Source: Spirochaetia bacterium (lineage in GTDB: Bacteria; Spirochaetota; Spirochaetia; WTKD01; G963693115). From it: a DNA stretch of 64,000 nt. Positions within the stretch are counted from its first letter, which is position 1, and each line of letters begins with the position of its first letter. The stretch is taken from NCBI GenBank assembly GCA_963693115.1, contig OY843750.1, positions 374,951 to 438,950 on the forward strand, written 5' to 3'. A model generated the notes under the pieces. The model saw only the letters and a program-made list of their open reading frames with translations. It did no database searches and had not been told where the DNA came from. The position numbers and the translations under genes are program-made. Below are positions 1 to 64,000 of the stretch, one piece after another.

Positions 1-298
1 GTATTGCAAGCGGAAAAGAACTGATGTGATATTCATAAAAAAGCGCATTCGTATGCACCGAAAAATATTCCTTAAAGTACAGCTTTTTTCGCTTAATGAT
101 GTCCTTTAAAAAATATGCAAGTGAACTAGGGTGTACCATATGCGAGATATCCTTGTGCCTCTCGGTCGTAGTATAGGTCCGTGCGACTTTGTTCCTAAAT
201 AATACAAGCCCTTTTAAATCAACAACAAAGAGTGCATCCGATAATGAGTTACACAGTGCATTGAGCCACTCGTTTTGCACAAGCACTTGATGAACCAT
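1..298 (-). CDS. PAS-domain sensor histidine kinase, 5' part (runs off window start); Hk2-like
   Basis: Manual translation from ATG 298, open to window edge: MVHQVLVQNEWLNALCNSLSDALFVVDLKGLVLFRNKVAR..., a PAS N-terminal pattern. Lies downstream of murG-cvpA-holB as in Borrelia hk2. Not in the ORF track; the kinase domain is outside the window. Confidence 0.65.
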   Translation of the reverse strand, partial: MVHQVLVQNEWLNALCNSLSDALFVVDLKGLVLFRNKVARTYTTTERHKDISHMVHPSSLAYFLKDIIKRKKLYFKEYFSVHTNALFYEYHISSFPLAI

Positions 299-326
299 AG
301 CTGGGTGCAATGGTGTTTTATCTAAA

Positions 327-1625
327 CTACGTTTTGAGTACGAATAACTCATGGTATGTAAGTATATTGTAGTAGAATGCTTCTAATAGAGATATGGGTG
401 AAAGGTTATAGGTTTCTCGAGAGAATTTTACTCTGACGCACAAGCGATATGCTTGCTGTAATCGTGCTACAGTAATATCAGAAATGGTACGAGCGGTCTC
501 GCCAATGACCTCACCAGAAATCTCACCAGCAATTTTTTTGGGGGAAGTCTCAGAATTCTCACAAGGGGTCTTTGCAACACGAGAAAAAAGTAGTGAACGA
601 AGTACTGTAATAAGACTCGTCAACACCTGGTGCAATACAACGTCCCCTTGTTCCTTTTTTATTTCTTTTGCGAGAATACTAGGAAACGGAGCACCTGCTC
701 GCAATGCATCTATAAAGATCTTTGCATACGTCTCGTGTTGCACCATTACATGTTTTTTTCTAAGTACGTGCCTAATCGGGTAAACATATGGAGGTTCGTG
801 GGTAGTCTCTTTTTCTTCAATATGATAACAGACAAAGCGCGAGCGGAGCGTGGGTGTCAATGATGCGAGGTTTGTAGTGATCAAACTCACCGAAACATTG
901 GGAGGAAGCTCTTCACAGAATTTAAGAAGGGTAGCTGATACAGAGAGACTGATATGCTCTGCTCCTTCAATAAATATATGTTTGCTATGTGAATGACTCT
1001 TGATATGTGCCCAAGGAATCAAGGTTCTCAATATAGACACTGGTATTTGCAGAGGCAATGCATCGCTGAGTGCCTTATAACTGCGCATGAGCGCGCTACG
1101 TTGTTTTAAGGAGGGAAGGACTACATCCTGTAACTCATGCTGTGAATTATGCAAAACATCACGACAAAAGGTAAGCACGCTTTCCTGCAAGCCCACTACA
1201 TGAGTACGCAACTCATCGGAAGCCTTGCGCAACACACTAGCCTGACTATACCCTTCCCAAAGCCATGCCTGAGCTTTACACAACAGATGGTTTACTGCCT
1301 GCACTACTAAGAGTGCAGAAAATATTTCTAGCGTTTTTTCACGTTCCAACAATTGTATGATATGCGCATAACCTGCAGATGTTCCAAGACTTACAATATC
1401 TTGGTTTAAAAAAAGGTAGGTCTTGAGACATTCGTCGCATAGACAATCTCCTTGCTTATGAAGAAGTATACGCAGTGCTATCTGCATTGCTTCTACTTGA
1501 CCGAGATTGTCTTGGCTATCATCATTAGCAAGCACAAAACAGCGCGTGGGGGGCACACTGTCAGTAGATAGTATGCTTGCAAGTATTTTGTTAGGTGCGA
1601 AGAATTTCGATAATTCTAAAGCCAT
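327..1625 (-). CDS. holB: DNA polymerase III delta' subunit-like protein (divergent)
   Basis: CxCxxC zinc motif (GDCLCDEC), 'IFIEGAEHIS...ATLLKFCEELP...LTPTLRSRF' clamp-loader motif, murG-cvpA-holB synteny. Confidence 0.7.
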   Translation of the reverse strand: MALELSKFFAPNKILASILSTDSVPPTRCFVLANDDSQDNLGQVEAMQIALRILLHKQGDCLCDECLKTYLFLNQDIVSLGTSAGYAHIIQLLEREKTLEIFSALLVVQAVNHLLCKAQAWLWEGYSQASVLRKASDELRTHVVGLQESVLTFCRDVLHNSQHELQDVVLPSLKQRSALMRSYKALSDALPLQIPVSILRTLIPWAHIKSHSHSKHIFIEGAEHISLSVSATLLKFCEELPPNVSVSLITTNLASLTPTLRSRFVCYHIEEKETTHEPPYVYPIRHVLRKKHVMVQHETYAKIFIDALRAGAPFPSILAKEIKKEQGDVVLHQVLTSLITVLRSLLFSRVAKTPCENSETSPKKIAGEISGEVIGETARTISDITVARLQQAYRLCVRVKFSRETYNLSPISLLEAFYYNILTYHELFVLKT

Positions 1626-2064
1626 AATTCTTTAATAATGGAAGTATCTTACTCTCTCCGAGCATGGCATTTACATCAAAAAATGGCTGAGCTCTCAATA
1701 GCTGATCTACGATGAGTACGATTAACGCTCCCTCAATAAATCCCAACACGACGCCCGTAATTCGATTGAGCCCACTCAAGCGTAAAGCCTTTATAAAGCT
1801 ATTAAATATGCCTTCTAATAATTTTACCCCTGTATACCCCAAGAGAAAAAGCAAGCCTAAAGAGATAAGTCGTAATAAGTTAAAACGAATACTTGTGTAT
1901 TCGCTCAAAAACGCTGTTAAGGCATCGGTCTGAGTACGGGCTAGAATTATTCCAACTACTATAGCAGCTATTGCCAACAATTCTCGTATCAGGCCCTGAA
2001 AAAGCCCGCGTATGCTAAGCACAGCAAGAACAACGAGAATCACTATATCAATAATTGTACCCAT
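1591..2064 (-). CDS. cvpA: CvpA family membrane protein
   Basis: IIDIVILVVL..SIRGLFQGLIRE..., LNRITGVVLGFIEG motif. Confidence 0.9.
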   Translation of the reverse strand: MGTIIDIVILVVLAVLSIRGLFQGLIRELLAIAAIVVGIILARTQTDALTAFLSEYTSIRFNLLRLISLGLLFLLGYTGVKLLEGIFNSFIKALRLSGLNRITGVVLGFIEGALIVLIVDQLLRAQPFFDVNAMLGESKILPLLKNYGFRIIEILRT

Positions 2065-2181
2065 ATGCTAATCATACTAGATATGACGATTGCTGACTCT
2101 CTACAATCACCTTATTCCATACGCAAAAACCCATCATACACGCTTGTACTACTGCGTCTTTTTGTATGTATTCCAATCGAT

Positions 2182-3345
2182 TTATATAAGAAATTTTTCT
2201 ATTTCTACAGCAATGTTAGTACTTGCCATCCGTGCATTAAGACGTCCGAGTCGTTGCTTAATGTTTGAAGTATTATTCTGTAATAAATAATACACCATAG
2301 CAGAAAACTCTCCCTCTCTTGGCGAAGGCCCGAGATTAATTGCCACACCAATAGATGCAAAATACCGAGCGTTTTCTAGTTGATCACCACGTGATCCTTT
2401 ATGAGAAAGCGGGATTAACAAGGCGGGCTTTTTGTATGCTGCTATCTCCCATAATGTCCCCGCTCCCGCACGCGAAACCACAATAGTAGCAATACTGAGT
2501 AGTTGCGCGTATTCATCAAAAAAGAAGTCTCTTTGTATATGTTGAACCAATCCTTGACTGGAGTCAGTCATGCGCGAATGCAAGGGATGGGTAATACGAG
2601 CACCTGCTCCTCGTTGGTGAACTATCGTAATCGGAATCGTACACTTTTTATAAAACGTATCAACCAAACTATTTATATCGTGCGAACCTTGGCTTCCGCC
2701 TAGTACAAGCAACACGGGAGCATTACCGAACGAAGCAAGCATATCACTTTTTTTTGAGGCATTTGAAGCAGTAAGAATGCTAGGTCGTACTGGATATCCC
2801 GTTGTAATAACTGTAGGCTTTTTTGTTTTGCGTGCACCAACGAGCGCTTGGATACTCTGGTATGCAGAGTCATACGAAAGAAGAATGCTACGCGCATGCT
2901 TAACACTAAGGCGACTTGCAAGAGAAAGACTATGATCGCATACATGTACTACCACTGGTATTCTGAGTATACGTGCTGCCCATATTGGTGGCACTGACAC
3001 ATGGCTTCCCATGGCTACCAATATTTGAGGGCTACTCCGTTTTAACACAAAAAAAGCCTGAACAAACGATACAATTACTTTGATGGCTTGAACAAGAAGC
3101 CCGAAAGTAAGGTAACGATGAAATTTACCTGCAGTTATACTCAAAAAAGGTATACTGCTCCTACACACATAGTCTCTTTCAGGGCCCGTTTTTGATCCTA
3201 ACCACGCAATTGAATGATGACCACGAAGACGCAAGCTCTCAATTACTGCTATGCCCGGAAACACGTGACCACCACTCCCGCCACCAGTAACTATCACATC
3301 GTAGTGCTTTGATGCTTCGCCCTTCCTTTGTTTTGTCGTCTTGAT
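2182..3345 (-). CDS. murG: UDP-GlcNAc:lipid I N-acetylglucosaminyltransferase MurG
   Basis: TGGGSGGHVFPG, LVLGGSQGS, VVSRAGAG, GDQLENA motifs. Start placed tentatively at ATC 3345 behind SD AAGGAG; the ORF track extends to 3429. Confidence 0.93.
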   Translation of the reverse strand: MKTTKQRKGEASKHYDVIVTGGGSGGHVFPGIAVIESLRLRGHHSIAWLGSKTGPERDYVCRSSIPFLSITAGKFHRYLTFGLLVQAIKVIVSFVQAFFVLKRSSPQILVAMGSHVSVPPIWAARILRIPVVVHVCDHSLSLASRLSVKHARSILLSYDSAYQSIQALVGARKTKKPTVITTGYPVRPSILTASNASKKSDMLASFGNAPVLLVLGGSQGSHDINSLVDTFYKKCTIPITIVHQRGAGARITHPLHSRMTDSSQGLVQHIQRDFFFDEYAQLLSIATIVVSRAGAGTLWEIAAYKKPALLIPLSHKGSRGDQLENARYFASIGVAINLGPSPREGEFSAMVYYLLQNNTSNIKQRLGRLNARMASTNIAVEIEKFLI

Positions 3346-3400
3346 GTCCTTCTCCTTCGCTATAATTAAGTATATGCTAACTAAGCACGGGCCACACATC

Positions 3401-4252
3401 ATGAAAGGCTCTCGTTTGTCTATATGCACATGTTTGTATATATTTTGTATGTACCTATCTTGGTCTCAGTCTCAGGAGTCGTGCATATTCCACGACAACA
3501 TAGATCTTGAAACCCTTGTATACCGATTTTCTGATGATAGTGGTAGTAATACGGGCTATAAAGAAATAGCCCATCTCAATTTAAACCCTCGTTCACAATC
3601 GTATACAAAAATCGTAAGCGAATTAGAACGAATAAAGCCCAATATGGGAGTAGAAATACTATTTGAACTTCCTTACCCTTCCCACATATACGCTTCCACT
3701 AACACAGAAAAATTAAAACTCCTTACCGCGCTTCAACGAGCATCTGTTAGATTTTCTACAATGAAGAACATCGAATATTATTCACATCGTCGAAAAAAGT
3801 TTAGAGAGTTTATAACTGATGCTTTTTTAGTCTCAGATCCGCAATCAACTACCAAACTCCCCGATCCAACCATAACGAATATGGATGATAAAGACTACTA
3901 TGTTCGTCGCACTATGACAAGTTTTGGCGAGAGTGTTCAACACTATCAAGTAAATACGGAACATACTGATAATGTCCTTGTGCTAATTTATAACCTTGAA
4001 GACCTTGTCTATAACAATATCATTAAGATTGCCAATAAAGAAGAGTCTATCACCATTATGTACTTACATATACAAGAACATGCTATCGCCGTCTATCTAG
4101 CAGGTAGTGTGAGGGGGCTCAAAAGGCTTGATGGTCTTAGACAACGTGCTACAATCAGCATGTCAAATCGACTCTGTGCCCTTGCAGAATGGTTTTATCT
4201 TTCTTATAATGATGTTCTCAAAGAACTTGTACATTACGATACCACGAGATAA
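3401..4252 (+). CDS. Exported protein, DUF6675-like spirochaete family
   Basis: Signal-peptide-like N-terminus from ATG 3401; 'STMKNIEYYSHRRKK...FITDAF' and 'SMSNRLCALAEWF' resemble the spirochaete DUF6675 family (from memory). Confidence 0.55.
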   Translation: MKGSRLSICTCLYIFCMYLSWSQSQESCIFHDNIDLETLVYRFSDDSGSNTGYKEIAHLNLNPRSQSYTKIVSELERIKPNMGVEILFELPYPSHIYASTNTEKLKLLTALQRASVRFSTMKNIEYYSHRRKKFREFITDAFLVSDPQSTTKLPDPTITNMDDKDYYVRRTMTSFGESVQHYQVNTEHTDNVLVLIYNLEDLVYNNIIKIANKEESITIMYLHIQEHAIAVYLAGSVRGLKRLDGLRQRATISMSNRLCALAEWFYLSYNDVLKELVHYDTTR

Positions 4253-4316
4253 ACAATACTGTGTATGATAAATAACATAACACGTTATACAACATCCCAA
4301 CCCATAGTTTATACAT

Positions 4317-5006
4317 ATGCTTGAATTTAAAGGGGTAAATGTAAGCATACAGACCAGGCATATATTGCGTAATATTGATCTCACCTTTGATGCCGCACGT
4401 ATTGCCATCCTAGGCAACAACGGGTCAGGCAAGACGACACTTGCTCGTTGTGCAGTAGGCTTGTTACGTCCACAAAAAGGTACGATATACCTAGACGGAA
4501 ACGATATAATTGACTATCGAACCACGCTCTGGAAACACATCAATCTTTGTTTTCAGGTCCCCGATCATCAGATCGTCATGCCTACTGTACAAGAAGAACT
4601 CAGCTTTTCGCTCAAGAATGCAGGAAAACAACTTGAGCCACGCGTGCTCGCAGATATATTAGAAGAACTAGAATGTACTGCACATACACCTTGCCACCAA
4701 CTGAGTACGGGAAAAAAGCGCCTTCTTTGCCTCCACGCTTTACTCTTACTTAATCCAAAAATTCTCATTCTCGATGAACCAACAGCCTTTCTTGACATAC
4801 CAACTGCTCAGGAATTTATGCAGAAACTTGAACGACTTTCTCAAAAGGTCATTATGATTACCCACAATGATGCTTATATACGTAGTTTTGACGAGGCAGT
4901 ACTACTCCACCAGGGCACTATCGTTGCTCATGATACGCCAAAGAAAATCATTGCCCACTATGACGCAATCATTGCAAAAAGGTCATTGCAAAAAAGACCA
5001 TTGTAA
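4317..5006 (+). CDS. bioM: ECF transporter ATPase (BioM/EcfA type)
   Basis: Walker A GNNGSGKT, FQVPDHQ Q-loop, LSTGKKR signature, ILILDEPT Walker B; upstream of T component and bioY. Confidence 0.85.
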   Translation: MLEFKGVNVSIQTRHILRNIDLTFDAARIAILGNNGSGKTTLARCAVGLLRPQKGTIYLDGNDIIDYRTTLWKHINLCFQVPDHQIVMPTVQEELSFSLKNAGKQLEPRVLADILEELECTAHTPCHQLSTGKKRLLCLHALLLLNPKILILDEPTAFLDIPTAQEFMQKLERLSQKVIMITHNDAYIRSFDEAVLLHQGTIVAHDTPKKIIAHYDAIIAKRSLQKRPL

Positions 5007-5012
5007 AAAGGC

Positions 5013-5660
5013 ATGATATCACGCATACATAGTACCATTGTTTATACTCCTTTTCTTTTCAAAATGGCGCTCCTTATTGTCGGGATACGCTATGTTTATT
5101 CTTTAGAGTCTAGCACTGTGCAAGCAGTGCTATCAGTAAGCGTTGGATGTCTTTTTTTTCTCACAGGTGCAGGGCTACGCCTCTACGCACGTACGGTTCT
5201 AGGACTCCTCCCACTCCTTGCTCTTGCTTTCTTTTACTACTATTTTAGTCAGCGCGATAATGCCATTTACTTGGTGCTTGGTATACATAATGCAGTTCTT
5301 GCAGCATATCTTTTGAGTGCCCTCAGCCCTATCTCACAAATACTACGTGAACTCACCTACATTTTTTATCCACTTTCCTTTGTTGGAGTAGATCCCGGGT
5401 ATCCAGCTCTGCTTATTACCATTGCTATAAAAACGCTCCCCTTGCTACAAAAAATACTCAAGTCACTTTCAGAAAGCGCACGGTTGCGTGGTGCATCAAT
5501 GCCTACGATACGAGTATTGTTTCCTACGCTCCTGCAATGCCTCTTTGTATCGGAAGCGCTCTACGATGCACTCATGTTACGCGGATATTCTGCAAGGCAC
5601 CACAGAAAAATATTGATAAAACAAAACATGCAAAAGAAGACTATGAAACAAGAAAATTAG
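5013..5660 (+). CDS. bioN: ECF transporter transmembrane T component (BioN-like)
   Basis: Hydrophobic, with SARLRG and ALMLRGY Arg motifs of EcfT. Confidence 0.8.
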   Translation: MISRIHSTIVYTPFLFKMALLIVGIRYVYSLESSTVQAVLSVSVGCLFFLTGAGLRLYARTVLGLLPLLALAFFYYYFSQRDNAIYLVLGIHNAVLAAYLLSALSPISQILRELTYIFYPLSFVGVDPGYPALLITIAIKTLPLLQKILKSLSESARLRGASMPTIRVLFPTLLQCLFVSEALYDALMLRGYSARHHRKILIKQNMQKKTMKQEN

Positions 5661-5680
5661 TAAAGTATAATATATACAAA

Positions 5681-6211
5681 ATGCGATTAGAAAAACGGTT
5701 AATTTTTTCCGCATCATTTGCGGGTCTCATATGGCTACTTGGACTTCCCCCCTCTTTTCCTGTATTTGGTATTCCACTTACTATTCAGAATGCGGGCATA
5801 TTTCTCGCTGCCTTTTGCCTTGGAGCAACTGCTGGAAGTGTGAGTGTGTTAATTTTTTTGGGCTTAGCTGCAATAGGTCTTCCAGTGCTAACGGGGGGAC
5901 GTGGTGGAATTGGCGTCTTTGTTGGACCTACCGCAGGGTTTTTGTTTGGGTATATTATATGTACGTTCATCATGGGATTGCTAATACAAAAAAATTATCA
6001 TGGCAAAGGATTTTTTAGTTTTTTTCTGATTGGAATCATAGGAGTTATAGTGCTGTATCTCTGTGGTTTTATATGGCTAGTATTGTTTTTTGATATGTCT
6101 GTACCTGCCGCCGTTCAGGCTGTTATACTATTTATTCCTTTTGATATTGCAAAGGTCATTCTCGCAGCCTCTACGGGATTGCTAGTAAAGCGATACTATC
6201 CTCTTCTTTAG
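5681..6211 (+). CDS. bioY: Biotin transporter S component BioY
   Basis: IPLTIQN, LGLAAIGLPVLTGGRGG, GPTAGFLFGY, FIPFDIAK; likely ATG 5681. Confidence 0.93.
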   Translation: MRLEKRLIFSASFAGLIWLLGLPPSFPVFGIPLTIQNAGIFLAAFCLGATAGSVSVLIFLGLAAIGLPVLTGGRGGIGVFVGPTAGFLFGYIICTFIMGLLIQKNYHGKGFFSFFLIGIIGVIVLYLCGFIWLVLFFDMSVPAAVQAVILFIPFDIAKVILAASTGLLVKRYYPLL

Positions 6212-6291
6212 CTCTCTCCCTTAACCCTCTCTTTGTTTGCTCTTGTAGATTGCTTCTTTAGTATGGTCATAGTAGTACAGACAGATTACCA

Positions 6292-7902
6292 TCATTTGAT
6301 CAAAAATTTTTCTAAATGGACTCCCCTATTTGCCTGTTGAAGCAACGAGGTAAGAAAAATATTTTTTTCGACTTCCCACAATTCTAACTCTTTTTCTGCG
6401 AGGTTGAGTTTTTGTCGCTGTATCAAAAGAGAGGTAGATGTTTGCAAGTCTTTTTTTATTTGCTCTTCATTCAAGAGCAAACGTTCTAGCTCTATATCAA
6501 TATGAAGTTTTTCTTGTTCAAATTGTAGGGTGTTAATCGTATTTTGATATTCGATATCTTGGTCATATGCTATATCTACCCGTCTCTCTAATTCTAAGCG
6601 TTTATTTTCAATAACTAAATTTTGTAAATTTTTTAGGGGTCCGCGAGTATATGCGCTGAGAAGTGGAAACGCAAATTCTACTGAAAAGAGAATATCAACA
6701 AAAGCGTTTTCATCACCAAGGTCTGCAAACGAACTCAAAAAATCAGAGCTCTCTCTTTGCGAGGCATATCGTGGCTGAACTGATAGTGAGAGGTTCATGG
6801 TCGGTTTACCATCAATGTCTTGAAGAATGAGTTGGTTTTGTGCATTTTCGAGTGCAAGCACCGCGTCTGAAACAGCGGGATTGTTCAAAGCATCTATTAC
6901 ACCCCTCCCAAACTGACTAATAGATGGCAGATCTGCGTTGACAACAAAACTGTTGACTTGAGATTCGCTGATGCGTAGTTTTCCTTGTTGTATAAGCTGT
7001 AGCTTACGTAATGTAAGCATATCGTTAAGATGCGTGCGTTCCTTCTGCTTAAGTGCCATCGAGCTTTGAACACTAAGCAGTGCCTTATTACTATCACTCC
7101 CTTTTTCTATCTGAATTTGTAATGCTTTAAGATTGTCAGACAAAAGATTGAGCGTTGCATCAAGCAGTGGAATCTGTTTTTGGATAGTTACTATCTCTAG
7201 CACTTTTTGATATGCGTCTAGAATAATTTCATTTGTCGCTCGCATGTGGAGTACAGTATTAAGTTCAAATTCATTACGTATTTGTGCAAGTCGAATTCTA
7301 AGTGGATTAACAGTTAAGAGTGAATTGTTTACAAATAGCGGTTGATTAAATGTCCACAGAAAAGATATTTCTTGATCAACCGTAGAAAAATCACGAGAAA
7401 ATAGAAAAAAATCTTGAAGCTCAAATGTAGTGTATCCGCCAAAGGGAGTGGGGCTTTTGAGATCAACTTTCATCCCAAGATTATTATTCTTATTACTGAG
7501 TCGTAATGGTGACAAACCTGAGAACACAAGGGGGGATTGCGGATCAAGCGGATTAACAGAAAAACTAGGGATAAAGGTTTGTACAGACTGATAGCTCGGT
7601 TGGAGAGGATACACCGAAAAATTTAGTTTAGGAATCAGGAAAGAATTTCTGTCATACTGCTCTTTTTGCCGTGCTATTTCAAGTGCAATACTATTTTGCT
7701 GTGAAACAGTACTTTCTTCGTGCACTTTTGTGACCAATTCTTGTACACTATAGCTTTGTGCATACCCACCGTAGACACACCAAATTACAAAAACAAACCA
7801 CCATATCAACAACAGTGAAATATGTATGTTTCTTGTGTGTATCGATACCCTGCTTAATGTCGCGTGTTGCATAGCATACAGGAAATAATTGTCGTCTTTC
7901 AT
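6292..7902 (-). CDS. TolC family outer-membrane efflux protein
   Basis: Signal region, helical repeats with 'LDAYQKVLE', terminal aromatic beta-strand segments; downstream of MFP and RND genes. Confidence 0.7.
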   Translation of the reverse strand: MKDDNYFLYAMQHATLSRVSIHTRNIHISLLLIWWFVFVIWCVYGGYAQSYSVQELVTKVHEESTVSQQNSIALEIARQKEQYDRNSFLIPKLNFSVYPLQPSYQSVQTFIPSFSVNPLDPQSPLVFSGLSPLRLSNKNNNLGMKVDLKSPTPFGGYTTFELQDFFLFSRDFSTVDQEISFLWTFNQPLFVNNSLLTVNPLRIRLAQIRNEFELNTVLHMRATNEIILDAYQKVLEIVTIQKQIPLLDATLNLLSDNLKALQIQIEKGSDSNKALLSVQSSMALKQKERTHLNDMLTLRKLQLIQQGKLRISESQVNSFVVNADLPSISQFGRGVIDALNNPAVSDAVLALENAQNQLILQDIDGKPTMNLSLSVQPRYASQRESSDFLSSFADLGDENAFVDILFSVEFAFPLLSAYTRGPLKNLQNLVIENKRLELERRVDIAYDQDIEYQNTINTLQFEQEKLHIDIELERLLLNEEQIKKDLQTSTSLLIQRQKLNLAEKELELWEVEKNIFLTSLLQQANRGVHLEKFLIK

Positions 7903-7977
7903 CTAATTCATTTTGAAAAAGCAATAATCTCCGCCTCTACATTATATGGCATAGCGTAGAACTTGTTTGCGAGAACC

Positions 7978-8334
7978 TTATCTTGACGCCACAATAGTTT
8001 TCATTTGCTCTATAACTTCATGCATGAGTTGTTTTACCTCAGAGTCAATAGCCATAATTCCATATTTTTTAAGGAGAACATTACGGATAAACAAAATTGC
8101 TGAACGTGCAACGTTTAAGAATAATTTAACTTCTTCTTGATTAAGCGCCCTCGTCGATGCAAAACCCTCATTGTAACGCGTAAGGAGTTCTTTTTTAGCA
8201 CCATATAGCCTTTCTCTAAAGACATTCCTTGCTATAGGAGAAAATTTTTTACCCCATATCTCAAAGGAAACATGCTCAACTATTACTAACACTTTCTCCA
8301 TCGATCTATCACTAAATAGCAAAAAATCTTTCAA
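7978..8334 (-). CDS. Hypothetical 118-aa protein, putative toxin partner of the Panacea protein
   Basis: Starts 6 nt after the DUF4065 stop (TTG 8334; alternative ATG 8301); no recognised family. Confidence 0.55.
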   Translation of the reverse strand: MKDFLLFSDRSMEKVLVIVEHVSFEIWGKKFSPIARNVFRERLYGAKKELLTRYNEGFASTRALNQEEVKLFLNVARSAILFIRNVLLKKYGIMAIDSEVKQLMHEVIEQMKTIVASR

Positions 8335-8340
8335 AACAGC

Positions 8341-8895
8341 TCAATTCATGGCTGTCTCAAAGCCTGCATTTATCTTCTCGTATGTGTTAATAACCGCACG
8401 TTCTGAATCGTCCTTCTGTAATGCGTTAATAAGTAAATTACAGTTCGCTAGCGTATCTTCTTCAAAACTATTGGGTAGTCGCTGGTTCCATTCAGGAAGA
8501 CCAAGTATATACTCGGCTAACTGTGTTGCAGAGAAGTCTTTAAATTTTTCAGCTAGTCTCTTGATAATATACTCTTCTTCATCTGTCAAAGACACAATCA
8601 ACTCTTCTTGATTACCAATAAGTACTACATCGGCTCCCTTGGTTATCAAGAAAGAACTCCAGTAGTGTGTGTTGCTACCATCTGAGTGTTTCTTTATACA
8701 CTCATAGACCGACGTAAGTCGCGGACCCGTTTTTTCACTAACGTATGTGTCATAGGTAAGCCTATAATTGTACCGTTGAAGTATCTCCCTATCGGACAAA
8801 TACATAAGATTTATGAGTTTGTTATAGTTCATTGAACCACCGTACAACTTTACCAATTCAACTGCCAGTGCTGTTGCAACCACTTCATTAAACAC
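8341..8895 (-). CDS. Panacea domain (DUF4065/SocA-like) antitoxin-family protein
   Basis: KLINLMYLSDRE...RLTYDTYVSEKTGPRLTSVYECIK matches the KLxKLLYxADR...ITGDxY...GPV motif; C-terminal 'SATQLAEY..LPEW'. Confidence 0.8.
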   Translation of the reverse strand: MFNEVVATALAVELVKLYGGSMNYNKLINLMYLSDREILQRYNYRLTYDTYVSEKTGPRLTSVYECIKKHSDGSNTHYWSSFLITKGADVVLIGNQEELIVSLTDEEEYIIKRLAEKFKDFSATQLAEYILGLPEWNQRLPNSFEEDTLANCNLLINALQKDDSERAVINTYEKINAGFETAMN

Positions 8896-8939
8896 TAGAT
8901 TTTTCTCAACTTTTTATCTACTTTTTTTAAACTATAACT

Positions 8940-8973
8940 TATATAGTACTATATATTAAAAAATATTGCAATA
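8940..8973 (-). promoter_or_regulatory. sigma70-type promoter TTGCAA-N17-TACTAT overlapped by a 16-bp perfect palindrome
   Basis: -35 at 8971-8966, -10 at 8948-8943; palindromes TATATAGTACTATATA (8940-8955) and TATTGCAATA (8964-8973). Confidence 0.6.
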
Positions 8974-9064
8974 CTTTTGTAAATTTGTTTTTAAGTTAAA
9001 AAATACTACCATTACTACACCACGTTTTTACTTTAAACCACTAAGTATACATGTTTATGTTAAT

Positions 9065-12000
9065 TTAGAGACTACACTCAGGAGGTATGCGTGTAGGACG
9101 CTTGGATCCCAGCGAGTAGATCAATGGTATTACAAGCAAAGAAGCAAATACCGAAATACTCAAACCAATAGCAATAGTTATTGCCATTGGTTGCCATATG
9201 GGGGAACGTCCTGTTAATCCAACTGCCGTCGGGAGTACTCCCGCAACGGTAGTAATTGAAGTTAGTAATACTGGTTTTAGTCGTACACATGCTGTGATAA
9301 GCGCTGCCTCTGCCCTACTCTTGCTACGCTTGAGTACGTAGCTATTAGCAGAACTCACAAACACAATAGAATTATTTACCACAACGCCTATCAGTGCAAC
9401 AAGCGAATATAGTATAGATATAGAGAGATAGCTTCCTGATGAAAAAATATATATACTTACCCCAAGCACCGAAAAAGGTATGGTAAGTAATATCACAAAT
9501 GGTAGTACATAGCTGTTAAACTCGACAGTCAATACAATATATACTGCAGTAACACCAATCAATAAAAGAAACAGTATCTTACCAAAGAGCTCTGAAAATT
9601 CGTTAAATTCACCGCCCCTTGAGATTGAAAATGCTTGAGCCTCTTCTGTAGCAATGTAGTCTTCTATTTCTTTGACTATGCGCTGATTTATTTCTCTTAC
9701 CCTCGTCTTGTCTCGTGCTTCGGCGGTTACAACTGCTAGTCGCAGTCCATTCTCACGCGTGATGCGCGAGAGCGTGAGTCGTTCTTGTATAGTTGCGACC
9801 GACAGTAATGGTACAAGTGTATTGTACTGCGTAGGGACAGACAGTAGTGCCATTTTTTCTTTTGTAAAAGAGTGTGTATCACCAATACGAAGTACCACAT
9901 CTGTATTCTTGTTATCTCCTTCGTATATGCTCGTAATGGGAGAAGCCGAGAGCATGTTTCGTATTGACAGTCCTATCTCTGCAGCTGACAAACCGAGTCG
10001 TGCTGCTTCTTGTATGTGTATACGCGCAGTAATAGTGGGGCTTTTTTCGCTACTGGAGTTCTTTACATTGTATACTTCGGGGTATTCGGAGAGGATATCT
10101 TCGACTCGGGAACTAATCCTACTCAGCCCATCAAAATCAGCACCTATAATTCTAAACCCCAAGATGGGTATGGGGGGTGGTCCTGTCCGTTGTCGCCGAA
10201 TGGTAAGAGTATCATAGCCATACACATCACCTAAAAGCAACTCAATATCTTTCATGACCTGATTAAGCACAATCGAATCGCCATTATCAAATACTTCAAT
10301 TTGCACCTGCCCGGTGCTCGCCCTGTCTGTGATAATTCCCTCTGATAAATCAAGATCTGCTTCGCCCGACAAAATCAATACATGTTTTATCTTACCTGGG
10401 TTGTTGTTTCTATACCCTTGTATACGATATTCCATTTCAGACATGACGGTGTCCGTTCGTTCTAACGAACTTGCCTCGGGAAGAAGTACATCCACAAAAA
10501 AGAATGGTTGACTCTCGACCTCGTATAAACTCACTGGGGTAAAAACCAAAAACAAAATCGCCCCACCGAGTGCAAGAAACACTGCTAGAAGTATGGGGAC
10601 GGAACGTTTCATTTCGGCATAGAGTATCTGTGACAATACTTGCCTAAGACGTACAAAAAAAGCAAACTCAAAAGTACTTCCTTTTCCCGGAAATGCTAGA
10701 TAGTACAAGGGCACCATTACCATGGCAGATGCAAAGGATATAAGAAGAACAACAGTGATAGTAATCGGTATTGGAAGAAGAAATTTTCCAATAAAACTAG
10801 GCAACCATGCAAGAGGAAGAAAACTCGCAATAGTAGTAAGTGTTGAGCTAAGTACAGGAAACCGTACCTGCCTTGTTCCTTCGATAGCTGCAAGCTCTTT
10901 TGACATTCCCTTAAAATGTCTTAGACGTATGATATTTTCTACCGTTACAATACTCGTATCAACAAGCATACCAAGTACAAGCACAAAGGCAAAGAGTGTC
11001 GAACTGCTGAGCGTAATATTAAATATATTTAAGAACAAAAAGCTAGTAGCAAACGTAAAAGGGATTTCAAGCGCAATGATGACTGCAGCCCTCCACCCTA
11101 AAAATACAAGCATTACGATAAATAAGAGGATAAACCCCCCAACAGCGTTGTTTCGTAATGTAGCGATACTCCTTATAATACCACCAGTAGTATCTTTAAA
11201 AAATTCAAGCTGGAGCCCTTTAGGTATGTTAGATGCGCTCGTAGCTATTAGTTCTTCTATCGTACGTACAAGAGTGATTGAATCTACTCCACTTTCTTTA
11301 TAGATCTTTAGTTCTACTGCATTTTTGTTATTAAAGCGTATTTTTTTTTCATGTACATCATACCCACGTTGTACACGGGCTATATCTTCTACTTTTATCA
11401 TGCCACCTTCATCATCTACGCGCACTGGTAATTGTGAGATATCATCTATACTTATAAATTCGCCCGTTGTTCGCACTGCAATTTTTTGTTGTACGGTATT
11501 TAGAAAGCCTGCAGGTATAGACACATTATTGCTCTGTATACTCATAATGAGCTCTTGCAAGGAGACACCACGAGCTTCGAGTTGAGAAAGATCAAGGTCA
11601 ATAAACACCGTCTCATCTAAAAAGCCGTTATCTTCTATATAGCTAACTTCTTGTATTGTCTCGAGTTTATTTCGTATCTGTTCTGCAAACTTTTGTATAG
11701 TTGCTATATCTTGGTCACCCCAGATAACAAGCGATGTAATAGGTAAAAAATCAAGGTAGGTAAAATCATCAACAAATATCTCGCTCACTCCTTCGGGAAA
11801 GTGTATCTGTTCCACATCGCTTTTCAACTCTTGAAATTTGCTTCTAAATGTGTCTTCTTTTAGGGATTGAGAAAAGGTGACTCTCGTAAAACTCAAACCG
11901 TCAGATATAACCGAATCTATTTCGTCTATTGCATTCATAGCTTCGGCGCGTTCCTCTATCTTTCGTGTAACGGTTTCTTCTATTTTTTCTGCAGTGGCAC

Positions 12001-12193
12001 CGGGGTAAGGGACCAAGACATGCACATAAAAAAGAGGAACATCAGGATACTGCTCTCGCGGAAGCCCTACGGCGATAAATACCCCAAGCAATGCTAGAAG
12101 CCATCGTACCAATCGCAGTGATTTTGAGTGCGTAATTATCCACGATTTTTTTGTCAGGTCTTGCACGCCTTCTCCAAACTCATGTGACTCCAT
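9065..12193 (-). CDS. RND efflux permease (AcrB/AcrD/AcrF family)
   Basis: 1042 aa; LPREQYPDV, GMLVDTSIVTVENI, GVVVNNSIV, RLKPVLLTSITTVAGVLP motifs. Confidence 0.95.
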   Translation of the reverse strand: MESHEFGEGVQDLTKKSWIITHSKSLRLVRWLLALLGVFIAVGLPREQYPDVPLFYVHVLVPYPGATAEKIEETVTRKIEERAEAMNAIDEIDSVISDGLSFTRVTFSQSLKEDTFRSKFQELKSDVEQIHFPEGVSEIFVDDFTYLDFLPITSLVIWGDQDIATIQKFAEQIRNKLETIQEVSYIEDNGFLDETVFIDLDLSQLEARGVSLQELIMSIQSNNVSIPAGFLNTVQQKIAVRTTGEFISIDDISQLPVRVDDEGGMIKVEDIARVQRGYDVHEKKIRFNNKNAVELKIYKESGVDSITLVRTIEELIATSASNIPKGLQLEFFKDTTGGIIRSIATLRNNAVGGFILLFIVMLVFLGWRAAVIIALEIPFTFATSFLFLNIFNITLSSSTLFAFVLVLGMLVDTSIVTVENIIRLRHFKGMSKELAAIEGTRQVRFPVLSSTLTTIASFLPLAWLPSFIGKFLLPIPITITVVLLISFASAMVMVPLYYLAFPGKGSTFEFAFFVRLRQVLSQILYAEMKRSVPILLAVFLALGGAILFLVFTPVSLYEVESQPFFFVDVLLPEASSLERTDTVMSEMEYRIQGYRNNNPGKIKHVLILSGEADLDLSEGIITDRASTGQVQIEVFDNGDSIVLNQVMKDIELLLGDVYGYDTLTIRRQRTGPPPIPILGFRIIGADFDGLSRISSRVEDILSEYPEVYNVKNSSSEKSPTITARIHIQEAARLGLSAAEIGLSIRNMLSASPITSIYEGDNKNTDVVLRIGDTHSFTKEKMALLSVPTQYNTLVPLLSVATIQERLTLSRITRENGLRLAVVTAEARDKTRVREINQRIVKEIEDYIATEEAQAFSISRGGEFNEFSELFGKILFLLLIGVTAVYIVLTVEFNSYVLPFVILLTIPFSVLGVSIYIFSSGSYLSISILYSLVALIGVVVNNSIVFVSSANSYVLKRSKSRAEAALITACVRLKPVLLTSITTVAGVLPTAVGLTGRSPIWQPMAITIAIGLSISVFASLLVIPLIYSLGSKRPTRIPPECSL

Positions 12194-12199
12194 ATTGTA

Positions 12200-13357
12200 C
12201 TAAAATTCTGAGCTGTTACCAATAATTTGTACCGATACCGCTTGCCCTTGTATCAAAGTACGAAGACCGGTAATAACTAGGGCTTGTCCCTCGAGGGTTT
12301 GTATATCTATTCCTTGTACATGTTTAAGTTCTGCTCTCCCTGCAAACTCTTCACCCAAGTCTACATACATCTTGTATATAAGCGAATCATTTTCTATATA
12401 GACGTATTCCCCCTTTGCATCCTCTCGTACCACTGAACGTGGTATCAAAAAGGGATCCGTACTGCCCGTACTACTCAAGATAAGTTCTATGTCAACCACT
12501 TGACCGAGCTTATACGGAGGAATACTATTTGTATCCTCAAACAGTATCACAAGATCAAACGTACCCGTTCGTGGTGATACGTATTGCCCAATCTCAGATA
12601 CATACCCAGAAAATTTTTGATTTTCTGTAAATGTGATCGAGACCACATCATTAACCCGTATTTTTTCAAGAAAGAAATCTGAAACCCTACTCTCTATACG
12701 TGGTTGCGCAAGATCTGCCACCTGCGCTACAAATGTACCCGGTCCTACTGATGTTCCTTCGGTCAAGGCTTCGTTTACTTCTACAAGACTACCAGAAAAC
12801 GGTGCTCGTATAACAGATTTTTTAAGTAATAAGACCTGTTGCTTGTAGAACGATTCGGCACCAAAGAATGCTGATTGTACTTGTTGTAGCTGTGCATGTG
12901 AAGCGAGTCCTTGTCCAAAAAGTTCTTCTGTTGTCTCAAGTTGTAAACGTGCATTTGCTGACTGATAGCGCGCCGAATCTCGTGCGAGTACAAGTGATTC
13001 GTCGTCAAGTAACAGAAGTATGTCATCTTTTTTAATTATTGCTCCTTCTGTCAATTGTGTTTTGAGCACTGTCGAACTGATCTCAGTAACAAGGGTACTG
13101 GTGCGATCACTCCTAAGAAACCCTGTAAGCGAAATAGTAGAAATAAGCGGGGCTCGAGTAATACGTAGGCCCTGTACTCTTACAGAAACATCTTTCTCGA
13201 CGGTACTCTCTTCGTTTTTTTTGCAAGAATACAACAAGAGCACTGCGCTACTCAAAAAAATACAAATATACAGATACGATATGACACGCACGCCCATATT
13301 CAAGAACCTGTTTCGCGTCATACGTTGTTTTGGTATCTGCATATAGTAACTCATCAA
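12200..13357 (-). CDS. RND periplasmic adaptor (membrane fusion protein), lipoprotein
   Basis: LLYSC lipobox, 'VIRAPFSGSLV' lipoyl motif, adjacent to RND gene. Confidence 0.9.
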   Translation of the reverse strand: MMSYYMQIPKQRMTRNRFLNMGVRVISYLYICIFLSSAVLLLYSCKKNEESTVEKDVSVRVQGLRITRAPLISTISLTGFLRSDRTSTLVTEISSTVLKTQLTEGAIIKKDDILLLLDDESLVLARDSARYQSANARLQLETTEELFGQGLASHAQLQQVQSAFFGAESFYKQQVLLLKKSVIRAPFSGSLVEVNEALTEGTSVGPGTFVAQVADLAQPRIESRVSDFFLEKIRVNDVVSITFTENQKFSGYVSEIGQYVSPRTGTFDLVILFEDTNSIPPYKLGQVVDIELILSSTGSTDPFLIPRSVVREDAKGEYVYIENDSLIYKMYVDLGEEFAGRAELKHVQGIDIQTLEGQALVITGLRTLIQGQAVSVQIIGNSSEF

Positions 13358-13989
13358 TATAGGCTTCTTTCTGTAATGATAGCATGTACAGTACTATCGT
13401 GTGCCTCTACTGGTACGTACGGCACCACCTGCATAGCAAAACATAGCCCCACACAACTACACATATTTGATACGCACAGCAGTGACATTAGAGCATCATA
13501 CACTCCACCCCCTCGTCCAAGTCGCGCACGGGTAATATCAAAGGCTCTTCCTGGTACCAATAATAAACATGGTGAACTCAATAGCAATGTGGTATTTATC
13601 TTGCTTGTTGGTTTTATAGTCCATGAGGGTGTGCTGTAGTGTTTTATGTCGGAGGATTCTATGCGAGGGGTATTGAGTACTTTGCATAAGGCTCCTATAC
13701 TATGGGGGTGTGCAAGAGTACGAGGCAAAAAAACAATTCGTTTGGTGGTATCCCTGCTAAGTGATGAAACATCGGGCTCATCTTTATACGCATGATATGC
13801 AATAACCGTATGAGCGTAACGCCACCAGTGTGTTGCACGTATACGCTGACAAATACGTAAAGAATAGGTGGCAATATCCCTCAGCTTTTCCTTGGTACAA
13901 GATGCGTACTGTAATGTATGCCTCATTTCGGTTCGTAGTGCTGACTTTTTCTTGGCTATATTTTTCTTGGCTATAGAAGACAAGGTCAT
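13354..13989 (-). CDS. ygfA: 5-formyltetrahydrofolate cyclo-ligase
   Basis: KSALRTEMR, LLLVPGRAFD...RLGRGGGVYD, VPVEAHD; SD GGAGAG before ATG 13989. Confidence 0.9.
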   Translation of the reverse strand: MTLSSIAKKNIAKKKSALRTEMRHTLQYASCTKEKLRDIATYSLRICQRIRATHWWRYAHTVIAYHAYKDEPDVSSLSRDTTKRIVFLPRTLAHPHSIGALCKVLNTPRIESSDIKHYSTPSWTIKPTSKINTTLLLSSPCLLLVPGRAFDITRARLGRGGGVYDALMSLLCVSNMCSCVGLCFAMQVVPYVPVEAHDSTVHAIITERSLY

Positions 13990-14042
13990 TGATATCTCTC
14001 CCAACTCAGTATTACATTACTATCGATACCGACATCAAATAC

Positions 14043-14657
14043 TCATAAGAACCCAAGGGTATGCTTCTTTTTTTCTGCTTTTGTAAGAAGATACTTTCTA
14101 TTATGCCTTGTTATTTTTTTTGCGACAATGGGAACCTGTTCATCTATTGTGATTCCATAGGCTTCAAGTTGCGCTTTTTTATCGGGATTATTACTAAGAA
14201 GACATATAGATACGATATTAAAGTGGGTAAGGATCTGCGCTGCTGTCCCATAGTCGCGGGCATCTTCTGCATGACCAAGCTCCACGTTTGCCTGATACGT
14301 ATCGAGACCTTTGTACTGGAGATTATAGGTCTTGAGTTTTTCAAATAGCCCTATATCCCTCCCTTCTTGTCTAAGATAAATAAATATACCTTCTCGCTCT
14401 TGTATCATTGAGAGGGCATTCTCTAACTGCTCACGGCAGTCACATCGTAGCGAATAAAATACTTCCGAAGTCAAACATTCCGAATGTACACGACAAAGCA
14501 CGTGCTCACGGTTGACTACATCTCCTTTTATCAGAGCAAGGTGTTCCTTTTTTTTTTCATCTAAAAATCCGTATACCTGAAATTCTCCGTATGCAGTCGG
14601 AAGATTTGTGTTGACTATCAACTTTACAGAAGAAACAACAGAAGAAACATTAGGCAT
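14043..14657 (-). CDS. ribA: GTP cyclohydrolase II
   Basis: LPTAYGEF, RVHSECLTSEVFYSLRCDCREQL, YLRQEGRDIGL, LLSNNPDK. Confidence 0.97.
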   Translation of the reverse strand: MPNVSSVVSSVKLIVNTNLPTAYGEFQVYGFLDEKKKEHLALIKGDVVNREHVLCRVHSECLTSEVFYSLRCDCREQLENALSMIQEREGIFIYLRQEGRDIGLFEKLKTYNLQYKGLDTYQANVELGHAEDARDYGTAAQILTHFNIVSICLLSNNPDKKAQLEAYGITIDEQVPIVAKKITRHNRKYLLTKAEKKKHTLGFL

Positions 14658-15210
14658 GTGTTCTCTCTACATACTCGCGAGTACTTGTGTTTACTACAAT
14701 GGTATCGCCCTCTTTAATAAACCCAGGAACTTTTACCTGTAGCCCAGTTTCACATTCTACCATCTTGGTAACTGAGGTCGCCGTGTCTCCCTTTATCGCT
14801 TCTTGAGCAGAGCTTACCACAAGCTTTACCTTGAGAGGGAGTATAACATCTATCAGGTCTCCGTTAAAAAACACTAGTTGATACGATTCGCCTTCTTTTG
14901 CAAAGTCTTTTATATATTCGTATCCCGTATAGATGAGCTGGTATTGCTCGTAGCTTTCTTCGTCCATAAAAAAATAAGCACTACCATCTACATAGAGATA
15001 CTGCCCCTTTTTTTGTTCAACATCTGCAGGGTCTACTGAGTCCTGAGATTTTATTGTCTCTTTGAGTATCTGACCATTCTTGACGCCTTTAATTTTACAG
15101 CGTACAAAGGCAGATCCTTTGCCCGGATTAACAAATTCTCGATCGACGACGAGATAGGGCTCATTTTTGAACAAAATATACATTCCTTTTTCGAGTTGTC
15201 CTGCTTTCAT
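14650..15210 (-). CDS. efp: Translation elongation factor P
   Basis: VNPGKGSAFVR, KGDTAT, ETGLQVKVPGFIKEGD; ATG 15210. Confidence 0.97.
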   Translation of the reverse strand: MKAGQLEKGMYILFKNEPYLVVDREFVNPGKGSAFVRCKIKGVKNGQILKETIKSQDSVDPADVEQKKGQYLYVDGSAYFFMDEESYEQYQLIYTGYEYIKDFAKEGESYQLVFFNGDLIDVILPLKVKLVVSSAQEAIKGDTATSVTKMVECETGLQVKVPGFIKEGDTIVVNTSTREYVERTHA

Positions 15211-15313
15211 GTCAATCTTAGTATACCAAATATGTAAGAAGGGCAATCAAAATAGTGCGACTTAATACGATTGCGACTATCGCTCTGTACTCTATGCTCT
15301 GTGCTCTATGCTA

Positions 15314-17803
15314 TTACAGTTCGGGCGCCTCATAGTCACACGTATCCGTCCCCAAAACCGTGTCTCTGAACGTAAACAATGCTTCTAGGTCTGGATTTGC
15401 TTTGCTCTCCCATGAACTAAGATTCTGACAAAATTGTGACATTCCGTCAAACATAAAGTTCATTCTAGTCACGTTTGTTATATTCCACTCAGCTAGGGGT
15501 TGGTTGAATGCTTTAGCCGATTGGAACATATAGGCCATATCAGTCACCATACCCACGTCCCAGTTTCCAATGGGGTGGTCAAATGCCTCTGTGCTATTGA
15601 ACATACCGTTCATATCAGTCACCTGACTCACGTCCCAGCTACCAATGGGCTGGTCAAATACCGCTGCACCACTGAACATAGAGCGCATATCCTCTACCTT
15701 GCTCACGACCCAGTTGCCAATGGGCTGGTCAAATACCTCTGCACCACTGAACATAGAGCGCATATCCTCTACCTTGCTCACATCCCATTTACTTATATCT
15801 CGATTAAAACTCTGTGCAGACTGAAACATTTCCTTCATAGTAGTCACATTGCTTGTATCCCATTGGCTAATATCTCCGTTAAAGCTAGTTTTGTAACTAA
15901 ACAACTGGCTCATATCAGTGACATTACAGGTTTCTAGGTAATTGAGATCGGCACTTGCGTCTTGAGCTATTTTGGCGCCAACTATTTCTTTTAGTTTTGA
16001 GTTTGTCACTACATGTACGTGAGCGGTGGGATCAAAACACACCTTTGTGTCGTTTCTTTTCCAGATGGGCAGCTTGGCATTGGCTGCATTAGCAAACATA
16101 GACGTAGTAACTACCGCCAATTGTACGTGTTCGCCCCAGTCGGTGAGATCTTGCTCAAATGCCTCTGCACCATCAAACATGCTCTGCATAGTAGTCACCG
16201 CTCCTACATCCCAGCTACTGATGTCTTTGTTAAATGCTTTTGCACCCTTAAACATGATACTCATATCAGTCACCTTGCTCACATCCCAGTTACTGATATC
16301 TTGGTCGAATACTTCCACATTAAAGAACATGGCACTCATATCAGTCACCTCGCTCACGTCCCACTGGCTAATGTCACCGTTAAAGCTAGTTTTATTCGCA
16401 AACAAATTGTTCATGTCTTTGACATGACAGGTTTCTATATTGTTGATGTTACCATCTGTTATCAAGTCGTCTATCTTCCCCTTAAGTTCTTCTCCGTTCT
16501 CCATCACATTTACGTGAGCGGTGGGATCAAAACACACCCTCGTCCCATCTGCTTTTTTCCAGTTGGGTACTCTTATCACCTTGCTTGCTCCAGCAAACAT
16601 AGACGCAGTATCTACCGTCAGTTGTACATGTTCGCCCCATGCAGTGAGATCTTGCTCAAATGCTTCTGCACCCTCAAACATGCTCTCCATAGTAGTCACC
16701 GCTTCTACATTCCAGCTACTTATGTCTTGGTTGAATGCCTCTGCATCATAAAACATTGCACTCATATCCTCTACATTGCTCACATTCCAATCACCGATAG
16801 GTTGATTAAATGCAGTTGCACCATTAAACATATACTCCATTTCATTTACATTGTCCACAACCCAGCTACCTATATTTTGGTTAAACTCACTCGCCTCACT
16901 GAACATAGAGCCCATCTTAGTCACCTTGCTTACATTCCAATTACCGATAGGTTGGTCAAATGCACTTGCTTCCCAGAACATAGAATTCATATTTTCCACA
17001 TTACTCACATCCCATTGGCTAACGTCTCCGTTAAACGTAGTTTTGTCCTTAAACAATTCACTCATATCGGTGACATTACAGGTTTCTAAGTAATTGAGGT
17101 CGTCAGCTGCATCTGCGTCTATGTCAGCATCAATTTTTATCTTAAGTTCGGCTCTGTCATTCATCACGTCTGCATGAGCACTGGGGGCAAAACATACTCC
17201 CGCTTCTTTCCAGTTGGGTATGGCAGTCACCTTGCTCGCTCCAACAAACATGGATGCTGTATTTACCGTCGATGGTACATGCTCTCCCCATGCGGTGAGA
17301 TCTTGCTCAAATGCCTCAGCATCCTCAAACATGCTCTCCATAGTAGTTACCGCTCCTACATCCCAACCACTGATATCTTGGTTAAATGCCTTTGCTCCCT
17401 TAAACATGGCACTCATAGTAGTTACCTTGCTCACGTTCCAGCAGTGTATCGCACCGTTAAAGGTTGCTCCTTCTTCAGTTTCAAACAAACTCGACATATC
17501 GGTGATACCAGAAGTATCTATGTAATTGAGATTGGCTTCGGCGGTCTGCTCCGTAATATCTCTTTGTATGAGTCGCTTTAGTTCTGCTGAGTCTTTTGGG
17601 GCGTACTGTTTGCTTGACTCTATGGCGTTACAATCTTCACCTACATCATTGTATGTTGCAGTGATATCGCTAAACCTGTTGCCACCAGTACCCGCACCAG
17701 ACCCGTCAGTATCTGCCTCACACGATACTATTATTCCTACAAGCACAAGACCAAATAGGCTTGTGCAGAACCACAATATGATACGATTTGCATGTACATT
17801 CAT
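15314..17803 (-). CDS. DUF285/BspA-like leucine-rich-repeat surface lipoprotein A (4 modules)
   Basis: Lipobox GIIVS-C; many 25-aa repeats 'FNQDISxWDVSxVTxMxxMF'; SD GGAGAAAA. Confidence 0.92.
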   Translation of the reverse strand: MNVHANRIILWFCTSLFGLVLVGIIVSCEADTDGSGAGTGGNRFSDITATYNDVGEDCNAIESSKQYAPKDSAELKRLIQRDITEQTAEANLNYIDTSGITDMSSLFETEEGATFNGAIHCWNVSKVTTMSAMFKGAKAFNQDISGWDVGAVTTMESMFEDAEAFEQDLTAWGEHVPSTVNTASMFVGASKVTAIPNWKEAGVCFAPSAHADVMNDRAELKIKIDADIDADAADDLNYLETCNVTDMSELFKDKTTFNGDVSQWDVSNVENMNSMFWEASAFDQPIGNWNVSKVTKMGSMFSEASEFNQNIGSWVVDNVNEMEYMFNGATAFNQPIGDWNVSNVEDMSAMFYDAEAFNQDISSWNVEAVTTMESMFEGAEAFEQDLTAWGEHVQLTVDTASMFAGASKVIRVPNWKKADGTRVCFDPTAHVNVMENGEELKGKIDDLITDGNINNIETCHVKDMNNLFANKTSFNGDISQWDVSEVTDMSAMFFNVEVFDQDISNWDVSKVTDMSIMFKGAKAFNKDISSWDVGAVTTMQSMFDGAEAFEQDLTDWGEHVQLAVVTTSMFANAANAKLPIWKRNDTKVCFDPTAHVHVVTNSKLKEIVGAKIAQDASADLNYLETCNVTDMSQLFSYKTSFNGDISQWDTSNVTTMKEMFQSAQSFNRDISKWDVSKVEDMRSMFSGAEVFDQPIGNWVVSKVEDMRSMFSGAAVFDQPIGSWDVSQVTDMNGMFNSTEAFDHPIGNWDVGMVTDMAYMFQSAKAFNQPLAEWNITNVTRMNFMFDGMSQFCQNLSSWESKANPDLEALFTFRDTVLGTDTCDYEAPEL

Positions 17804-17915
17804 ATACTTTTCTCCACGATAGTTGTATTTATTACTTAAGCACGTTATTGTACTTATCTAAACTAGATTTTAGCATAGTAGAGATAGTTTGTAACAAAAA
17901 AATGTGTATAGATTT

Positions 17916-17965
17916 TTGCTAATGGTGTATAGCGTATTGTTCATTGCTATATTGGAACTTATGTA
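17916..17965. promoter_or_regulatory. Conserved upstream element of DUF285 gene A (copy 1)
   Basis: TTGCTAATGGTGTATAGC(G/T)TATTGTTC(A/G)TTGCT is shared with 20896-20929 while the flanks diverge. Confidence 0.5.
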
Positions 17966-17999
17966 CTTTAGGATTTGTCGCAGAATAAAACACAATAGT

Positions 18000-20765
18000 C
18001 TAACCACTAGTAATGTCCGTATACCACTGGGGTGGGATAGTAGTACATTCGCTATGATTTGAGCCAGTACCTGCGAACATCAAACTAAGAGCAACAACGA
18101 CACTACCGTCTTGTTCGTTTTTCTTAAGTCTGTCTCTCCAGCTACTGAGATCCTGACAAAAATCGCTTGCCAAGTAGAACATAAGTCCCATTTTTTCTAC
18201 CTTGCTCACATCCCAATTGTTGAGGGGCTGGTTGAATGCTGTCGCACCATTGAACATTTCGGCCATACTGGTCACATTGCTCACATCCCAGCTGTTGAGG
18301 GATTGATTGAATGCTGTCGCATCAGCGAACATTCTCCACATACTTTCCACCTTGCTCACATCCCAACTGTTGAGGGGCTGGTTGAATGCTGTCGCACCAT
18401 TGAACATAAATGTCATACTTTCCACCTTGCTCACATCCCAACTGTTGAGGGGCTGGTCGAATACTGTCGCACCATTGAACATTTCGAACATACTTTCCAC
18501 ACTGCTCACGTCCCAACTGTTGAGGGGTTGATTGAATGCTGTCGCACCAGAGAACATTCTCCACATATTGTCCACCTTGCTCACATCCCAGCTGTTGAGG
18601 GGCTGGTTGAATGCTGTCGCATCAGCGAACATATATTCCATATCGGTCACCTTACTTGTATCCCATTGACTAATAGCTCCGTCAAAAGTAGTTTTATCTT
18701 TAAATAACTCGGACATACTGGTGACATTACAGGTCACTAGGTAATTAAGGTCAGGTGATGGGGTGCCTACGGTTATCTCGGCGTCAACTTTTGCTTTCAG
18801 TTCTGTTCGATCCTTCATCACACTTACATGAGCGGTGTGGTCAAAACACACCCTCGTCCCATCTGCTTTCTTCCAGTTGGGCACCTTTGTCACCTTGCTT
18901 GCTCCAACAAACATAGACGCTGTATTTACCGTCAATTGTACATGTTCACCCCATGCGGTGAGGTCTTGCTCAAATGCTTCTGCATCCTTAAACATGTCCC
19001 TCATAGTGGTTACCGCTTCTGCATTCCAGCTACTGATGTCTTGGTTAAATGCTTTTGCTCCCTCAAACATGGAACTCATTGTAGTTACCTTACTCACATC
19101 CCAACTGTTGAGGGGCTGTTTGAATGCTGTCGCATTAGCGAACATTTCCCACATATTTTCCACGCTACTCACGTCCCAACTGTTGAGGGGCTGGTTGAAT
19201 GCTGTCGCACCAGAGAACATAAATGCCATATCAGTCACCTTACTTGTATCCCATTGGCTAATAGCTCCATCAAAAGTAGTTTTATCTTTAAATAAATTGA
19301 TCATACTGGTGACATTACAGGTCTCTAAGTAATTGAAATTGGGCGATGGGGTACTTGTCGTTATCGAGTCGTCAACTTTTGCTTTCAGCTCGTTTCCGTC
19401 AGCCATCACGTCTGCATGAGCACTGGGAGCAAAACACACTCCCGCTTCTTTCCAATCGGGTAGGGTAGTCACCTTGCTTGCTCCAGCAAACATAGACACT
19501 GTATTTACCGTAGATTGTACATGTTCTGCCCATGCGGTGAGGTCTTTCTCAAATGCTTCTGCACCTTCAAACATGCTTTCCATAGTAGTCACCGCTTCTA
19601 CATTCCAGCTACTTATGTCTTGGTTGAATGCCTCTGCATCATAAAACATTGCACTCATATCCTCTACATTGCTCACATTCCAATCACCGATAAGTTGATT
19701 AAATGCAGTTGCACCAGTAAACATAGCTGTCATATCCTTTACATTGCTCACATTCCAATCACCGATAGGTCTGTCAAATACCTTATTATTAGCAAACATA
19801 CCGCCCATATCCTGAACACTATCAATTTTCCAAACACCAATAGGCTGATCAAATGCTTCTGTATTCCTAAACATGGTACGCATATTTATCACCTTGCTCA
19901 CATTCCAACCACTAATGTTATTATTAAATGCCTTCGCTCCATCAAACATTTCCTTCATGTTTTCCACATTACTCACATCCCATTGGCTAATATCTCCGTT
20001 AAACGTAGTTTTGTCCTTAAACAATTCACTCATATCGGTGACATTACAGGTTTCTAAGTAATTGAGGTCGTCAGCTGCATCTGCGTCTATGTCAGCATCA
20101 ATTTTTATCTTAAGTTCGGCTTTGTCATTCATCACGTCTGCATGAGCGCTGGGGGCAAAACATACTCCCGCTTCTTTCCAGTTGGGTATGGCAGTCACCT
20201 TGCTCGCTCCAACAAACATGGATGCTGTATTTACCGTCGATGGTACACGCTCTCCCCATGCGGTGAGATCTTGCTCAAATGCCTCAGCACCCTCAAACAT
20301 GCTCTCCATAGTAGTTACCGCTCCTACATCCCAACCACTGATGTCTTGGTTAAATGCCTTTGCTCCCTTAAACATGGCACTCATAGTAGTTACCTTGCTC
20401 ACGTTCCAGCAGTGTATTACCCCATTAAAGGTCGCTCCTTCTTCAGTTTCAAACAAATTCGACACATCGGTGATACCAGAAGTATCGATGTAATTAAGGT
20501 TGACTTCAGCCCCTTGTTCTTTAATGTCTCTTTGTATGAGTTGCTTTAGTTCTGTTTCATCTTCTGGCGTGTGCTGTTTACTTGTATCTATGGTGTTACA
20601 ATCATCACCTGCATTGTAATAGGTAACGGTACGAGGCTTAGGCTTCTTATCATCGCCAGCAGAATCACCGGACTCTGTCTCACACGATACTACTACTCCT
20701 GTTAGTGCAAGACCCGATAGGCTTATGTAAAACAATGCTATTAAATGTTTTATGTGTATATTCAT
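18000..20765 (-). CDS. DUF285/BspA-like leucine-rich-repeat surface lipoprotein B (4 modules)
   Basis: Lipobox GVVVS-C; same repeat type; paralog of 15314-17803. Confidence 0.92.
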   Translation of the reverse strand: MNIHIKHLIALFYISLSGLALTGVVVSCETESGDSAGDDKKPKPRTVTYYNAGDDCNTIDTSKQHTPEDETELKQLIQRDIKEQGAEVNLNYIDTSGITDVSNLFETEEGATFNGVIHCWNVSKVTTMSAMFKGAKAFNQDISGWDVGAVTTMESMFEGAEAFEQDLTAWGERVPSTVNTASMFVGASKVTAIPNWKEAGVCFAPSAHADVMNDKAELKIKIDADIDADAADDLNYLETCNVTDMSELFKDKTTFNGDISQWDVSNVENMKEMFDGAKAFNNNISGWNVSKVINMRTMFRNTEAFDQPIGVWKIDSVQDMGGMFANNKVFDRPIGDWNVSNVKDMTAMFTGATAFNQLIGDWNVSNVEDMSAMFYDAEAFNQDISSWNVEAVTTMESMFEGAEAFEKDLTAWAEHVQSTVNTVSMFAGASKVTTLPDWKEAGVCFAPSAHADVMADGNELKAKVDDSITTSTPSPNFNYLETCNVTSMINLFKDKTTFDGAISQWDTSKVTDMAFMFSGATAFNQPLNSWDVSSVENMWEMFANATAFKQPLNSWDVSKVTTMSSMFEGAKAFNQDISSWNAEAVTTMRDMFKDAEAFEQDLTAWGEHVQLTVNTASMFVGASKVTKVPNWKKADGTRVCFDHTAHVSVMKDRTELKAKVDAEITVGTPSPDLNYLVTCNVTSMSELFKDKTTFDGAISQWDTSKVTDMEYMFADATAFNQPLNSWDVSKVDNMWRMFSGATAFNQPLNSWDVSSVESMFEMFNGATVFDQPLNSWDVSKVESMTFMFNGATAFNQPLNSWDVSKVESMWRMFADATAFNQSLNSWDVSNVTSMAEMFNGATAFNQPLNNWDVSKVEKMGLMFYLASDFCQDLSSWRDRLKKNEQDGSVVVALSLMFAGTGSNHSECTTIPPQWYTDITSG
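18190..18640 (-). repeat. About six tandem 75-bp units (FNQPLNSWDVS repeats) in the last module of lipoprotein B
   Basis: Recurrent tcacatcccaactgttgaggggctggttgaatgctgtcgca at 75-nt period. Confidence 0.85.
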
Positions 20766-20895
20766 ATATTTTTCTCCAAGGTACTAACTGTATTTAAGTA
20801 TGCTTACGCACTTTTTTATGCTATGCATTCTATGAAAATTACTTATAGTGTAACACAATACTGATAGTTAATACACAAAAAAATTGTATTGATTG

Positions 20896-20940
20896 TTGCT
20901 AATGGTGTATAGCTTATTGTTCGTTGCTTGGGACTTATAT
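20896..20940. promoter_or_regulatory. Conserved upstream element of DUF285 gene B (copy 2)
   Basis: Matches 17916-17949 nearly exactly. Confidence 0.5.
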
Positions 20941-21197
20941 ACGTTGTTGTACTAAAATTGGTCTACGTTGTATGAAACAGCTAGATCTACCCATATATCT
21001 ATTTGTCTTTAGTGCTTGGCTGAATTATCATGTTGATGGCAAGATGCCGTCGCTATTCTATTTCTCGCCTATTTCTCGCTACTATGAGTCTATGTTTCAC
21101 TTAATGTTTATATTTGTACACTATTGTTCATACGTACTATATGTTTATCACATATATGGTACAATAAAGTCAAACTGATAGTATAGAGGGACCAGTC

Positions 21198-22463
21198 ATG
21201 TGTAAACACATAGCCCAAAAAAAACTAACCATAGCCTTAGCTCTGGAAATTTTTCACCCAGAAATAAACGGTGTTGTTACCTCATCAATTAACATGCTCT
21301 CAAACCTCAAAAAAAGAGGTCATAAGCCCGTACTATTTGCGCCGATGGTAACAAAGAATTCGCCTAAAGAGATACACGACATACCTGTGCACTATCTCCC
21401 AAGCCTACCTACCTACGTATATCCTGGCCTACACATGGTACGAGCACGCACATCTCAGATGCGACGCCTATTCAACTACTATCGTTTTGATATAGCACAC
21501 CTTACTGCCCCATGGCGTGTCAATAGAGCAATCAGAAAAAATGCAGAAATACACAATATACCCATAGTTCATACCTATCATACTAACCTACATCATCCGA
21601 GCTATATCAACTACCTCTTTCCCTTTGTAAACAGAAAAGGAACTACTCGCATGTCCGAAGTATTTTGGAGATCTATACGCCCCTATATAAACCCATGCGC
21701 CTATCTCACTTCTCCCTCTCACCTACTCTGTGACGAGCTTTCGCGTCATTTTCCTCGAAAAAACATATACTACATTCCGAACGGTGTTGCTGTAGAAGAT
21801 TTTTCGAGTCCCATTGATGAAGAGCTTTTTAAAACTTTACTTTCTCGCCATATCCCCTCAGCAAAAACAAAACCATATACCCCTTTCTACTTTTTGTTTG
21901 TAGGAAGACTCGGCTTTGAAAAGTCAGTAGATATATTAATCAGAGGATTTATACATGCATTTAGGCACGCAAAAACACATGGTATTACATTTGACTATCA
22001 CCTTGTGCTCATAGGAGATGGTCCTGCCCGAGCAAAGCTTGAAGAAATTGTACACGAAGAAACCATACAATCACACGTGCATTTTTTTGGAAAGCTGGAT
22101 CACGACTCTTTAATCAAGGGAGGGATCATCACCCGTGCCCGTGCATTTGCAACAGCCTCTTTGACCGAAGTGCAATCTATGACAGTAATCGAAGCAATTT
22201 GTTCAGAAACACCACTGATAGCAGCAGATCATCCCTCTATGACCAATCTTGCGGCAGATGCTGCGAGATATTTTATTCCGGACAATATCCAAGATCTCGC
22301 AAAGGCATTTTTAGCTTTGGCACAAGACGATGCATATTACACCAGTCTAAAAAATGCCACACGATCTCTTAAAGAGAATTTTAATGGCGAAACTGTTGCA
22401 CTGCAACACGAAGCATTATACTACCAAGCCCTAGAAACAAAAAAAAGGGGAATTATCCCTTAA
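21198..22463 (+). CDS. GT4 family glycosyltransferase (probable glycolipid / diacylglycerol glycosyltransferase)
   Basis: EIFHPEINGVVTS, HTYHT, IPNGV, FVGRLGFEKS, LIGDGP, TASLTEVQSMTVIEA. Confidence 0.88.
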   Translation: MCKHIAQKKLTIALALEIFHPEINGVVTSSINMLSNLKKRGHKPVLFAPMVTKNSPKEIHDIPVHYLPSLPTYVYPGLHMVRARTSQMRRLFNYYRFDIAHLTAPWRVNRAIRKNAEIHNIPIVHTYHTNLHHPSYINYLFPFVNRKGTTRMSEVFWRSIRPYINPCAYLTSPSHLLCDELSRHFPRKNIYYIPNGVAVEDFSSPIDEELFKTLLSRHIPSAKTKPYTPFYFLFVGRLGFEKSVDILIRGFIHAFRHAKTHGITFDYHLVLIGDGPARAKLEEIVHEETIQSHVHFFGKLDHDSLIKGGIITRARAFATASLTEVQSMTVIEAICSETPLIAADHPSMTNLAADAARYFIPDNIQDLAKAFLALAQDDAYYTSLKNATRSLKENFNGETVALQHEALYYQALETKKRGIIP

Positions 22464-22517
22464 CTTGACAAGATATAGCACGCAAGAAGTGCTCATCACA
22501 ATAGTGCCGATCAATAA

Positions 22518-23072
22518 CTATGCCCTGAGCAGTGATCTTGTCCCACGATAATACTGTAATGCGGAAAGAACAGAAAGTGCCGTTGCGCTATATAAAAGGA
22601 TATCGCTGATAAGAAACATACTGTGCACGGGTACAATGCCCAAAGGAATAACATCAAATACTAATATCACCCCTATACCCAAGGCATAAAAAAACGTTTT
22701 TAGCTTTCCAAGGGATCCCGCCGCAAGCACGTATTTACGTGACTGCAATAAGGATCGCAAAAACAACATCCATACTTCGCGAAAGACAAATATAGCCACG
22801 ATTACTGATGCAATCTTTCCTTTTTCACGCAAGGCAAAGAGACATAAAAAATGCGCTACAATGTCACAGCACGGATCAAGCAACTTGCCTATATCTGATA
22901 CTGACGCAAGCTTGCGCGCAAGATAACCATCAAAAAAATCACTTGCTTCAATATATACAAACAAAAACAGAAGTATCCAAGAAATATCAAACTTGGCATA
23001 GAGAGAAAGGAGATAAAATCCTATTGCTACTACAACCCGAGACAAGGATAACATATGTGGAATGTGTTTCAC
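22518..23072 (-). CDS. pgsA: CDP-alcohol phosphatidyltransferase (PgsA-like)
   Basis: SDFFDGYLARK...GKLLDPCCD motif; GKLKT. Confidence 0.9.
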   Translation of the reverse strand: MKHIPHMLSLSRVVVAIGFYLLSLYAKFDISWILLFLFVYIEASDFFDGYLARKLASVSDIGKLLDPCCDIVAHFLCLFALREKGKIASVIVAIFVFREVWMLFLRSLLQSRKYVLAAGSLGKLKTFFYALGIGVILVFDVIPLGIVPVHSMFLISDILLYSATALSVLSALQYYRGTRSLLRA

Positions 23073-23150
23073 TTTTGCGTAGCACTCCCTTGTTCCACAA
23101 GTAGTATTATGAGCAATGTTATGGACATTCTCATACGAGAAACACGTAAT

Positions 23151-24785
23151 TTAATGGACATACCTATTCTTGAGATACTCTACAAACGCTCTCACATCTA
23201 AGTGTAATAACTCTTTTGGCAAAAGACACGCTCCAAATCGATGAATGCGTTGCTTCATATAGTCAAGGGCTGGTCGAATATCACCCCGTCTTATCTCTTT
23301 GTCAAAATTAATACCTTGCCCTGAGTATTCATCTACGAGCGTCGCTGCATATATACTCCCAAGTACATAGGTAGGAAAATAGCCATATATGCCATGTGCC
23401 CAATGTACATCCTGCAACACGCCCTGCGAGTCATCTACAGGAACAAAACCCAAAAGCTCTTTGGTCGTGTCGTTCCATGCGTCACGAATTTCGTCAACCT
23501 CAAGTGTCTTGTCTATAAGCTTATGTTCTAGCTCAAAACGCAGTAGTATGTGAAATACGTAGCTTAGCTCGTCTGACTCAATGCGAATGGGATGCTTATT
23601 AACTACCCTAAGCGTTTTTACAAATGTCTCAACATCATAGCGAGAAAATTCTGGCATATCTTTACATAAAATGGGATACCAGTATTCCCAATATTCGCGC
23701 GATCTCCCTATAATATTTTCTACATAGCGAGACTGCGACTCGTGTATTCCAAGGCTTACTCCCTCACTACAACACGTGTCGCGTAGCAAGGGTGATACCC
23801 CTAGTTCGTACATGGCGTGCCCTAGTTCGTGTAAGGTTGATGAAATTGCACTCGCCGGATTATCCTGGTGTATACTTGTCGTGATACGTGAGTCCATATA
23901 TCCCACAGTGGTAGAGAAGGGATGCGCTGATTGATCAAGCCTTCCTCGCTCATGATTATACCCTGCTGCCTCTAGTATGCGTCTCAAAAATAGGGTTTGC
24001 GCTTTTTCGCTGGCATGTACAGCAAGGGTACTTGTATGTTCTTCGATATTTTTGTAGAGTGGGAGAAGTTGGTCTTTAAGTTCTTTAAATAGTATTTTTA
24101 CCTCATGTGTTTTTAATTCGGGCTCAAATTCGTTAAGAAGGGCGTCGTAAGGACTTTCTTCATACCCCACACAATCCGCATACTGTCTTCTCAGATCAAC
24201 AAGCGTTTTGAGCGAGTCTTTGAACATAGTAAATTTTTTTTGTTTTCTCGCTTCTATCCATATCATAAGCCCTCTTGATCGTGCTCGCTCTGTTTCGGCA
24301 ATAAGGGCAGGAGGTACACTTGCTGCGATTTTCCACCCTCTATAAAGCGCTCTCACCCAACAACGAATTATAAGTGGCATGTCGCTTGACCCAAGGGGAT
24401 TATCATCGGATACTTCTAGTTGTGCTAAGTGTTCTGCCACTCGCCCATCGGTTTTGCTTGCATGTTCTAACTGAGCAATGAGTGCGAGTTGTTCTGAACG
24501 ACTCTCAGTTCCTTTTTTGGGCATCATAGTCTCTTGATCCCAAGATAAGAGCGCAGAAATATGCGCATACCGTTGCGTGGTTGCATCAATATCAAGCAAT
24601 GTCTCAATCGCCTTGAGCTTTTTTTCGGAGAGCCCCTGCTTTGTTGCTATTGCCTTAAGCCCAGGTATAGTTGTTACCTCTCCATTATTTTTTGTATGTT
24701 CATTAAAAGTATTGCCAAGCGAATCACCAGAAGAATAACGAGAAAAAAAATCAGCTAGCTGCTTGTACATACTATGCATTGTCAA
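23151..24785 (-). CDS. Carboxypeptidase M32 (Taq family)
   Basis: LLSWDQETMMP, HPFST, HELGH (HExxH), HESQSR, LQDVHW, GYFPTY. Confidence 0.95.
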   Translation of the reverse strand: MTMHSMYKQLADFFSRYSSGDSLGNTFNEHTKNNGEVTTIPGLKAIATKQGLSEKKLKAIETLLDIDATTQRYAHISALLSWDQETMMPKKGTESRSEQLALIAQLEHASKTDGRVAEHLAQLEVSDDNPLGSSDMPLIIRCWVRALYRGWKIAASVPPALIAETERARSRGLMIWIEARKQKKFTMFKDSLKTLVDLRRQYADCVGYEESPYDALLNEFEPELKTHEVKILFKELKDQLLPLYKNIEEHTSTLAVHASEKAQTLFLRRILEAAGYNHERGRLDQSAHPFSTTVGYMDSRITTSIHQDNPASAISSTLHELGHAMYELGVSPLLRDTCCSEGVSLGIHESQSRYVENIIGRSREYWEYWYPILCKDMPEFSRYDVETFVKTLRVVNKHPIRIESDELSYVFHILLRFELEHKLIDKTLEVDEIRDAWNDTTKELLGFVPVDDSQGVLQDVHWAHGIYGYFPTYVLGSIYAATLVDEYSGQGINFDKEIRRGDIRPALDYMKQRIHRFGACLLPKELLHLDVRAFVEYLKNRYVH

Positions 24786-26592
24786 ACCCCCACATTGTGT
24801 CTTCGTTATTATTACGCCTACGACAAGTCTGAACGATGGTCGTTACAAAAGTCTCAAACGGTATTGCGGATACCTGGCGTCCGCCACGCGTTCGTATCGA
24901 CACTGTCCTTGATTTTTTTTCATCATCTCCTAGTACGAGCATCAAAGGAATCTGTTTTTTTTGGGCAGTTCGTATACGAGCACCTACTCGTTCATCTGAC
25001 GACAACAAGGATACACGTAGCCCTTTTTCTTCTAAATGATTACGATATTCTGTTGCGAGTTCTTGGTGATCCGATGCAAGGGGAAGGAGAGCTATTTGAA
25101 TCGGAGCAAGCCATAAAGGAAACTTACCCGCATAATGCTCAATGAGCACCCCAAAAAACCGTTCTATTGAGCCGAGCAAGGCTCGATGTATCATGTAAGG
25201 GCGTTTTTTTACCCCATCGCTATCTACAAAGTGCATGTCAAAGCGCTCGGGTAAATTAAAGTCAAACTGTATCGTACTCATTTGCCATTCTCTCCCAATC
25301 GAATCCTTTATCTTTAGATCTATTTTAGGTCCATAAAATGCACCACCTCCCTCATCAATGACCAGTGGTACCTCGCACTCCTGTGCTGCTTTTTTTAAGG
25401 CGATGGTTGCTTGCTCCCAGTCTTCTTCTTTTCCTACGGCCTTCGGTGGCTTGGTAGCAAGATAAGCCTGTATATCATTAAATCCAAAGTCTTTCCACAT
25501 AGACAGGCTAAATCGTAACACTCGCTCTATTTCTGATGCCATTTGTGCAGGAGTACAAAAAAGATGTGCATCATCCTGAGTAAACCCCCTCACCCGCAAC
25601 AAGCCATGAAGCACCCCACTTCGTTCATAACGATACACAGTTCCCAGTTCTCCCCAACGCAGAGGAAGATCACGATACGATCGAAGCTTGTTTTTATAAA
25701 TCATAATATGGAAAGGACAATTCATTGGCTTAGCGTAGTAATCCGTGGCATCCATTTCCATAGGAGGAAACATGTTTTCCTTGTAGAATTCGAGGTGTCC
25801 ACTTTTTTCCCAAAGCCATTTTTTTCCTATATGTGGTGTATACACCAGCTCATATCCACTTGCATAGTGTTGTGTCCGCCAATAATCTTCTACTATGGTT
25901 CTAAGACGTGCCCCGAGTGGATGCCAGTATATCAGCCCTGCACCTGCTTCTTCATGTATACTAAACAAGTCGAGTTCGGCCCCTATTTTACGATGATCAC
26001 GCTTTTTTATTTCCTTGAGCCACTCAAGATGACGCACAAGGTCTTTTCGCGTAGCCCACGCAGTCGCATAAATACGCTGGAGCATGGGTTTGTTTTCATC
26101 CCCTTTCCAGTAGGCGCCCGCAACAGACAGCAACGCAAAGCCCTTGGGATCTATGTATCCCGTATGTGGTACATGCGGTCCCTTGCAGAGATCTACAAAG
26201 CCATCGACTGTATACGTGCTAATTGTTCCCTGGATATTCTCAATGAGTTCTTTTTTAAACTGCTGCTTAGAAAAGATAGTCAAGGCCTGTTCGCGTTCGT
26301 GTGTCTCGTATATGAGTGTATGAGTGCCTTTCTTTATTATGTTTTTCATACTTTCTTCTATGCGTGCAAGATCATCCTGAGTAAGCGGGCGAGAAAGCAG
26401 AAAATCATAGTAAAACCCATTTTTTATGGGCGGACCAATTGCACATTGTGCATCAGGAAAGTGCTCAAGCACTGCTCGTGCCATGACGTGTGCAAGCGTA
26501 TGGCGTATTCGATAGAGCTTGTTATCTTCCGAAAGAGCTTCGTATTCTTTAGGCGCAAGCGGTGGGTGGGTGTCAGTAGTATGCGTATTCAT
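24772..26592 (-). CDS. thrS: Threonine--tRNA ligase
   Basis: DLCKGPH, RDHRKIG, KPMNCP, LRVRGFTQDDAH, FYGPKID, HRALLGSIERF. Confidence 0.98.
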   Translation of the reverse strand: MNTHTTDTHPPLAPKEYEALSEDNKLYRIRHTLAHVMARAVLEHFPDAQCAIGPPIKNGFYYDFLLSRPLTQDDLARIEESMKNIIKKGTHTLIYETHEREQALTIFSKQQFKKELIENIQGTISTYTVDGFVDLCKGPHVPHTGYIDPKGFALLSVAGAYWKGDENKPMLQRIYATAWATRKDLVRHLEWLKEIKKRDHRKIGAELDLFSIHEEAGAGLIYWHPLGARLRTIVEDYWRTQHYASGYELVYTPHIGKKWLWEKSGHLEFYKENMFPPMEMDATDYYAKPMNCPFHIMIYKNKLRSYRDLPLRWGELGTVYRYERSGVLHGLLRVRGFTQDDAHLFCTPAQMASEIERVLRFSLSMWKDFGFNDIQAYLATKPPKAVGKEEDWEQATIALKKAAQECEVPLVIDEGGGAFYGPKIDLKIKDSIGREWQMSTIQFDFNLPERFDMHFVDSDGVKKRPYMIHRALLGSIERFFGVLIEHYAGKFPLWLAPIQIALLPLASDHQELATEYRNHLEEKGLRVSLLSSDERVGARIRTAQKKQIPLMLVLGDDEKKSRTVSIRTRGGRQVSAIPFETFVTTIVQTCRRRNNNEDTMWGFDNA

Positions 26593-26601
26593 TGCAGTGG
26601 G

Positions 26602-27726
26602 TTACCAAGAAAAAAAACTGGTACTATTACTATTGTAGTCATTGCCTCCATGTAAAAACCCCCCATGTAGAAACAAAGAGCCTTCGTTTTTTTGCATTGT
26701 CCTTTTTCCCTTGACTTCTTTTTTTGATTGTTCGTGTATAAGCGTTCGTTGTAAGACATACAAAAACATGAGAAGATATGTCTTGGTGAGTTCGCTATCT
26801 GAATGCTCTCTTATATTGAGATCAATGTGTGTGGATGCTATGAGCAGAGCACGCAGACTTTCGACAGAATACATACGCGAAAATCGTATATAGCGCTCTC
26901 GAGCACGTTCACTCATGATCTTAAATCGAGAAAATAACTCATCTTGTGAACCTCGAATATCGCCTCTGTGGTGCAGTGCGACATGGAGCCCTACCTGAAG
27001 CTGATATCTGAGTCCGGCAATAATCAACACAGGCTGAACCCCCATATGATATTGATCGCTAATGATCCTATAACAGCGATCAAACCTTCTGTCAATCACG
27101 TGTTGCGTAATACTAAATATGTTCTCGGCATGAATGCCTGAAATACAAGCAACCACCTGCGAAAGACTGAGGTATATCTGTCGATCCTCAGCAAAAAAAT
27201 GGCAAAGATTCCTAACAATTTCTTCTTGCCCCAATGCCCCATCTTGTGCAAATTCGACAATATAGTCCAACACCTCTTGATCAACTTCTATAAAATGACT
27301 TTTAAAGATTGCTTCAAGCTCTTTTCCTACACTCGGTCGTGGTGGATAAAAAATTTTCTTTTGCCCTCTTGCTACACGACTTAATTGCTCAGAAACCTTG
27401 TATTCATCGGTGACACATAGCACACTGACACTAGGGTCAACGTGTGCAAGGGCCTTAAGTAAGGGCTGCGCCTGTGGTCCTCTAATGCGCTCCGCTTGAA
27501 ACAAGATAATGATAGTCTGTTCTGTAAAGAGCGATGGGGTTGTAATTGCACGCGCTACGTTTATAATATCGTCATCTGCTAGATAGTATTTTAAAAGTTC
27601 AAGATGGGGGCTTTTTGACTGTTTTTCTGCATGTTTGGTTTCGGGATATGCGTTTTTAATATATTGATCAATATATGTGTCCTTCTCATGAGTGGCAGGA
27701 CCAAGAAGTATATGTGTATTTGTCAT
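26602..27726 (-). CDS. holA: DNA polymerase III delta subunit
   Basis: LLGP..EK, TPSLF, ENIFSI...; spirochaete HolA-like pattern. Confidence 0.75.
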   Translation of the reverse strand: MTNTHILLGPATHEKDTYIDQYIKNAYPETKHAEKQSKSPHLELLKYYLADDDIINVARAITTPSLFTEQTIIILFQAERIRGPQAQPLLKALAHVDPSVSVLCVTDEYKVSEQLSRVARGQKKIFYPPRPSVGKELEAIFKSHFIEVDQEVLDYIVEFAQDGALGQEEIVRNLCHFFAEDRQIYLSLSQVVACISGIHAENIFSITQHVIDRRFDRCYRIISDQYHMGVQPVLIIAGLRYQLQVGLHVALHHRGDIRGSQDELFSRFKIMSERARERYIRFSRMYSVESLRALLIASTHIDLNIREHSDSELTKTYLLMFLYVLQRTLIHEQSKKEVKGKRTMQKNEGSLFLHGGFLHGGNDYNSNSTSFFSW

Positions 27727-27803
27727 ATCGCTGTCCGTATCATTGGCACATCTATTGGCATATTACGATGGGCATGGATGCATAGAAGACCCTTGCATAT
27801 AGC

Positions 27804-28145
27804 TTACTCAGTGAATCTATTGTGGAATAAGGTACAAATTTTTTCGACAATCTCGGCTGCATTGCTTCCTTCGGCCTGTAGGAGGAGTTCGGTCCCTTGA
27901 CCCGCACCCAAGGTCATTACGCCCATAATAGACTTTGCGTTAACCATATTGCCCTCTGTACCAATATATATTTTTCCCTCTACCAGGCTCGCAAGTTTCA
28001 CTATCATTGACGATGGTCGAGAATGAAGTCCTGCCTTGTTTTTTACTATTACTTTTTTTTCGACTTGATTGGGATCCTGACTAAAAGTCTGATTAGAATC
28101 TTTGTTGAGGGAAGCATCAAGCGCAGGGGTAAGGGTATCTTTCAT
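27804..28145 (-). CDS. ptsH: HPr phosphocarrier with about 25-aa N-terminal extension
   Basis: GLHSRPS (catalytic His), VNAKSIMGV (regulatory Ser); follows hprK. Confidence 0.93.
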   Translation of the reverse strand: MKDTLTPALDASLNKDSNQTFSQDPNQVEKKVIVKNKAGLHSRPSSMIVKLASLVEGKIYIGTEGNMVNAKSIMGVMTLGAGQGTELLLQAEGSNAAEIVEKICTLFHNRFTE

Positions 28146-28229
28146 ATGTAGTATATTATGCCACTAAAACTATGATGCCAAAACTATGGTATTGGGCACG
28201 CGACACTGGAAACATAGTAATAAAATTAG

Positions 28230-29171
28230 TCACCATAAATAGGGATCCTCTCTTCCATGATAGCCCATCTGTTGGAGCCTAAATTTCATAGCGGCTGTCT
28301 CAATTATAATTGGTACATTTCTCCCTGCTTTGACAGGAATTTTTACCATATCTATAGGAACTCCCATGATCTCTGTTTTTTCATTGTTACCTAGCCTGTC
28401 CATAGTACGCGCTGTGTCTTCTTCCCAATTAAAGAGATCAACAACAAGCTGTATTTTTTTTTGTTCTAAGGTTGCTCCTATTCCAAAAATTTGTGCAATG
28501 TTAATGATACCAAGTCCTCGTATCTCCAAAAAAAACTTGTATTGCTTACTATCAATACTTGTACCTAATATAGTCTGACTATTAATTTTTTTGAGTACCA
28601 CCACATCGTCTGCAATTAGACGATGATGCCCCCGTTGAAGCAACTCAAGCGCAACTTCGCTCTTACCTACTCCGCTTGATCCCGAAATAAGAATACCGAT
28701 ATTGTATACTTCCATAAATACACCGTGATGTACCTCTGTTTCTGCAAACAGTGTATAAAGCAAGCGATAGAGATTGGTATTGAGTTCATAGGTCGTGAGC
28801 GCGGAAAGAAACAGGGGACATCCATTTTCTTCGCATAATCGAATAAAATCTTTGGGTATCTCTGATTCAGGATGTAAAGAAATCACGCAACACGCAATGG
28901 GATACGAGAGATATTCATTGAGCACAGAAACTAGCTTGCGTTCTCTCTCAAGTTTGAGTAGAAATGCCATTTCTCCCTTACCAAAGACCTGTATTCTGTC
29001 TTTTCCAAAGTCGTCATAATAACCATTGAGCGCCAAACCGGGACGATTAATTACATTAGTTATACGCCGAGTAAATCCTTTCATGCCTGCAATGCAGTGG
29101 ATCTTAAGGTCTATACCCAACTTATTTGCATTGAGAGGGAGATCAAGTACACAAAAATCAGAAGAACTCAT
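28230..29171 (-). CDS. hprK: HPr kinase/phosphorylase
   Basis: INRPGLAL, HGVFMEV..GILISGSSGVGKSE, RLIADD, LEIRGLGII, PVKAGRN. Confidence 0.97.
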   Translation of the reverse strand: MSSSDFCVLDLPLNANKLGIDLKIHCIAGMKGFTRRITNVINRPGLALNGYYDDFGKDRIQVFGKGEMAFLLKLERERKLVSVLNEYLSYPIACCVISLHPESEIPKDFIRLCEENGCPLFLSALTTYELNTNLYRLLYTLFAETEVHHGVFMEVYNIGILISGSSGVGKSEVALELLQRGHHRLIADDVVVLKKINSQTILGTSIDSKQYKFFLEIRGLGIINIAQIFGIGATLEQKKIQLVVDLFNWEEDTARTMDRLGNNEKTEIMGVPIDMVKIPVKAGRNVPIIIETAAMKFRLQQMGYHGREDPYLW

Positions 29172-30517
29172 ATCACTGTTTGTTTTCGATATTTGCTCAC
29201 CGTTCTTCGAGCAATGGCGATACCCTCATGCTTTAGATATTCGGCTATTTCTCTATCGGACATACTCATTCCCTCACTTTCTGCCTCTGCGAGTAATAGT
29301 TTAATTTTTTCCATGACCATTTCTTTGGCTACCTGGTTGCTTCCTACTCCTCGAGAAAATAAGAGCGATAAAGGAATAATGCGATTAGGAAGTTGTATGT
29401 ATTTTGCATTCTTTGCACGAGATACCGTAGCTTCGCTAAGTTCCAAAATTTTCGCCACTTCTTTCTGCGTAAGTGGCAAGGGAAACTGTGTGGCTCCTAA
29501 GATAAATTGTTTTTGACGACTTACCACAAATAGGAGTATTTTTTCCAGCAGTTTTGACCGATATTGCAACCCTTCTATGAACATTTCCACCTGACTCCTC
29601 CACTCACGTTCCATTCGCACACCTTCACTACTATGTGGTGCATCTTTAGGAAGCAAGGACGTACCGAGTTCAACAATGGGAATAAGATCTGTGTTAATTT
29701 TAACACTAAGCCCCTCGGGTTGGGTAGAATCTACTATTACTTCGGCATCTGGGTATATGTATTCGGATATATTGTTATATGAAGTGTTATATCCTAGACC
29801 TGGATAAGGATTGAGCAAGGAAAAGTACTCAGTCATCCCTCTCTCATGCAAAATATGCTTAAATTGTTCTTCTGCCTCTTCTATATTGCTCTTCTTTAAA
29901 ATGAGGTCCCCGAATTGAGTAATACACTCGTTTAGCGTCTTTCTTTCAGATTTCTCCATCTCTATAAAACGAGATTGTACATGGAGCGAGTCTACTACAT
30001 TACGAGTGGCACATCCCATGGGCTCAAGTTCTTGTAGGCGTGGCATCAGGGTATGTAATATCTTTTCTAAGGTTGCTTGCGTATAAGAAGAAAATTGAGG
30101 ACTCGACTGTACAATGAGAATAGGATCTTCGATAAAGAATCCATTAGCATCAAGGTCTGATAACAAGAGAATACCTAGCTCGGTTTCTCGTTCATCGAAA
30201 GATCCAAGATGTAATTGAAAAATCAAATGCTCAGATAATGTTTCAGGTCTACTGAGCACTTGTTGTAAAGCCTCGTGCTTTTTGTTACTATCATATCCCT
30301 CAGAAGCGCGGGCAGATATGGTATCTAGACTGTCTTGGTTTGGTTCCGAATTTATTTCAAATAATGGGTTTTCTTCACTTTCCTTAAAGATAAGGGAGCG
30401 CAACTCGTTGATGGGGACCGAAAGCAACTGGAAATTTTTTCGTAGCTGAAACGACATTAACTGTACATTTTGCATCCGTTGAGTCTGGGTCATACGCTGA
30501 CCTAGTCCGATAACCAT
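29168..30517 (-). CDS. rpoN: RNA polymerase sigma-54 factor
   Basis: Gln-rich region I, PLTQKEVA...SEATVSRA HTH, RpoN box ARRTVSKYR; ATG 30517. Confidence 0.95.
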   Translation of the reverse strand: MVIGLGQRMTQTQRMQNVQLMSFQLRKNFQLLSVPINELRSLIFKESEENPLFEINSEPNQDSLDTISARASEGYDSNKKHEALQQVLSRPETLSEHLIFQLHLGSFDERETELGILLLSDLDANGFFIEDPILIVQSSPQFSSYTQATLEKILHTLMPRLQELEPMGCATRNVVDSLHVQSRFIEMEKSERKTLNECITQFGDLILKKSNIEEAEEQFKHILHERGMTEYFSLLNPYPGLGYNTSYNNISEYIYPDAEVIVDSTQPEGLSVKINTDLIPIVELGTSLLPKDAPHSSEGVRMEREWRSQVEMFIEGLQYRSKLLEKILLFVVSRQKQFILGATQFPLPLTQKEVAKILELSEATVSRAKNAKYIQLPNRIIPLSLLFSRGVGSNQVAKEMVMEKIKLLLAEAESEGMSMSDREIAEYLKHEGIAIARRTVSKYRKQTVI

Positions 30518-30643
30518 AACTGTACCTAGTGTAGCACAAGTTACATAAAGTTCTTGCACAGGCGATTGGGATTACAGGTAATACGTGCAAGAGCCTAAAA
30601 AACAAACAAAAAAATCAGAGAACAAAAACGTGTAGATGCCGTA

Positions 30644-32073
<1,430 letters not shown>

Positions 32074-32614
32074 TTGGCTTATTTGCTTATTTCAATCATT
32101 TCGCCTAACACAGTTCAATGCCGATAAGCAAAACGATGATACAAGATAACGTAGGATAGTACACCTTATCGTAAATTTAGTATATCATACCCGTATTTTA
32201 TTATCAACGACTACGGTGGCATGCCTAGGGGTATCTCTATAAAAAAATATGGTTTCGATAAAGCGATCTCCTTGACTGTCTTTAGTATGTATAATCTTGA
32301 TAGGTGCTTTAGTTTTTTCTTCTTTAAACATCCCAGCTGTGTTCTATACTTTTACTCTGTGTATGTATTTTATATCTGTGATCGCTTTTGCTAGTAAGCA
32401 TAGTAATCTTATTAAAACATGCTCTGCCATTTGGCATGCAAATAATACTCGCTATATTAGACATCAGATTATATAGTAGTACAAGGTATCCATGCTACTA
32501 CCTAATTTTAATTTACCTAATTCTAATTTAAATTGCGGATACACTACAAGTAGAAAACAGGCAATATTTTCTAAAGCGACGGTGTCTTACAATAAGTAGC
32601 GTCTATACACGACA

Positions 32615-32733
32615 AATAGATACCTTGTTTGATCATGAATTTACATTCATTGGGTGATATACGTTGTTGGAATGTTTCAACCGTTGACAATATGTCTTAT
32701 ATGTTTTTCGGAGCAGATGTTTTTAATCAAGAC
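32615..32733 (+). pseudogene. Eroded DUF285/BspA repeat fragment
   Basis: IDTLFDHEFTFIG / (extra G) DIRCWNVSTVDNMSYMFFGADVFNQD resembles 'FNGDIRCWDVSKV' of 45649-46374; no intact signal peptide or C-cap. Confidence 0.7.
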
Positions 32734-32842
32734 AACAGAACATCAACTCGATCCAATATACATGAGCAAGAAGGCAAAATCATAAGCTCGCGCTCTGAGT
32801 ATTGTTTATTTTTTTATAGAAAAGCACTGTTTGTATAGCAAG

Positions 32843-33964
32843 CTATCCGTAGATATCTTCAGCTTTACGTTTTTCGGTCTCAGTAGTTTTAATAGTTTTA
32901 GAAACGGTGTATGTGTGTGGTGTTTTTGGAGCCGTATCTTGTAGTGTTGCCTGTAGTGCATTTTGGCAGAGTTCTATAAAAGACAAGGATAATCGTGTTT
33001 GTTGTACAGTGTCAATTTTGTTTGGTGGCAATGTTCTTAACAGTTGCATCTCTTCTTCTAACAAGGCTCTATTTGACGTACTTAGTCCTTCGGTAATAAA
33101 GTCGGCTGCTTGTTGTTCTTCATTGAGCAGTATCAAGGCAAGGTCTCTCATGCTATATGGTTTGAGCAGTGCCTCGCGTTCACGAACGGGAATCGTGTGT
33201 AGTTCTTTCCACGAAAATGCATCTTTTTGGATTTGTCGTTTGATTTCATCATCATCAAGATACGCTAGCATTGTCGTGCGCATTGACGGAGACAGATGAG
33301 AAAGAATATGTGTGAGTGTTTTTGTTCCTGATGCCTCTGGTTGTTCTTGCCTTGGCTGTGTAGCTGCAATCTGTATGAGTCTTTGATTAAGCATTGCCTT
33401 GACACTCTCTAGTATTTCTGGATTGGGTGCCTGCATGTGTATTATCGCCTTGACTATATCTCGACGTCGCTCTGGTGAACACAATGCAAGTAATGCCCCG
33501 CTTTGATGAGAATCAAGGCAGAGAAACAACAAGGCAAGTAGTTGCTCTGATTCGTGTTGTGTTGCTTGGTATATCTGTGTCGCTGTATACGAGCGCAAAA
33601 AATCAAATTTTTGTGAAAAAAGTGCTCGTACAATTTTATGGGTCTGCGCTTCTCCTTTCTTCTTGCCAAATGCAAGAGTATAGAGATCTTTTACCCACAG
33701 TAATGCCTGTTGTGGTTGTTCGACTTGTCGATACAATATCTGTGCCTCAGCATTATCGGAGGTATTTTGTTTCGGGGAATGGGCGCTCTGTGTATGGTAG
33801 TGTTGTTCGTAGTATTGATAGAGATGCACACCCAGCGAGCAAAGGCGATGCTGAGGAATATCTTTCAAGACTTCGGCTGCCTTGCGTGGAGGAAGACAAA
33901 AGAGAAGTTCTACGCTTTTCTGCATACCATCTCCTGTGGTATGCACATTTGTAAGGTCCACCAC
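32843..33964 (-). CDS. fliG: Divergent flagellar motor switch FliG paralog
   Basis: ESEQLLALL..LD..QSGALL..., 'SGTKTLTHIL', 'FSWKEL', 'ITEGLSTSNRALLEEEM' correspond to FliG middle and C-terminal motifs. Confidence 0.75.
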   Translation of the reverse strand: MVDLTNVHTTGDGMQKSVELLFCLPPRKAAEVLKDIPQHRLCSLGVHLYQYYEQHYHTQSAHSPKQNTSDNAEAQILYRQVEQPQQALLWVKDLYTLAFGKKKGEAQTHKIVRALFSQKFDFLRSYTATQIYQATQHESEQLLALLFLCLDSHQSGALLALCSPERRRDIVKAIIHMQAPNPEILESVKAMLNQRLIQIAATQPRQEQPEASGTKTLTHILSHLSPSMRTTMLAYLDDDEIKRQIQKDAFSWKELHTIPVREREALLKPYSMRDLALILLNEEQQAADFITEGLSTSNRALLEEEMQLLRTLPPNKIDTVQQTRLSLSFIELCQNALQATLQDTAPKTPHTYTVSKTIKTTETEKRKAEDIYG

Positions 33965-34040
33965 CTACTAGTATACATCATGTCACTATAGCACTACAAC
34001 AATGTATGATGTTATGATGCCTTTATAGCATCATAATAAT

Positions 34041-35783
34041 TTATGATGTACCAACAATCTCGCAAAGGTGCTTATCGGTATGGTGCTGAATGTCATCCCA
34101 ATATTGTTTGAGATGTGTCTGTAAGGTGTTCATTATAGACTTATAATGAACATCGTACCTACATATTTCACTAAAAGCAATATGCATCACTTGCCTATCA
34201 CATGCTTGTTCTAATACCGATCCTAGATGCTCGTCATCAATTTTTGTGAGATCTGTTTTTTTGCTGATATCGGGATTGACTCGCTCATGCTCCTTTACAT
34301 CATTGTAGGCCTGATACGATAGTTCGTGTAAGGATCGAAAGAGACTAGGATTTACATGGGCGATGACCTTAAGTGCAACAAGCCAATGTGTTCCTGACGT
34401 CTTGATATGCATGCTGCCTTCTAGTACACGAGTAAGAATAGACAATAATGAAAATTTGTCACTCCCTGTATGAATCGCAAGTTTATACCCAAAATGCACT
34501 GCTATTGCATGATGCTCTACAAGTTCACGCTCAAACTGTTCTACATCACCTATGTAATCTATACCTTTTTGAAATTCACCACAAAAACATGGTGCAAACG
34601 CATTGTGTCTTATTTTCATTTTCTGTAATTCTTTTGCAATAAGATAGTGCGTTGCGGGAGTAAGTGGACGTGTTGATCCGTGTGCCGTTATTTCAAAATC
34701 TATCTCCGTATCGTGTAGTTGTTCGTATTCGCGTACGGTTTCGTGCATTTCGTATGCACATTTAAGTGCCTTATCAAATACAAGTGCAAAATGTAGTAGA
34801 TTTCGTTTGGTGTATGATAATTCGACGATGGTATTTTGAGTGGCATCGTTTGCATTTGACTCTGTACGTTGTTCAAGATCCGATGTTTGCTCAAAGTCGA
34901 TACCCTGTTCTCCATCCTTTGGGTTAAGAACAATCCGATGTGTGGTACCAAGATAGGTACGTTCAAGATAGCGTACGTACCCTGAGTTGAGGTTGTTATA
35001 GGCCCGTGCGAGCGTAGCATCACTCCAGTGTACATACTCGTTTTGTATCTTTGCCGATATATCGGCTGTTATCAGCGTACATCCCTGTGTCAGTGCCTTG
35101 TATACTTCGGCACTTGTTTTAAGGTTATGTCCATCGGCTCCCCAGGGATATCTAAAATCACTAGCAAATACGTCCCAACTTGCCTCATCAATGATATCAT
35201 TGTAGCTTCGTTCCGTACTTGCTAGTTCATATCTTGATTGTTGTACCAGAACTGGGTAGATGGTATGACCTTTTTTATGATATTCAGAAAGCAAGGTAAG
35301 TTGCCCATAGCTTGCTAAAGAAAGTCTATCACCCAGCCCAATGGACAGAGGTGTCTCTGACAGTCCTACACTGGGAGCCGTATGAGGAAATTGAATCCGC
35401 AGATATTCTGCATTGTGCTTGCTTGGTCTACACGCCTGAATGCAGGTAGATCCTTTCTTAAACCATTGCCCTTCGAAACCAAAAAGAACCATAGTCTCTT
35501 GTGAGTCACCAATTATCAGCAAAAATCTATCCCTTAAATGCTCCAATGCAATAAGCATAAAAAGGCACTGCTGATGAATCTGTATTGAATGAGGATACAG
35601 TTTGAGCCCAGCGCCAGTGAGCACATATGCAACTTGCATGAGATCGGATACCTCATGTGGCGAAAGTTCGCAGTGCAAAGACTCGCGTATAGCGCTTGAT
35701 GCAATATCAATCCATTCTGGAATATTTTTTACTTCAGCCGAACGTGGTTCAATTATTTCATTGTCCATGCTATGGTATATCAT
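34041..35783 (-). CDS. Tagaturonate epimerase UxaE-family protein with altered motifs
   Basis: SIGLGDR, QQS, WGAD, FQKGIDY, HTGSDKFS, HIKTSGT. Confidence 0.85.
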   Translation of the reverse strand: MIYHSMDNEIIEPRSAEVKNIPEWIDIASSAIRESLHCELSPHEVSDLMQVAYVLTGAGLKLYPHSIQIHQQCLFMLIALEHLRDRFLLIIGDSQETMVLFGFEGQWFKKGSTCIQACRPSKHNAEYLRIQFPHTAPSVGLSETPLSIGLGDRLSLASYGQLTLLSEYHKKGHTIYPVLVQQSRYELASTERSYNDIIDEASWDVFASDFRYPWGADGHNLKTSAEVYKALTQGCTLITADISAKIQNEYVHWSDATLARAYNNLNSGYVRYLERTYLGTTHRIVLNPKDGEQGIDFEQTSDLEQRTESNANDATQNTIVELSYTKRNLLHFALVFDKALKCAYEMHETVREYEQLHDTEIDFEITAHGSTRPLTPATHYLIAKELQKMKIRHNAFAPCFCGEFQKGIDYIGDVEQFERELVEHHAIAVHFGYKLAIHTGSDKFSLLSILTRVLEGSMHIKTSGTHWLVALKVIAHVNPSLFRSLHELSYQAYNDVKEHERVNPDISKKTDLTKIDDEHLGSVLEQACDRQVMHIAFSEICRYDVHYKSIMNTLQTHLKQYWDDIQHHTDKHLCEIVGTS

Positions 35784-36007
35784 GAGTCATCTTGTCACTT
35801 CTTGCAAGGGGACAATAGCATTTCATTCTGCATATGTGAGAGAAATAAATTTATTTAGTATTTTTTATAAATATACTATACAAAAAAACATGTGTAAAAT
35901 ATCAAAATTATCACTTACTATTAGTCACGTACTTACAATGGAATAAATGCCCAACTATACTATACTCATATAAAGGGAGCAATAGTAGAGACACTACACC
36001 GTATGAC

Positions 36008-36442
36008 ATGTTACCCGCTTCTATAGAAAAAAGCAAAGAAACCACAAAAAATACTACAGAGAAAGAAAAAGAATTTGAACTGCTCATACAGAAGTATGAC
36101 AGTACAATACAAACACTTGCACGTGCGACGCGTGATACCATATATCACTTAAATCCTACAGCAGTAGAGGTAATATGGTTTAAACTAAGAGTTGCAGGAT
36201 ACGGGGTAGGAATACGACGTAATAGCGAACACTACCACTGGATTATGCCTGCAAAAAAACACCTTACCCTTGGGTTTAATTATGGATCAGAACTTCCTGA
36301 TCCCACACACCTTCTTGTAGGAACAGGAAAGCTATTAAGACACGTAAAATTAACCGCTATATCCGATTTACAAAACCCTGCTTTACAAACGCTCATGACT
36401 ATTGCCAAAACGTATAAAATGCATTTCAAGCCGAAAACATAG
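36008..36442 (+). CDS. DUF1801 domain protein
   Basis: IMPAKKHLTLGFNYGSELPDPTHLLVGTGKLLRHVK. Confidence 0.85.
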   Translation: MLPASIEKSKETTKNTTEKEKEFELLIQKYDSTIQTLARATRDTIYHLNPTAVEVIWFKLRVAGYGVGIRRNSEHYHWIMPAKKHLTLGFNYGSELPDPTHLLVGTGKLLRHVKLTAISDLQNPALQTLMTIAKTYKMHFKPKT

Positions 36443-36527
36443 ATTACATGAAAAACATCCTCCTTCTCTTTTTTATCAATCATGGTGTACGGTACTTACG
36501 GGTAAAACACCACTATAATAGAAAAAA

Positions 36528-37142
36528 ATGAATATTGTTACGTGCCTTGATCTTGAAGGCGTATTACTACCAGAAATTTGGCATATGTGTGCCACCTACA
36601 CAGGAATCAAAGACCTCAATCTAAGTACTCGAGATATTGCTGACTATGATCAACTCATGACCTTACGTATAGCTACGCTTAGAAAACATAATATTACCTA
36701 TGCTACTGTACGTGACTTGATTGTTCGACACATAAGCCCTTTAGTGGGTGCACTTGATTTTCTCTCGTGGCTTTCATCTAGGTATAATCCAGTTATCGTG
36801 ACAGACTCATTCACGCAATTTCTTGAACCCTTGCGAGCACGATTACATAATCCTTTTATACTTTGTAATAGCCTTGATATAGATGCGCAAGGCTATATCG
36901 TCGCTCACCGTATGCGTATTGCAAAAGACGGGAAAAAAAATACAGTACAAGCATTTCAGTCTATTGGGTGTAAAGTTATCGCAATAGGTGATTCGTATAA
37001 TGACATTGATATGATAAAGACAGCAGAGTTGGGCGTCTTGTTTCGTGCACCAGAAACCATACAAACTGCGCATCCCGACATACCTACCTGTACCGAGTAT
37101 ACACAACTGCAAGCCATATTACAAAATTTCACAAAACTGTGA
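36528..37142 (+). CDS. thrH: Phosphoserine phosphatase / homoserine phosphotransferase ThrH
   Basis: CLDLEGVLLPEIW, TRDIADYDQLM, GDSYND. Confidence 0.95.
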   Translation: MNIVTCLDLEGVLLPEIWHMCATYTGIKDLNLSTRDIADYDQLMTLRIATLRKHNITYATVRDLIVRHISPLVGALDFLSWLSSRYNPVIVTDSFTQFLEPLRARLHNPFILCNSLDIDAQGYIVAHRMRIAKDGKKNTVQAFQSIGCKVIAIGDSYNDIDMIKTAELGVLFRAPETIQTAHPDIPTCTEYTQLQAILQNFTKL

Positions 37143-38078
37143 GTTCATAGCCCTTATAGTACTAAGCGCAGACTTGTAACTCGCAAAACGCGTAAAATCA
37201 AAAAGTGATATTTCTTTTTTATTATTCTTTACATTCATACATCGACAGAGCGGATTTTTAACGAGGTGCACTATCTCTGCCGAGCTATACCCATGATTGC
37301 TCAAAAAACGCCCAAAACTCGTGTCAACGAGTGCTATCTGCTCCTGGTTATGGGTAATCATAAAAGCACCAGCGTCGCTTATTTCTTCTAGTGGTCCGTG
37401 CGAATAATGAAAAAGACGAGCCAGTGGTGCGGTCTGAGTTTCTCCTATGCTTTGCAGATAATCACGGTCTTGTCTAAGGCTATAGTAGACCTGCGTGAGG
37501 TACTTGGTAAATTGTTTGTATGGTTGGCAGGTCCTAAAACACATGACGGCTATATTTGTCTTGGCACCATACATGTAAAGAAGATGGGGTATATCATAGT
37601 TAAGCACAAAAATGGGTTCGCCCCTTGATCCTTGTATTTTTTTTATTGTTTGCCCTAATATTTTACAGACCGCATCCCTCGGCACCCACGTATTAAACAA
37701 TTCTTTTTTACTCATGTCCAACATATCTAATGCTTCAAAAGAGCTGACAAGACGCGCCGAATCAAAGGGAGTATTAAAATGGTTTTCAAATGCAATACGC
37801 ATAAAAGGGGTAAAAGCAGGTTTTCCCTTACGGGTAAAATATATGCGATTACTATAATAATGCGAAATAAGCTTGTGACTGGTAATAAATTCTCCCGGTA
37901 AATTTGCTAAATACACAAGGGTAAAGTCTTTTTTATATCCCGGCATACTGCGTAGATGCGAAAAAATCTTGCTCTCAGCATAGTAGCCATTTGTCGAAGG
38001 TCGCATCATCACAAAGATATCAAATTCTCCCTTGTTTCCGGGACCCTGATACGGGATCAGTATACTTGGCTGGGACAT
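37119..38078 (-). CDS. Conserved hypothetical protein
   Basis: Long ORF with globular composition; no family recognised; ATG 38078. Confidence 0.7.
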   Translation of the reverse strand: MSQPSILIPYQGPGNKGEFDIFVMMRPSTNGYYAESKIFSHLRSMPGYKKDFTLVYLANLPGEFITSHKLISHYYSNRIYFTRKGKPAFTPFMRIAFENHFNTPFDSARLVSSFEALDMLDMSKKELFNTWVPRDAVCKILGQTIKKIQGSRGEPIFVLNYDIPHLLYMYGAKTNIAVMCFRTCQPYKQFTKYLTQVYYSLRQDRDYLQSIGETQTAPLARLFHYSHGPLEEISDAGAFMITHNQEQIALVDTSFGRFLSNHGYSSAEIVHLVKNPLCRCMNVKNNKKEISLFDFTRFASYKSALSTIRAMNSQFCEIL

Positions 38079-38212
38079 GGTAGAGTACACCTAGACTTTA
38101 TTCGAAAACATCGTATGCTACACACTGTGTGATACTTCTGTAGACTATACCTCATAAACATTGGTTTTACTGTAGGTGCGATCAATTGCTTAGCCATTAC
38201 TAGTATGGTCAT

Positions 38213-40213
38213 CTATAGTATGTGTATAAATCTTTCTATTATCAATTCAGCCCCAGAACAGGGCATATCAATCATGAATTCTGTTAGTACGCGAGGATGT
38301 ATTTCACCATATACCCCCAGTACTATATCGTCTTCCTTGAGAACTATTTCTGCACAACGTCCAGTTATAAAACGGCTGTCTATACGAGCACGTGATTTCC
38401 ATTCTATACCAAGATGATACATTATGACAGATATTATAGCATTTATATCGGTAAATCCCGTTTGCTCACCAGCACTTAAGAATGCAACGGCATTATAGGT
38501 ATCAACACGGGTATCCTTGCTACGTGCCCGAAGGCTGACGTCGACATTGTTCTTGACTGGCACTTCGGTCTCTTGTACAACACGCCCTATTTTTCCTATT
38601 TCAAACATATGATGTGGATAAGAAACGTGATACGAGGTATGTTCGGCCTTGAGAAGACAGGGGAGTATGGAGGGGCGCAATACCGCATAATTCTTTGAAA
38701 GAGGGTTTTCAATTTGTACGAGCTCTTGTTGAGCAAGATCTATTTCGCTCTTATCATACATCTTGTCTATATAATCTTCTACGGCACCAAGGTAAGGAAA
38801 TATCATCTCTTGAAATCCTAGTCCTACTCCTATTGTTGCAATCTTTCGAGCATAAAATTCTTCTTTCGTGATTTTTCCTACGGTGAAACTTTGGGGTAAT
38901 TCAGGGATAAAACTATCATAGCTTTTACCTATTGCTACGTCCTCAATGATGTCGGCCTCGTGGAGATAATCGTTTCGATAGGCAGGAATCGTTACTATGA
39001 GTTCGGTGTCATTGTGGGTGTTGCGCAATGAGGTTTCTGTGCCTTGCTCTGTATTTGATATTTTTGCTGATGTCTTTGTTGGGAGTACCCTGGCTCTGAC
39101 ACCCATGGTCAAAAGGGCGTCTATGGCTTCTTTGGTCTGTATTGCATACCCCAAGGTATGCGAAAGTTGTACAAGCGAAAGCGTGGCATTTTCTTGAAAT
39201 CGTAAGGGGGTCTGGTAGCTCTCTGAATGGGCATCGTTCTGATAGTTGACCTGCACTGGGCTAATGGTAAATCCGAGATCTCGATAATCATAGGCAAAGA
39301 TATTGACAGCTACAAATAATTGTTCAAGAGAATAACCAGTAAGCTCTATAAAGAGTTCGCTGTCCCCTAGTTCCACTGCACCGAGCTGAGCACTATTAAT
39401 AACGGGGGTCATGCTAAGCACATTGTCTTTTGAATCAAGTATAAGTGGATATTTTGCATAAGACGATATGAGGTGACCGTATTCTTTTCCTTTTTGATGC
39501 TGCGACAATATCTGAGTAAGGCTCATTTTTTCTGTATATCCGAGTGGTATAAATCCATCGTTTTTTGGGTCAGCAGCACGATAGATGACTGGCCACTGTA
39601 TCTGATTGAGCCTGTATATTCCCATTGCAATTCTCTGTCGCTTTTTTCCATATAGCTCACATATTTTTTCTTGGGATGTAATGAGTTCGTCTAACAAGAC
39701 TTGATCGATTTTTTTTCCCTTTGCAACAAAGCCAACGATGTAGGGGCGTATATCCTTGAGGGTAGCATCTACCTGTATGTGGTAGGGAGTAGAAGATCTT
39801 TGTTGATACGCTTCTTGTTGTTTTGTCTGTTTGTTTTCTGGGTCTTTTTCTGGGTTATCTTCTGGGTTATCTTCTGGGTTGTCTTCTGGGTTATCTTCTG
39901 GGTTATCTTCTGGGTTTTTCTGTAGTTTGGGACTACCTTGCAAGTTTATAAAGACTCCCTTGGGCTGGATCTCATCTGGTTTTTTTAAGAGTACAGAACG
40001 TATTTGACGTGCAAGCCCTGCGCAGGTCCAAAGATCGGGACGATTTGTATCGTTAAGTTCTATGGAAAGCCTAAGGTGCTGTGTGTCTTGGTCTATTTCT
40101 TCTCCTTCGTATTCTCCCTTACAGTAGGTGAGCAAGCGCTCGAGTTCGTCACTGGTAAGAGTACGACCTATGAGTTGAAAAAAAAGCTGTTTGTTTATCA
40201 AAATCTTTGGCAT
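38213..40213 (-). CDS. pheT: Phenylalanine--tRNA ligase beta subunit (archaeal/spirochaete type) with repeat insertion
   Basis: ELNDTNRPDLW, DIIEDVAI, ENPLS...LRPSILP, FEIG, GEIHP. Confidence 0.95.
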   Translation of the reverse strand: MPKILINKQLFFQLIGRTLTSDELERLLTYCKGEYEGEEIDQDTQHLRLSIELNDTNRPDLWTCAGLARQIRSVLLKKPDEIQPKGVFINLQGSPKLQKNPEDNPEDNPEDNPEDNPEDNPEKDPENKQTKQQEAYQQRSSTPYHIQVDATLKDIRPYIVGFVAKGKKIDQVLLDELITSQEKICELYGKKRQRIAMGIYRLNQIQWPVIYRAADPKNDGFIPLGYTEKMSLTQILSQHQKGKEYGHLISSYAKYPLILDSKDNVLSMTPVINSAQLGAVELGDSELFIELTGYSLEQLFVAVNIFAYDYRDLGFTISPVQVNYQNDAHSESYQTPLRFQENATLSLVQLSHTLGYAIQTKEAIDALLTMGVRARVLPTKTSAKISNTEQGTETSLRNTHNDTELIVTIPAYRNDYLHEADIIEDVAIGKSYDSFIPELPQSFTVGKITKEEFYARKIATIGVGLGFQEMIFPYLGAVEDYIDKMYDKSEIDLAQQELVQIENPLSKNYAVLRPSILPCLLKAEHTSYHVSYPHHMFEIGKIGRVVQETEVPVKNNVDVSLRARSKDTRVDTYNAVAFLSAGEQTGFTDINAIISVIMYHLGIEWKSRARIDSRFITGRCAEIVLKEDDIVLGVYGEIHPRVLTEFMIDMPCSGAELIIERFIHIL
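39835..39920. repeat. In-frame 12-bp tandem repeat encoding (NPED)5-NPEK-DPEN in pheT
   Basis: tgggttatcttc units. Confidence 0.95.
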
Positions 40214-40270
40214 TAACTATTATGTTCCTACTAGTAGGTAAGGCATACCTCTCGTGACATTTCAATCATC

Positions 40271-41953
40271 TTACACCCGTATATGTCTTCTACGAGCTAC
40301 TTTTTCTAGATCGTAGCTAAACAGATCACGAAGATCGCTTATCCCCATCTGGAGTGTTGCCATGCGGTCAATTCCCATTCCCCATGCCGCAACGGGCACT
40401 TCTATGCCAAATGGGCGTGTTACCTCTGGTCTAAATATTCCCGAACCACCGAGCTCAATCCATCCTAGTACGGGGTGGCGTATATGTACTTCTACCGATG
40501 GCTCAGTAAACGGAAAGTAGCCCGGTACATACCGAACTTCTTTTGCATGTGCAAATTCTTCGGCAAAGAGCTTGAGCAAGCCCAGCAATGTACAAAAATT
40601 AACGTCATCACCTGCAGCAATGCCTTCTGTTTGATAGAAGTCCGAAAGGTGCGTTGCATCTACTTGATCAGGACGAAATACACGCGTTATGCCAAAATAT
40701 CGACCCGGTACTTTGAGCGCCTTGAGTTGACGTGCCGAAAGACATGTTCCTTGACTGCGCAATACGAGCCGTCGCGTAAAGTCTTTATCAAAAGAATACC
40801 GCCAACCACGACTAGCAATATTGCCACCTTTCTCGTGCATATCAGCAACAGCTTGTATGTCTGCGTCTGATACTGTTGTATCGTGAGTGGGATGCGCAAT
40901 CCTGTATACATCGTGTATTTCTCGTGCAGAATGGAACTGTGGCATAAAAAGCGCGTCTGCATTCCAAAATTCCGCCTGTACGAGTGACCCATCATATTCT
41001 TCAAACCCCAAGGAGGTGAGCTTATCTTTAACCTGTACCAAAAAATCACTATAGGCGTTCCGTCGTCCCACCGCAGTGCGACTTGGTGGAAGACTCACAT
41101 TGTAGGCGCGAAATTGAACATGATGCCATGTACCGTCTTTGAGCATCTTAGAAGTCAATTTGCTTTTTTCTTCTCCTGTTAATCCCTGCGAATGTATCTG
41201 CTCAATAACTGCTTTTCCTTGTTCAGAAAGGGTATAACTCACTATTTCTTCTTCAACTATTCTGAACGGCGAAGTACTACTTCCACGCTTTTTACTAAAT
41301 TCTGAGAGTACGTTGCGTTGCTCATCGGTAAGGCTTTTTTCGGATAGCGCATCCTTGTAGCTGAGTAGTTCAGAAAGTATGATAAGATCATCGGGATATA
41401 CAGAGGTGCACAGACGTATTTTTTTATTACTGTCAAGCTCAACAATGTTACGAGTCTTAAAGAATCCAAAGGCACTTCCCACCTCTTGTTGTGAGATACC
41501 TTCTTGTTGCGCAAGTTCTTGTATGCTTAATCCTTCGCGCGTGCATACATCTAGATTATGAGTAGAACTATGCGCGGAATTGTCAAGGATGTTGCCAGAA
41601 GAATTACTAGAAGAATTACTAGAAGAACTACTAGAAGAATTGCTGACTTCTTTATCAGTGCTTGTATCGATGCTGGTACGTTCGAGAGCTCTAAAAAATC
41701 GTTGCATGGGAGAACCGACAGTATTCCACTCTTCGCCGAGTGGCGTTCGTTCATAATACCGCTCGGTATGACTTTGGTGAGCTGTAATCAAGGCCTTGGC
41801 ATTAAGCCAACTGAGTGCTTGGTTTGCCTGTCCAAGACTAAGAGAATGATGCTCTGCAATAGCACGAGCTGTAAATGGCTTTGCAAGGATGAGAGAACGC
41901 AGGACGATAATTTCTAGGGGATGGAGTTCTTGGATAGAAAGGGATTCAGCCAT
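40271..41953 (-). CDS. pheS: Phenylalanine--tRNA ligase alpha subunit (long, archaeal type) with Ser-rich insert
   Basis: FWNADALFMPQFHSARE, RVFRPDQVDATH, FPFTEPS, WGMGIDR. Confidence 0.96.
   Translation of the reverse strand: MAESLSIQELHPLEIIVLRSLILAKPFTARAIAEHHSLSLGQANQALSWLNAKALITAHQSHTERYYERTPLGEEWNTVGSPMQRFFRALERTSIDTSTDKEVSNSSSSSSSNSSSNSSGNILDNSAHSSTHNLDVCTREGLSIQELAQQEGISQQEVGSAFGFFKTRNIVELDSNKKIRLCTSVYPDDLIILSELLSYKDALSEKSLTDEQRNVLSEFSKKRGSSTSPFRIVEEEIVSYTLSEQGKAVIEQIHSQGLTGEEKSKLTSKMLKDGTWHHVQFRAYNVSLPPSRTAVGRRNAYSDFLVQVKDKLTSLGFEEYDGSLVQAEFWNADALFMPQFHSAREIHDVYRIAHPTHDTTVSDADIQAVADMHEKGGNIASRGWRYSFDKDFTRRLVLRSQGTCLSARQLKALKVPGRYFGITRVFRPDQVDATHLSDFYQTEGIAAGDDVNFCTLLGLLKLFAEEFAHAKEVRYVPGYFPFTEPSVEVHIRHPVLGWIELGGSGIFRPEVTRPFGIEVPVAAWGMGIDRMATLQMGISDLRDLFSYDLEKVARRRHIRV
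41596..41646. repeat. 12-bp tandem repeat encoding a Ser/Asn tract in pheS
   Basis: ctagaagaatta units. Confidence 0.85.
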
Positions 41954-42095
41954 GGTACATATATTGTGGGAGTGCTCTGTAGTATGTTATCTATTATAGT
42001 AAATTGCAAGAAGAATGATGCCATTTTGTATGTTGGTGTATTGGTGTATTGATGTATTGCATATTAGCGTGTTTATGACATAACATACAGCTCAC

Positions 42096-42812
42096 TCAAT
42101 ACTGTATGATAGTCGTATCAAGCACGCGCCACAGATACCATGTTGCAACCGTACGATAGGGCTTCCATCTCTCGCTAAATGCCTCTGCTTGCATACTATT
42201 TAATTGAACACCATAGAGCTTCTTTAAGCCTCTGAGAATTCCTATATCAGTACTGGGAAAGATATCGGGATGGTTAAGATAGAAAATAGCATACATCTCT
42301 ATCGTCCATAGACCTATTCCTTTAACTCCAACAAGCGTACGATACACATCCCGATAATCACGATAGCCAAGTTGTGCTAGATGGGGATTATCCAAAAAAC
42401 ACTGTGCTGCGTTTATAAAATACTGAGCTTTTTGTCGTGACTGTCCCAGAAGACGTAGCTCCTGAGGATCCAGTCGTGCAATGCGCTTAGGGCTAAGCGG
42501 TGCGTACACATTGTATATGCGTTGCCATATCGCCTCTGCCGCTACAATAGATATTTGTTGTCCATTAATAGACTTGAGCAAAACGGTAAAGGCATCGCTA
42601 GAGCGAAACAACATAGAATCATACTGCGAAACAACAGTAGCAAGAACACTGTCTCGTGCCGAAAGTACTCGTTTGGCACTATCCCAATATAATGGGCAAG
42701 AAAGAGGCATCGGAGATGGGTCAGAAAGTTTGCTAGCTACTTTTTTTGGCATCTTTTTTGTTTTGGTAATGTACTTGCTGGCTGCTTTGGCATGAGATAT
42801 ACGAGTTGACAT
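42096..42812 (-). CDS. alkA: DNA-3-methyladenine glycosylase, AlkA/HhH-GPD family
   Basis: SINGQQIS, VKGIGLWT, HPDIFPSTDIG, WKPYRTVATWYLW. Confidence 0.9.
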   Translation of the reverse strand: MSTRISHAKAASKYITKTKKMPKKVASKLSDPSPMPLSCPLYWDSAKRVLSARDSVLATVVSQYDSMLFRSSDAFTVLLKSINGQQISIVAAEAIWQRIYNVYAPLSPKRIARLDPQELRLLGQSRQKAQYFINAAQCFLDNPHLAQLGYRDYRDVYRTLVGVKGIGLWTIEMYAIFYLNHPDIFPSTDIGILRGLKKLYGVQLNSMQAEAFSERWKPYRTVATWYLWRVLDTTIIQY

Positions 42813-42940
42813 ATGGAGACAGATCTTAAAATAGGTAAGGTATTAAAAAAATTCAAAGTTAAAGCAATTAAGGTAAAAGTGGTATGTAGAAAAAATACTA
42901 CTTGTTAGTATAATATATCTATCGATAGATAAAGATAACG

Positions 42941-44620
42941 ATGAATGCCGAAAGTACGCTTCTCCATGAAGACTCAGACGTACATAAAAACCCTGACATT
43001 ACCCTCAACGCAGATGACAAAGGCGCTAGTCAGACAAACAAAAGTAAATCCGGAGAAACACAATTTGAAAAAGAAGTACACCGCCTCCAAGAAGTTGAGC
43101 GTGAAAATCTTGCAGAAATAGAAACATTTTACTCACCAGAAGTCCTTACTCCCACAATGGTATCAAAAAAAGACGGATCGCATCTCAGTGACCCGTCAAA
43201 ATTTTACAATACTATTCTCTCAAACAACAAAGAGCTAGGCACAGTAATACACGGCTATATTACCACAATACTCACATCAGAAGACAAAGGCAAACTCCAT
43301 GATTCGCGTATCTACTTGACCGCCCAATACTGGAATTTTCTTGAATACTTGCTCGATAAAAAAATTCCATGGAATCCGGACACTATCGTACTATTTCGGT
43401 ATGCAATACTCGTCCCTTCGGCAGTGCCTAAAACAGTTCTCTCATATGCAGTGCACACCAATATTGACCAGCTCACTGCCCTTCCGCTTTATTATTTAGA
43501 CGAATGGCTTAAGGCCATATCAGCTCGCAAGGTACCCGTTTCTAGTATGATACAAGAAAATGTCGAACAGAGTGGTGAACGATATCAAAATCAAATTGAG
43601 CAAATGACCTCCCTTCTTGAGTCACAAATCACTGCAGGAGAAAACATAAACCAAGAGCTCGACTTTGCAATTGAAAGCCTTAGTATTAAAGCGATGCAAG
43701 TCAAAGATCGGTTGAGTTCGCAGTTTAGTTTTAATCTACCCCTCAACGAGTCACAAATTCGTGATCTTAAAGACATCAGCGAACTTTCTCGTTCGATTCA
43801 AAACAAGAGTGAGAGCCTGGGAGAACAGATAAAAATTATAGAAAAAAGCCAGGGCACAATACATAAACTAAAACAAGACCTCGACTCTATCAGCTCTTCG
43901 GAAGAAGACGGCAAAGATGATAGTGAAAAAGCAATCGCTAGCATCACCATACAAGAACTGTACGAACTCAGGCAAATGGCAAAAATATGCGTAGGTAATC
44001 GTGGCAACCACCTTCCTATCCTCTTTGAAAAATATTTTAGCGGACAAAAAGAAAATTTTGGAACTAAGCAGCGCATATTGGAGATATTTCGTAGCCTTGA
44101 ACGACTTGACTACTCAGTATTTTATAGAGTAATAAAAGGGGTAAAAACTCGAAAATTCCCTAATATAATCATTATCCCTTGCTACGGTGCTAAAGGGTTT
44201 TGTTGGGAACCATACGACAAATTTCAGAAAAACGTGAGCTCGGCAAAACTCATTGTTCCTATGTACTCACAGGATCTCTATAAAGCGATAGTGTATACAT
44301 TGGGGGATTATCGCTGGCAAATTGCTCGCGAACTCGCCGGGCAGCTATGGATGGAAGAAGGGCTTACAGGACGCTATTTTAATTGGTTTAGTAGCAATGT
44401 CAATAAGGGAAGCATTAAGTCTAATTTTATAGAAAATTATCAACTATGGATGTATTGGGAGTCAAGGGGAATACAAAAGATTCATAAACAACTGCGTAAG
44501 ATCTTTTGGCAGTATGTCCCTTTTACTACAGAAGTAAAACAAAGCCTTTCACGACGCTCTGTCGTATACGACCAGCTGATTCAGAATGATAACAATAGAG
44601 TCATGTCCTCACTTTTTTAA
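42941..44620 (+). CDS. Conserved hypothetical protein with central coiled coil
   Basis: 559-aa ORF; C-terminal Trp/Tyr-rich domain (IIPCYGAKGFCWEP, YRWQ, WMEEGLTG). Confidence 0.75.
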   Translation: MNAESTLLHEDSDVHKNPDITLNADDKGASQTNKSKSGETQFEKEVHRLQEVERENLAEIETFYSPEVLTPTMVSKKDGSHLSDPSKFYNTILSNNKELGTVIHGYITTILTSEDKGKLHDSRIYLTAQYWNFLEYLLDKKIPWNPDTIVLFRYAILVPSAVPKTVLSYAVHTNIDQLTALPLYYLDEWLKAISARKVPVSSMIQENVEQSGERYQNQIEQMTSLLESQITAGENINQELDFAIESLSIKAMQVKDRLSSQFSFNLPLNESQIRDLKDISELSRSIQNKSESLGEQIKIIEKSQGTIHKLKQDLDSISSSEEDGKDDSEKAIASITIQELYELRQMAKICVGNRGNHLPILFEKYFSGQKENFGTKQRILEIFRSLERLDYSVFYRVIKGVKTRKFPNIIIIPCYGAKGFCWEPYDKFQKNVSSAKLIVPMYSQDLYKAIVYTLGDYRWQIARELAGQLWMEEGLTGRYFNWFSSNVNKGSIKSNFIENYQLWMYWESRGIQKIHKQLRKIFWQYVPFTTEVKQSLSRRSVVYDQLIQNDNNRVMSSLF

Positions 44621-44840
44621 GTACACGTACCGTATATCTGACCCCAAGACGTAGCCCTATCCATACGAGTACCACCGAGATCACAAAATTACCTATATAC
44701 ACATAGGGTATCCACGGTAGCGCAAGAGAAGGCACAAGTTGAGAACTTATGCGCATTAAGACATGAAACAAACCTACAATACTACTACACGCAATTATCG
44801 TCACCATCGCGTATATAAAAAAAATCCTTATGTATCTCAT
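44601..44840 (-). CDS. Small two-TM membrane protein
   Basis: 79 aa, two hydrophobic helices, follows lspA. Confidence 0.6.
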   Translation of the reverse strand: MRYIRIFFIYAMVTIIACSSIVGLFHVLMRISSQLVPSLALPWIPYVYIGNFVISVVLVWIGLRLGVRYTVRVLKKVRT

Positions 44841-44854
44841 GTACTTATGCGTGT

Positions 44855-45472
44855 TTATTGCTTTGATATTGTCTTGTCATTATTGGTTTCTGTCACCAGG
44901 TGTTTGATAAAAAACAAGCTCACAAACCATACAATCATACTTATGACTATGCTACTATCGGCAATATTAAATGTGGGCCACCGATTCCACCCAAATATAC
45001 CATAAAACCGAACGCTTGCAAAATCCACAACACCATCAGGTCTAAAAAATCTGTCTATCAAATTGCCCAATCCCCCACCTAAGATGCCTGCAACACAATA
45101 GCGCTGTACTCTTGTCCAGTCAGATCGAATAAGCGTAAATACTAAAAACGCTAGTAATAACAATGGTAGGATATAGAGCATGAGAGCACGTACGAGTCCC
45201 ACGCTATCGTCACCGAGACTAAATACTGCACCCCTATTGCGTATATGTATGATCCAAAAAAAATCATTAAACAAGGTAACAAAAGGCGTTCCCGTAAATC
45301 GTGGAACGTATTTTACAATCAGAAATTTAGATGCCTGATCAAGCCCCACTATAATTGCGGTAAGTATCAAAGGCTTAAGGTTAACAAATGTGTTTCTACT
45401 CGTATTATGATGTTGTAGTGGTGTGGTATTCTCTGCAGAATCTTTGCGCGCGTGGCTACGAGATATGTCCAT
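44855..45472 (-). CDS. lspA: Lipoprotein signal peptidase II
   Basis: DQASK, NRGAVF, GGLGNLIDRF, VVDF, FNIADS. Confidence 0.96.
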   Translation of the reverse strand: MDISRSHARKDSAENTTPLQHHNTSRNTFVNLKPLILTAIIVGLDQASKFLIVKYVPRFTGTPFVTLFNDFFWIIHIRNRGAVFSLGDDSVGLVRALMLYILPLLLLAFLVFTLIRSDWTRVQRYCVAGILGGGLGNLIDRFFRPDGVVDFASVRFYGIFGWNRWPTFNIADSSIVISMIVWFVSLFFIKHLVTETNNDKTISKQ

Positions 45473-45648
45473 ATATGTATTATACTGGAGCGTATTTTGA
45501 TATTAGTATAAGAACTGCGGTGGGCTCTACGAGATATAACGACACACAAGATGGAATGGAGTAAGAATAAGTATACTACCTACTCCATTTTTTGGAATAG
45601 GTAGCTCTCTATAGTGTGTAGCGGAAAGCGAAAAACGAAAGTTATTAA

Positions 45649-46374
45649 TTAACTCTTAGTATACCACTCTGGCGGTTTAAATGTTGTACTGCATTTTGTA
45701 CCGGTATTAACAAACATAGTGCCTTTGTTTAAGGCTGGATTGAGATTATCTCCCCACTTACCGAGGTTTTGGCAGAAAGAACTCGCATCCTTAAACATAG
45801 CAGTCGTGTTAATGACACTTGAGATATTCCATCCACTTATATCTTGGTTAAACGCCTCTGCTTCTAGAAACATATCATTCATATATTGCACTTTGCCTAC
45901 AGAGCTAAAGAGCGGACTATTAAAAGCCGTAGCTTCCAAAAACATACGCTCCATGTCAGTAACCTCTATGGGTTGCCAATAACTGAGATCTTTATTAAAT
46001 GACTCTGCACCCTCAAACATTCGTGCCATCGTCGCTACCTTGCTCACATCCCAGCATCGTATATCCCCATTAAATTCAGCCTTGCCTTTAAATAAGGATT
46101 CCATATCGTCTACCTCCGAAGTATCGATGTAGTTAAGGTCAGCCTTATTATTGATTGCTATAACCCTATTGATTTCTGCGACAAGCTCATCTTTGCTCCC
46201 AGGCGTAAATGTGGTTGTTACAGACTCACAGAGTTGCGCAACAGCATCACTACTAGGATCATCCTCACAGGATAGCAGACTCCCCGTGAGTAGCCCAGTG
46301 ATCAATAAACACAAGCCTATAAAATTAAGAACACGCCTATGTGGTGTGTGGTGTGTGGTGTAATGAATATCCAT
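45649..46374 (-). CDS. DUF285/BspA-like lipoprotein C (single module)
   Basis: Lipobox GSLLS-C; LNYIDTS, FNGDIRCW, FCQNL; SD GGGAG before ATG 46374. Confidence 0.9.
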   Translation of the reverse strand: MDIHYTTHHTPHRRVLNFIGLCLLITGLLTGSLLSCEDDPSSDAVAQLCESVTTTFTPGSKDELVAEINRVIAINNKADLNYIDTSEVDDMESLFKGKAEFNGDIRCWDVSKVATMARMFEGAESFNKDLSYWQPIEVTDMERMFLEATAFNSPLFSSVGKVQYMNDMFLEAEAFNQDISGWNISSVINTTAMFKDASSFCQNLGKWGDNLNPALNKGTMFVNTGTKCSTTFKPPEWYTKS

Positions 46375-46490
46375 AATATTCTCCCTTTTTATTTGATTTT
46401 GCACAGAACTACTGGCATCGTATACAGACTTCTATGCATGATTATGCCATACATGATTGTAGTAACTACATAAGTTATTTACTTATTTAC

Positions 46491-46519
46491 AGTATGCCCA
46501 TTTATATACTAGATGTCAA
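46491..46519 (-). promoter_or_regulatory. sigma70-type promoter TTGACA-N17-CATACT for lipoprotein C
   Basis: Perfect -35 at 46519-46514, 17-nt spacer ending in TGGG, -10 at 46496-46491. Confidence 0.65.
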
Positions 46520-46823
46520 GTATAGTGGATAAGCGAGGTTCAATGAACAAGTGCGCCCCAGACAAAAAACCCAATAGAAAAAAAACGCCCTTAGAAAGAT
46601 AAATCTTTCTGCTTTTTCTTTCTGGCTTTTTTTTGGCTTTTTTTTCTGGCTTTTTTCTTTTTTTGATCTCCTATGGAATCCTATAGCATAGGCTACCAGC
46701 CCTTTTTTTTCATGAGCTTCTTGTGGACTACAGGAATTACAAGAAATACGAGTGCATGAGGAAGGATTCTATCCGAGCTCTATTGGAGGTATATCGTGGT
46801 ACACAAAAATGCAGTTTAGAATG

Positions 46824-47985
46824 CTAGTTTATAAATCCAAATAGTGTTACTAAGGTGGATACAAGCACAGTACTTACTGTGATAAATGTAAGGACGGTAT
46901 TAAATCGTTTATTAACATCTTGAAAACGGTTATTAACATCCTCAAAGCGCTTGTTGGCATCATCAAAACGATTATTGACATTATCAAAATGCTTGTTCGT
47001 ATCTTCTCTCATAGCTTCAAAACGCTGATTCATATCTGCTCTCATATCATCAGAACGCTTGCCCATATCTTCAAAACGTTTATTAACGTCATCAAAACGA
47101 TTATTGACATTATCAAAATGCTTGTTCGTATCTTCTCTCATAGCTTCAAAACGCTGATTCATATCTGCTCTCATATCGTCAGAACGCTTGCCCATAGCTT
47201 CAAAACGCTGATTCATATCTGCTCTCATATCATCAGAACGCTTGCCCATGTCTTCAAAACGTTTATTAACGTCATCAAAACGATTATTAACGTCATCAAA
47301 ATGCTTGTTCGTATCTTCTCTCATAGCTTCAAAGCGTTGATTCATATCTGCTCTCATATCATCAGAGCGCTTGCCCATATCTTCAAAACGCTTATTAACG
47401 TCATCAAAATGCTTGTTCGTATCTTCTCTCATAGCTTCAAAACGTTGCTGGTCACATGTTCTCAAAACGACTATTGACATCATCAAAATGCTTATTCATG
47501 TCATCAAAACGCTTGTTCATATCATCTCTCATAGCTTCAAAGTGCTGGTACATGTTCTCAAAACGACTATTAACATCATCAAAATGCTTGTTTGTATCTT
47601 CTCTCATAGCTTCAAAGTGCTGGTACATGTTCTCAAAACGACTATTAACATCATCAAAACGCTTGTTCATGTCCTCGAAACGACTATTAACATCATCAAA
47701 ACGCTTACTAACATCTTCAAAGTGCTTGTTCATGTCTGCTCTCATATCATCAGAACGCTTGCCCATATCTTCAAAACGTTTATTAACGTCATCAAAACGC
47801 CTGTTGACTTCTTCAAAGCGCTGATTCATATCTGCAAAACGAGTATGCATGTCTTCTCTTATATATTTGATTTCTTCTTCGATTTGTACCGCTCTCTGCA
47901 GTGAATCAAAGAGAGTATTGTCAAACTTTATAGAATACCCTTTGGGTAATCGTTTTGGTGGAATTTGTTCTTGTGCGTGTTCCAT
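46824..47985 (-). pseudogene. Membrane-anchored repeat coiled-coil protein (DUF1640/MempromCC-like) split by a +1 frameshift
   Basis: ORFs 47452-47985 and 46824-47486 carry the same RF(D/E)D(V/M)NK repeats. Removing one base at about 47453 gives a 386-aa ORF with a C-terminal TM helix. Confidence 0.75.
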
Positions 47986-48229
47986 GATGTCATTGTAGCG
48001 TATATGCTATCCTACTATTCTCATGGTATTTTAACCTGTGATTAGATGCGATATATGTATACGCATAATATAATACTGATTGTGGTAGCGATATACTTCA
48101 ACTTCTATAAAACTTAGATCTATCACAAAGTGTGATCGTATGCACATATGCACCCTATTTACGATTCACACACCTTTACTTTTTTTGTGGTATTAGTACC
48201 CCGAAGATACGATAGTCTAAAACCAAGTA

Positions 48230-49117
48230 CTAGCACCCCGAAGGAACGTTGATAAAACCACACTGCACCCCTGCAAAGTGCCTATTTAGATGTGCACCGA
48301 GCGCCAGCACTCCCCATACCTCCGAATAATAATGTCCAATAAAGGCAATATCCATTCCATGTTCCTGCGCTATAAGCCATGCAACGTGACTTGCATCACC
48401 CGTGATACACAAGCCATAGCCCTGTGTGCTCACATTCGGCACTGCAAAGCCACCACCACCACTCACGATAGCTGTTTTTACGCCCGCTCCATCCCCAGCG
48501 CCTACAGCATCACTAGCATCAGGTGTATACCGTGCATGTGAACAATAATATTTTTCAATTCCTTCAACTGTATAAACACTCTCTTTGCCTGCAATACAGG
48601 GTATCTCATAGCGCTCCCAAGGACATTCGCAATGCAGATGTTTTTGCAAAGCTTCAAGAGATCCCTTATAATAGCCTCCCACACCGATTTCAACTCCATG
48701 ATGTCCTGCACAGGCATGTATATCATCAAGCCCGATAATGCCTGCAAGTTGTGCATTATTACCAATCTCAAGGTGTGCATCTAAAGGCAAGTGAATCGCA
48801 CACAAAGCACATTCGTTTTGCACGAGTGTCGCTATTTTTTTATACATACCATCCACAAGCGAGACCGCTTTACCCCAAAATAAGCCATGATGTACTAGAA
48901 GGATATCGGCATCCCATGCACAGGCAGCATCTATGACTTCTTGCGTACTATCAACCGCTAGTGCAATCTTATCAATACGCTTAGCCCTGCGTTGAGGAGC
49001 AAGTACTTGAAACCCTGATAGGGCATCATCAACGCCAAACCGTTCGTAATCAAGAAATTGTGCAAGATAGCTATCAAGGTGTGCATACGTAAGTGACTGC
49101 AGATTAGATGGTTTCAT
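48230..49117 (-). CDS. Nif3-like dinuclear metal-centre protein (YbgI family)
   Basis: NGLQV-like SGFQV, LAVD, LVHHGLFW, IHLPLDAH, GHYYSE. Confidence 0.92.
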   Translation of the reverse strand: MKPSNLQSLTYAHLDSYLAQFLDYERFGVDDALSGFQVLAPQRRAKRIDKIALAVDSTQEVIDAACAWDADILLVHHGLFWGKAVSLVDGMYKKIATLVQNECALCAIHLPLDAHLEIGNNAQLAGIIGLDDIHACAGHHGVEIGVGGYYKGSLEALQKHLHCECPWERYEIPCIAGKESVYTVEGIEKYYCSHARYTPDASDAVGAGDGAGVKTAIVSGGGGFAVPNVSTQGYGLCITGDASHVAWLIAQEHGMDIAFIGHYYSEVWGVLALGAHLNRHFAGVQCGFINVPSGC

Positions 49118-49447
49118 TTTTTTTGTCCCTGTGATTGTAGTAATGGTACTGGTGGTATTGGAAATTTTGAGAGCTTTGAAACATTTGCTACAATCAACAA
49201 ATTTTTTCTGTACCCTCTACTTCTTTATGTCTACTCAATACTTAAAGTAAGCATATGTCAATATTATAATAAAAATAAGTAAGCTATAATAAACGTGTAT
49301 GCGACCCATGCAAAAAATCCATAAAAAACCCATGCAAGAATAGACTATGACTACGGTAAAAAAGAATAAAACACTGCAGAACTATACTGCTATTCAAACT
49401 GCTATCACTCAAAATAGTGTCGTTTCGCGCACAATACTGAATCATCA

Positions 49448-51349
49448 GTGAACCCCGAACCAAACGTATCCCTTTCCCAAATAGTTCAGCATTTTCCTCT
49501 CAAACCTGGGGTTTATCTCATGAAAAACGATACAGATACCATACTCTACATAGGCAAAGCAAAAGAACTAAAAAAACGAGTAAGCTCATACCTCAATCCA
49601 AAAAATACGCTTAAGGTCTCGATGCTCATGCGTCAGGTGGTAGACATAGACCATATAGTAACCAGTAGCGAATACGAGGCGCTTCTATTAGAAAATTCTC
49701 TCATAAAAAAACACAAACCACACTATAACATACTGCTTAAAGACGATAAAACGTTTCCCATGATAAAGATAACACAAGAAGAGTATCCCCGCGTATTAAA
49801 AACACGAAAAGTCTTAGACGATAAGGCACAATACTACGGACCCTACCTCGACACAGGACTGTTATACCACACACTCTCTCTTATAGATACCCTCTACCCT
49901 TTGCGCAAATGTACTAAAATGCGCCCCCGTACACAGCCTTGCCTTTACTATCACATCAACCGATGCGCTGCAGTATGTGCAAACAAAACGAGCAAAGAAG
50001 AATATCTTAAACGAATCAAATCAATCAAAACACTCTTACAAGGAAAAACCAAAGAAATACGTAGCTATCTCACTACAAAAATGCACGAACATTCACAAAA
50101 GTTAGAATTTGAACGCGCTAAGCGCTATCGAGACGCTCTTTCATCAATAGAACAAATGGAAGAAAAACAGGTTGTAGTCGATCATAAGCAAAAAGCACGA
50201 GACTATGTAGCACTCGCCGAAGAAGGAAATACAGGCTGTGTCGTTCTCGTACACATACGAGAAGGAAAGGTAGTTGACCATCTCTTCTCACATCTCACCG
50301 TATTTGACAGCCCAAAAGATAGCCTAGAACAGTTTCTCATCTCTCACTATACCTCTCAAACGCTATTACCAGATAAACTCTATCTCCCGTGGCCATGTAG
50401 CGACTCGTTTAAAGAATTTATTGCGCGTACTACGCGTACAGCACATATACAGATCTGCATTCCAGACAATAGATCAGAATTTAGTATCATGCGCTTTGCA
50501 CTAGAAAATGCGTTTCAACGTATGCGATACAGGATAAAGCAAGAAGGAAAGCCAGAACAGGTTATAGCCCTCGGTAAGATCCTCGGTAAGGCCCTCAACC
50601 TCAAAAGCACACCTGCACGAATAGAAGGCTACGATATTGCAACTATCGACGGAAAACACACGGTCGCTGCACAGGTATGTTTTGTCAACGGTATCCCAGA
50701 AAAAAAATACTATCGTCGCTATAAAATTCGCTCCCTTACCAATAAAAAAGCAGACGATTTTGCAGCCCTCCAAGAAAGTATTGCCCGCCGATTTACCCGA
50801 TTGATTAATACCACTGCCCAAAAAAAACACCAAAAAAACAACCAGAAAAAGAGTAGCACAAACTATACCACTACTGCTACTGGTACCACACCACACAGCA
50901 TCGACGTATTTCCTGACCTCATACTCATTGACGGAGGAAAAGGACAGGTCAATAGCGTACATGAAATAATAACCGCACTCGGGCTTCATATCCCGATCCT
51001 TGGGCTCGCAAAGAAGAAAGAAGAAATATTTCTTCCCCATACGCACGCACCCATAGTACTCCCACTCCATCATCCTGCAAGTCGCCTTCTGCAAGCCGTC
51101 CGCAACGAAGCCCACAGATTTGCAACGAGTTACAGGGCGGGTCTTCAGAGCAAGGAACTTTCATTGTCGCTCTATAAAAGTGTAAAAGGCATAGGAGAAC
51201 GCAGAGCGCAACTTCTTGCACGCCTCTTTGAGGGTCCGCAGGATCTCGTTGATGCACCCCCCGATATCATTGCAAAAGGCATAGGCATAGACGAACAACA
51301 CGCAGTTGAGCTAATCGCTACCGTGCGTGCTTCGATTGCAACACCGTAG
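49448..51349 (+). CDS. uvrC: Excinuclease ABC subunit C
   Basis: PGVYLM..ILYIGKAKELKKRV GIY-YIG, RIEGYDIA, PDLILIDGGKGQ, RNEAHRFA, GIG HhH. Confidence 0.97.
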   Translation: MNPEPNVSLSQIVQHFPLKPGVYLMKNDTDTILYIGKAKELKKRVSSYLNPKNTLKVSMLMRQVVDIDHIVTSSEYEALLLENSLIKKHKPHYNILLKDDKTFPMIKITQEEYPRVLKTRKVLDDKAQYYGPYLDTGLLYHTLSLIDTLYPLRKCTKMRPRTQPCLYYHINRCAAVCANKTSKEEYLKRIKSIKTLLQGKTKEIRSYLTTKMHEHSQKLEFERAKRYRDALSSIEQMEEKQVVVDHKQKARDYVALAEEGNTGCVVLVHIREGKVVDHLFSHLTVFDSPKDSLEQFLISHYTSQTLLPDKLYLPWPCSDSFKEFIARTTRTAHIQICIPDNRSEFSIMRFALENAFQRMRYRIKQEGKPEQVIALGKILGKALNLKSTPARIEGYDIATIDGKHTVAAQVCFVNGIPEKKYYRRYKIRSLTNKKADDFAALQESIARRFTRLINTTAQKKHQKNNQKKSSTNYTTTATGTTPHSIDVFPDLILIDGGKGQVNSVHEIITALGLHIPILGLAKKKEEIFLPHTHAPIVLPLHHPASRLLQAVRNEAHRFATSYRAGLQSKELSLSLYKSVKGIGERRAQLLARLFEGPQDLVDAPPDIIAKGIGIDEQHAVELIATVRASIATP

Positions 51350-51419
51350 TATATCTAATATAACACCTATTACACAATAATTCTTAATAAAAACCAAAAG
51401 ACACCCGATTTATACTAGT

Positions 51420-52727
51420 ATGAGCATAGTGAGCGACATTATCAGTAACACTGGAGTAATGTCAAAAAAGAAACCACTCTCAATACTCCAATCATTTGTA
51501 AAAGAACACTACGTTAACGCCGACCATCAGATGCGCAACACGGTAGGAGAATACTCCCCCGAACAAATTTTGCGTGATTATCGTAAGCTCCTTGTATATC
51601 TAAAAGGGCTCACCGCACGCAAAGGCCTTGCACTTACGTTTAATTATTCCTATCTCAAACTCCAAAATATTCGTACCTATACCAAAACTCTTGCCGACCT
51701 TATATCGACAATCAACGACAGCACTGGCACCACTACACTCCGCAACACCCTTAGTTCCATAGCTCGTGGTCTCGAAGGTATAAAGGATGCTCTCGGACCC
51801 TTTGTAGAAGCAAAAATTCCTGACGCACCCGAAGCACTGCTAGAAAAACTTGAGGGATACCAGCAACAGCTACAAGACATAGAAGAAACACGCAACGAAA
51901 TAAATAAAATGGCAAGTGATATCAAAGCTCAGTTTTCACTTTCAGAAAAAACCCTCGAACAATCTAAAGAGGCACAAAAAACTCTAAAGCAGTATTCTGC
52001 TCAAGCAAGCCTACAGAACAAGGCCATCAACGAAATATACGAAAAACTCCAAAACTACGCCCGCACCGCACAACGAAACGAAAAAACAGCGGTAGAACGC
52101 TTTGAAGCCCTAGAACAACGAAATCAAGAAGTAGAACGCCTCACCGACGTATTTGATGATTTACACAAAAAAACTCGTGCACGTCACGAAGAACTTCTTC
52201 TTACTCTTGATAATATTAAAAATTCCCAAGATCAGATACGAAAACTCGAAAATCAGAGTCGCCACCTCCTTACAAGCACACAAGGACGTACTCTTGTCCA
52301 CACATATGAAGACCTCTATCGACAAGAAAAAAGACTCATCAAAAAAATTCCATGGATACTCGCTATCAGTCTTGGATTTGTACTTACAAGCATCTGTAGC
52401 TATGTCACCTACAGCGTCTTAAGCCGAATAGGAACGGGTGCCGAACTCTTACCACTTATAAAAGAGAGCCCCTTGCTCACATTCATACTCACCGGAATCG
52501 CTAGTATTGTCGTATTTCTGTTTGGATTACATCGTCTACGTAAACAAAGTCTCAAAACAGCATTTTATCGTGCCCGCGTTACATCGCTAGACTCGTACCT
52601 CAAAATTGCTGACACTATACCTTCTGATAGCCCCGAGTACTTGGCTGCCTCAAAACACATACTCGGTTGTATAGAAGAAGATTTCAGCATTCTTTCGCCA
52701 TACGCAGAAGCTACCGAAATACTATAA
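51420..52727 (+). CDS. Hypothetical coiled-coil protein with two C-terminal TM helices
   Basis: Long heptad-rich region, then two hydrophobic segments; no family recognised. Confidence 0.7.
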   Translation: MSIVSDIISNTGVMSKKKPLSILQSFVKEHYVNADHQMRNTVGEYSPEQILRDYRKLLVYLKGLTARKGLALTFNYSYLKLQNIRTYTKTLADLISTINDSTGTTTLRNTLSSIARGLEGIKDALGPFVEAKIPDAPEALLEKLEGYQQQLQDIEETRNEINKMASDIKAQFSLSEKTLEQSKEAQKTLKQYSAQASLQNKAINEIYEKLQNYARTAQRNEKTAVERFEALEQRNQEVERLTDVFDDLHKKTRARHEELLLTLDNIKNSQDQIRKLENQSRHLLTSTQGRTLVHTYEDLYRQEKRLIKKIPWILAISLGFVLTSICSYVTYSVLSRIGTGAELLPLIKESPLLTFILTGIASIVVFLFGLHRLRKQSLKTAFYRARVTSLDSYLKIADTIPSDSPEYLAASKHILGCIEEDFSILSPYAEATEIL

Positions 52728-52745
52728 CATAATCACTCGTTTGTT

Positions 52746-52800
52746 CTGTCGCATCTAAACTGTCGCATCTAAACTGTTGTAGCTAAACTGCCGTATCTAA
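52746..52800. repeat. About four tandem 14-bp units (CTGTCGCATCTAAA) upstream of aspS
   Basis: Directly visible; later units are degenerate. Confidence 0.8.
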
Positions 52801-52852
52801 GCAGGCCATCCAAAGAAAATACAACACAGGGCTCAGCCATTATAATGAGCCT

Positions 52853-54778
52853 ATGGACACTCCTTTCCGAACACATACATGCGGTCAAATTGACTCAACA
52901 CTCCTCAACAAAGAACTACAACTTGCAGGATGGATACACCGTATTCGTAACCATGGTGGCGTGTGTTTTATACAGCTACGAGATCGCTACTCGAGCGTAC
53001 AACTTGTCATTGATGACTCAAGCCCACCCACTGCAAGACACCTTATTAATCAACTTCACCCCGAATACTGCATCTCCATCAAAGGCATTCTACGTCGTCG
53101 TCCCGATTCAATGATCAACTCCGAACTACGCAATGGAATGTTTGAATTTCATGTACACGATCTCCGCGTGCTCTCCCCCGCTCCCACACTCCCGATTACC
53201 ATCGAGCCAAACCATGCCCAAGCCTCCGAGGACATTCGACTCCATCACCGCTATCTCGACCTACGAAGTGGGGATATGCAACAGGCACTTCTTGTACGCC
53301 ATCTCGTGTCACAAGCAATACGTCACTATCTAAACGCTCGCCACTTTGTAGAAATAGAAACCCCCACCCTTATACGTTCAACACCAGAAGGAGCACGCGA
53401 CTTTCTTGTTCCATCTCGCCTTCAACAAGGCATGTTTTATGCCCTTCCGCAAAGCCCCCAACTATACAAGCAAATACTCATGGTATCCGGCATGGACAGA
53501 TATTTTCAACTCGCACATTGCTATCGAGACGAGGATGCGCGTGGTGATCGACAACCCGAACACACTCAGCTCGATATAGAAATGAGTTTTGTGACTCAAG
53601 ATGAAATTTTTTCTTTAGTGGAAGGCATGATAGCTGAAATTTTTGAACAGCTCAATACCGATGAACACATACGTTATAATTCCTTTGATAAACATCTCCC
53701 ACAATTTTCTCTTGCCCAGCCAACATTTCGACGCATGAGCTATGACTATGCTATGCGTACCTATGGTACCGATAAGCCCGATCTACGCATTCCCTATCTA
53801 ATACAGGACTTTAGTCATCACGCAGTAGCATCGGGTATACCTTTTTTTGCAGATATTGCTACTGATACTACAAAAATGATTGCGTGTATACGTATTCCGA
53901 ACGGAGCTGATCTGAGTCGTAAGCATATCGACGCATTGGCACATCATGCACAAGAACAAGGTGCAGAAACGTTTGCATGGACAAAAATTAAACGCGGTGT
54001 CTTTGAGGGAGGAATTGCATCAAAACTGCAACTCACACCATCGGCTATTGGACAAGAATATAGCTTAGAAGACGAAGACTTAATGCTCTTTGTAAAAGGA
54101 GTACGACATGATTATGGAGTACATAAAATATGTGGCGCTATTCGGACTACTGCATACCACCTTGTTAACAGCAAACATGACAGAACTCATCAAACAACAA
54201 ATCCCAAACAACTATTTGAATTTGTATGGATTACAGATTTTCCTTTGTTTGAAAAAACAACCGATACTTTTTCATCAAATATGAACAAAGCTGATACTCC
54301 CTACGCCCAAGCATGGACTCCCGCACACCATATGTTTACTCAGCCACAAGAACAGCATCTTGAATTTTTAATGCAACACGAACATCCCGTTCCCGATTAT
54401 GACTACTCACAATTACGAGGAATGCTTTATGATCTTGTATGCAATGGAGTAGAACTCGCTTCAGGATCTATTCGTATACATAGCACCGAGCTACAAAGAA
54501 AAGTATTTGACATAGTCGGTGTTACTCACGAAGAACAAGAATCGCGTTTTGGGTTTTTGCTGAGAGCACTTACCTATGGAGCACCCCCACATGGAGGAAT
54601 TGCCCCAGGTATAGACCGGTTTATTGCTCTTTTGCTCAACAAAGATAGTATACGCGACGTCATTGCCTTTCCTAAAAATAGTATTGGTGCATCTCCGCTA
54701 GACGAATCACCTGGTGCCGTTACGCAATCACAACTCGACGAATTAGGCATCACAATAACTAACACAAGCAAGTCATAA
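52853..54778 (+). CDS. aspS: Aspartate--tRNA ligase
   Basis: RTHTCG, RNHGG, TPEGARDF, ALPQSPQLYKQ, YRDEDARGDRQPEHTQLD, GAPPHGGIAPGIDR. Confidence 0.98.
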   Translation: MDTPFRTHTCGQIDSTLLNKELQLAGWIHRIRNHGGVCFIQLRDRYSSVQLVIDDSSPPTARHLINQLHPEYCISIKGILRRRPDSMINSELRNGMFEFHVHDLRVLSPAPTLPITIEPNHAQASEDIRLHHRYLDLRSGDMQQALLVRHLVSQAIRHYLNARHFVEIETPTLIRSTPEGARDFLVPSRLQQGMFYALPQSPQLYKQILMVSGMDRYFQLAHCYRDEDARGDRQPEHTQLDIEMSFVTQDEIFSLVEGMIAEIFEQLNTDEHIRYNSFDKHLPQFSLAQPTFRRMSYDYAMRTYGTDKPDLRIPYLIQDFSHHAVASGIPFFADIATDTTKMIACIRIPNGADLSRKHIDALAHHAQEQGAETFAWTKIKRGVFEGGIASKLQLTPSAIGQEYSLEDEDLMLFVKGVRHDYGVHKICGAIRTTAYHLVNSKHDRTHQTTNPKQLFEFVWITDFPLFEKTTDTFSSNMNKADTPYAQAWTPAHHMFTQPQEQHLEFLMQHEHPVPDYDYSQLRGMLYDLVCNGVELASGSIRIHSTELQRKVFDIVGVTHEEQESRFGFLLRALTYGAPPHGGIAPGIDRFIALLLNKDSIRDVIAFPKNSIGASPLDESPGAVTQSQLDELGITITNTSKS

Positions 54779-55050
54779 GACTAGGGGCCTAAACAAGTTT
54801 AGAATGGCAAATCAAAAATGAATAATGGATCTTGATAAAAGCTAACGATAAAAAAATACCCGACAAAGTAGATCGTATGTTAAAAGTAGGTCATACGTTA
54901 ATAGAGACAAAATTAAGAATGGCTACATGAGCAAGGTGTAGCTATATTGTAAGCGCCTTTACGCCACGTCCTACGCTCTATCAAAGGACTATACACACAT
55001 ACAAATCAACGAACGTTCGGCGCAAGCAAAGAGGAAACCCCTCTCACCCT

Positions 55051-55356
55051 CTAGCTATTTTTTAAACCAAATTCTGCAAAAAGCCTTTCTGCCACCTTGT
55101 CAAGCACATCTTCAGAAGGGCGCGTGAGGGACTCAAGGTTTGCTTTTGCATTTGCAACTACATCGGCCCGTACATCGGGCGTTTTATTAACGATAGCAAG
55201 TGCTTTTTTAAATGCAATTTTGTTTTGACTTTCTTGAGTAAGTGCAAACGCATCTTTTTTCTGATCGCCGGCATTTATGGGAGAAGCCTTTGAAGTTTTT
55301 TGCCCTCTCGTCATATGTTGAGAAGGGTGTGCGGGGCTTATTTTGTCTATGCTCAT
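55051..55356 (-). CDS. flgM: Anti-sigma28 factor FlgM
   Basis: MSIDKI..., 'KDAFAL', 'TPDVRADVVANAK' FlgM C-terminal motif. Confidence 0.8.
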   Translation of the reverse strand: MSIDKISPAHPSQHMTRGQKTSKASPINAGDQKKDAFALTQESQNKIAFKKALAIVNKTPDVRADVVANAKANLESLTRPSEDVLDKVAERLFAEFGLKNS

Positions 55357-55376
55357 ACTAACCTTGTACCTTTTGT

Positions 55377-55404
55377 TTATCGACTAATCGATATTATTAA
55401 TTTA
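55377..55404 (-). promoter_or_regulatory. sigma28-type promoter TAAA-N16-GTCGATAA upstream of flgM
   Basis: Near-consensus to TAAA-N15/16-GCCGATAA, 20 nt before the ATG. Confidence 0.55.
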
Positions 55405-55405
55405 C

Positions 55406-56110
55406 TTATATTTTATCATAATCATGATAATATACAAGAAGCGAATATTCACCTCGTTTTTCCCGATTTTCCAAATGTGTACTCCACCATTCCTGCATTT
55501 CTCCAACTCGCATCCGCACTGATCGCTCGTACAACTTGGTAATCTCAGAACTAAGCAAGATAATCCTCTCTTTATCTATATCGGCAATTTCTCGTAATAA
55601 CCTCTCGATTCTGTAGGGAGATTCAAATAACACTATATTTACGTTCCACGTCATAAGTGTTTTCAGTCGAGAAGATCTTCCTTTTTTATGCGGTAAAAAT
55701 CCTTCAAACCAGTATCCATGATTACGAGATGTCTGCCCCAATGTACCAGCAATTGAAAGAACTGCCGAAAGCGCACTTGGTCCGGGAACTACGCGTATCT
55801 CAGTATTATTTTTCCAGGCTGATTCGACCAATATTGCCCCAGGATCACTGATACCCGGAGTACCCGCATCGCTCACAAAGGCAATATCAATACCCTGTAA
55901 GAGTTTTGGAAGCAAGACACGTGTAGTAACTCTATGCTCATTATAACTATGACAACTTATACAAGGAGTATCAATCTCATAATGAACAAGCAACTTACGT
56001 GTCTGACGTGTGTCTTCGCAGGCTATAAGAGAGACTGATTTGAGTATACCTAAGGCATAGGTACTTATATTACTGAGATTGCCAATGGGAGTTGCAATGA
56101 CATAGAGCAT
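55406..56110 (-). CDS. rsmI: 16S rRNA (cytidine1402-2'-O)-methyltransferase
   Basis: LYVIATPIGNL, IACEDTR, VSDAGTPGISDPG, FESPYRI, EITKLYE. Confidence 0.96.
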   Translation of the reverse strand: MLYVIATPIGNLSNISTYALGILKSVSLIACEDTRQTRKLLVHYEIDTPCISCHSYNEHRVTTRVLLPKLLQGIDIAFVSDAGTPGISDPGAILVESAWKNNTEIRVVPGPSALSAVLSIAGTLGQTSRNHGYWFEGFLPHKKGRSSRLKTLMTWNVNIVLFESPYRIERLLREIADIDKERIILLSSEITKLYERSVRMRVGEMQEWWSTHLENREKRGEYSLLVYYHDYDKI

Positions 56111-56263
56111 AGGCTACATTGACTCCTACACTGGTCCTATGCTGGTCCTAGTCTTAGGAGACACAATCTCGAGAATCTCATTCTAAGAGATCTCTTCTTT
56201 AGGTCGGCTTTCAGAGCCTCACTTCTATAATCACTCACGGGTATACAGCGTTTCTCCACGAGT

Positions 56264-56836
56264 TTAGTGAGGCTTTGCATGCATTTTAGCATTGGCATAC
56301 GAAGCATGAATTCCTTCAGTTAATTGACAAAGCATACATCTAAACTGATTATGATGGCAATCTTCGTGTTGGTGTGCATTGGTGCGCGAATGCGTGCGGA
56401 GAAATATTTCCATATGACTAAGCACATCCTTAGTAAGTAATTTTTTCATATCTTGAGCAACTTTATCAGCCTGATACGTATCAAGTCCCAAGACAAAATG
56501 AAGAAATTCATACGACCGTCTATGACGATAAAGCAAGTACTTACTATACGATATACCTTTCTCCGTAAGAACAACACTCTTGTATTTTGCATATTGTATG
56601 TATCCATGCTCCGAGAGATGCCTGAGCGCACGTGTCACAGATGAGGGTTTTACATGAAGATAGTAGGCTATCTCGCTTGATTTGGCATGGCTACGATGTT
56701 CGCATATGTAGTAGATTGCTTCTATATAGTCTTCAAGGCTTGCACTAAGGGAGACCGTCGGATCAAAGCCGTGGTGAGAATCATAGTGAGAATACATCTT
56801 AGATATACTTGAATGATCATCTGTAGGGGAAAGCAT
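56264..56836 (-). CDS. DtxR/MntR family transcriptional regulator (atypical metal site)
   Basis: SLEDYIEAIY, HVKPSSVT.AL..L, LTEKG, HR..EFL; alternative start 56797. Confidence 0.88.
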   Translation of the reverse strand: MLSPTDDHSSISKMYSHYDSHHGFDPTVSLSASLEDYIEAIYYICEHRSHAKSSEIAYYLHVKPSSVTRALRHLSEHGYIQYAKYKSVVLTEKGISYSKYLLYRHRRSYEFLHFVLGLDTYQADKVAQDMKKLLTKDVLSHMEIFLRTHSRTNAHQHEDCHHNQFRCMLCQLTEGIHASYANAKMHAKPH

Positions 56837-56844
56837 ATAACGAC

Positions 56845-57678
56845 TCAGAATACCACCGTTCTATTTTTGTACACGATGACTCGTTCATCACATACGGCAT
56901 CTATTGCTTTGCTGAGAGTAACCGTCTCGATATTACGCCCTACTTCGCGCATCTGTTGCCATGAATGTCGTTGATCAACCCTCGTTACTTCTTGCGTGAT
57001 AATGGGGCCTTCGTCCAAGTCCTCTGTAACAAAATGGGCTGTCGCTCCAATTATCTTAACCCCTCTATCATAGGCTTGCTTGTAAGGATTTGCCCCTATG
57101 AAGGCTGGTAAAAATGAATGGTGTATATTGATTGCCTTCTCTTTGTATTTATTCACAAAAAAGGGAGTAAGAATACGCATATACCGGGCAAGTATAAGGT
57201 AATCAGGAGTGAATGCTTCAATTTTTTCTAACAAACGTTGCTCGTGTTTCTCACGCGCTTCTCCTTCTATCACAGGAATATAATAAAACGGAATACCAAA
57301 GCGATCAGTAAGGTCTTGTAGATCATTTCTGTTTGAAAACACCGCACACACTGTATAGTTGTGTGTATTGACATAGTTGTTGATGAGGAGTTCGCTTAGA
57401 CAATGATGATCCTTTGTAACCAAAAGCACCAATTTTTTTTTCTCCAAGGTCGACAGGGTAACACTTAATTCAGGATCGTCTATGGTCGAGCGTATATAGC
57501 GCTCAAGTTCGGCATTATCTTTGTCACCGGTGAATACAGCATGGACAAAAAAATGATTATAAAAACTATCAACATGCTGTTGAAGCGAATAAATATTATA
57601 TCCCGCTACAAATATTGCCTTTGATATGACACTATCTAATCCGGGCATATCTTTACACGATACTCGTAATACGTGCAT
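56845..57678 (-). CDS. purU: Formyltetrahydrofolate deformylase
   Basis: LVTKDHHCL, ILARYMRIL, INIHHSFLPAFIGANPY, GVKIIGATAH, LDEGPII. Confidence 0.97.
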   Translation of the reverse strand: MHVLRVSCKDMPGLDSVISKAIFVAGYNIYSLQQHVDSFYNHFFVHAVFTGDKDNAELERYIRSTIDDPELSVTLSTLEKKKLVLLVTKDHHCLSELLINNYVNTHNYTVCAVFSNRNDLQDLTDRFGIPFYYIPVIEGEAREKHEQRLLEKIEAFTPDYLILARYMRILTPFFVNKYKEKAINIHHSFLPAFIGANPYKQAYDRGVKIIGATAHFVTEDLDEGPIITQEVTRVDQRHSWQQMREVGRNIETVTLSKAIDAVCDERVIVYKNRTVVF

Positions 57679-58814
57679 CAGTCCTCCTTTGTTGCAAACA
57701 CTGAATACTGGTGATCAACTTGGTAGAGATAATCATATATTATATCTTCAAGTTGCTTAAACTCAATCAAAAACGCATCATGACCGTATATCGAAGTAAT
57801 TTCACGGTATTGAACATGGCGAATGTCTTTGAGGCACCCTTTTAATTCTTGTGGAGTGTACAGTAAATCAGAATCGATTCCAATAAGAAGAATGTCAGTG
57901 TTGATGGTTCTGAGGGCATGAGTGAGCGAGGCAAACCCTTTGCCAATATCATGTGAATCAAGCATATAGAGCAAATAGTAGTAATTGAGCGCCTTGAATC
58001 GTTGTACAAACTTTTTTCCTTGGTAATCTATATAAGAATGAATAGAACTGTTAATTGTTGCGTTTTTATTACGTATCTTAAATCCCCGCTCGTCCGCCCA
58101 TGCATGTGTATTAGTAATAAGCGACTCACGAGAATCTAATTTAGAGAAAATTAACGGAGATCTATAACTCAAAAAGGCAATTTCACGCGCAAGTTTAAGC
58201 CCCTGTTCTCCCGAGCCTTCTTTTTCTGCCTCAAAAAACGTTGCGTCATTCATGAGCGCCTCTCTTTGAGCATAATTTGAAGCTATCATCCACTGCGAGG
58301 TTTTTGGGTTTGCAGCTATGATTATGGCATGACGACAGGTGTCGGGGTAACTCACTAGCCACTGAAACACATGCTGTCCACCCATAGAACCACCTACCAT
58401 GAGGTGTATACTTGAGATTCGCAACTTTATCATCAGATGCCTGTATATATGTACTATATCTCGCGGGCTTAAAAAAGGAAAATTAAAAAAATACGGACGT
58501 TGTTCACCTCTCGTGCTATCCTTAAAGGCGTCATCGGGCATGGTATTATATGGCGAAAAAGAGCCATAGGGCGATCCCGGAACATTAACACTTATTAAAA
58601 ATTGTTTTTTTGGATTAAACACTTTGTTTGTTCCTATGAGTGGTCCCATCCAGTTTTGCGGGTTTGAATCCCCCGAAAAAGCGTGAAAAAACCACACTAC
58701 GTTAGTACGCTCTTTGTTTAATTTACCAAAACAATGGTAGACAAGTGGCACATGTGGTATATGCTCTCCTTTCTCCGTTACAAAATTTTTTATGCTGTCT
58801 TCAAAATACGCGAT
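57678..58814 (-). CDS. metX: Homoserine O-acetyltransferase
   Basis: HAFSGDS, GGSMGG nucleophile, DSDLLY, YGHDAFLIE. Homologous N-terminus extends 21 codons above GTG 58751 to an ATC preceded by AGGAGG. Confidence 0.93.
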   Translation of the reverse strand: MAYFEDSIKNFVTEKGEHIPHVPLVYHCFGKLNKERTNVVWFFHAFSGDSNPQNWMGPLIGTNKVFNPKKQFLISVNVPGSPYGSFSPYNTMPDDAFKDSTRGEQRPYFFNFPFLSPRDIVHIYRHLMIKLRISSIHLMVGGSMGGQHVFQWLVSYPDTCRHAIIIAANPKTSQWMIASNYAQREALMNDATFFEAEKEGSGEQGLKLAREIAFLSYRSPLIFSKLDSRESLITNTHAWADERGFKIRNKNATINSSIHSYIDYQGKKFVQRFKALNYYYLLYMLDSHDIGKGFASLTHALRTINTDILLIGIDSDLLYTPQELKGCLKDIRHVQYREITSIYGHDAFLIEFKQLEDIIYDYLYQVDHQYSVFATKED

Positions 58815-58835
58815 CGCTTCCTCCTCTCACGTGTT

Positions 58836-59255
58836 CTAAACCGATTGTGTACGTTGTTCCTTTGTACCACTAGAATGCTCATTAGCTTTTTTTATGGGAT
58901 TTTTCTGACTATGTTCTTGGGATTTTGCACCTCCGTTTGTATTAACAGAAGAATCTTTTTTTGCGCTTGCGTTTCCCTCCTTGTTTGTACCACCAGCATT
59001 GGCAGAGGCTTCTGCCCCAGCGGATGAACCTGAAGATGAATCAGCGGTCACATCAGAGGACGAAGATGATGGTGCCTTGTTGTCCGTCACAAAAAATCCT
59101 GAACCTTTAAACACAATACCAGCACCACGTGATATTAAACGTATAAGAGTATCCTTTTTACATTCTGGACAAACAGTAAAAGGATCTTGAGATATAGAAT
59201 GGAAAAACTCAAATGTTTTACTACAACGCTGGCACTCATAGTCATAAGTCGGCAT
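58836..59255 (-). CDS. FmdB family zinc-ribbon protein with Ser/Ala-rich tail
   Basis: MPTYDYECQRC...CPEC...GIVFKGSGFFVTD. Confidence 0.92.
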   Translation of the reverse strand: MPTYDYECQRCSKTFEFFHSISQDPFTVCPECKKDTLIRLISRGAGIVFKGSGFFVTDNKAPSSSSSDVTADSSSGSSAGAEASANAGGTNKEGNASAKKDSSVNTNGGAKSQEHSQKNPIKKANEHSSGTKEQRTQSV

Positions 59256-59435
59256 GTTATTGATTATACCATACAGTTATACACTCATATGATACCAAAA
59301 TGCACATTGGATAGCCAACAACATCCTAAGAATTTGTCAGCTATCCACATTGTATCTCCCTGTTGTGATATCGGTACTAATTGTAAAGCATTAGTCGTAA
59401 AACCTTGCCTGCCTTACATATGCATATGATCTTCA

Positions 59436-62400
59436 CTAGCCTCCCGTCGAAAATCCTTCTGGTATTGCTGGCACCGAAAGTTCAAGTGCTTCAATTTCTT
59501 CTGGCATAAGAAGCAAGGGCCACTTACCCGCTTCAAATTTCCACGTTCCTTTGGTGGTACCTTCCGTTAAACCTAACATGTTTGTTTTTGTTGCATTAGC
59601 AATGCCTCCTACCCCTGTTGATTCGACATCTGCGTCTGCTAATCCGGCCACACCGGTTGTGTCAAATCTACCTACGTGCGTTTCTGAATTATCAAAATAC
59701 GTGGCGAGGCTTGTCGCTGACGCTTCTTGTCCTAAAGCAGAACCAAAGTACACGTTTGTATTTTCTTTAGAAGTAGACACAAATCCCAGCGCATAGCCTT
59801 CGATACCTGATTTTTTTACAAACCCGGCGAGCCCACCAACAAAGTTACCTTTATCTACATAAACGTTTCCGCTTGCATTTCCCACTACATCGGCCAAGGC
59901 TAAATAGCCTATTGAGCCACCAACATAGGTTGCATTAGTTGCATATATATCACCACTCGCTGTTCCTACAATAGAACCACCATACACTGAACCTACGAGT
60001 CCACCAACTGATGAACTACTAGCACCAGTGCTATTAACAGGTCCTGTTGCTATCCCGTAAAGTGTACCACCACTCATTTCTCCAACTAGACCCCCCACAT
60101 AACTACTTGAACTTGTTACCACACTGCTAGAACTTCCTATTACCTCAGGGGCGACACCACCATCATCTACGTCGATATATCCTATGAGACCACCAGTATA
60201 AGCACCCCCTAAAATAGAACCACTTGAAGTGCCATACACATAATTCTCAGTCAAACCTACCAATCCACCGATTGCCATTTGAGCAGAAGAAATTGCTCCC
60301 TCGACGGTAGTCCCTCCCTCTATTCTTGCTTGGTTAAAGCCAATCACTCCCCCCACGTAAGACTCATTACTTTCTATTTTAATAAAGCGGCTCTCTACAT
60401 TTTCTGCTTTTCCTCCGTTGATAAATGCTCCTATTATCCCTCCTAGTAAACTTCCGGATGTATCACCAACGCTGGTAGAGATTATATATGGCATAGCAAT
60501 AGCGCCACTAGCCTCAATATGTGCTTCGGACATTTCCTTGTCCATCGGTGCCACTACAATAGTTGACACTATAGCCTGATCTGCCAAACCTGCGAGCCCT
60601 CCTATGATAGCTTTTGCATGTATCTTATCTATCCCTATTGCAAGATTATGCACCGAGGCATCTTTTCCTAGTACGGCAAAGAGTCCCGCATAGAGACGAT
60701 TTTCATCATCTATTGACAAGCCCACTATAGACCAACAGTTTCCATGGAGAGTACCCGTAAACGCTTCTGCATTATCTCCCTCTATAGGACTCCAGCTAGT
60801 GGCAGATATACCAATATCGTCAACAAGGTAATACGTAGCAGTCAGATCTTCTTTTATTGCTTGTAGACCTGCACTATCACTAATAGCAATCCCCTCTTGT
60901 GTTCCCTGATCAGTCAAACCCGTATCTATCAGACACTGTTCACGAAATGCGACAAGAGTATCAGGAATAAGATTTTTATCAGTGAACGAATCCGGTAGTT
61001 CGGGTATTACTATGGAGATATACTCATTCTCACTAAACAGCATGCGTGGCCATCCCCCACCAAACTCCCAAGTCAATATATCTGTGACATTAACAAGACC
61101 TGGCATTGTGGCGCTTGTTGCGTTTTCAGGACCATCGATTCCCTTAGAACTCGTATCTGCATTTTTGACTCCGATTCTTCCTTTTGGATCGACTTTTCCG
61201 ACATGGTCGCCCAGAGAGATATCGCAATACGTTGCGACTGTGATATTAGTTGCATTTAATCCTATAGCACATCCTAGCCCTGTTGCCTGATTCTCAGCAC
61301 CCAAAACAATCCATCCCAAGGAGTACCCTTGTATATCTCCAGAAATGAGGACCCCCACTAATCCACCCGCAAAATCTCCAAACTCTACATTCACAATAGC
61401 ATCAGTCATACCCGCAAGCACACCACCAGACATAGTACCCACTAATCCTCCTACATGAGAACCAGTTTCAGAACCCACTGGACCACTTGCATATCCATAT
61501 ATATTGCTTTCGTTAACCTTTCCCGCAATTCCTCCAACATGACCGCCTACAACTGCCATAACCGAACCTTGGATATTAGCGAGAATAGCGCTATCTTTTA
61601 CGTATCCCACTACTCCTCCTACCATGGATCCCATTGTACTTTCGGTATCTACTCCGTGTACCTTTGTTTCAATAGAAGGAACATTTATTGCCATACCGAG
61701 TACCGCTCCGACAAAAGCCCCTTCTTCTCCTGTAGTAGCATCAGAAAGCGATCCTTTTGCCACGACATCTGGAGCAGGATCGTCTGGAGCATACGTAGTT
61801 ACAAAAATATTCTCAAGGTTACTACCTTCAGCCCGTCCTGCAAGAGCACCTACCATAGACTGAGCACGTATAGTTTCAACAATAATACTCAAATGTTTAA
61901 CGGCACCTCCCGTACTTTTTATACTTCCAAAAAGTCCCTGAAAACTTGCGTCTGGCGCATCTATCGCCATTCCTGCTATTGTGTAACAGTTTCCGTACAA
62001 TGAACCCAGAAATGGTGCGGATTCATCGCCTATGGGATCCCAGCTAAACCCCGATATATCAATGTTATTGGCGAGATGAAATTCACCTGAGTTTGTCTCA
62101 CCTATCTTAATTAGATCTTCAACAGTTGAGACTGCAGTTCCCGACACATTGGGGTGTACTCCCTCTTTTTCTGCCCTTATTATGCATTCATCTTGCCATT
62201 CTTGTACGGGATCGCTTACGAGTAAGCGTCCTTGCCTCATGGCCTCGGGTTTCATAATTTCATCGTGGGCTTGTACACCAAAATCGCGTGCAAAAGTGAG
62301 TTTTGGCCATTCATTATCAGTAAAAACCCATTCTGCAGCAAAGGCTTCATTTTCTAGGCCTTGCATATTGTCTCGTATTGCCTGTCCTACTTCTGTTATA

Positions 62401-63650
62401 CCAACTGACGCCGTATCATCATCGATTAACCGAACGTCATCTGATGCGCTATCTGTTCCTATATGAACACCATCAGACATATCACAATAGCTATACTGCA
62501 TTGCTTGTTTAGACGCAAGTCCGACTGCACACCCAAAATAGCCACGCTTGTTTTCTTTATTGACCATGAGCCACATTCGTGAAATTCCACCAAGCGCTCC
62601 TCCATCTAAGTGGCCAATCAAGCCCCCCACATTCTTACTCATTTTCGCATTGAGCATGCCTGCTGCATAGCCTTCGGCAGTACCATCGATAACTTTTCCT
62701 GAAAGCCCGCCTACATTTTCTGCGGCAGAAGAATCTAACAGACCCGTGTAATATCCAACCAAGCTACCCTGCACCATATATCCGACAAGACCACCTATGT
62801 TTTTCCCGTTTTCAGACGCTACCGAATTACGGGCAAAGCCACGTATTGTTGCTTTACTATACCCTACAAGCCCACCAACGCTACTGCCTCCGGCGCTTTT
62901 AACGGAGAGACCAATATTATAGCCTTCTAGCTCTACTCCTTCATCTGCTATTCCTAGCACTCCTCCTATGTATGCACCTGCTTCGGGATCAAGTTCTGCA
63001 ACAACCGATTCTGAAACACCAAATATCTCAGAAGACGGATCGCTTTCTTTGCTAAACAAGCTGTTACTCGCACTCTCCTGCGGAACATACTCTGATACAA
63101 TAACGTTTCGTATGCTCGCTCCCTTTGCATACCCTGCAAGCCCTCCTGCTATTGATGAGGCCGTCAACTGAGATACCTCAATACCAATATTTTCTATCTC
63201 AGCATCATCGCCTATATATGCAAATAGCCCTTGATAGCGTTGATCCGACGCCTTGATCGTCAACCCTGCAATGGTATAGCAATCTCCTCGTAATATACCG
63301 GTAAAGGCTTCGCTCTGGCTTCCCAATGGTTCCCAGGATTCTGTAGAAATATCTATGTTTGCAGCAAGATAATACGAGCCTTCTAAGTTTTCGCGTATCG
63401 CTTTTAATTCGTTGATCGTTTTGATCGCTGTTCCTTGCTGTGTACTGTCGGAACGAATAGCAGGACTCGCCTCAATACATTCGTCCTGCCATGCTTTGAG
63501 TGCAGCCGAAGTATTTACTACTGGTATAACAGTATCCGTCACCTTCTTTTTACTACTCGTTACCGATGTTGCGACGCCACATGAATAAAGAGTAGAAACC
63601 AGAATGACTATATATGTAAAAATATATACTCTTTTATATGAATTGCTCAT
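59436..63650 (-). CDS. Large GLUG-motif surface lipoprotein with three repeated modules
   Basis: Lipobox TLYS-C; many GGLVG/GGLAG motifs; three 'YxLxxxIxIS..W.PI...F.G.L.GxC..I.G' caps; SD AGGAG. Confidence 0.85.
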   Translation of the reverse strand: MSNSYKRVYIFTYIVILVSTLYSCGVATSVTSSKKKVTDTVIPVVNTSAALKAWQDECIEASPAIRSDSTQQGTAIKTINELKAIRENLEGSYYLAANIDISTESWEPLGSQSEAFTGILRGDCYTIAGLTIKASDQRYQGLFAYIGDDAEIENIGIEVSQLTASSIAGGLAGYAKGASIRNVIVSEYVPQESASNSLFSKESDPSSEIFGVSESVVAELDPEAGAYIGGVLGIADEGVELEGYNIGLSVKSAGGSSVGGLVGYSKATIRGFARNSVASENGKNIGGLVGYMVQGSLVGYYTGLLDSSAAENVGGLSGKVIDGTAEGYAAGMLNAKMSKNVGGLIGHLDGGALGGISRMWLMVNKENKRGYFGCAVGLASKQAMQYSYCDMSDGVHIGTDSASDDVRLIDDDTASVGITEVGQAIRDNMQGLENEAFAAEWVFTDNEWPKLTFARDFGVQAHDEIMKPEAMRQGRLLVSDPVQEWQDECIIRAEKEGVHPNVSGTAVSTVEDLIKIGETNSGEFHLANNIDISGFSWDPIGDESAPFLGSLYGNCYTIAGMAIDAPDASFQGLFGSIKSTGGAVKHLSIIVETIRAQSMVGALAGRAEGSNLENIFVTTYAPDDPAPDVVAKGSLSDATTGEEGAFVGAVLGMAINVPSIETKVHGVDTESTMGSMVGGVVGYVKDSAILANIQGSVMAVVGGHVGGIAGKVNESNIYGYASGPVGSETGSHVGGLVGTMSGGVLAGMTDAIVNVEFGDFAGGLVGVLISGDIQGYSLGWIVLGAENQATGLGCAIGLNATNITVATYCDISLGDHVGKVDPKGRIGVKNADTSSKGIDGPENATSATMPGLVNVTDILTWEFGGGWPRMLFSENEYISIVIPELPDSFTDKNLIPDTLVAFREQCLIDTGLTDQGTQEGIAISDSAGLQAIKEDLTATYYLVDDIGISATSWSPIEGDNAEAFTGTLHGNCWSIVGLSIDDENRLYAGLFAVLGKDASVHNLAIGIDKIHAKAIIGGLAGLADQAIVSTIVVAPMDKEMSEAHIEASGAIAMPYIISTSVGDTSGSLLGGIIGAFINGGKAENVESRFIKIESNESYVGGVIGFNQARIEGGTTVEGAISSAQMAIGGLVGLTENYVYGTSSGSILGGAYTGGLIGYIDVDDGGVAPEVIGSSSSVVTSSSSYVGGLVGEMSGGTLYGIATGPVNSTGASSSSVGGLVGSVYGGSIVGTASGDIYATNATYVGGSIGYLALADVVGNASGNVYVDKGNFVGGLAGFVKKSGIEGYALGFVSTSKENTNVYFGSALGQEASATSLATYFDNSETHVGRFDTTGVAGLADADVESTGVGGIANATKTNMLGLTEGTTKGTWKFEAGKWPLLLMPEEIEALELSVPAIPEGFSTGG

Positions 63651-63845
63651 AGCATGCTCCTAAAATTGTTATTAATCTGTAGTAATAATGGATGATTTAG
63701 AATAATTTTCAAGAAAGAAGTATATAAAAATTGGTAGAAGTTAAAGAAAATCCTAGATAAAAAAAGAAAACAAGTCGGGTGCAAGGCAGTCGCTTTTGAA
63801 CGTGCGATATTTAGTGTTTAGTATTTAGTAATGTGGTGTTCTTAG

Positions 63846-64000
63846 CTATTCACTTATTGGGCGAACAGGAATTCCACTTTTTTGCATCGCTTCTTTTATC
63901 TGGGTAATGGTGTATTCACGAAAATGAACCATGCTTGCCACGAGTGCTGCATGGACTCCTCCCTTTATAAAGGCTTCTACTATATGTTCGGGTTTTCCTG
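63846..64000 (-). CDS. hisF: Imidazole glycerol phosphate synthase subunit HisF, 3' end only
   Basis: Manual translation GKPEHIVEAFIKGGVHAALVASMVHFREYTITQIKEAMQKSGIPVRPISE* (stop 63846-63848). Confidence 0.85.
   Translation of the reverse strand, partial: GKPEHIVEAFIKGGVHAALVASMVHFREYTITQIKEAMQKSGIPVRPISE

Follow-up and report, generated by a model that had tools for sequence, protein, structure and literature searches.

Between the transporter and outer-membrane genes of an efflux operon, the window (the whole 64,000-nucleotide stretch of DNA that was analysed, from a host genome of the class Spirochaetia assembled as a 1.80-Mb single contig) carries a two-gene cassette. Its first gene encodes a Panacea-domain protein, and the question raised by the locus is whether its second gene encodes a new toxin that the first would hold in check. 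In PanAT systems, the Panacea/DUF4065 antitoxin PanA is paired with diverse PanT toxins (Kurata et al. 2022, PMC8832971; NetFlax, Ernits et al. 2023, PMC10440598), and the original prediction had put the small partner protein forward as a candidate toxin or defence effector. The features of the locus are listed here from the upstream to the downstream end of the operon.

12200-13357, minus strand: MFP gene, in the same efflux operon as the RND and OMP genes
9065-12193, minus strand: RND (AcrB-family) transporter gene, the upstream flank (PF00873, E 1.4e-153)
8896-9064, minus strand: spacer of 169 nt from the RND stop to the panA start, 19.5% GC, with one weak -35/-10 match (8959->8931)
8341-8895, minus strand: panA-like gene, 184 aa, GTG start directly after a TAG, TGA stop (PF13274, E 4e-15)
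8335-8343, minus strand: junction, consisting of the panA TGA and two codons (GCT GTT), followed by the partner TTG
7978-8334, minus strand: partner ORF, 118 aa with the TTG start at 8334 and 107 aa with the ATG start at 8301, TAA stop; an ORFan and candidate PanT-like toxin
7903-7977, minus strand: spacer of 75 nt from the partner stop to the OMP gene start, containing CATATAAT, a -10-like box
6292-7902, minus strand: outer-membrane factor-like gene, 536 aa, the downstream flank (weak OEP match, E 9e-4, under the Pfam cut-off)

The layout given in the original prediction was recovered in full, with ORFs of 184 and 118 aa, both on the minus strand, separated by a gap of 6 nt (8335-8340). In public gene calls the partner starts at the ATG of Met12, which shortens the protein to 107 aa and widens the gap to 39 nt. 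The assignment of the flanks as MFP-RND and TolC-like was confirmed by Pfam, the OEP match being the weak one, and the RND and OMP genes lie 1162 nt apart (7903-9064). A feature on which the original prediction is silent is that panA and the partner ORF share one reading frame, with the TGA and two codons between them. TGA is an ordinary stop in the host genome, where it accounts for 22% of long-ORF stops. An alternative genetic code that would turn the pair into one long ORF was considered and rejected on this figure and on the 74% of the genome that is covered by long table-11 ORFs.

The description of the cassette as AT-rich and as having its own promoter holds in part. The insert (7903-9064) has a GC content of 34.7%, and that of the genome averages 40.2% (sd 3.2), so that the insert is among the lowest 5% of genome windows; however, the low value comes mostly from the 169-nt spacer, and the GC content of the two ORFs is 37.3%. 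Similarly, one sigma-70-like match (8959->8931, 9/12) is present in the spacer, but the region contains 4 such matches where 6.1 are expected from shuffles, which is within chance. A palindrome, AAAAATATTGCAATACTTTT at 8959-8978, overlaps the -35-like hexamer of this match, and the spacer at 8896-9064, with the match and the palindrome, is a possible promoter/operator. No terminator-like site was found in the cassette region, including the spacer at 7903-7977, and no direct or inverted repeats of note were found at the cassette borders. The suggested link to a prophage or defence context is not borne out at this locus. The neighbours of the cassette are housekeeping genes (DNA polymerase III delta'-like, CvpA, MurG, ABC transporter, BioY, and 5-FTHF cyclo-ligase), and no prophage or defence genes were seen among them.

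Relative to same-family genomes, the cassette is an insertion. Orthologous RND genes (43-47% identity) were identified in three genomes of the same family but of another genus, where the OMP gene comes straight after the RND gene, abutting it, overlapping it, or 115 nt off. No Panacea gene is present in any of the five same-family genomes. The predicted insertion into an RND-TolC operon is supported by both results. A comparison with relatives lacking the insert had been suggested as a check, and it shows the cassette to be missing from the orthologous MFP-RND-OMP operons of the three genomes, so that it is neither fixed there nor part of a longer conserved operon. On the best-supported reading, this lineage alone acquired the module in its pump operon or has kept it there.

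As had been proposed, the 184-aa product is a Panacea (DUF4065) protein. Its match to SocA_Panacea (PF13274) scores 57.1 bits (E 4e-15; cut-off 25.7) and spans residues 28-136, corresponding to profile positions 2-112 of 113. The protein is standalone, without an extra N-terminal or other added domain, it is acidic (pI 4.8, net -9.3), and its gene is the only Panacea gene in the host genome. It has its full length and an unbroken reading frame, it retains the core motifs NY.KL, Y, D, GP, W, and PEW, and its C-terminal end coincides with the ends of its relatives.

Alignment with these relatives also bears out the view that this Panacea copy is atypical, with GPR where GPV or GPI is usual and with the His before PEW absent. 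Two columns that are invariant in 43 relatives are changed (K29N, which lies in the NYxKLxKLxY motif, and H131L, immediately ahead of PEW), and Y24, K26, Y32, G57, P58, W79, E135, and W136 are retained. Across the 40 columns conserved at >=70%, the window PanA matches 25, the fewest of 44 sequences. Its terminal branch in a maximum-likelihood tree of the 44 PanAs is the longest (2.15, median 0.54), and its exact position in the tree is uncertain for this reason; it nests in the starred clade (96/93), in which 8 of the 11 members have a MazF-like partner. In B. choladocola PanA, a core His is needed for neutralisation, which is abolished by the H120E mutation (PMC10440598). The His lost before PEW in the window PanA may, we infer, occupy the position of this residue. 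The atypical residues and the long branch fit a loss of function as well as an adaptation to a new partner.

One genome per species was scanned with the PanA alignment, which yielded 49 loci, with a readable PanA ORF in 48. A downstream ORF, mostly of 107-141 aa, lies at -26 to +72 nt from PanA in 43 of these 48 loci, and a single BLAST-linked partner family, here called family X, is found in 34 of them. The family has the consensus ...HLyiVItDPDednnvLvVNiTT...SCvLnpGDHPFIkhkSvinY...LLkkIqeGAkkSkfL, with the motifs HL..I.DPD, V.N.TT, and SC.L..G.HPFI, and it gave no match to Pfam or to PDB sequences. Its structure is predicted with a pLDDT of 95.5, and the top 50 Foldseek matches of the model in the PDB are all MazF/PemK/CcdB (probability 0.94-1.00, TM 0.5-0.6). 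By this model, family X is MazF-fold, and its counterparts in Kurata et al. (PMC8832971) are the MazF-like "RNase" PanTs. Of three IMG/VR phage contigs, two also carry the PanA–family X pairing.

Other arrangements are found among the related loci as well. Four PanAs are without a downstream partner (L033, L049, L055, and L067, of which L067 comes from a genome of the same order), and in locus L056 PanA is joined in frame to a truncated MazF-like gene as a degenerate fusion. In two Spirochaetia loci, L063 and L064, the partners are near-orphan helical proteins, 107 and 112 aa long. Kinship of the window partner with these two proteins was rejected, since nothing was found by BLAST or hhalign, and an AU test weakly rejects a grouping of the window PanA with the L063/L064 PanA clade (p 0.041). 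Membership in family X was likewise rejected, with an HMM score of 1.9 bits, an hhalign probability of 1.1%, and singleton status in BLAST clustering. A decayed or frameshifted MazF-like gene at the locus was also considered, and the family X HMM gives no signal in the six frames of 7850-8450.

The 118-aa partner is a true ORFan. Both a word-indexed search of 5.8 billion clusters and an exhaustive phmmer search over 1.84 billion representatives returned only the partner itself, and a six-frame search of 40 relatives returned no homolog. The partner has no match among PDB sequences or in Pfam, NCBIfam, PADLOC, and PHROGs (Pfam hmmscan to E <= 10), in agreement with the earlier statement that it could not be assigned to any family, and no toxin motif was found in it. 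The RND, OMP, PanA, and partner proteins are all singletons at 90% identity among ~15 billion proteins, no near relative was found in two metagenome scans, and the host species has been sampled once only. Co-conservation is the usual criterion for a predicted toxin–antitoxin pair, and it cannot be shown here because the partner has no homolog. A conserved pairing with DUF4065, for which the original prediction had suggested a search, was accordingly not found, and the nearest PanAs pair with the MazF-fold family. That the orphan partner is a new PanT is plausible but unprovable.

The portrayal of the partner as a basic, helical protein agrees with its calculated properties (pI 9.7, net +5.7) and with an all-helical structure prediction. 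It is without a transmembrane segment, and AlphaFold2, run without an alignment, predicts four helices (9-30, 33-57, 66-91, and 96-116) at low confidence (mean pLDDT 57.5). Amphipathicity is significant for only one of the four helices and was not counted as support. Foldseek searches with this model of pLDDT 57.5 gave nothing significant in the PDB (best E ~0.5) or in the viral fold library BFVD.

Based on these data, the best reading of the locus, to which we would give a probability of about 40%, is that a PanAT-type pair has exchanged its original partner for an undescribed candidate toxin. According to this model, a PanAT-type (type II-like) module would have entered the efflux operon at the boundary of its RND and outer-membrane genes. 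The ancestral partner in the clade of the window PanA would have been a MazF-fold toxin, the gene for which would have been replaced in this lineage by an unrelated gene encoding a basic, all-helical protein of ~107-118 aa. The panA gene and the partner gene would share a transcript, either one that begins in the AT-rich spacer or that of the pump operon. PanA, an acidic Panacea protein that stands alone, would bind the basic partner directly and hold it inactive, and the partner would arrest growth once PanA is lost or triggered. An action of the partner on nucleic acid or the ribosome would be more likely than membrane damage because the protein is soluble, basic, and helical.

This model is consistent with several properties of described PanAT loci. 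Partner swapping within PanA clades is frequent (PMC8832971), and the window partner, being unrelated to the partners of sister PanAs, fits this pattern. Standalone Panacea proteins are able to neutralise directly (PMC10440598), and the window PanA is such a protein, with a domain that scores above the Pfam cut-off. Antitoxin-first order prevails in the PanAT loci of one study (943 vs 325; PMC8832971), and in the NetFlax network Panacea pairs are mostly toxin first (PMC10440598); in the window cassette the antitoxin gene leads, the gap is a few nt, the location is chromosomal, and there is one copy per genome. The partner lies on the same strand at 6 or 39 nt, within the 100 nt used as a locus criterion by Kurata et al. 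(2022). The pairing of the acidic PanA (pI 4.8) with a basic partner (pI 9.7) provides the charge complementarity that a working pair would show. Unlike its nearest relatives, the window PanA is without two residues that are invariant among them. Co-transcription of the two genes, toxicity of the partner, its neutralisation by PanA, and a complex of the two proteins are what we infer.

A closer comparison is offered by PanA pairs with a MazF/PemK-fold PanT, of which there are P. moraviensis and B. ruminantium examples (PMC8832971). The window PanA falls in a clade with that pairing, and gene order, spacing, and partner size (~120 aa) are alike. In contrast, the window partner is predicted to be all-helical rather than an SH3-like barrel, and no MazF-like relic is present. 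Counted against the partner-swap reading are the absence of a homolog, toxin motif, or fold match for the partner in the searches described above, the position of the window PanA as the most divergent of 44, its loss of two invariant residues, one of them the His before PEW, the single amphipathic helix of four, and the finding that 8 of 25 predicted PanTs tested by Kurata et al. were non-toxic in E. coli (PMC8832971). A stronger version, in which the partner is a new, lineage-restricted toxin/effector fold that displaced the MazF-type toxin and the loss of the PanA Lys and His records a re-adaptation of the neutralising surface, appears rather doubtful.

The main rival to the partner-swap reading is a decaying or retooled module, in which the MazF-type toxin would have been lost, PanA would be an orphan, fast-evolving gene, and the 118-aa product would be a real protein but not a toxin. 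That protein could be a small nucleic-acid-binding regulator, an accessory protein, or the product of an unrelated lineage-specific gene sharing the transcript. We consider such a state possible, if tentatively so. It would account for the longest branch in the tree and the two lost invariant residues, and it has precedents among the relatives in the four orphan PanAs and in the degenerate PanA/truncated MazF-like fusion of L056. The partner, moreover, carries no toxin signature in Pfam, NCBIfam, PADLOC, PHROGs, or Foldseek, the proportion of non-toxic PanTs cited above applies here too, and only about half of DUF4065 genes are found in conserved toxin–antitoxin-like pairs (PMC8832971). Against decay, PanA has kept its full length, an uninterrupted frame, and its core motifs, and no frame of 7850-8450 retains a MazF-like relic. 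In addition, the 6-nt coupling and the acid/base complementarity are as expected of a working pair, and both genes are intact with a host-like coding signal.

A different possibility concerns the fold of the partner, which could be a very distant member of the PF05635 four-helix bundles (23S rRNA intervening-sequence protein/DGR Avd-like) that was recruited beside a Panacea gene; this would be a bolder variant of the new-fold version, with the partner as a remote Avd/PF05635-type basic four-helix bundle. The top Foldseek matches in the PDB include 2gsc at rank 1 and Avd (4dwl, 8ub8) at ranks 4-8, with non-significant values (E 0.5-1, TM 0.36-0.47) obtained from the poor AlphaFold2 model. We take 2gsc (Xcc0516) and Avd (4dwl, 8ub8) to be bundles of the PF05635 type. 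A phmmer comparison to 12 Spirochaetia members gave a co-linear match, RE.LYG ... EG ... FL.[IV]AR[GS], of 8.1 bits, which was reached by 2 of 500 shuffles, and a subfamily HMM gave 4.5 bits, reached by 25 of 2000. The size of the partner (~110-120 aa), its four predicted helices, and its basic character agree with such a bundle, Avd being basic as well. However, the Pfam HMM finds nothing in the host genome at E <= 10, nor does hmmscan of the partner, the hhalign probability is 0.1-0.2%, and an HMM built from the 12 sequences scores 0.3 bits. In addition, a PanA neighbour is present in 0 of 17 PF05635 loci of Spirochaetia, and the genes inspected near the cassette included no reverse transcriptase and no DGR elements. 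The weak motif and fold resemblance leaves membership in this family unlikely.

A further alternative is that the partner ORF is no gene and stays open by chance, in which case a solo Panacea gene would be separated from the OMP gene by a long spacer. In favor of a chance frame, no homolog was found among ~15 billion proteins, a convincing Shine-Dalgarno sequence is absent before both the TTG and the ATG start, the AlphaFold2 confidence is low, and an estimated ~1-2 random frames of this length would occur per 64 kb of 35-40% GC DNA in six frames. The coding signal was scored with a codon model trained on real host genes, with 844 spurious frames (100-199 codons) as the contrast set. The partner scores 0.13, compared to 0.17 +/- 0.10 for genuine genes and -0.18 +/- 0.11 for spurious frames; this is the 29th percentile of genuine genes and a value reached by 0.1% of the 844 spurious frames (likelihood ratio ~64). 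The 440-nt stretch that holds the ORF has no other long frame, the ORF lies on the operon strand, 6 nt past the panA stop, and the chance that a 118-codon frame stays open in DNA of ~35% GC is estimated at ~2e-4 per frame. Most related loci have a partner gene at the same position. Because of its host-like codons, its status as the sole long frame, its strand, and this shared position, the 118-aa ORF is very probably a real gene, as judged from its sequence, and a chance frame is quite improbable.

Finally, it is very unlikely that the two ORFs are halves of one former 305-aa Panacea gene with a C-terminal helical extension, separated by a nonsense mutation (TGA 8341-8343) or joined by occasional read-through, as might be suggested by their common frame with only the TGA and two codons between them, by the in-frame fusion in L056, and by the existence of PanAs with added C-terminal neutralising helices (Phd-C; PMC10440598), since a shared frame is expected by chance in 1 of 3 cases, phmmer over 1.84 billion representatives found no Panacea protein that is extended by a related C-terminal domain, the window PanA stops where its relatives stop, TGA is a normal stop in the host genome, and a separate downstream gene is present in 43 of 48 related loci.

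The locus is a further PanAT-like case and belongs to a class of systems that is already well described, rather than founding a new one. Its practical value is limited, with a singleton protein from an organism sampled once and with Panacea loci with unknown partners already described in large numbers. If the partner proves to be toxic and neutralised by PanA, another unrelated toxin would be added to the Panacea repertoire, and if it is a remote Avd/PF05635 bundle, that large family would have its first link to toxin–antitoxin biology. With toxicity and neutralisation borne out, the cassette would also be a natural example of a recent swap from a MazF-fold to a helical partner. K29N, H131L, and the GPV-to-GPR change would then point to residues that set partner specificity, and such residues bear on how one domain neutralises unrelated toxins.

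Directly 3' of genes for PanA, the Panacea (PF13274) antitoxin, lies a conserved family of proteins of about 120-140 amino acids, found at 34 loci from many phyla and on two phage contigs (coordinates local to each locus):

loci within L019-L065, for example L023:3530-3901 and L047:3505-3873, MazF-like PanA partner family
L085:970-1368 and L087:2936-3367, the same family on viral contigs

Sequence searches of Pfam and the PDB returned no match for this family, and no profile for it was present in the libraries searched. Its predicted structure (pLDDT 95.5) has a MazF/PemK/CcdB-like fold (Foldseek probability 1.00), and the family is probably one of the MazF-like clusters of PanT, the PanA-paired toxins, described by Kurata et al. 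2022. In one Endomicrobium genome, a complete PanA is joined in frame to a copy of the partner with a truncated N-terminus, in what looks like a deletion that merged antitoxin and toxin into a single gene:

L056:2965-3777, PanA–MazF-like fusion ORF, 270 aa, Endomicrobium MAG JAISLA010000003

In another Spirochaetia genome, two PanA genes are each followed by a helical, near-orphan partner of 107 or 112 aa. Both partners carry P[HY]..PIKR[VA]F as a motif at the N-terminus; among 5.8e9 protein clusters, only two members were found for the partner at L063:

L063:3539-3862 and L064:3441-3779, near-orphan helical PanA partners, Spirochaetia MAG OZ253446

The window's own genome is a closed 1.80-Mb contig with a completeness score of only 85.9%. 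Four of its proteins, the RND pump among them, were compared with 15 billion proteins, and each is a singleton at 90% identity. Because there is just one sample of the lineage, all comparative tests in the window are limited. Upstream of the window's panA, a palindrome overlaps the sole -35-like hexamer and is a possible operator, although this PanA lacks a DNA-binding domain:

8959-8978, palindrome AAAAATATTGCAATACTTTT

Two further observations concern genes in or next to the pump operon:

6292-7902 (-), outer-membrane partner gene of the pump, sub-threshold OEP/TolC match
13354-14004 (-), 5-formyltetrahydrofolate cyclo-ligase gene (PF01812, E 8.5e-23)

The former scores 19.5 bits against OEP/TolC, below the Pfam cut-off of 22 bits. 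Judged from sequence, its product is a fast-evolving outer-membrane factor, because identity to same-family orthologs is 24-31%. The cyclo-ligase gene shares 4 nt with the beginning of the MFP gene and appears to be the first gene of the pump's transcription unit.

Follow-up and report, generated by a model that had tools for sequence, protein, structure and literature searches.

A putative AUC initiation codon of metX in a Spirochaetia bacterium and AUH starts in other genes of the same genome

The MetX-family gene of a Spirochaetia bacterium, which lies on the minus strand of the window (the whole 64,000-nt stretch of contig OY843750.1 analyzed here), is probably translated from the AUC codon at position 58814, with a Shine-Dalgarno (SD) sequence directing the ribosome and the initiator tRNA reading the codon, as judged from the sequence and a predicted structure. 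The original prediction had likewise placed the start at ATC and not at GTG 58751, and this placement is supported by the N-terminal hairpin that the GTG start would lose, by an SD spacing at the genome's mode, and by parallel AUH starts in the same genome and in a sister clade of metX. A weak start of metX is likely, but the analysis gives no support to a specific connection of methionine synthesis with initiation fidelity. The ATC is better regarded as one among several AUH starts of the lineage, not as a methionine/initiation-fidelity device, and a weak start at metX agrees with the general tendency of metX genes in this family to have weak starts. The start type is known but rare, and it led public gene callers to truncate the protein at its N-terminus.

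The metX start region and its Shine-Dalgarno sequence

Read from the letters of the window, the minus strand runs from TAG through AAC ACG, TGA, GAGGAGG, and AAGCG to ATC (Table 1), and the anatomy given in the original prediction was borne out letter by letter. The TGA and the ATC are 12 nt apart in the metX frame. ATG, GTG, and TTG are absent from this frame between TGA 58829-58827 and GTG 58751, and the only near-cognate codons between the TGA and the conserved strand are ATC 58814 and ATA 58793. The ATC is codon 1 and is followed by GCG TAT TTT GAA GAC AGC ATA AAA AAT TTT GTA ACG GAG AAA GGA GAG CAT ATA CCA CAT, and then by GTG 58751 as codon 22. The public call for the locus (P0001) is a protein of 323 amino acids starting from ATG 58649, which is without the N-terminal hairpin and the HAFSGD motif.

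Table 1. Features of the metX locus in the window and start codons of metX in related loci
Feature	Position	Strand	Basis or remark
Stop of upstream Zn-ribbon gene, TAG	58838-58836	-	Sequence
In-frame TGA, closes the metX frame upstream	58827..58829	-	Sequence, frame check
Shine-Dalgarno GAGGAGG, 5 nt before ATC	58820..58826	-	Sequence, genome SD statistics
Spacer AAGCG, SD to ATC	58819-58815	-	Sequence
ATC, proposed metX initiation codon	58812..58814	-	Anatomy, homology, model, SD statistics
20 codons AYFEDSIKNFVTEKGEHIPH, lost with the GTG 58751 start; strand 1 and beginning of strand 2 of the N-terminal hairpin	58752..58811	-	
GTG, first canonical start (rival)	58749..58751	-	SD-like AAGGAG 58771-58766 14 nt upstream, beyond usual spacing
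ATA (Ile8 of IKNF), rival near-cognate start without SD	58791..58793	-	Sequence, profile score
9-codon GTG...TTT TGA mini-frame, one base out of the metX frame (+1 slip or T-run indel rival)	58801..58830	-	
MetX-family homoserine O-acyltransferase CDS, re-called	57678..58814	-	378 codons + TGA 57680-57678
FmdB-type Zn-ribbon gene, conserved upstream neighbor of metX	58836..59255	-	TAG 21 nt before ATC
purU (formyltetrahydrofolate deformylase)	56845..57678	-	1-nt overlap with metX end, own AAGGAGG
GTG start of metX in relatives	L003, L004, L005, L029		
TTG start of metX in relatives	L022		
ATG start of metX in relatives	L023, L028, L024		L024 also AAGGAG-N6-ATC three codons upstream
AGGAG-T(G/A)ATT-ATT in genus g2	L006/L007:1456-1470, L021:2497-2509		ATT at 5 nt, candidate
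No canonical start (sister clade)	L026, L027, L030, L031		All four shortened by gene callers

SD usage was assessed with 505 ORFs having an unambiguous first start in the 1.8-Mb, 40% G+C genome. An SD core at a spacer of 3 to 11 nt precedes 27% of these 505 clean starts versus 5.8% of random positions, and SD spacing in the genome peaks at 5 to 7 nt, a range that includes the 5-nt spacer between GAGGAGG and the metX ATC. A 6-mer SD at a spacer of 4 to 8 nt was found at 7.7% of the clean starts versus 0.39% of random positions, which corresponds to a likelihood ratio of about 20. From ATA 58793, the GAGGAGG is 26 nt away. As a string, GAGGAGG is not rare, occurring 162 times on both strands of the genome, mostly within genes.

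No promoter-like site was found in the 21-nt gap between the Zn-ribbon gene and metX, which suggests that metX is carried on a polycistronic mRNA and is not leaderless. A search for Rfam matches, riboswitches, and other regulatory RNAs near the metX locus also found none. Two further candidate features were dropped: a hairpin around the SD and the ATC has a folding energy like that of shuffled sequences (z = -0.78), and the palindrome GCGATCGC, which spans the ATC, occurs 14 times versus about 11 expected.

In the proposed mechanism, a polycistronic mRNA would carry the Zn-ribbon gene, metX, purU, and further genes, and the strong SD GAGGAGG would position ribosomes 5 nt ahead of the AUC. The initiator tRNA would pair with the AUC with the third position mismatched, giving a product of 378 residues, (f)Met-AYFEDSIKNFVTEKG..., in which the full N-terminal beta-hairpin of the MetX fold is kept. 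We infer that actual initiation occurs at AUC 58814 with low efficiency, at a few per cent of that of AUG, and under discrimination by IF3. In Escherichia coli reporters, AUC supports 1 to 2% of the expression from AUG, and N-terminal Met was confirmed by mass spectrometry (10.1101/063800); in another context, AUC reached about 5% of AUG, and IF3 discriminates against codons of the AUH class (PMC5499595). It is plausible that the expression of metX is down-tuned by its weak start. Such a start is probably tolerated or mildly favored, as metX genes of the family are generally kept on weak starts, and drift may account for the fixation of the ATC itself, the lineage also having AUH at infC, mutL, and truA.

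The metX product and its N-terminal segment

The metX gene looks functional on the basis of its intact 378-codon frame, its catalytic triad, the presence of pathway partners, and its overlap with purU. Ser143 (in GGSMGG), Asp316, and His345 are invariant across an alignment of 21 family members, and the predicted model together with these invariant columns displays the alpha/beta-hydrolase MetX fold with a Ser-Asp-His triad. The product scores below the equivalog cut-offs of two curated models (TIGR01392, 287.3 bits versus 500; NF001209, 242.5 bits versus 331), and it is therefore named here as MetX-family, not as a proven MetX equivalog. The genome encodes a homoserine dehydrogenase, and MetY (O-acetylhomoserine sulfhydrylase) is encoded in the window at 30647-31945, with 651 bits on TIGR01326, which is over the cut-off. 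MetA (PF04204) was not found in this genome. With MetY and homoserine dehydrogenase present and MetA absent, the metX product is the sole candidate for homoserine activation.

The neighborhood of metX contains two further observations. The Zn-ribbon protein has a long Ser/Ala/Lys-rich tail, and its gene adjoins metX in nearly every family locus, with gaps of -7 to +64 nt. At the other end, the metX stop and the purU ATG overlap as TGATG behind AAGGAGG (window 57676-57689, minus strand), a classic translational-coupling layout, so purU output may depend on the weak metX start. A read-through fusion of the Zn-ribbon protein and MetX was ruled out by two in-frame stops between the genes in the window, and a fusion by a -1 slip on the A-runs of the sister loci was ruled out by an in-frame TGA after the A-run in L030.

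The original prediction held that the 21 codons from ATC resemble the MetX N-terminus, and this is confirmed by TIGR01392, by solved chains in the PDB, and by a profile built from relatives only. Residue 9 of the ATC-started protein matches position 3 of TIGR01392, and solved chains of MetX and of deacetylcephalosporin-C acetyltransferase (DAC-AT) align from residue 8. The relatives-only profile comprised 13 family loci, with the window sequence left out, and it gave the ATC form 451.4 bits and the GTG 58751 form 433.5 bits, a gain of about 18 bits. When the 63 nt were replaced by 300 stop-free nucleotide shuffles, the score was 435.4 ± 1.4 bits with a maximum of 441.8, which places the ATC form at a z of about 11. 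The motif IKNFVTEKG of the window corresponds to IKNFVTERG or IKDFVTEKG in relatives with about 45% overall identity.

The AlphaFold2 model of the metX product has a pLDDT of 88.7 and a pTM of 0.90, and it superimposes on the MetX and DAC-AT structures 2b61, 2vat, and 5w8o with TM scores of 0.80 to 0.83. Residues 2 to 12 and 18 to 29 of the model form a beta-hairpin with a pLDDT of at least 90. In this model, a start at GTG 58751 would delete the strand of residues 2 to 12 and part of the strand of residues 18 to 29. The segment ahead of GTG 58751 is judged to be coding from its profile score and its predicted fold. A profile score starting at ATA 58793 is 450.1 bits versus 451.4 bits for ATC; homology by itself cannot tell these two codons apart, and the ribosome-binding site can.

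Start codons of metX in relatives and of other genes in the genome

No closer relative of this metX, defined as having >48% identity, was found in genome contigs, JGI metagenome contigs, a 5.8-billion protein collection, or the whole order (9 genomes). Family synteny comprises hisF, the Zn-ribbon gene, metX, purU or a DtxR-like gene, and rsmI. No second strain and no genome of the same genus was among the collections searched for the ortholog comparison, in which the codon at the candidate metX start is ATC in two sister-clade loci (L027 and L031), a possible ATT in genus g2, and GTG, TTG, ATG, or GTC elsewhere. In genus g2, the GTG that abuts the SD in L021 reads GTA in L006 and L007. ATG is usable in only 3 of the 16 family loci (the window and 15 others) versus 83% of clean starts genome-wide, with a nominal binomial P of 5e-8 for loci that are not phylogenetically independent. 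An ATH codon occupies the Ile column of IKNF in every family locus.

The four loci of the sister clade align as GGAG-N5-RTC-TTA-R, in which the TAA or TAG terminates the Zn-ribbon gene. The RTC is ATC in L027 and L031, which have no canonical start ahead of the conserved strand and are, as judged from the alignment, independent replicates of the window architecture. L026 and L030 have GTC instead, and in the latter locus an in-frame TGA lies directly ahead of it. In these last two loci (L026:1423-1429 and L030:478-484, both Logan contigs), the GTC behind GGAG-N5 overlaps the Zn-ribbon stop, and neither a canonical nor a standard near-cognate codon lies within SD range. GUC initiation, initiation at a distant ATT or ATA, or a less strict choice of codon when translation is coupled to the overlapping stop is possible for these cases. 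With GTC at the equivalent codon, translation in these two sister contigs may begin elsewhere than at the SD-proximal codon, or the mechanism may differ.

Other genes of the genome were screened for open frames upstream of their first canonical starts, with follow-up by family models. A genome-wide screen for an SD with a near-cognate codon was uninformative in most cases, as most matches lay 1 to 2 codons ahead of a normal ATG. In truA (genome C1:189829, minus strand; L040), an ATA is located 6 nt behind TAGGAG, with an in-frame TAG three codons upstream. This ATA stands where relatives have ATG, and TIGR00071 aligns from residue 5 after it; a canonical codon is first reached at residue 63, past the catalytic GRTDAGVH. 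Because GRTDAGVH precedes the first canonical codon, truA must start at the ATA. The mutL gene (genome C1:47758, plus strand; L032) reads ATC GCA ATA ATT where genus g2 has ATG GCA. Since position 1 of TIGR00585 comes two residues after this ATC and no canonical codon follows until 62 codons further on, within the ATPase domain, mutL must start at the ATC. In infC (genome C1:1736719, plus strand; L025), an ATC falls at model position 1 behind AAGGAG and GAGG. The aligned start codon in five other family genomes is ATG for mutL and truA and TTG for infC (L046-L050).

Roughly 0.3% of the genes in this genome have the AUH-start pattern. As infC, mutL, and truA have ATC or ATA where the five relatives have TTG or ATG, the AUH habit appears to be lineage-wide and not methionine-specific, which fits a lineage-wide drift or a relaxed stringency. 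The original prediction had suggested a possible link of methionine synthesis to initiation fidelity; AUH starts at the unrelated genes infC, mutL, and truA argue against a methionine-specific rationale, as does the lack of a regulatory RNA at the locus, and this part of the prediction did not stand.

Alternative explanations, known systems, and implications

The 20 codons upstream of GTG 58751 could instead be an undecayed relic, with metX being a recent start-loss pseudogene or producing only a truncated protein from GTG 58751, ATA 58760, or ATG 58649. GTG 58751 is indeed the first canonical codon, and an AAGGAG precedes it by 14 nt and ATA 58760 by 5 nt; however, this AAGGAG is dictated by the conserved TEKGE coding, and its spacing to the GTG is poor. 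This small genome contains several broken genes, and mutL and truA, which are often lost in reduced genomes, are likewise without canonical starts, but three or four concurrent recent start losses would be less parsimonious than working AUH starts, each with its own SD. In addition, the 378-codon frame is whole and the triad is kept, the pathway partners are present with no MetA backup, and a GTG start deletes a structured hairpin, while a start at M56 also deletes the HAFSGD motif. A relic is therefore an unlikely explanation. Initiation at ATA 58793 (Ile8 of IKNF) instead of ATC is very unlikely. This codon is also near-cognate, scores almost as well in the profile, and belongs to the column with ATH in every family locus; that column, however, simply encodes a conserved Ile, and the canonical starts of relatives sit 4 to 16 codons upstream of it. 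Moreover, the ATA has no SD within 4 to 8 nt, the GAGGAGG being too far off, and residues 2 to 7, which it would exclude, are modeled in strand 1 with a pLDDT of about 90.

A start at GTG 58830 would be shifted by one base relative to metX and would read the 9 open codons of GTG AGA GGA GGA AGC GAT CGC GTA TTT TGA. The metX frame would then be entered at TTT TGA (58806-58801), through a +1 slip of tRNA-Phe or, alternatively, through a surplus T that the assembly has in the T4 run. The sequence U UUU UGA permits perfect +1 re-pairing beside a stop, as in prfB, whose +1 frameshift site (CUU UGA) likewise places a U-rich P-site codon before UGA and downstream of an SD-like element. The prfB shift is stimulated by an SD-like element roughly 3 nt from the slippery codon, whereas 13 nt separate the metX SD from TTT 58806, and the mini-frame is without an SD of its own or any other credible initiation signal. 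The T4 run is a short homopolymer, and the assembly looks clean, with 1275 ORFs of at least 150 codons covering 88% of the genome. Such a start would also turn the perfectly spaced SD and ATC into a coincidence, against the likelihood ratio given above, and it is highly improbable. An error of assembly or sequencing at base 58812, with ATG as the true codon, is just as improbable. Only a single assembly is available, but the per-base rate of substitution errors in a closed assembly of one contig lies far below the share of AUH-start genes in this genome, and sister-clade contigs from independent samples have ATC at the equivalent site. The AUH codons at several unrelated genes also make a sequencing error at metX very unlikely.

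The reading preferred here, SD-led initiation at AUC 58814, resembles the AUU or AUC starts of infC and the AUU start of pcnB in E. coli and other bacteria, in which a near-cognate AUH behind a normal SD is read by the initiator tRNA inefficiently and under discrimination by IF3 (PMC5499595; 10.1101/063800). The metX gene shares with these genes the AUH codon behind an SD, and infC of the same genome also appears to be ATC-started. Unlike infC, which is autoregulated, metX encodes an acyltransferase and not IF3, and there is no autoregulatory loop. The AUH start of infC is conserved in many phyla, whereas five relatives in this family have a TTG at infC, and the metX starts of the family vary among GTG, TTG, ATG, and AUY.

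Translational coupling by termination-reinitiation at overlapping gene pairs is another known system. Among the sister-clade loci, the candidate start RTC and the stop of the Zn-ribbon gene overlap by 7 nt (RTC-T-TAR) behind GGAG, and termination-reinitiation is plausible there. The window metX differs, as the Zn-ribbon TAG is 21 nt upstream of the ATC and does not overlap it. Coupling is almost abolished at a gap of about 20 nt in E. coli and Haloferax (PMC10666635). At the 21-nt gap of the window, de novo initiation led by the SD is thus more likely, and termination-reinitiation seems unlikely for this metX.

A shift in stringency across the lineage was also considered. In this scenario, a change of infC from TTG to ATC would have created an infC-type IF3 autoregulation, accompanied by the AUH starts of mutL, truA, and metX, and metX genes of the family would be deliberately held on weak or noncanonical starts behind the Zn-ribbon gene, including a possible GUC in two sister contigs. 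We consider this broader scenario rather doubtful. One genus and its relatives provide a small natural comparison of whether AUH starts are selected or fixed by drift. A metabolic enzyme together with mutL, truA, and infC of one genome adds to the few bacterial genes listed with AUH starts, and the shortened calls of the window gene and of the four sister-clade genes could mislead reconstructions of methionine synthesis in uncultured spirochaetes.

Three other loci of this genome carry features of the same kind. In murG (window 3340-3400, minus strand), AAGGAG-N6-ATC is found with the ATC at 3345; however, there are ATG codons upstream of it and a GTG at model position 8, which leaves an ATC start ambiguous. 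A gene for a membrane protein (genome C1:690776, minus strand) has 59 open codons that score as coding before its first canonical start, and a PhoH-like gene (genome C1:1424636, plus strand) has 28 such codons; a noncanonical start is possible in both.
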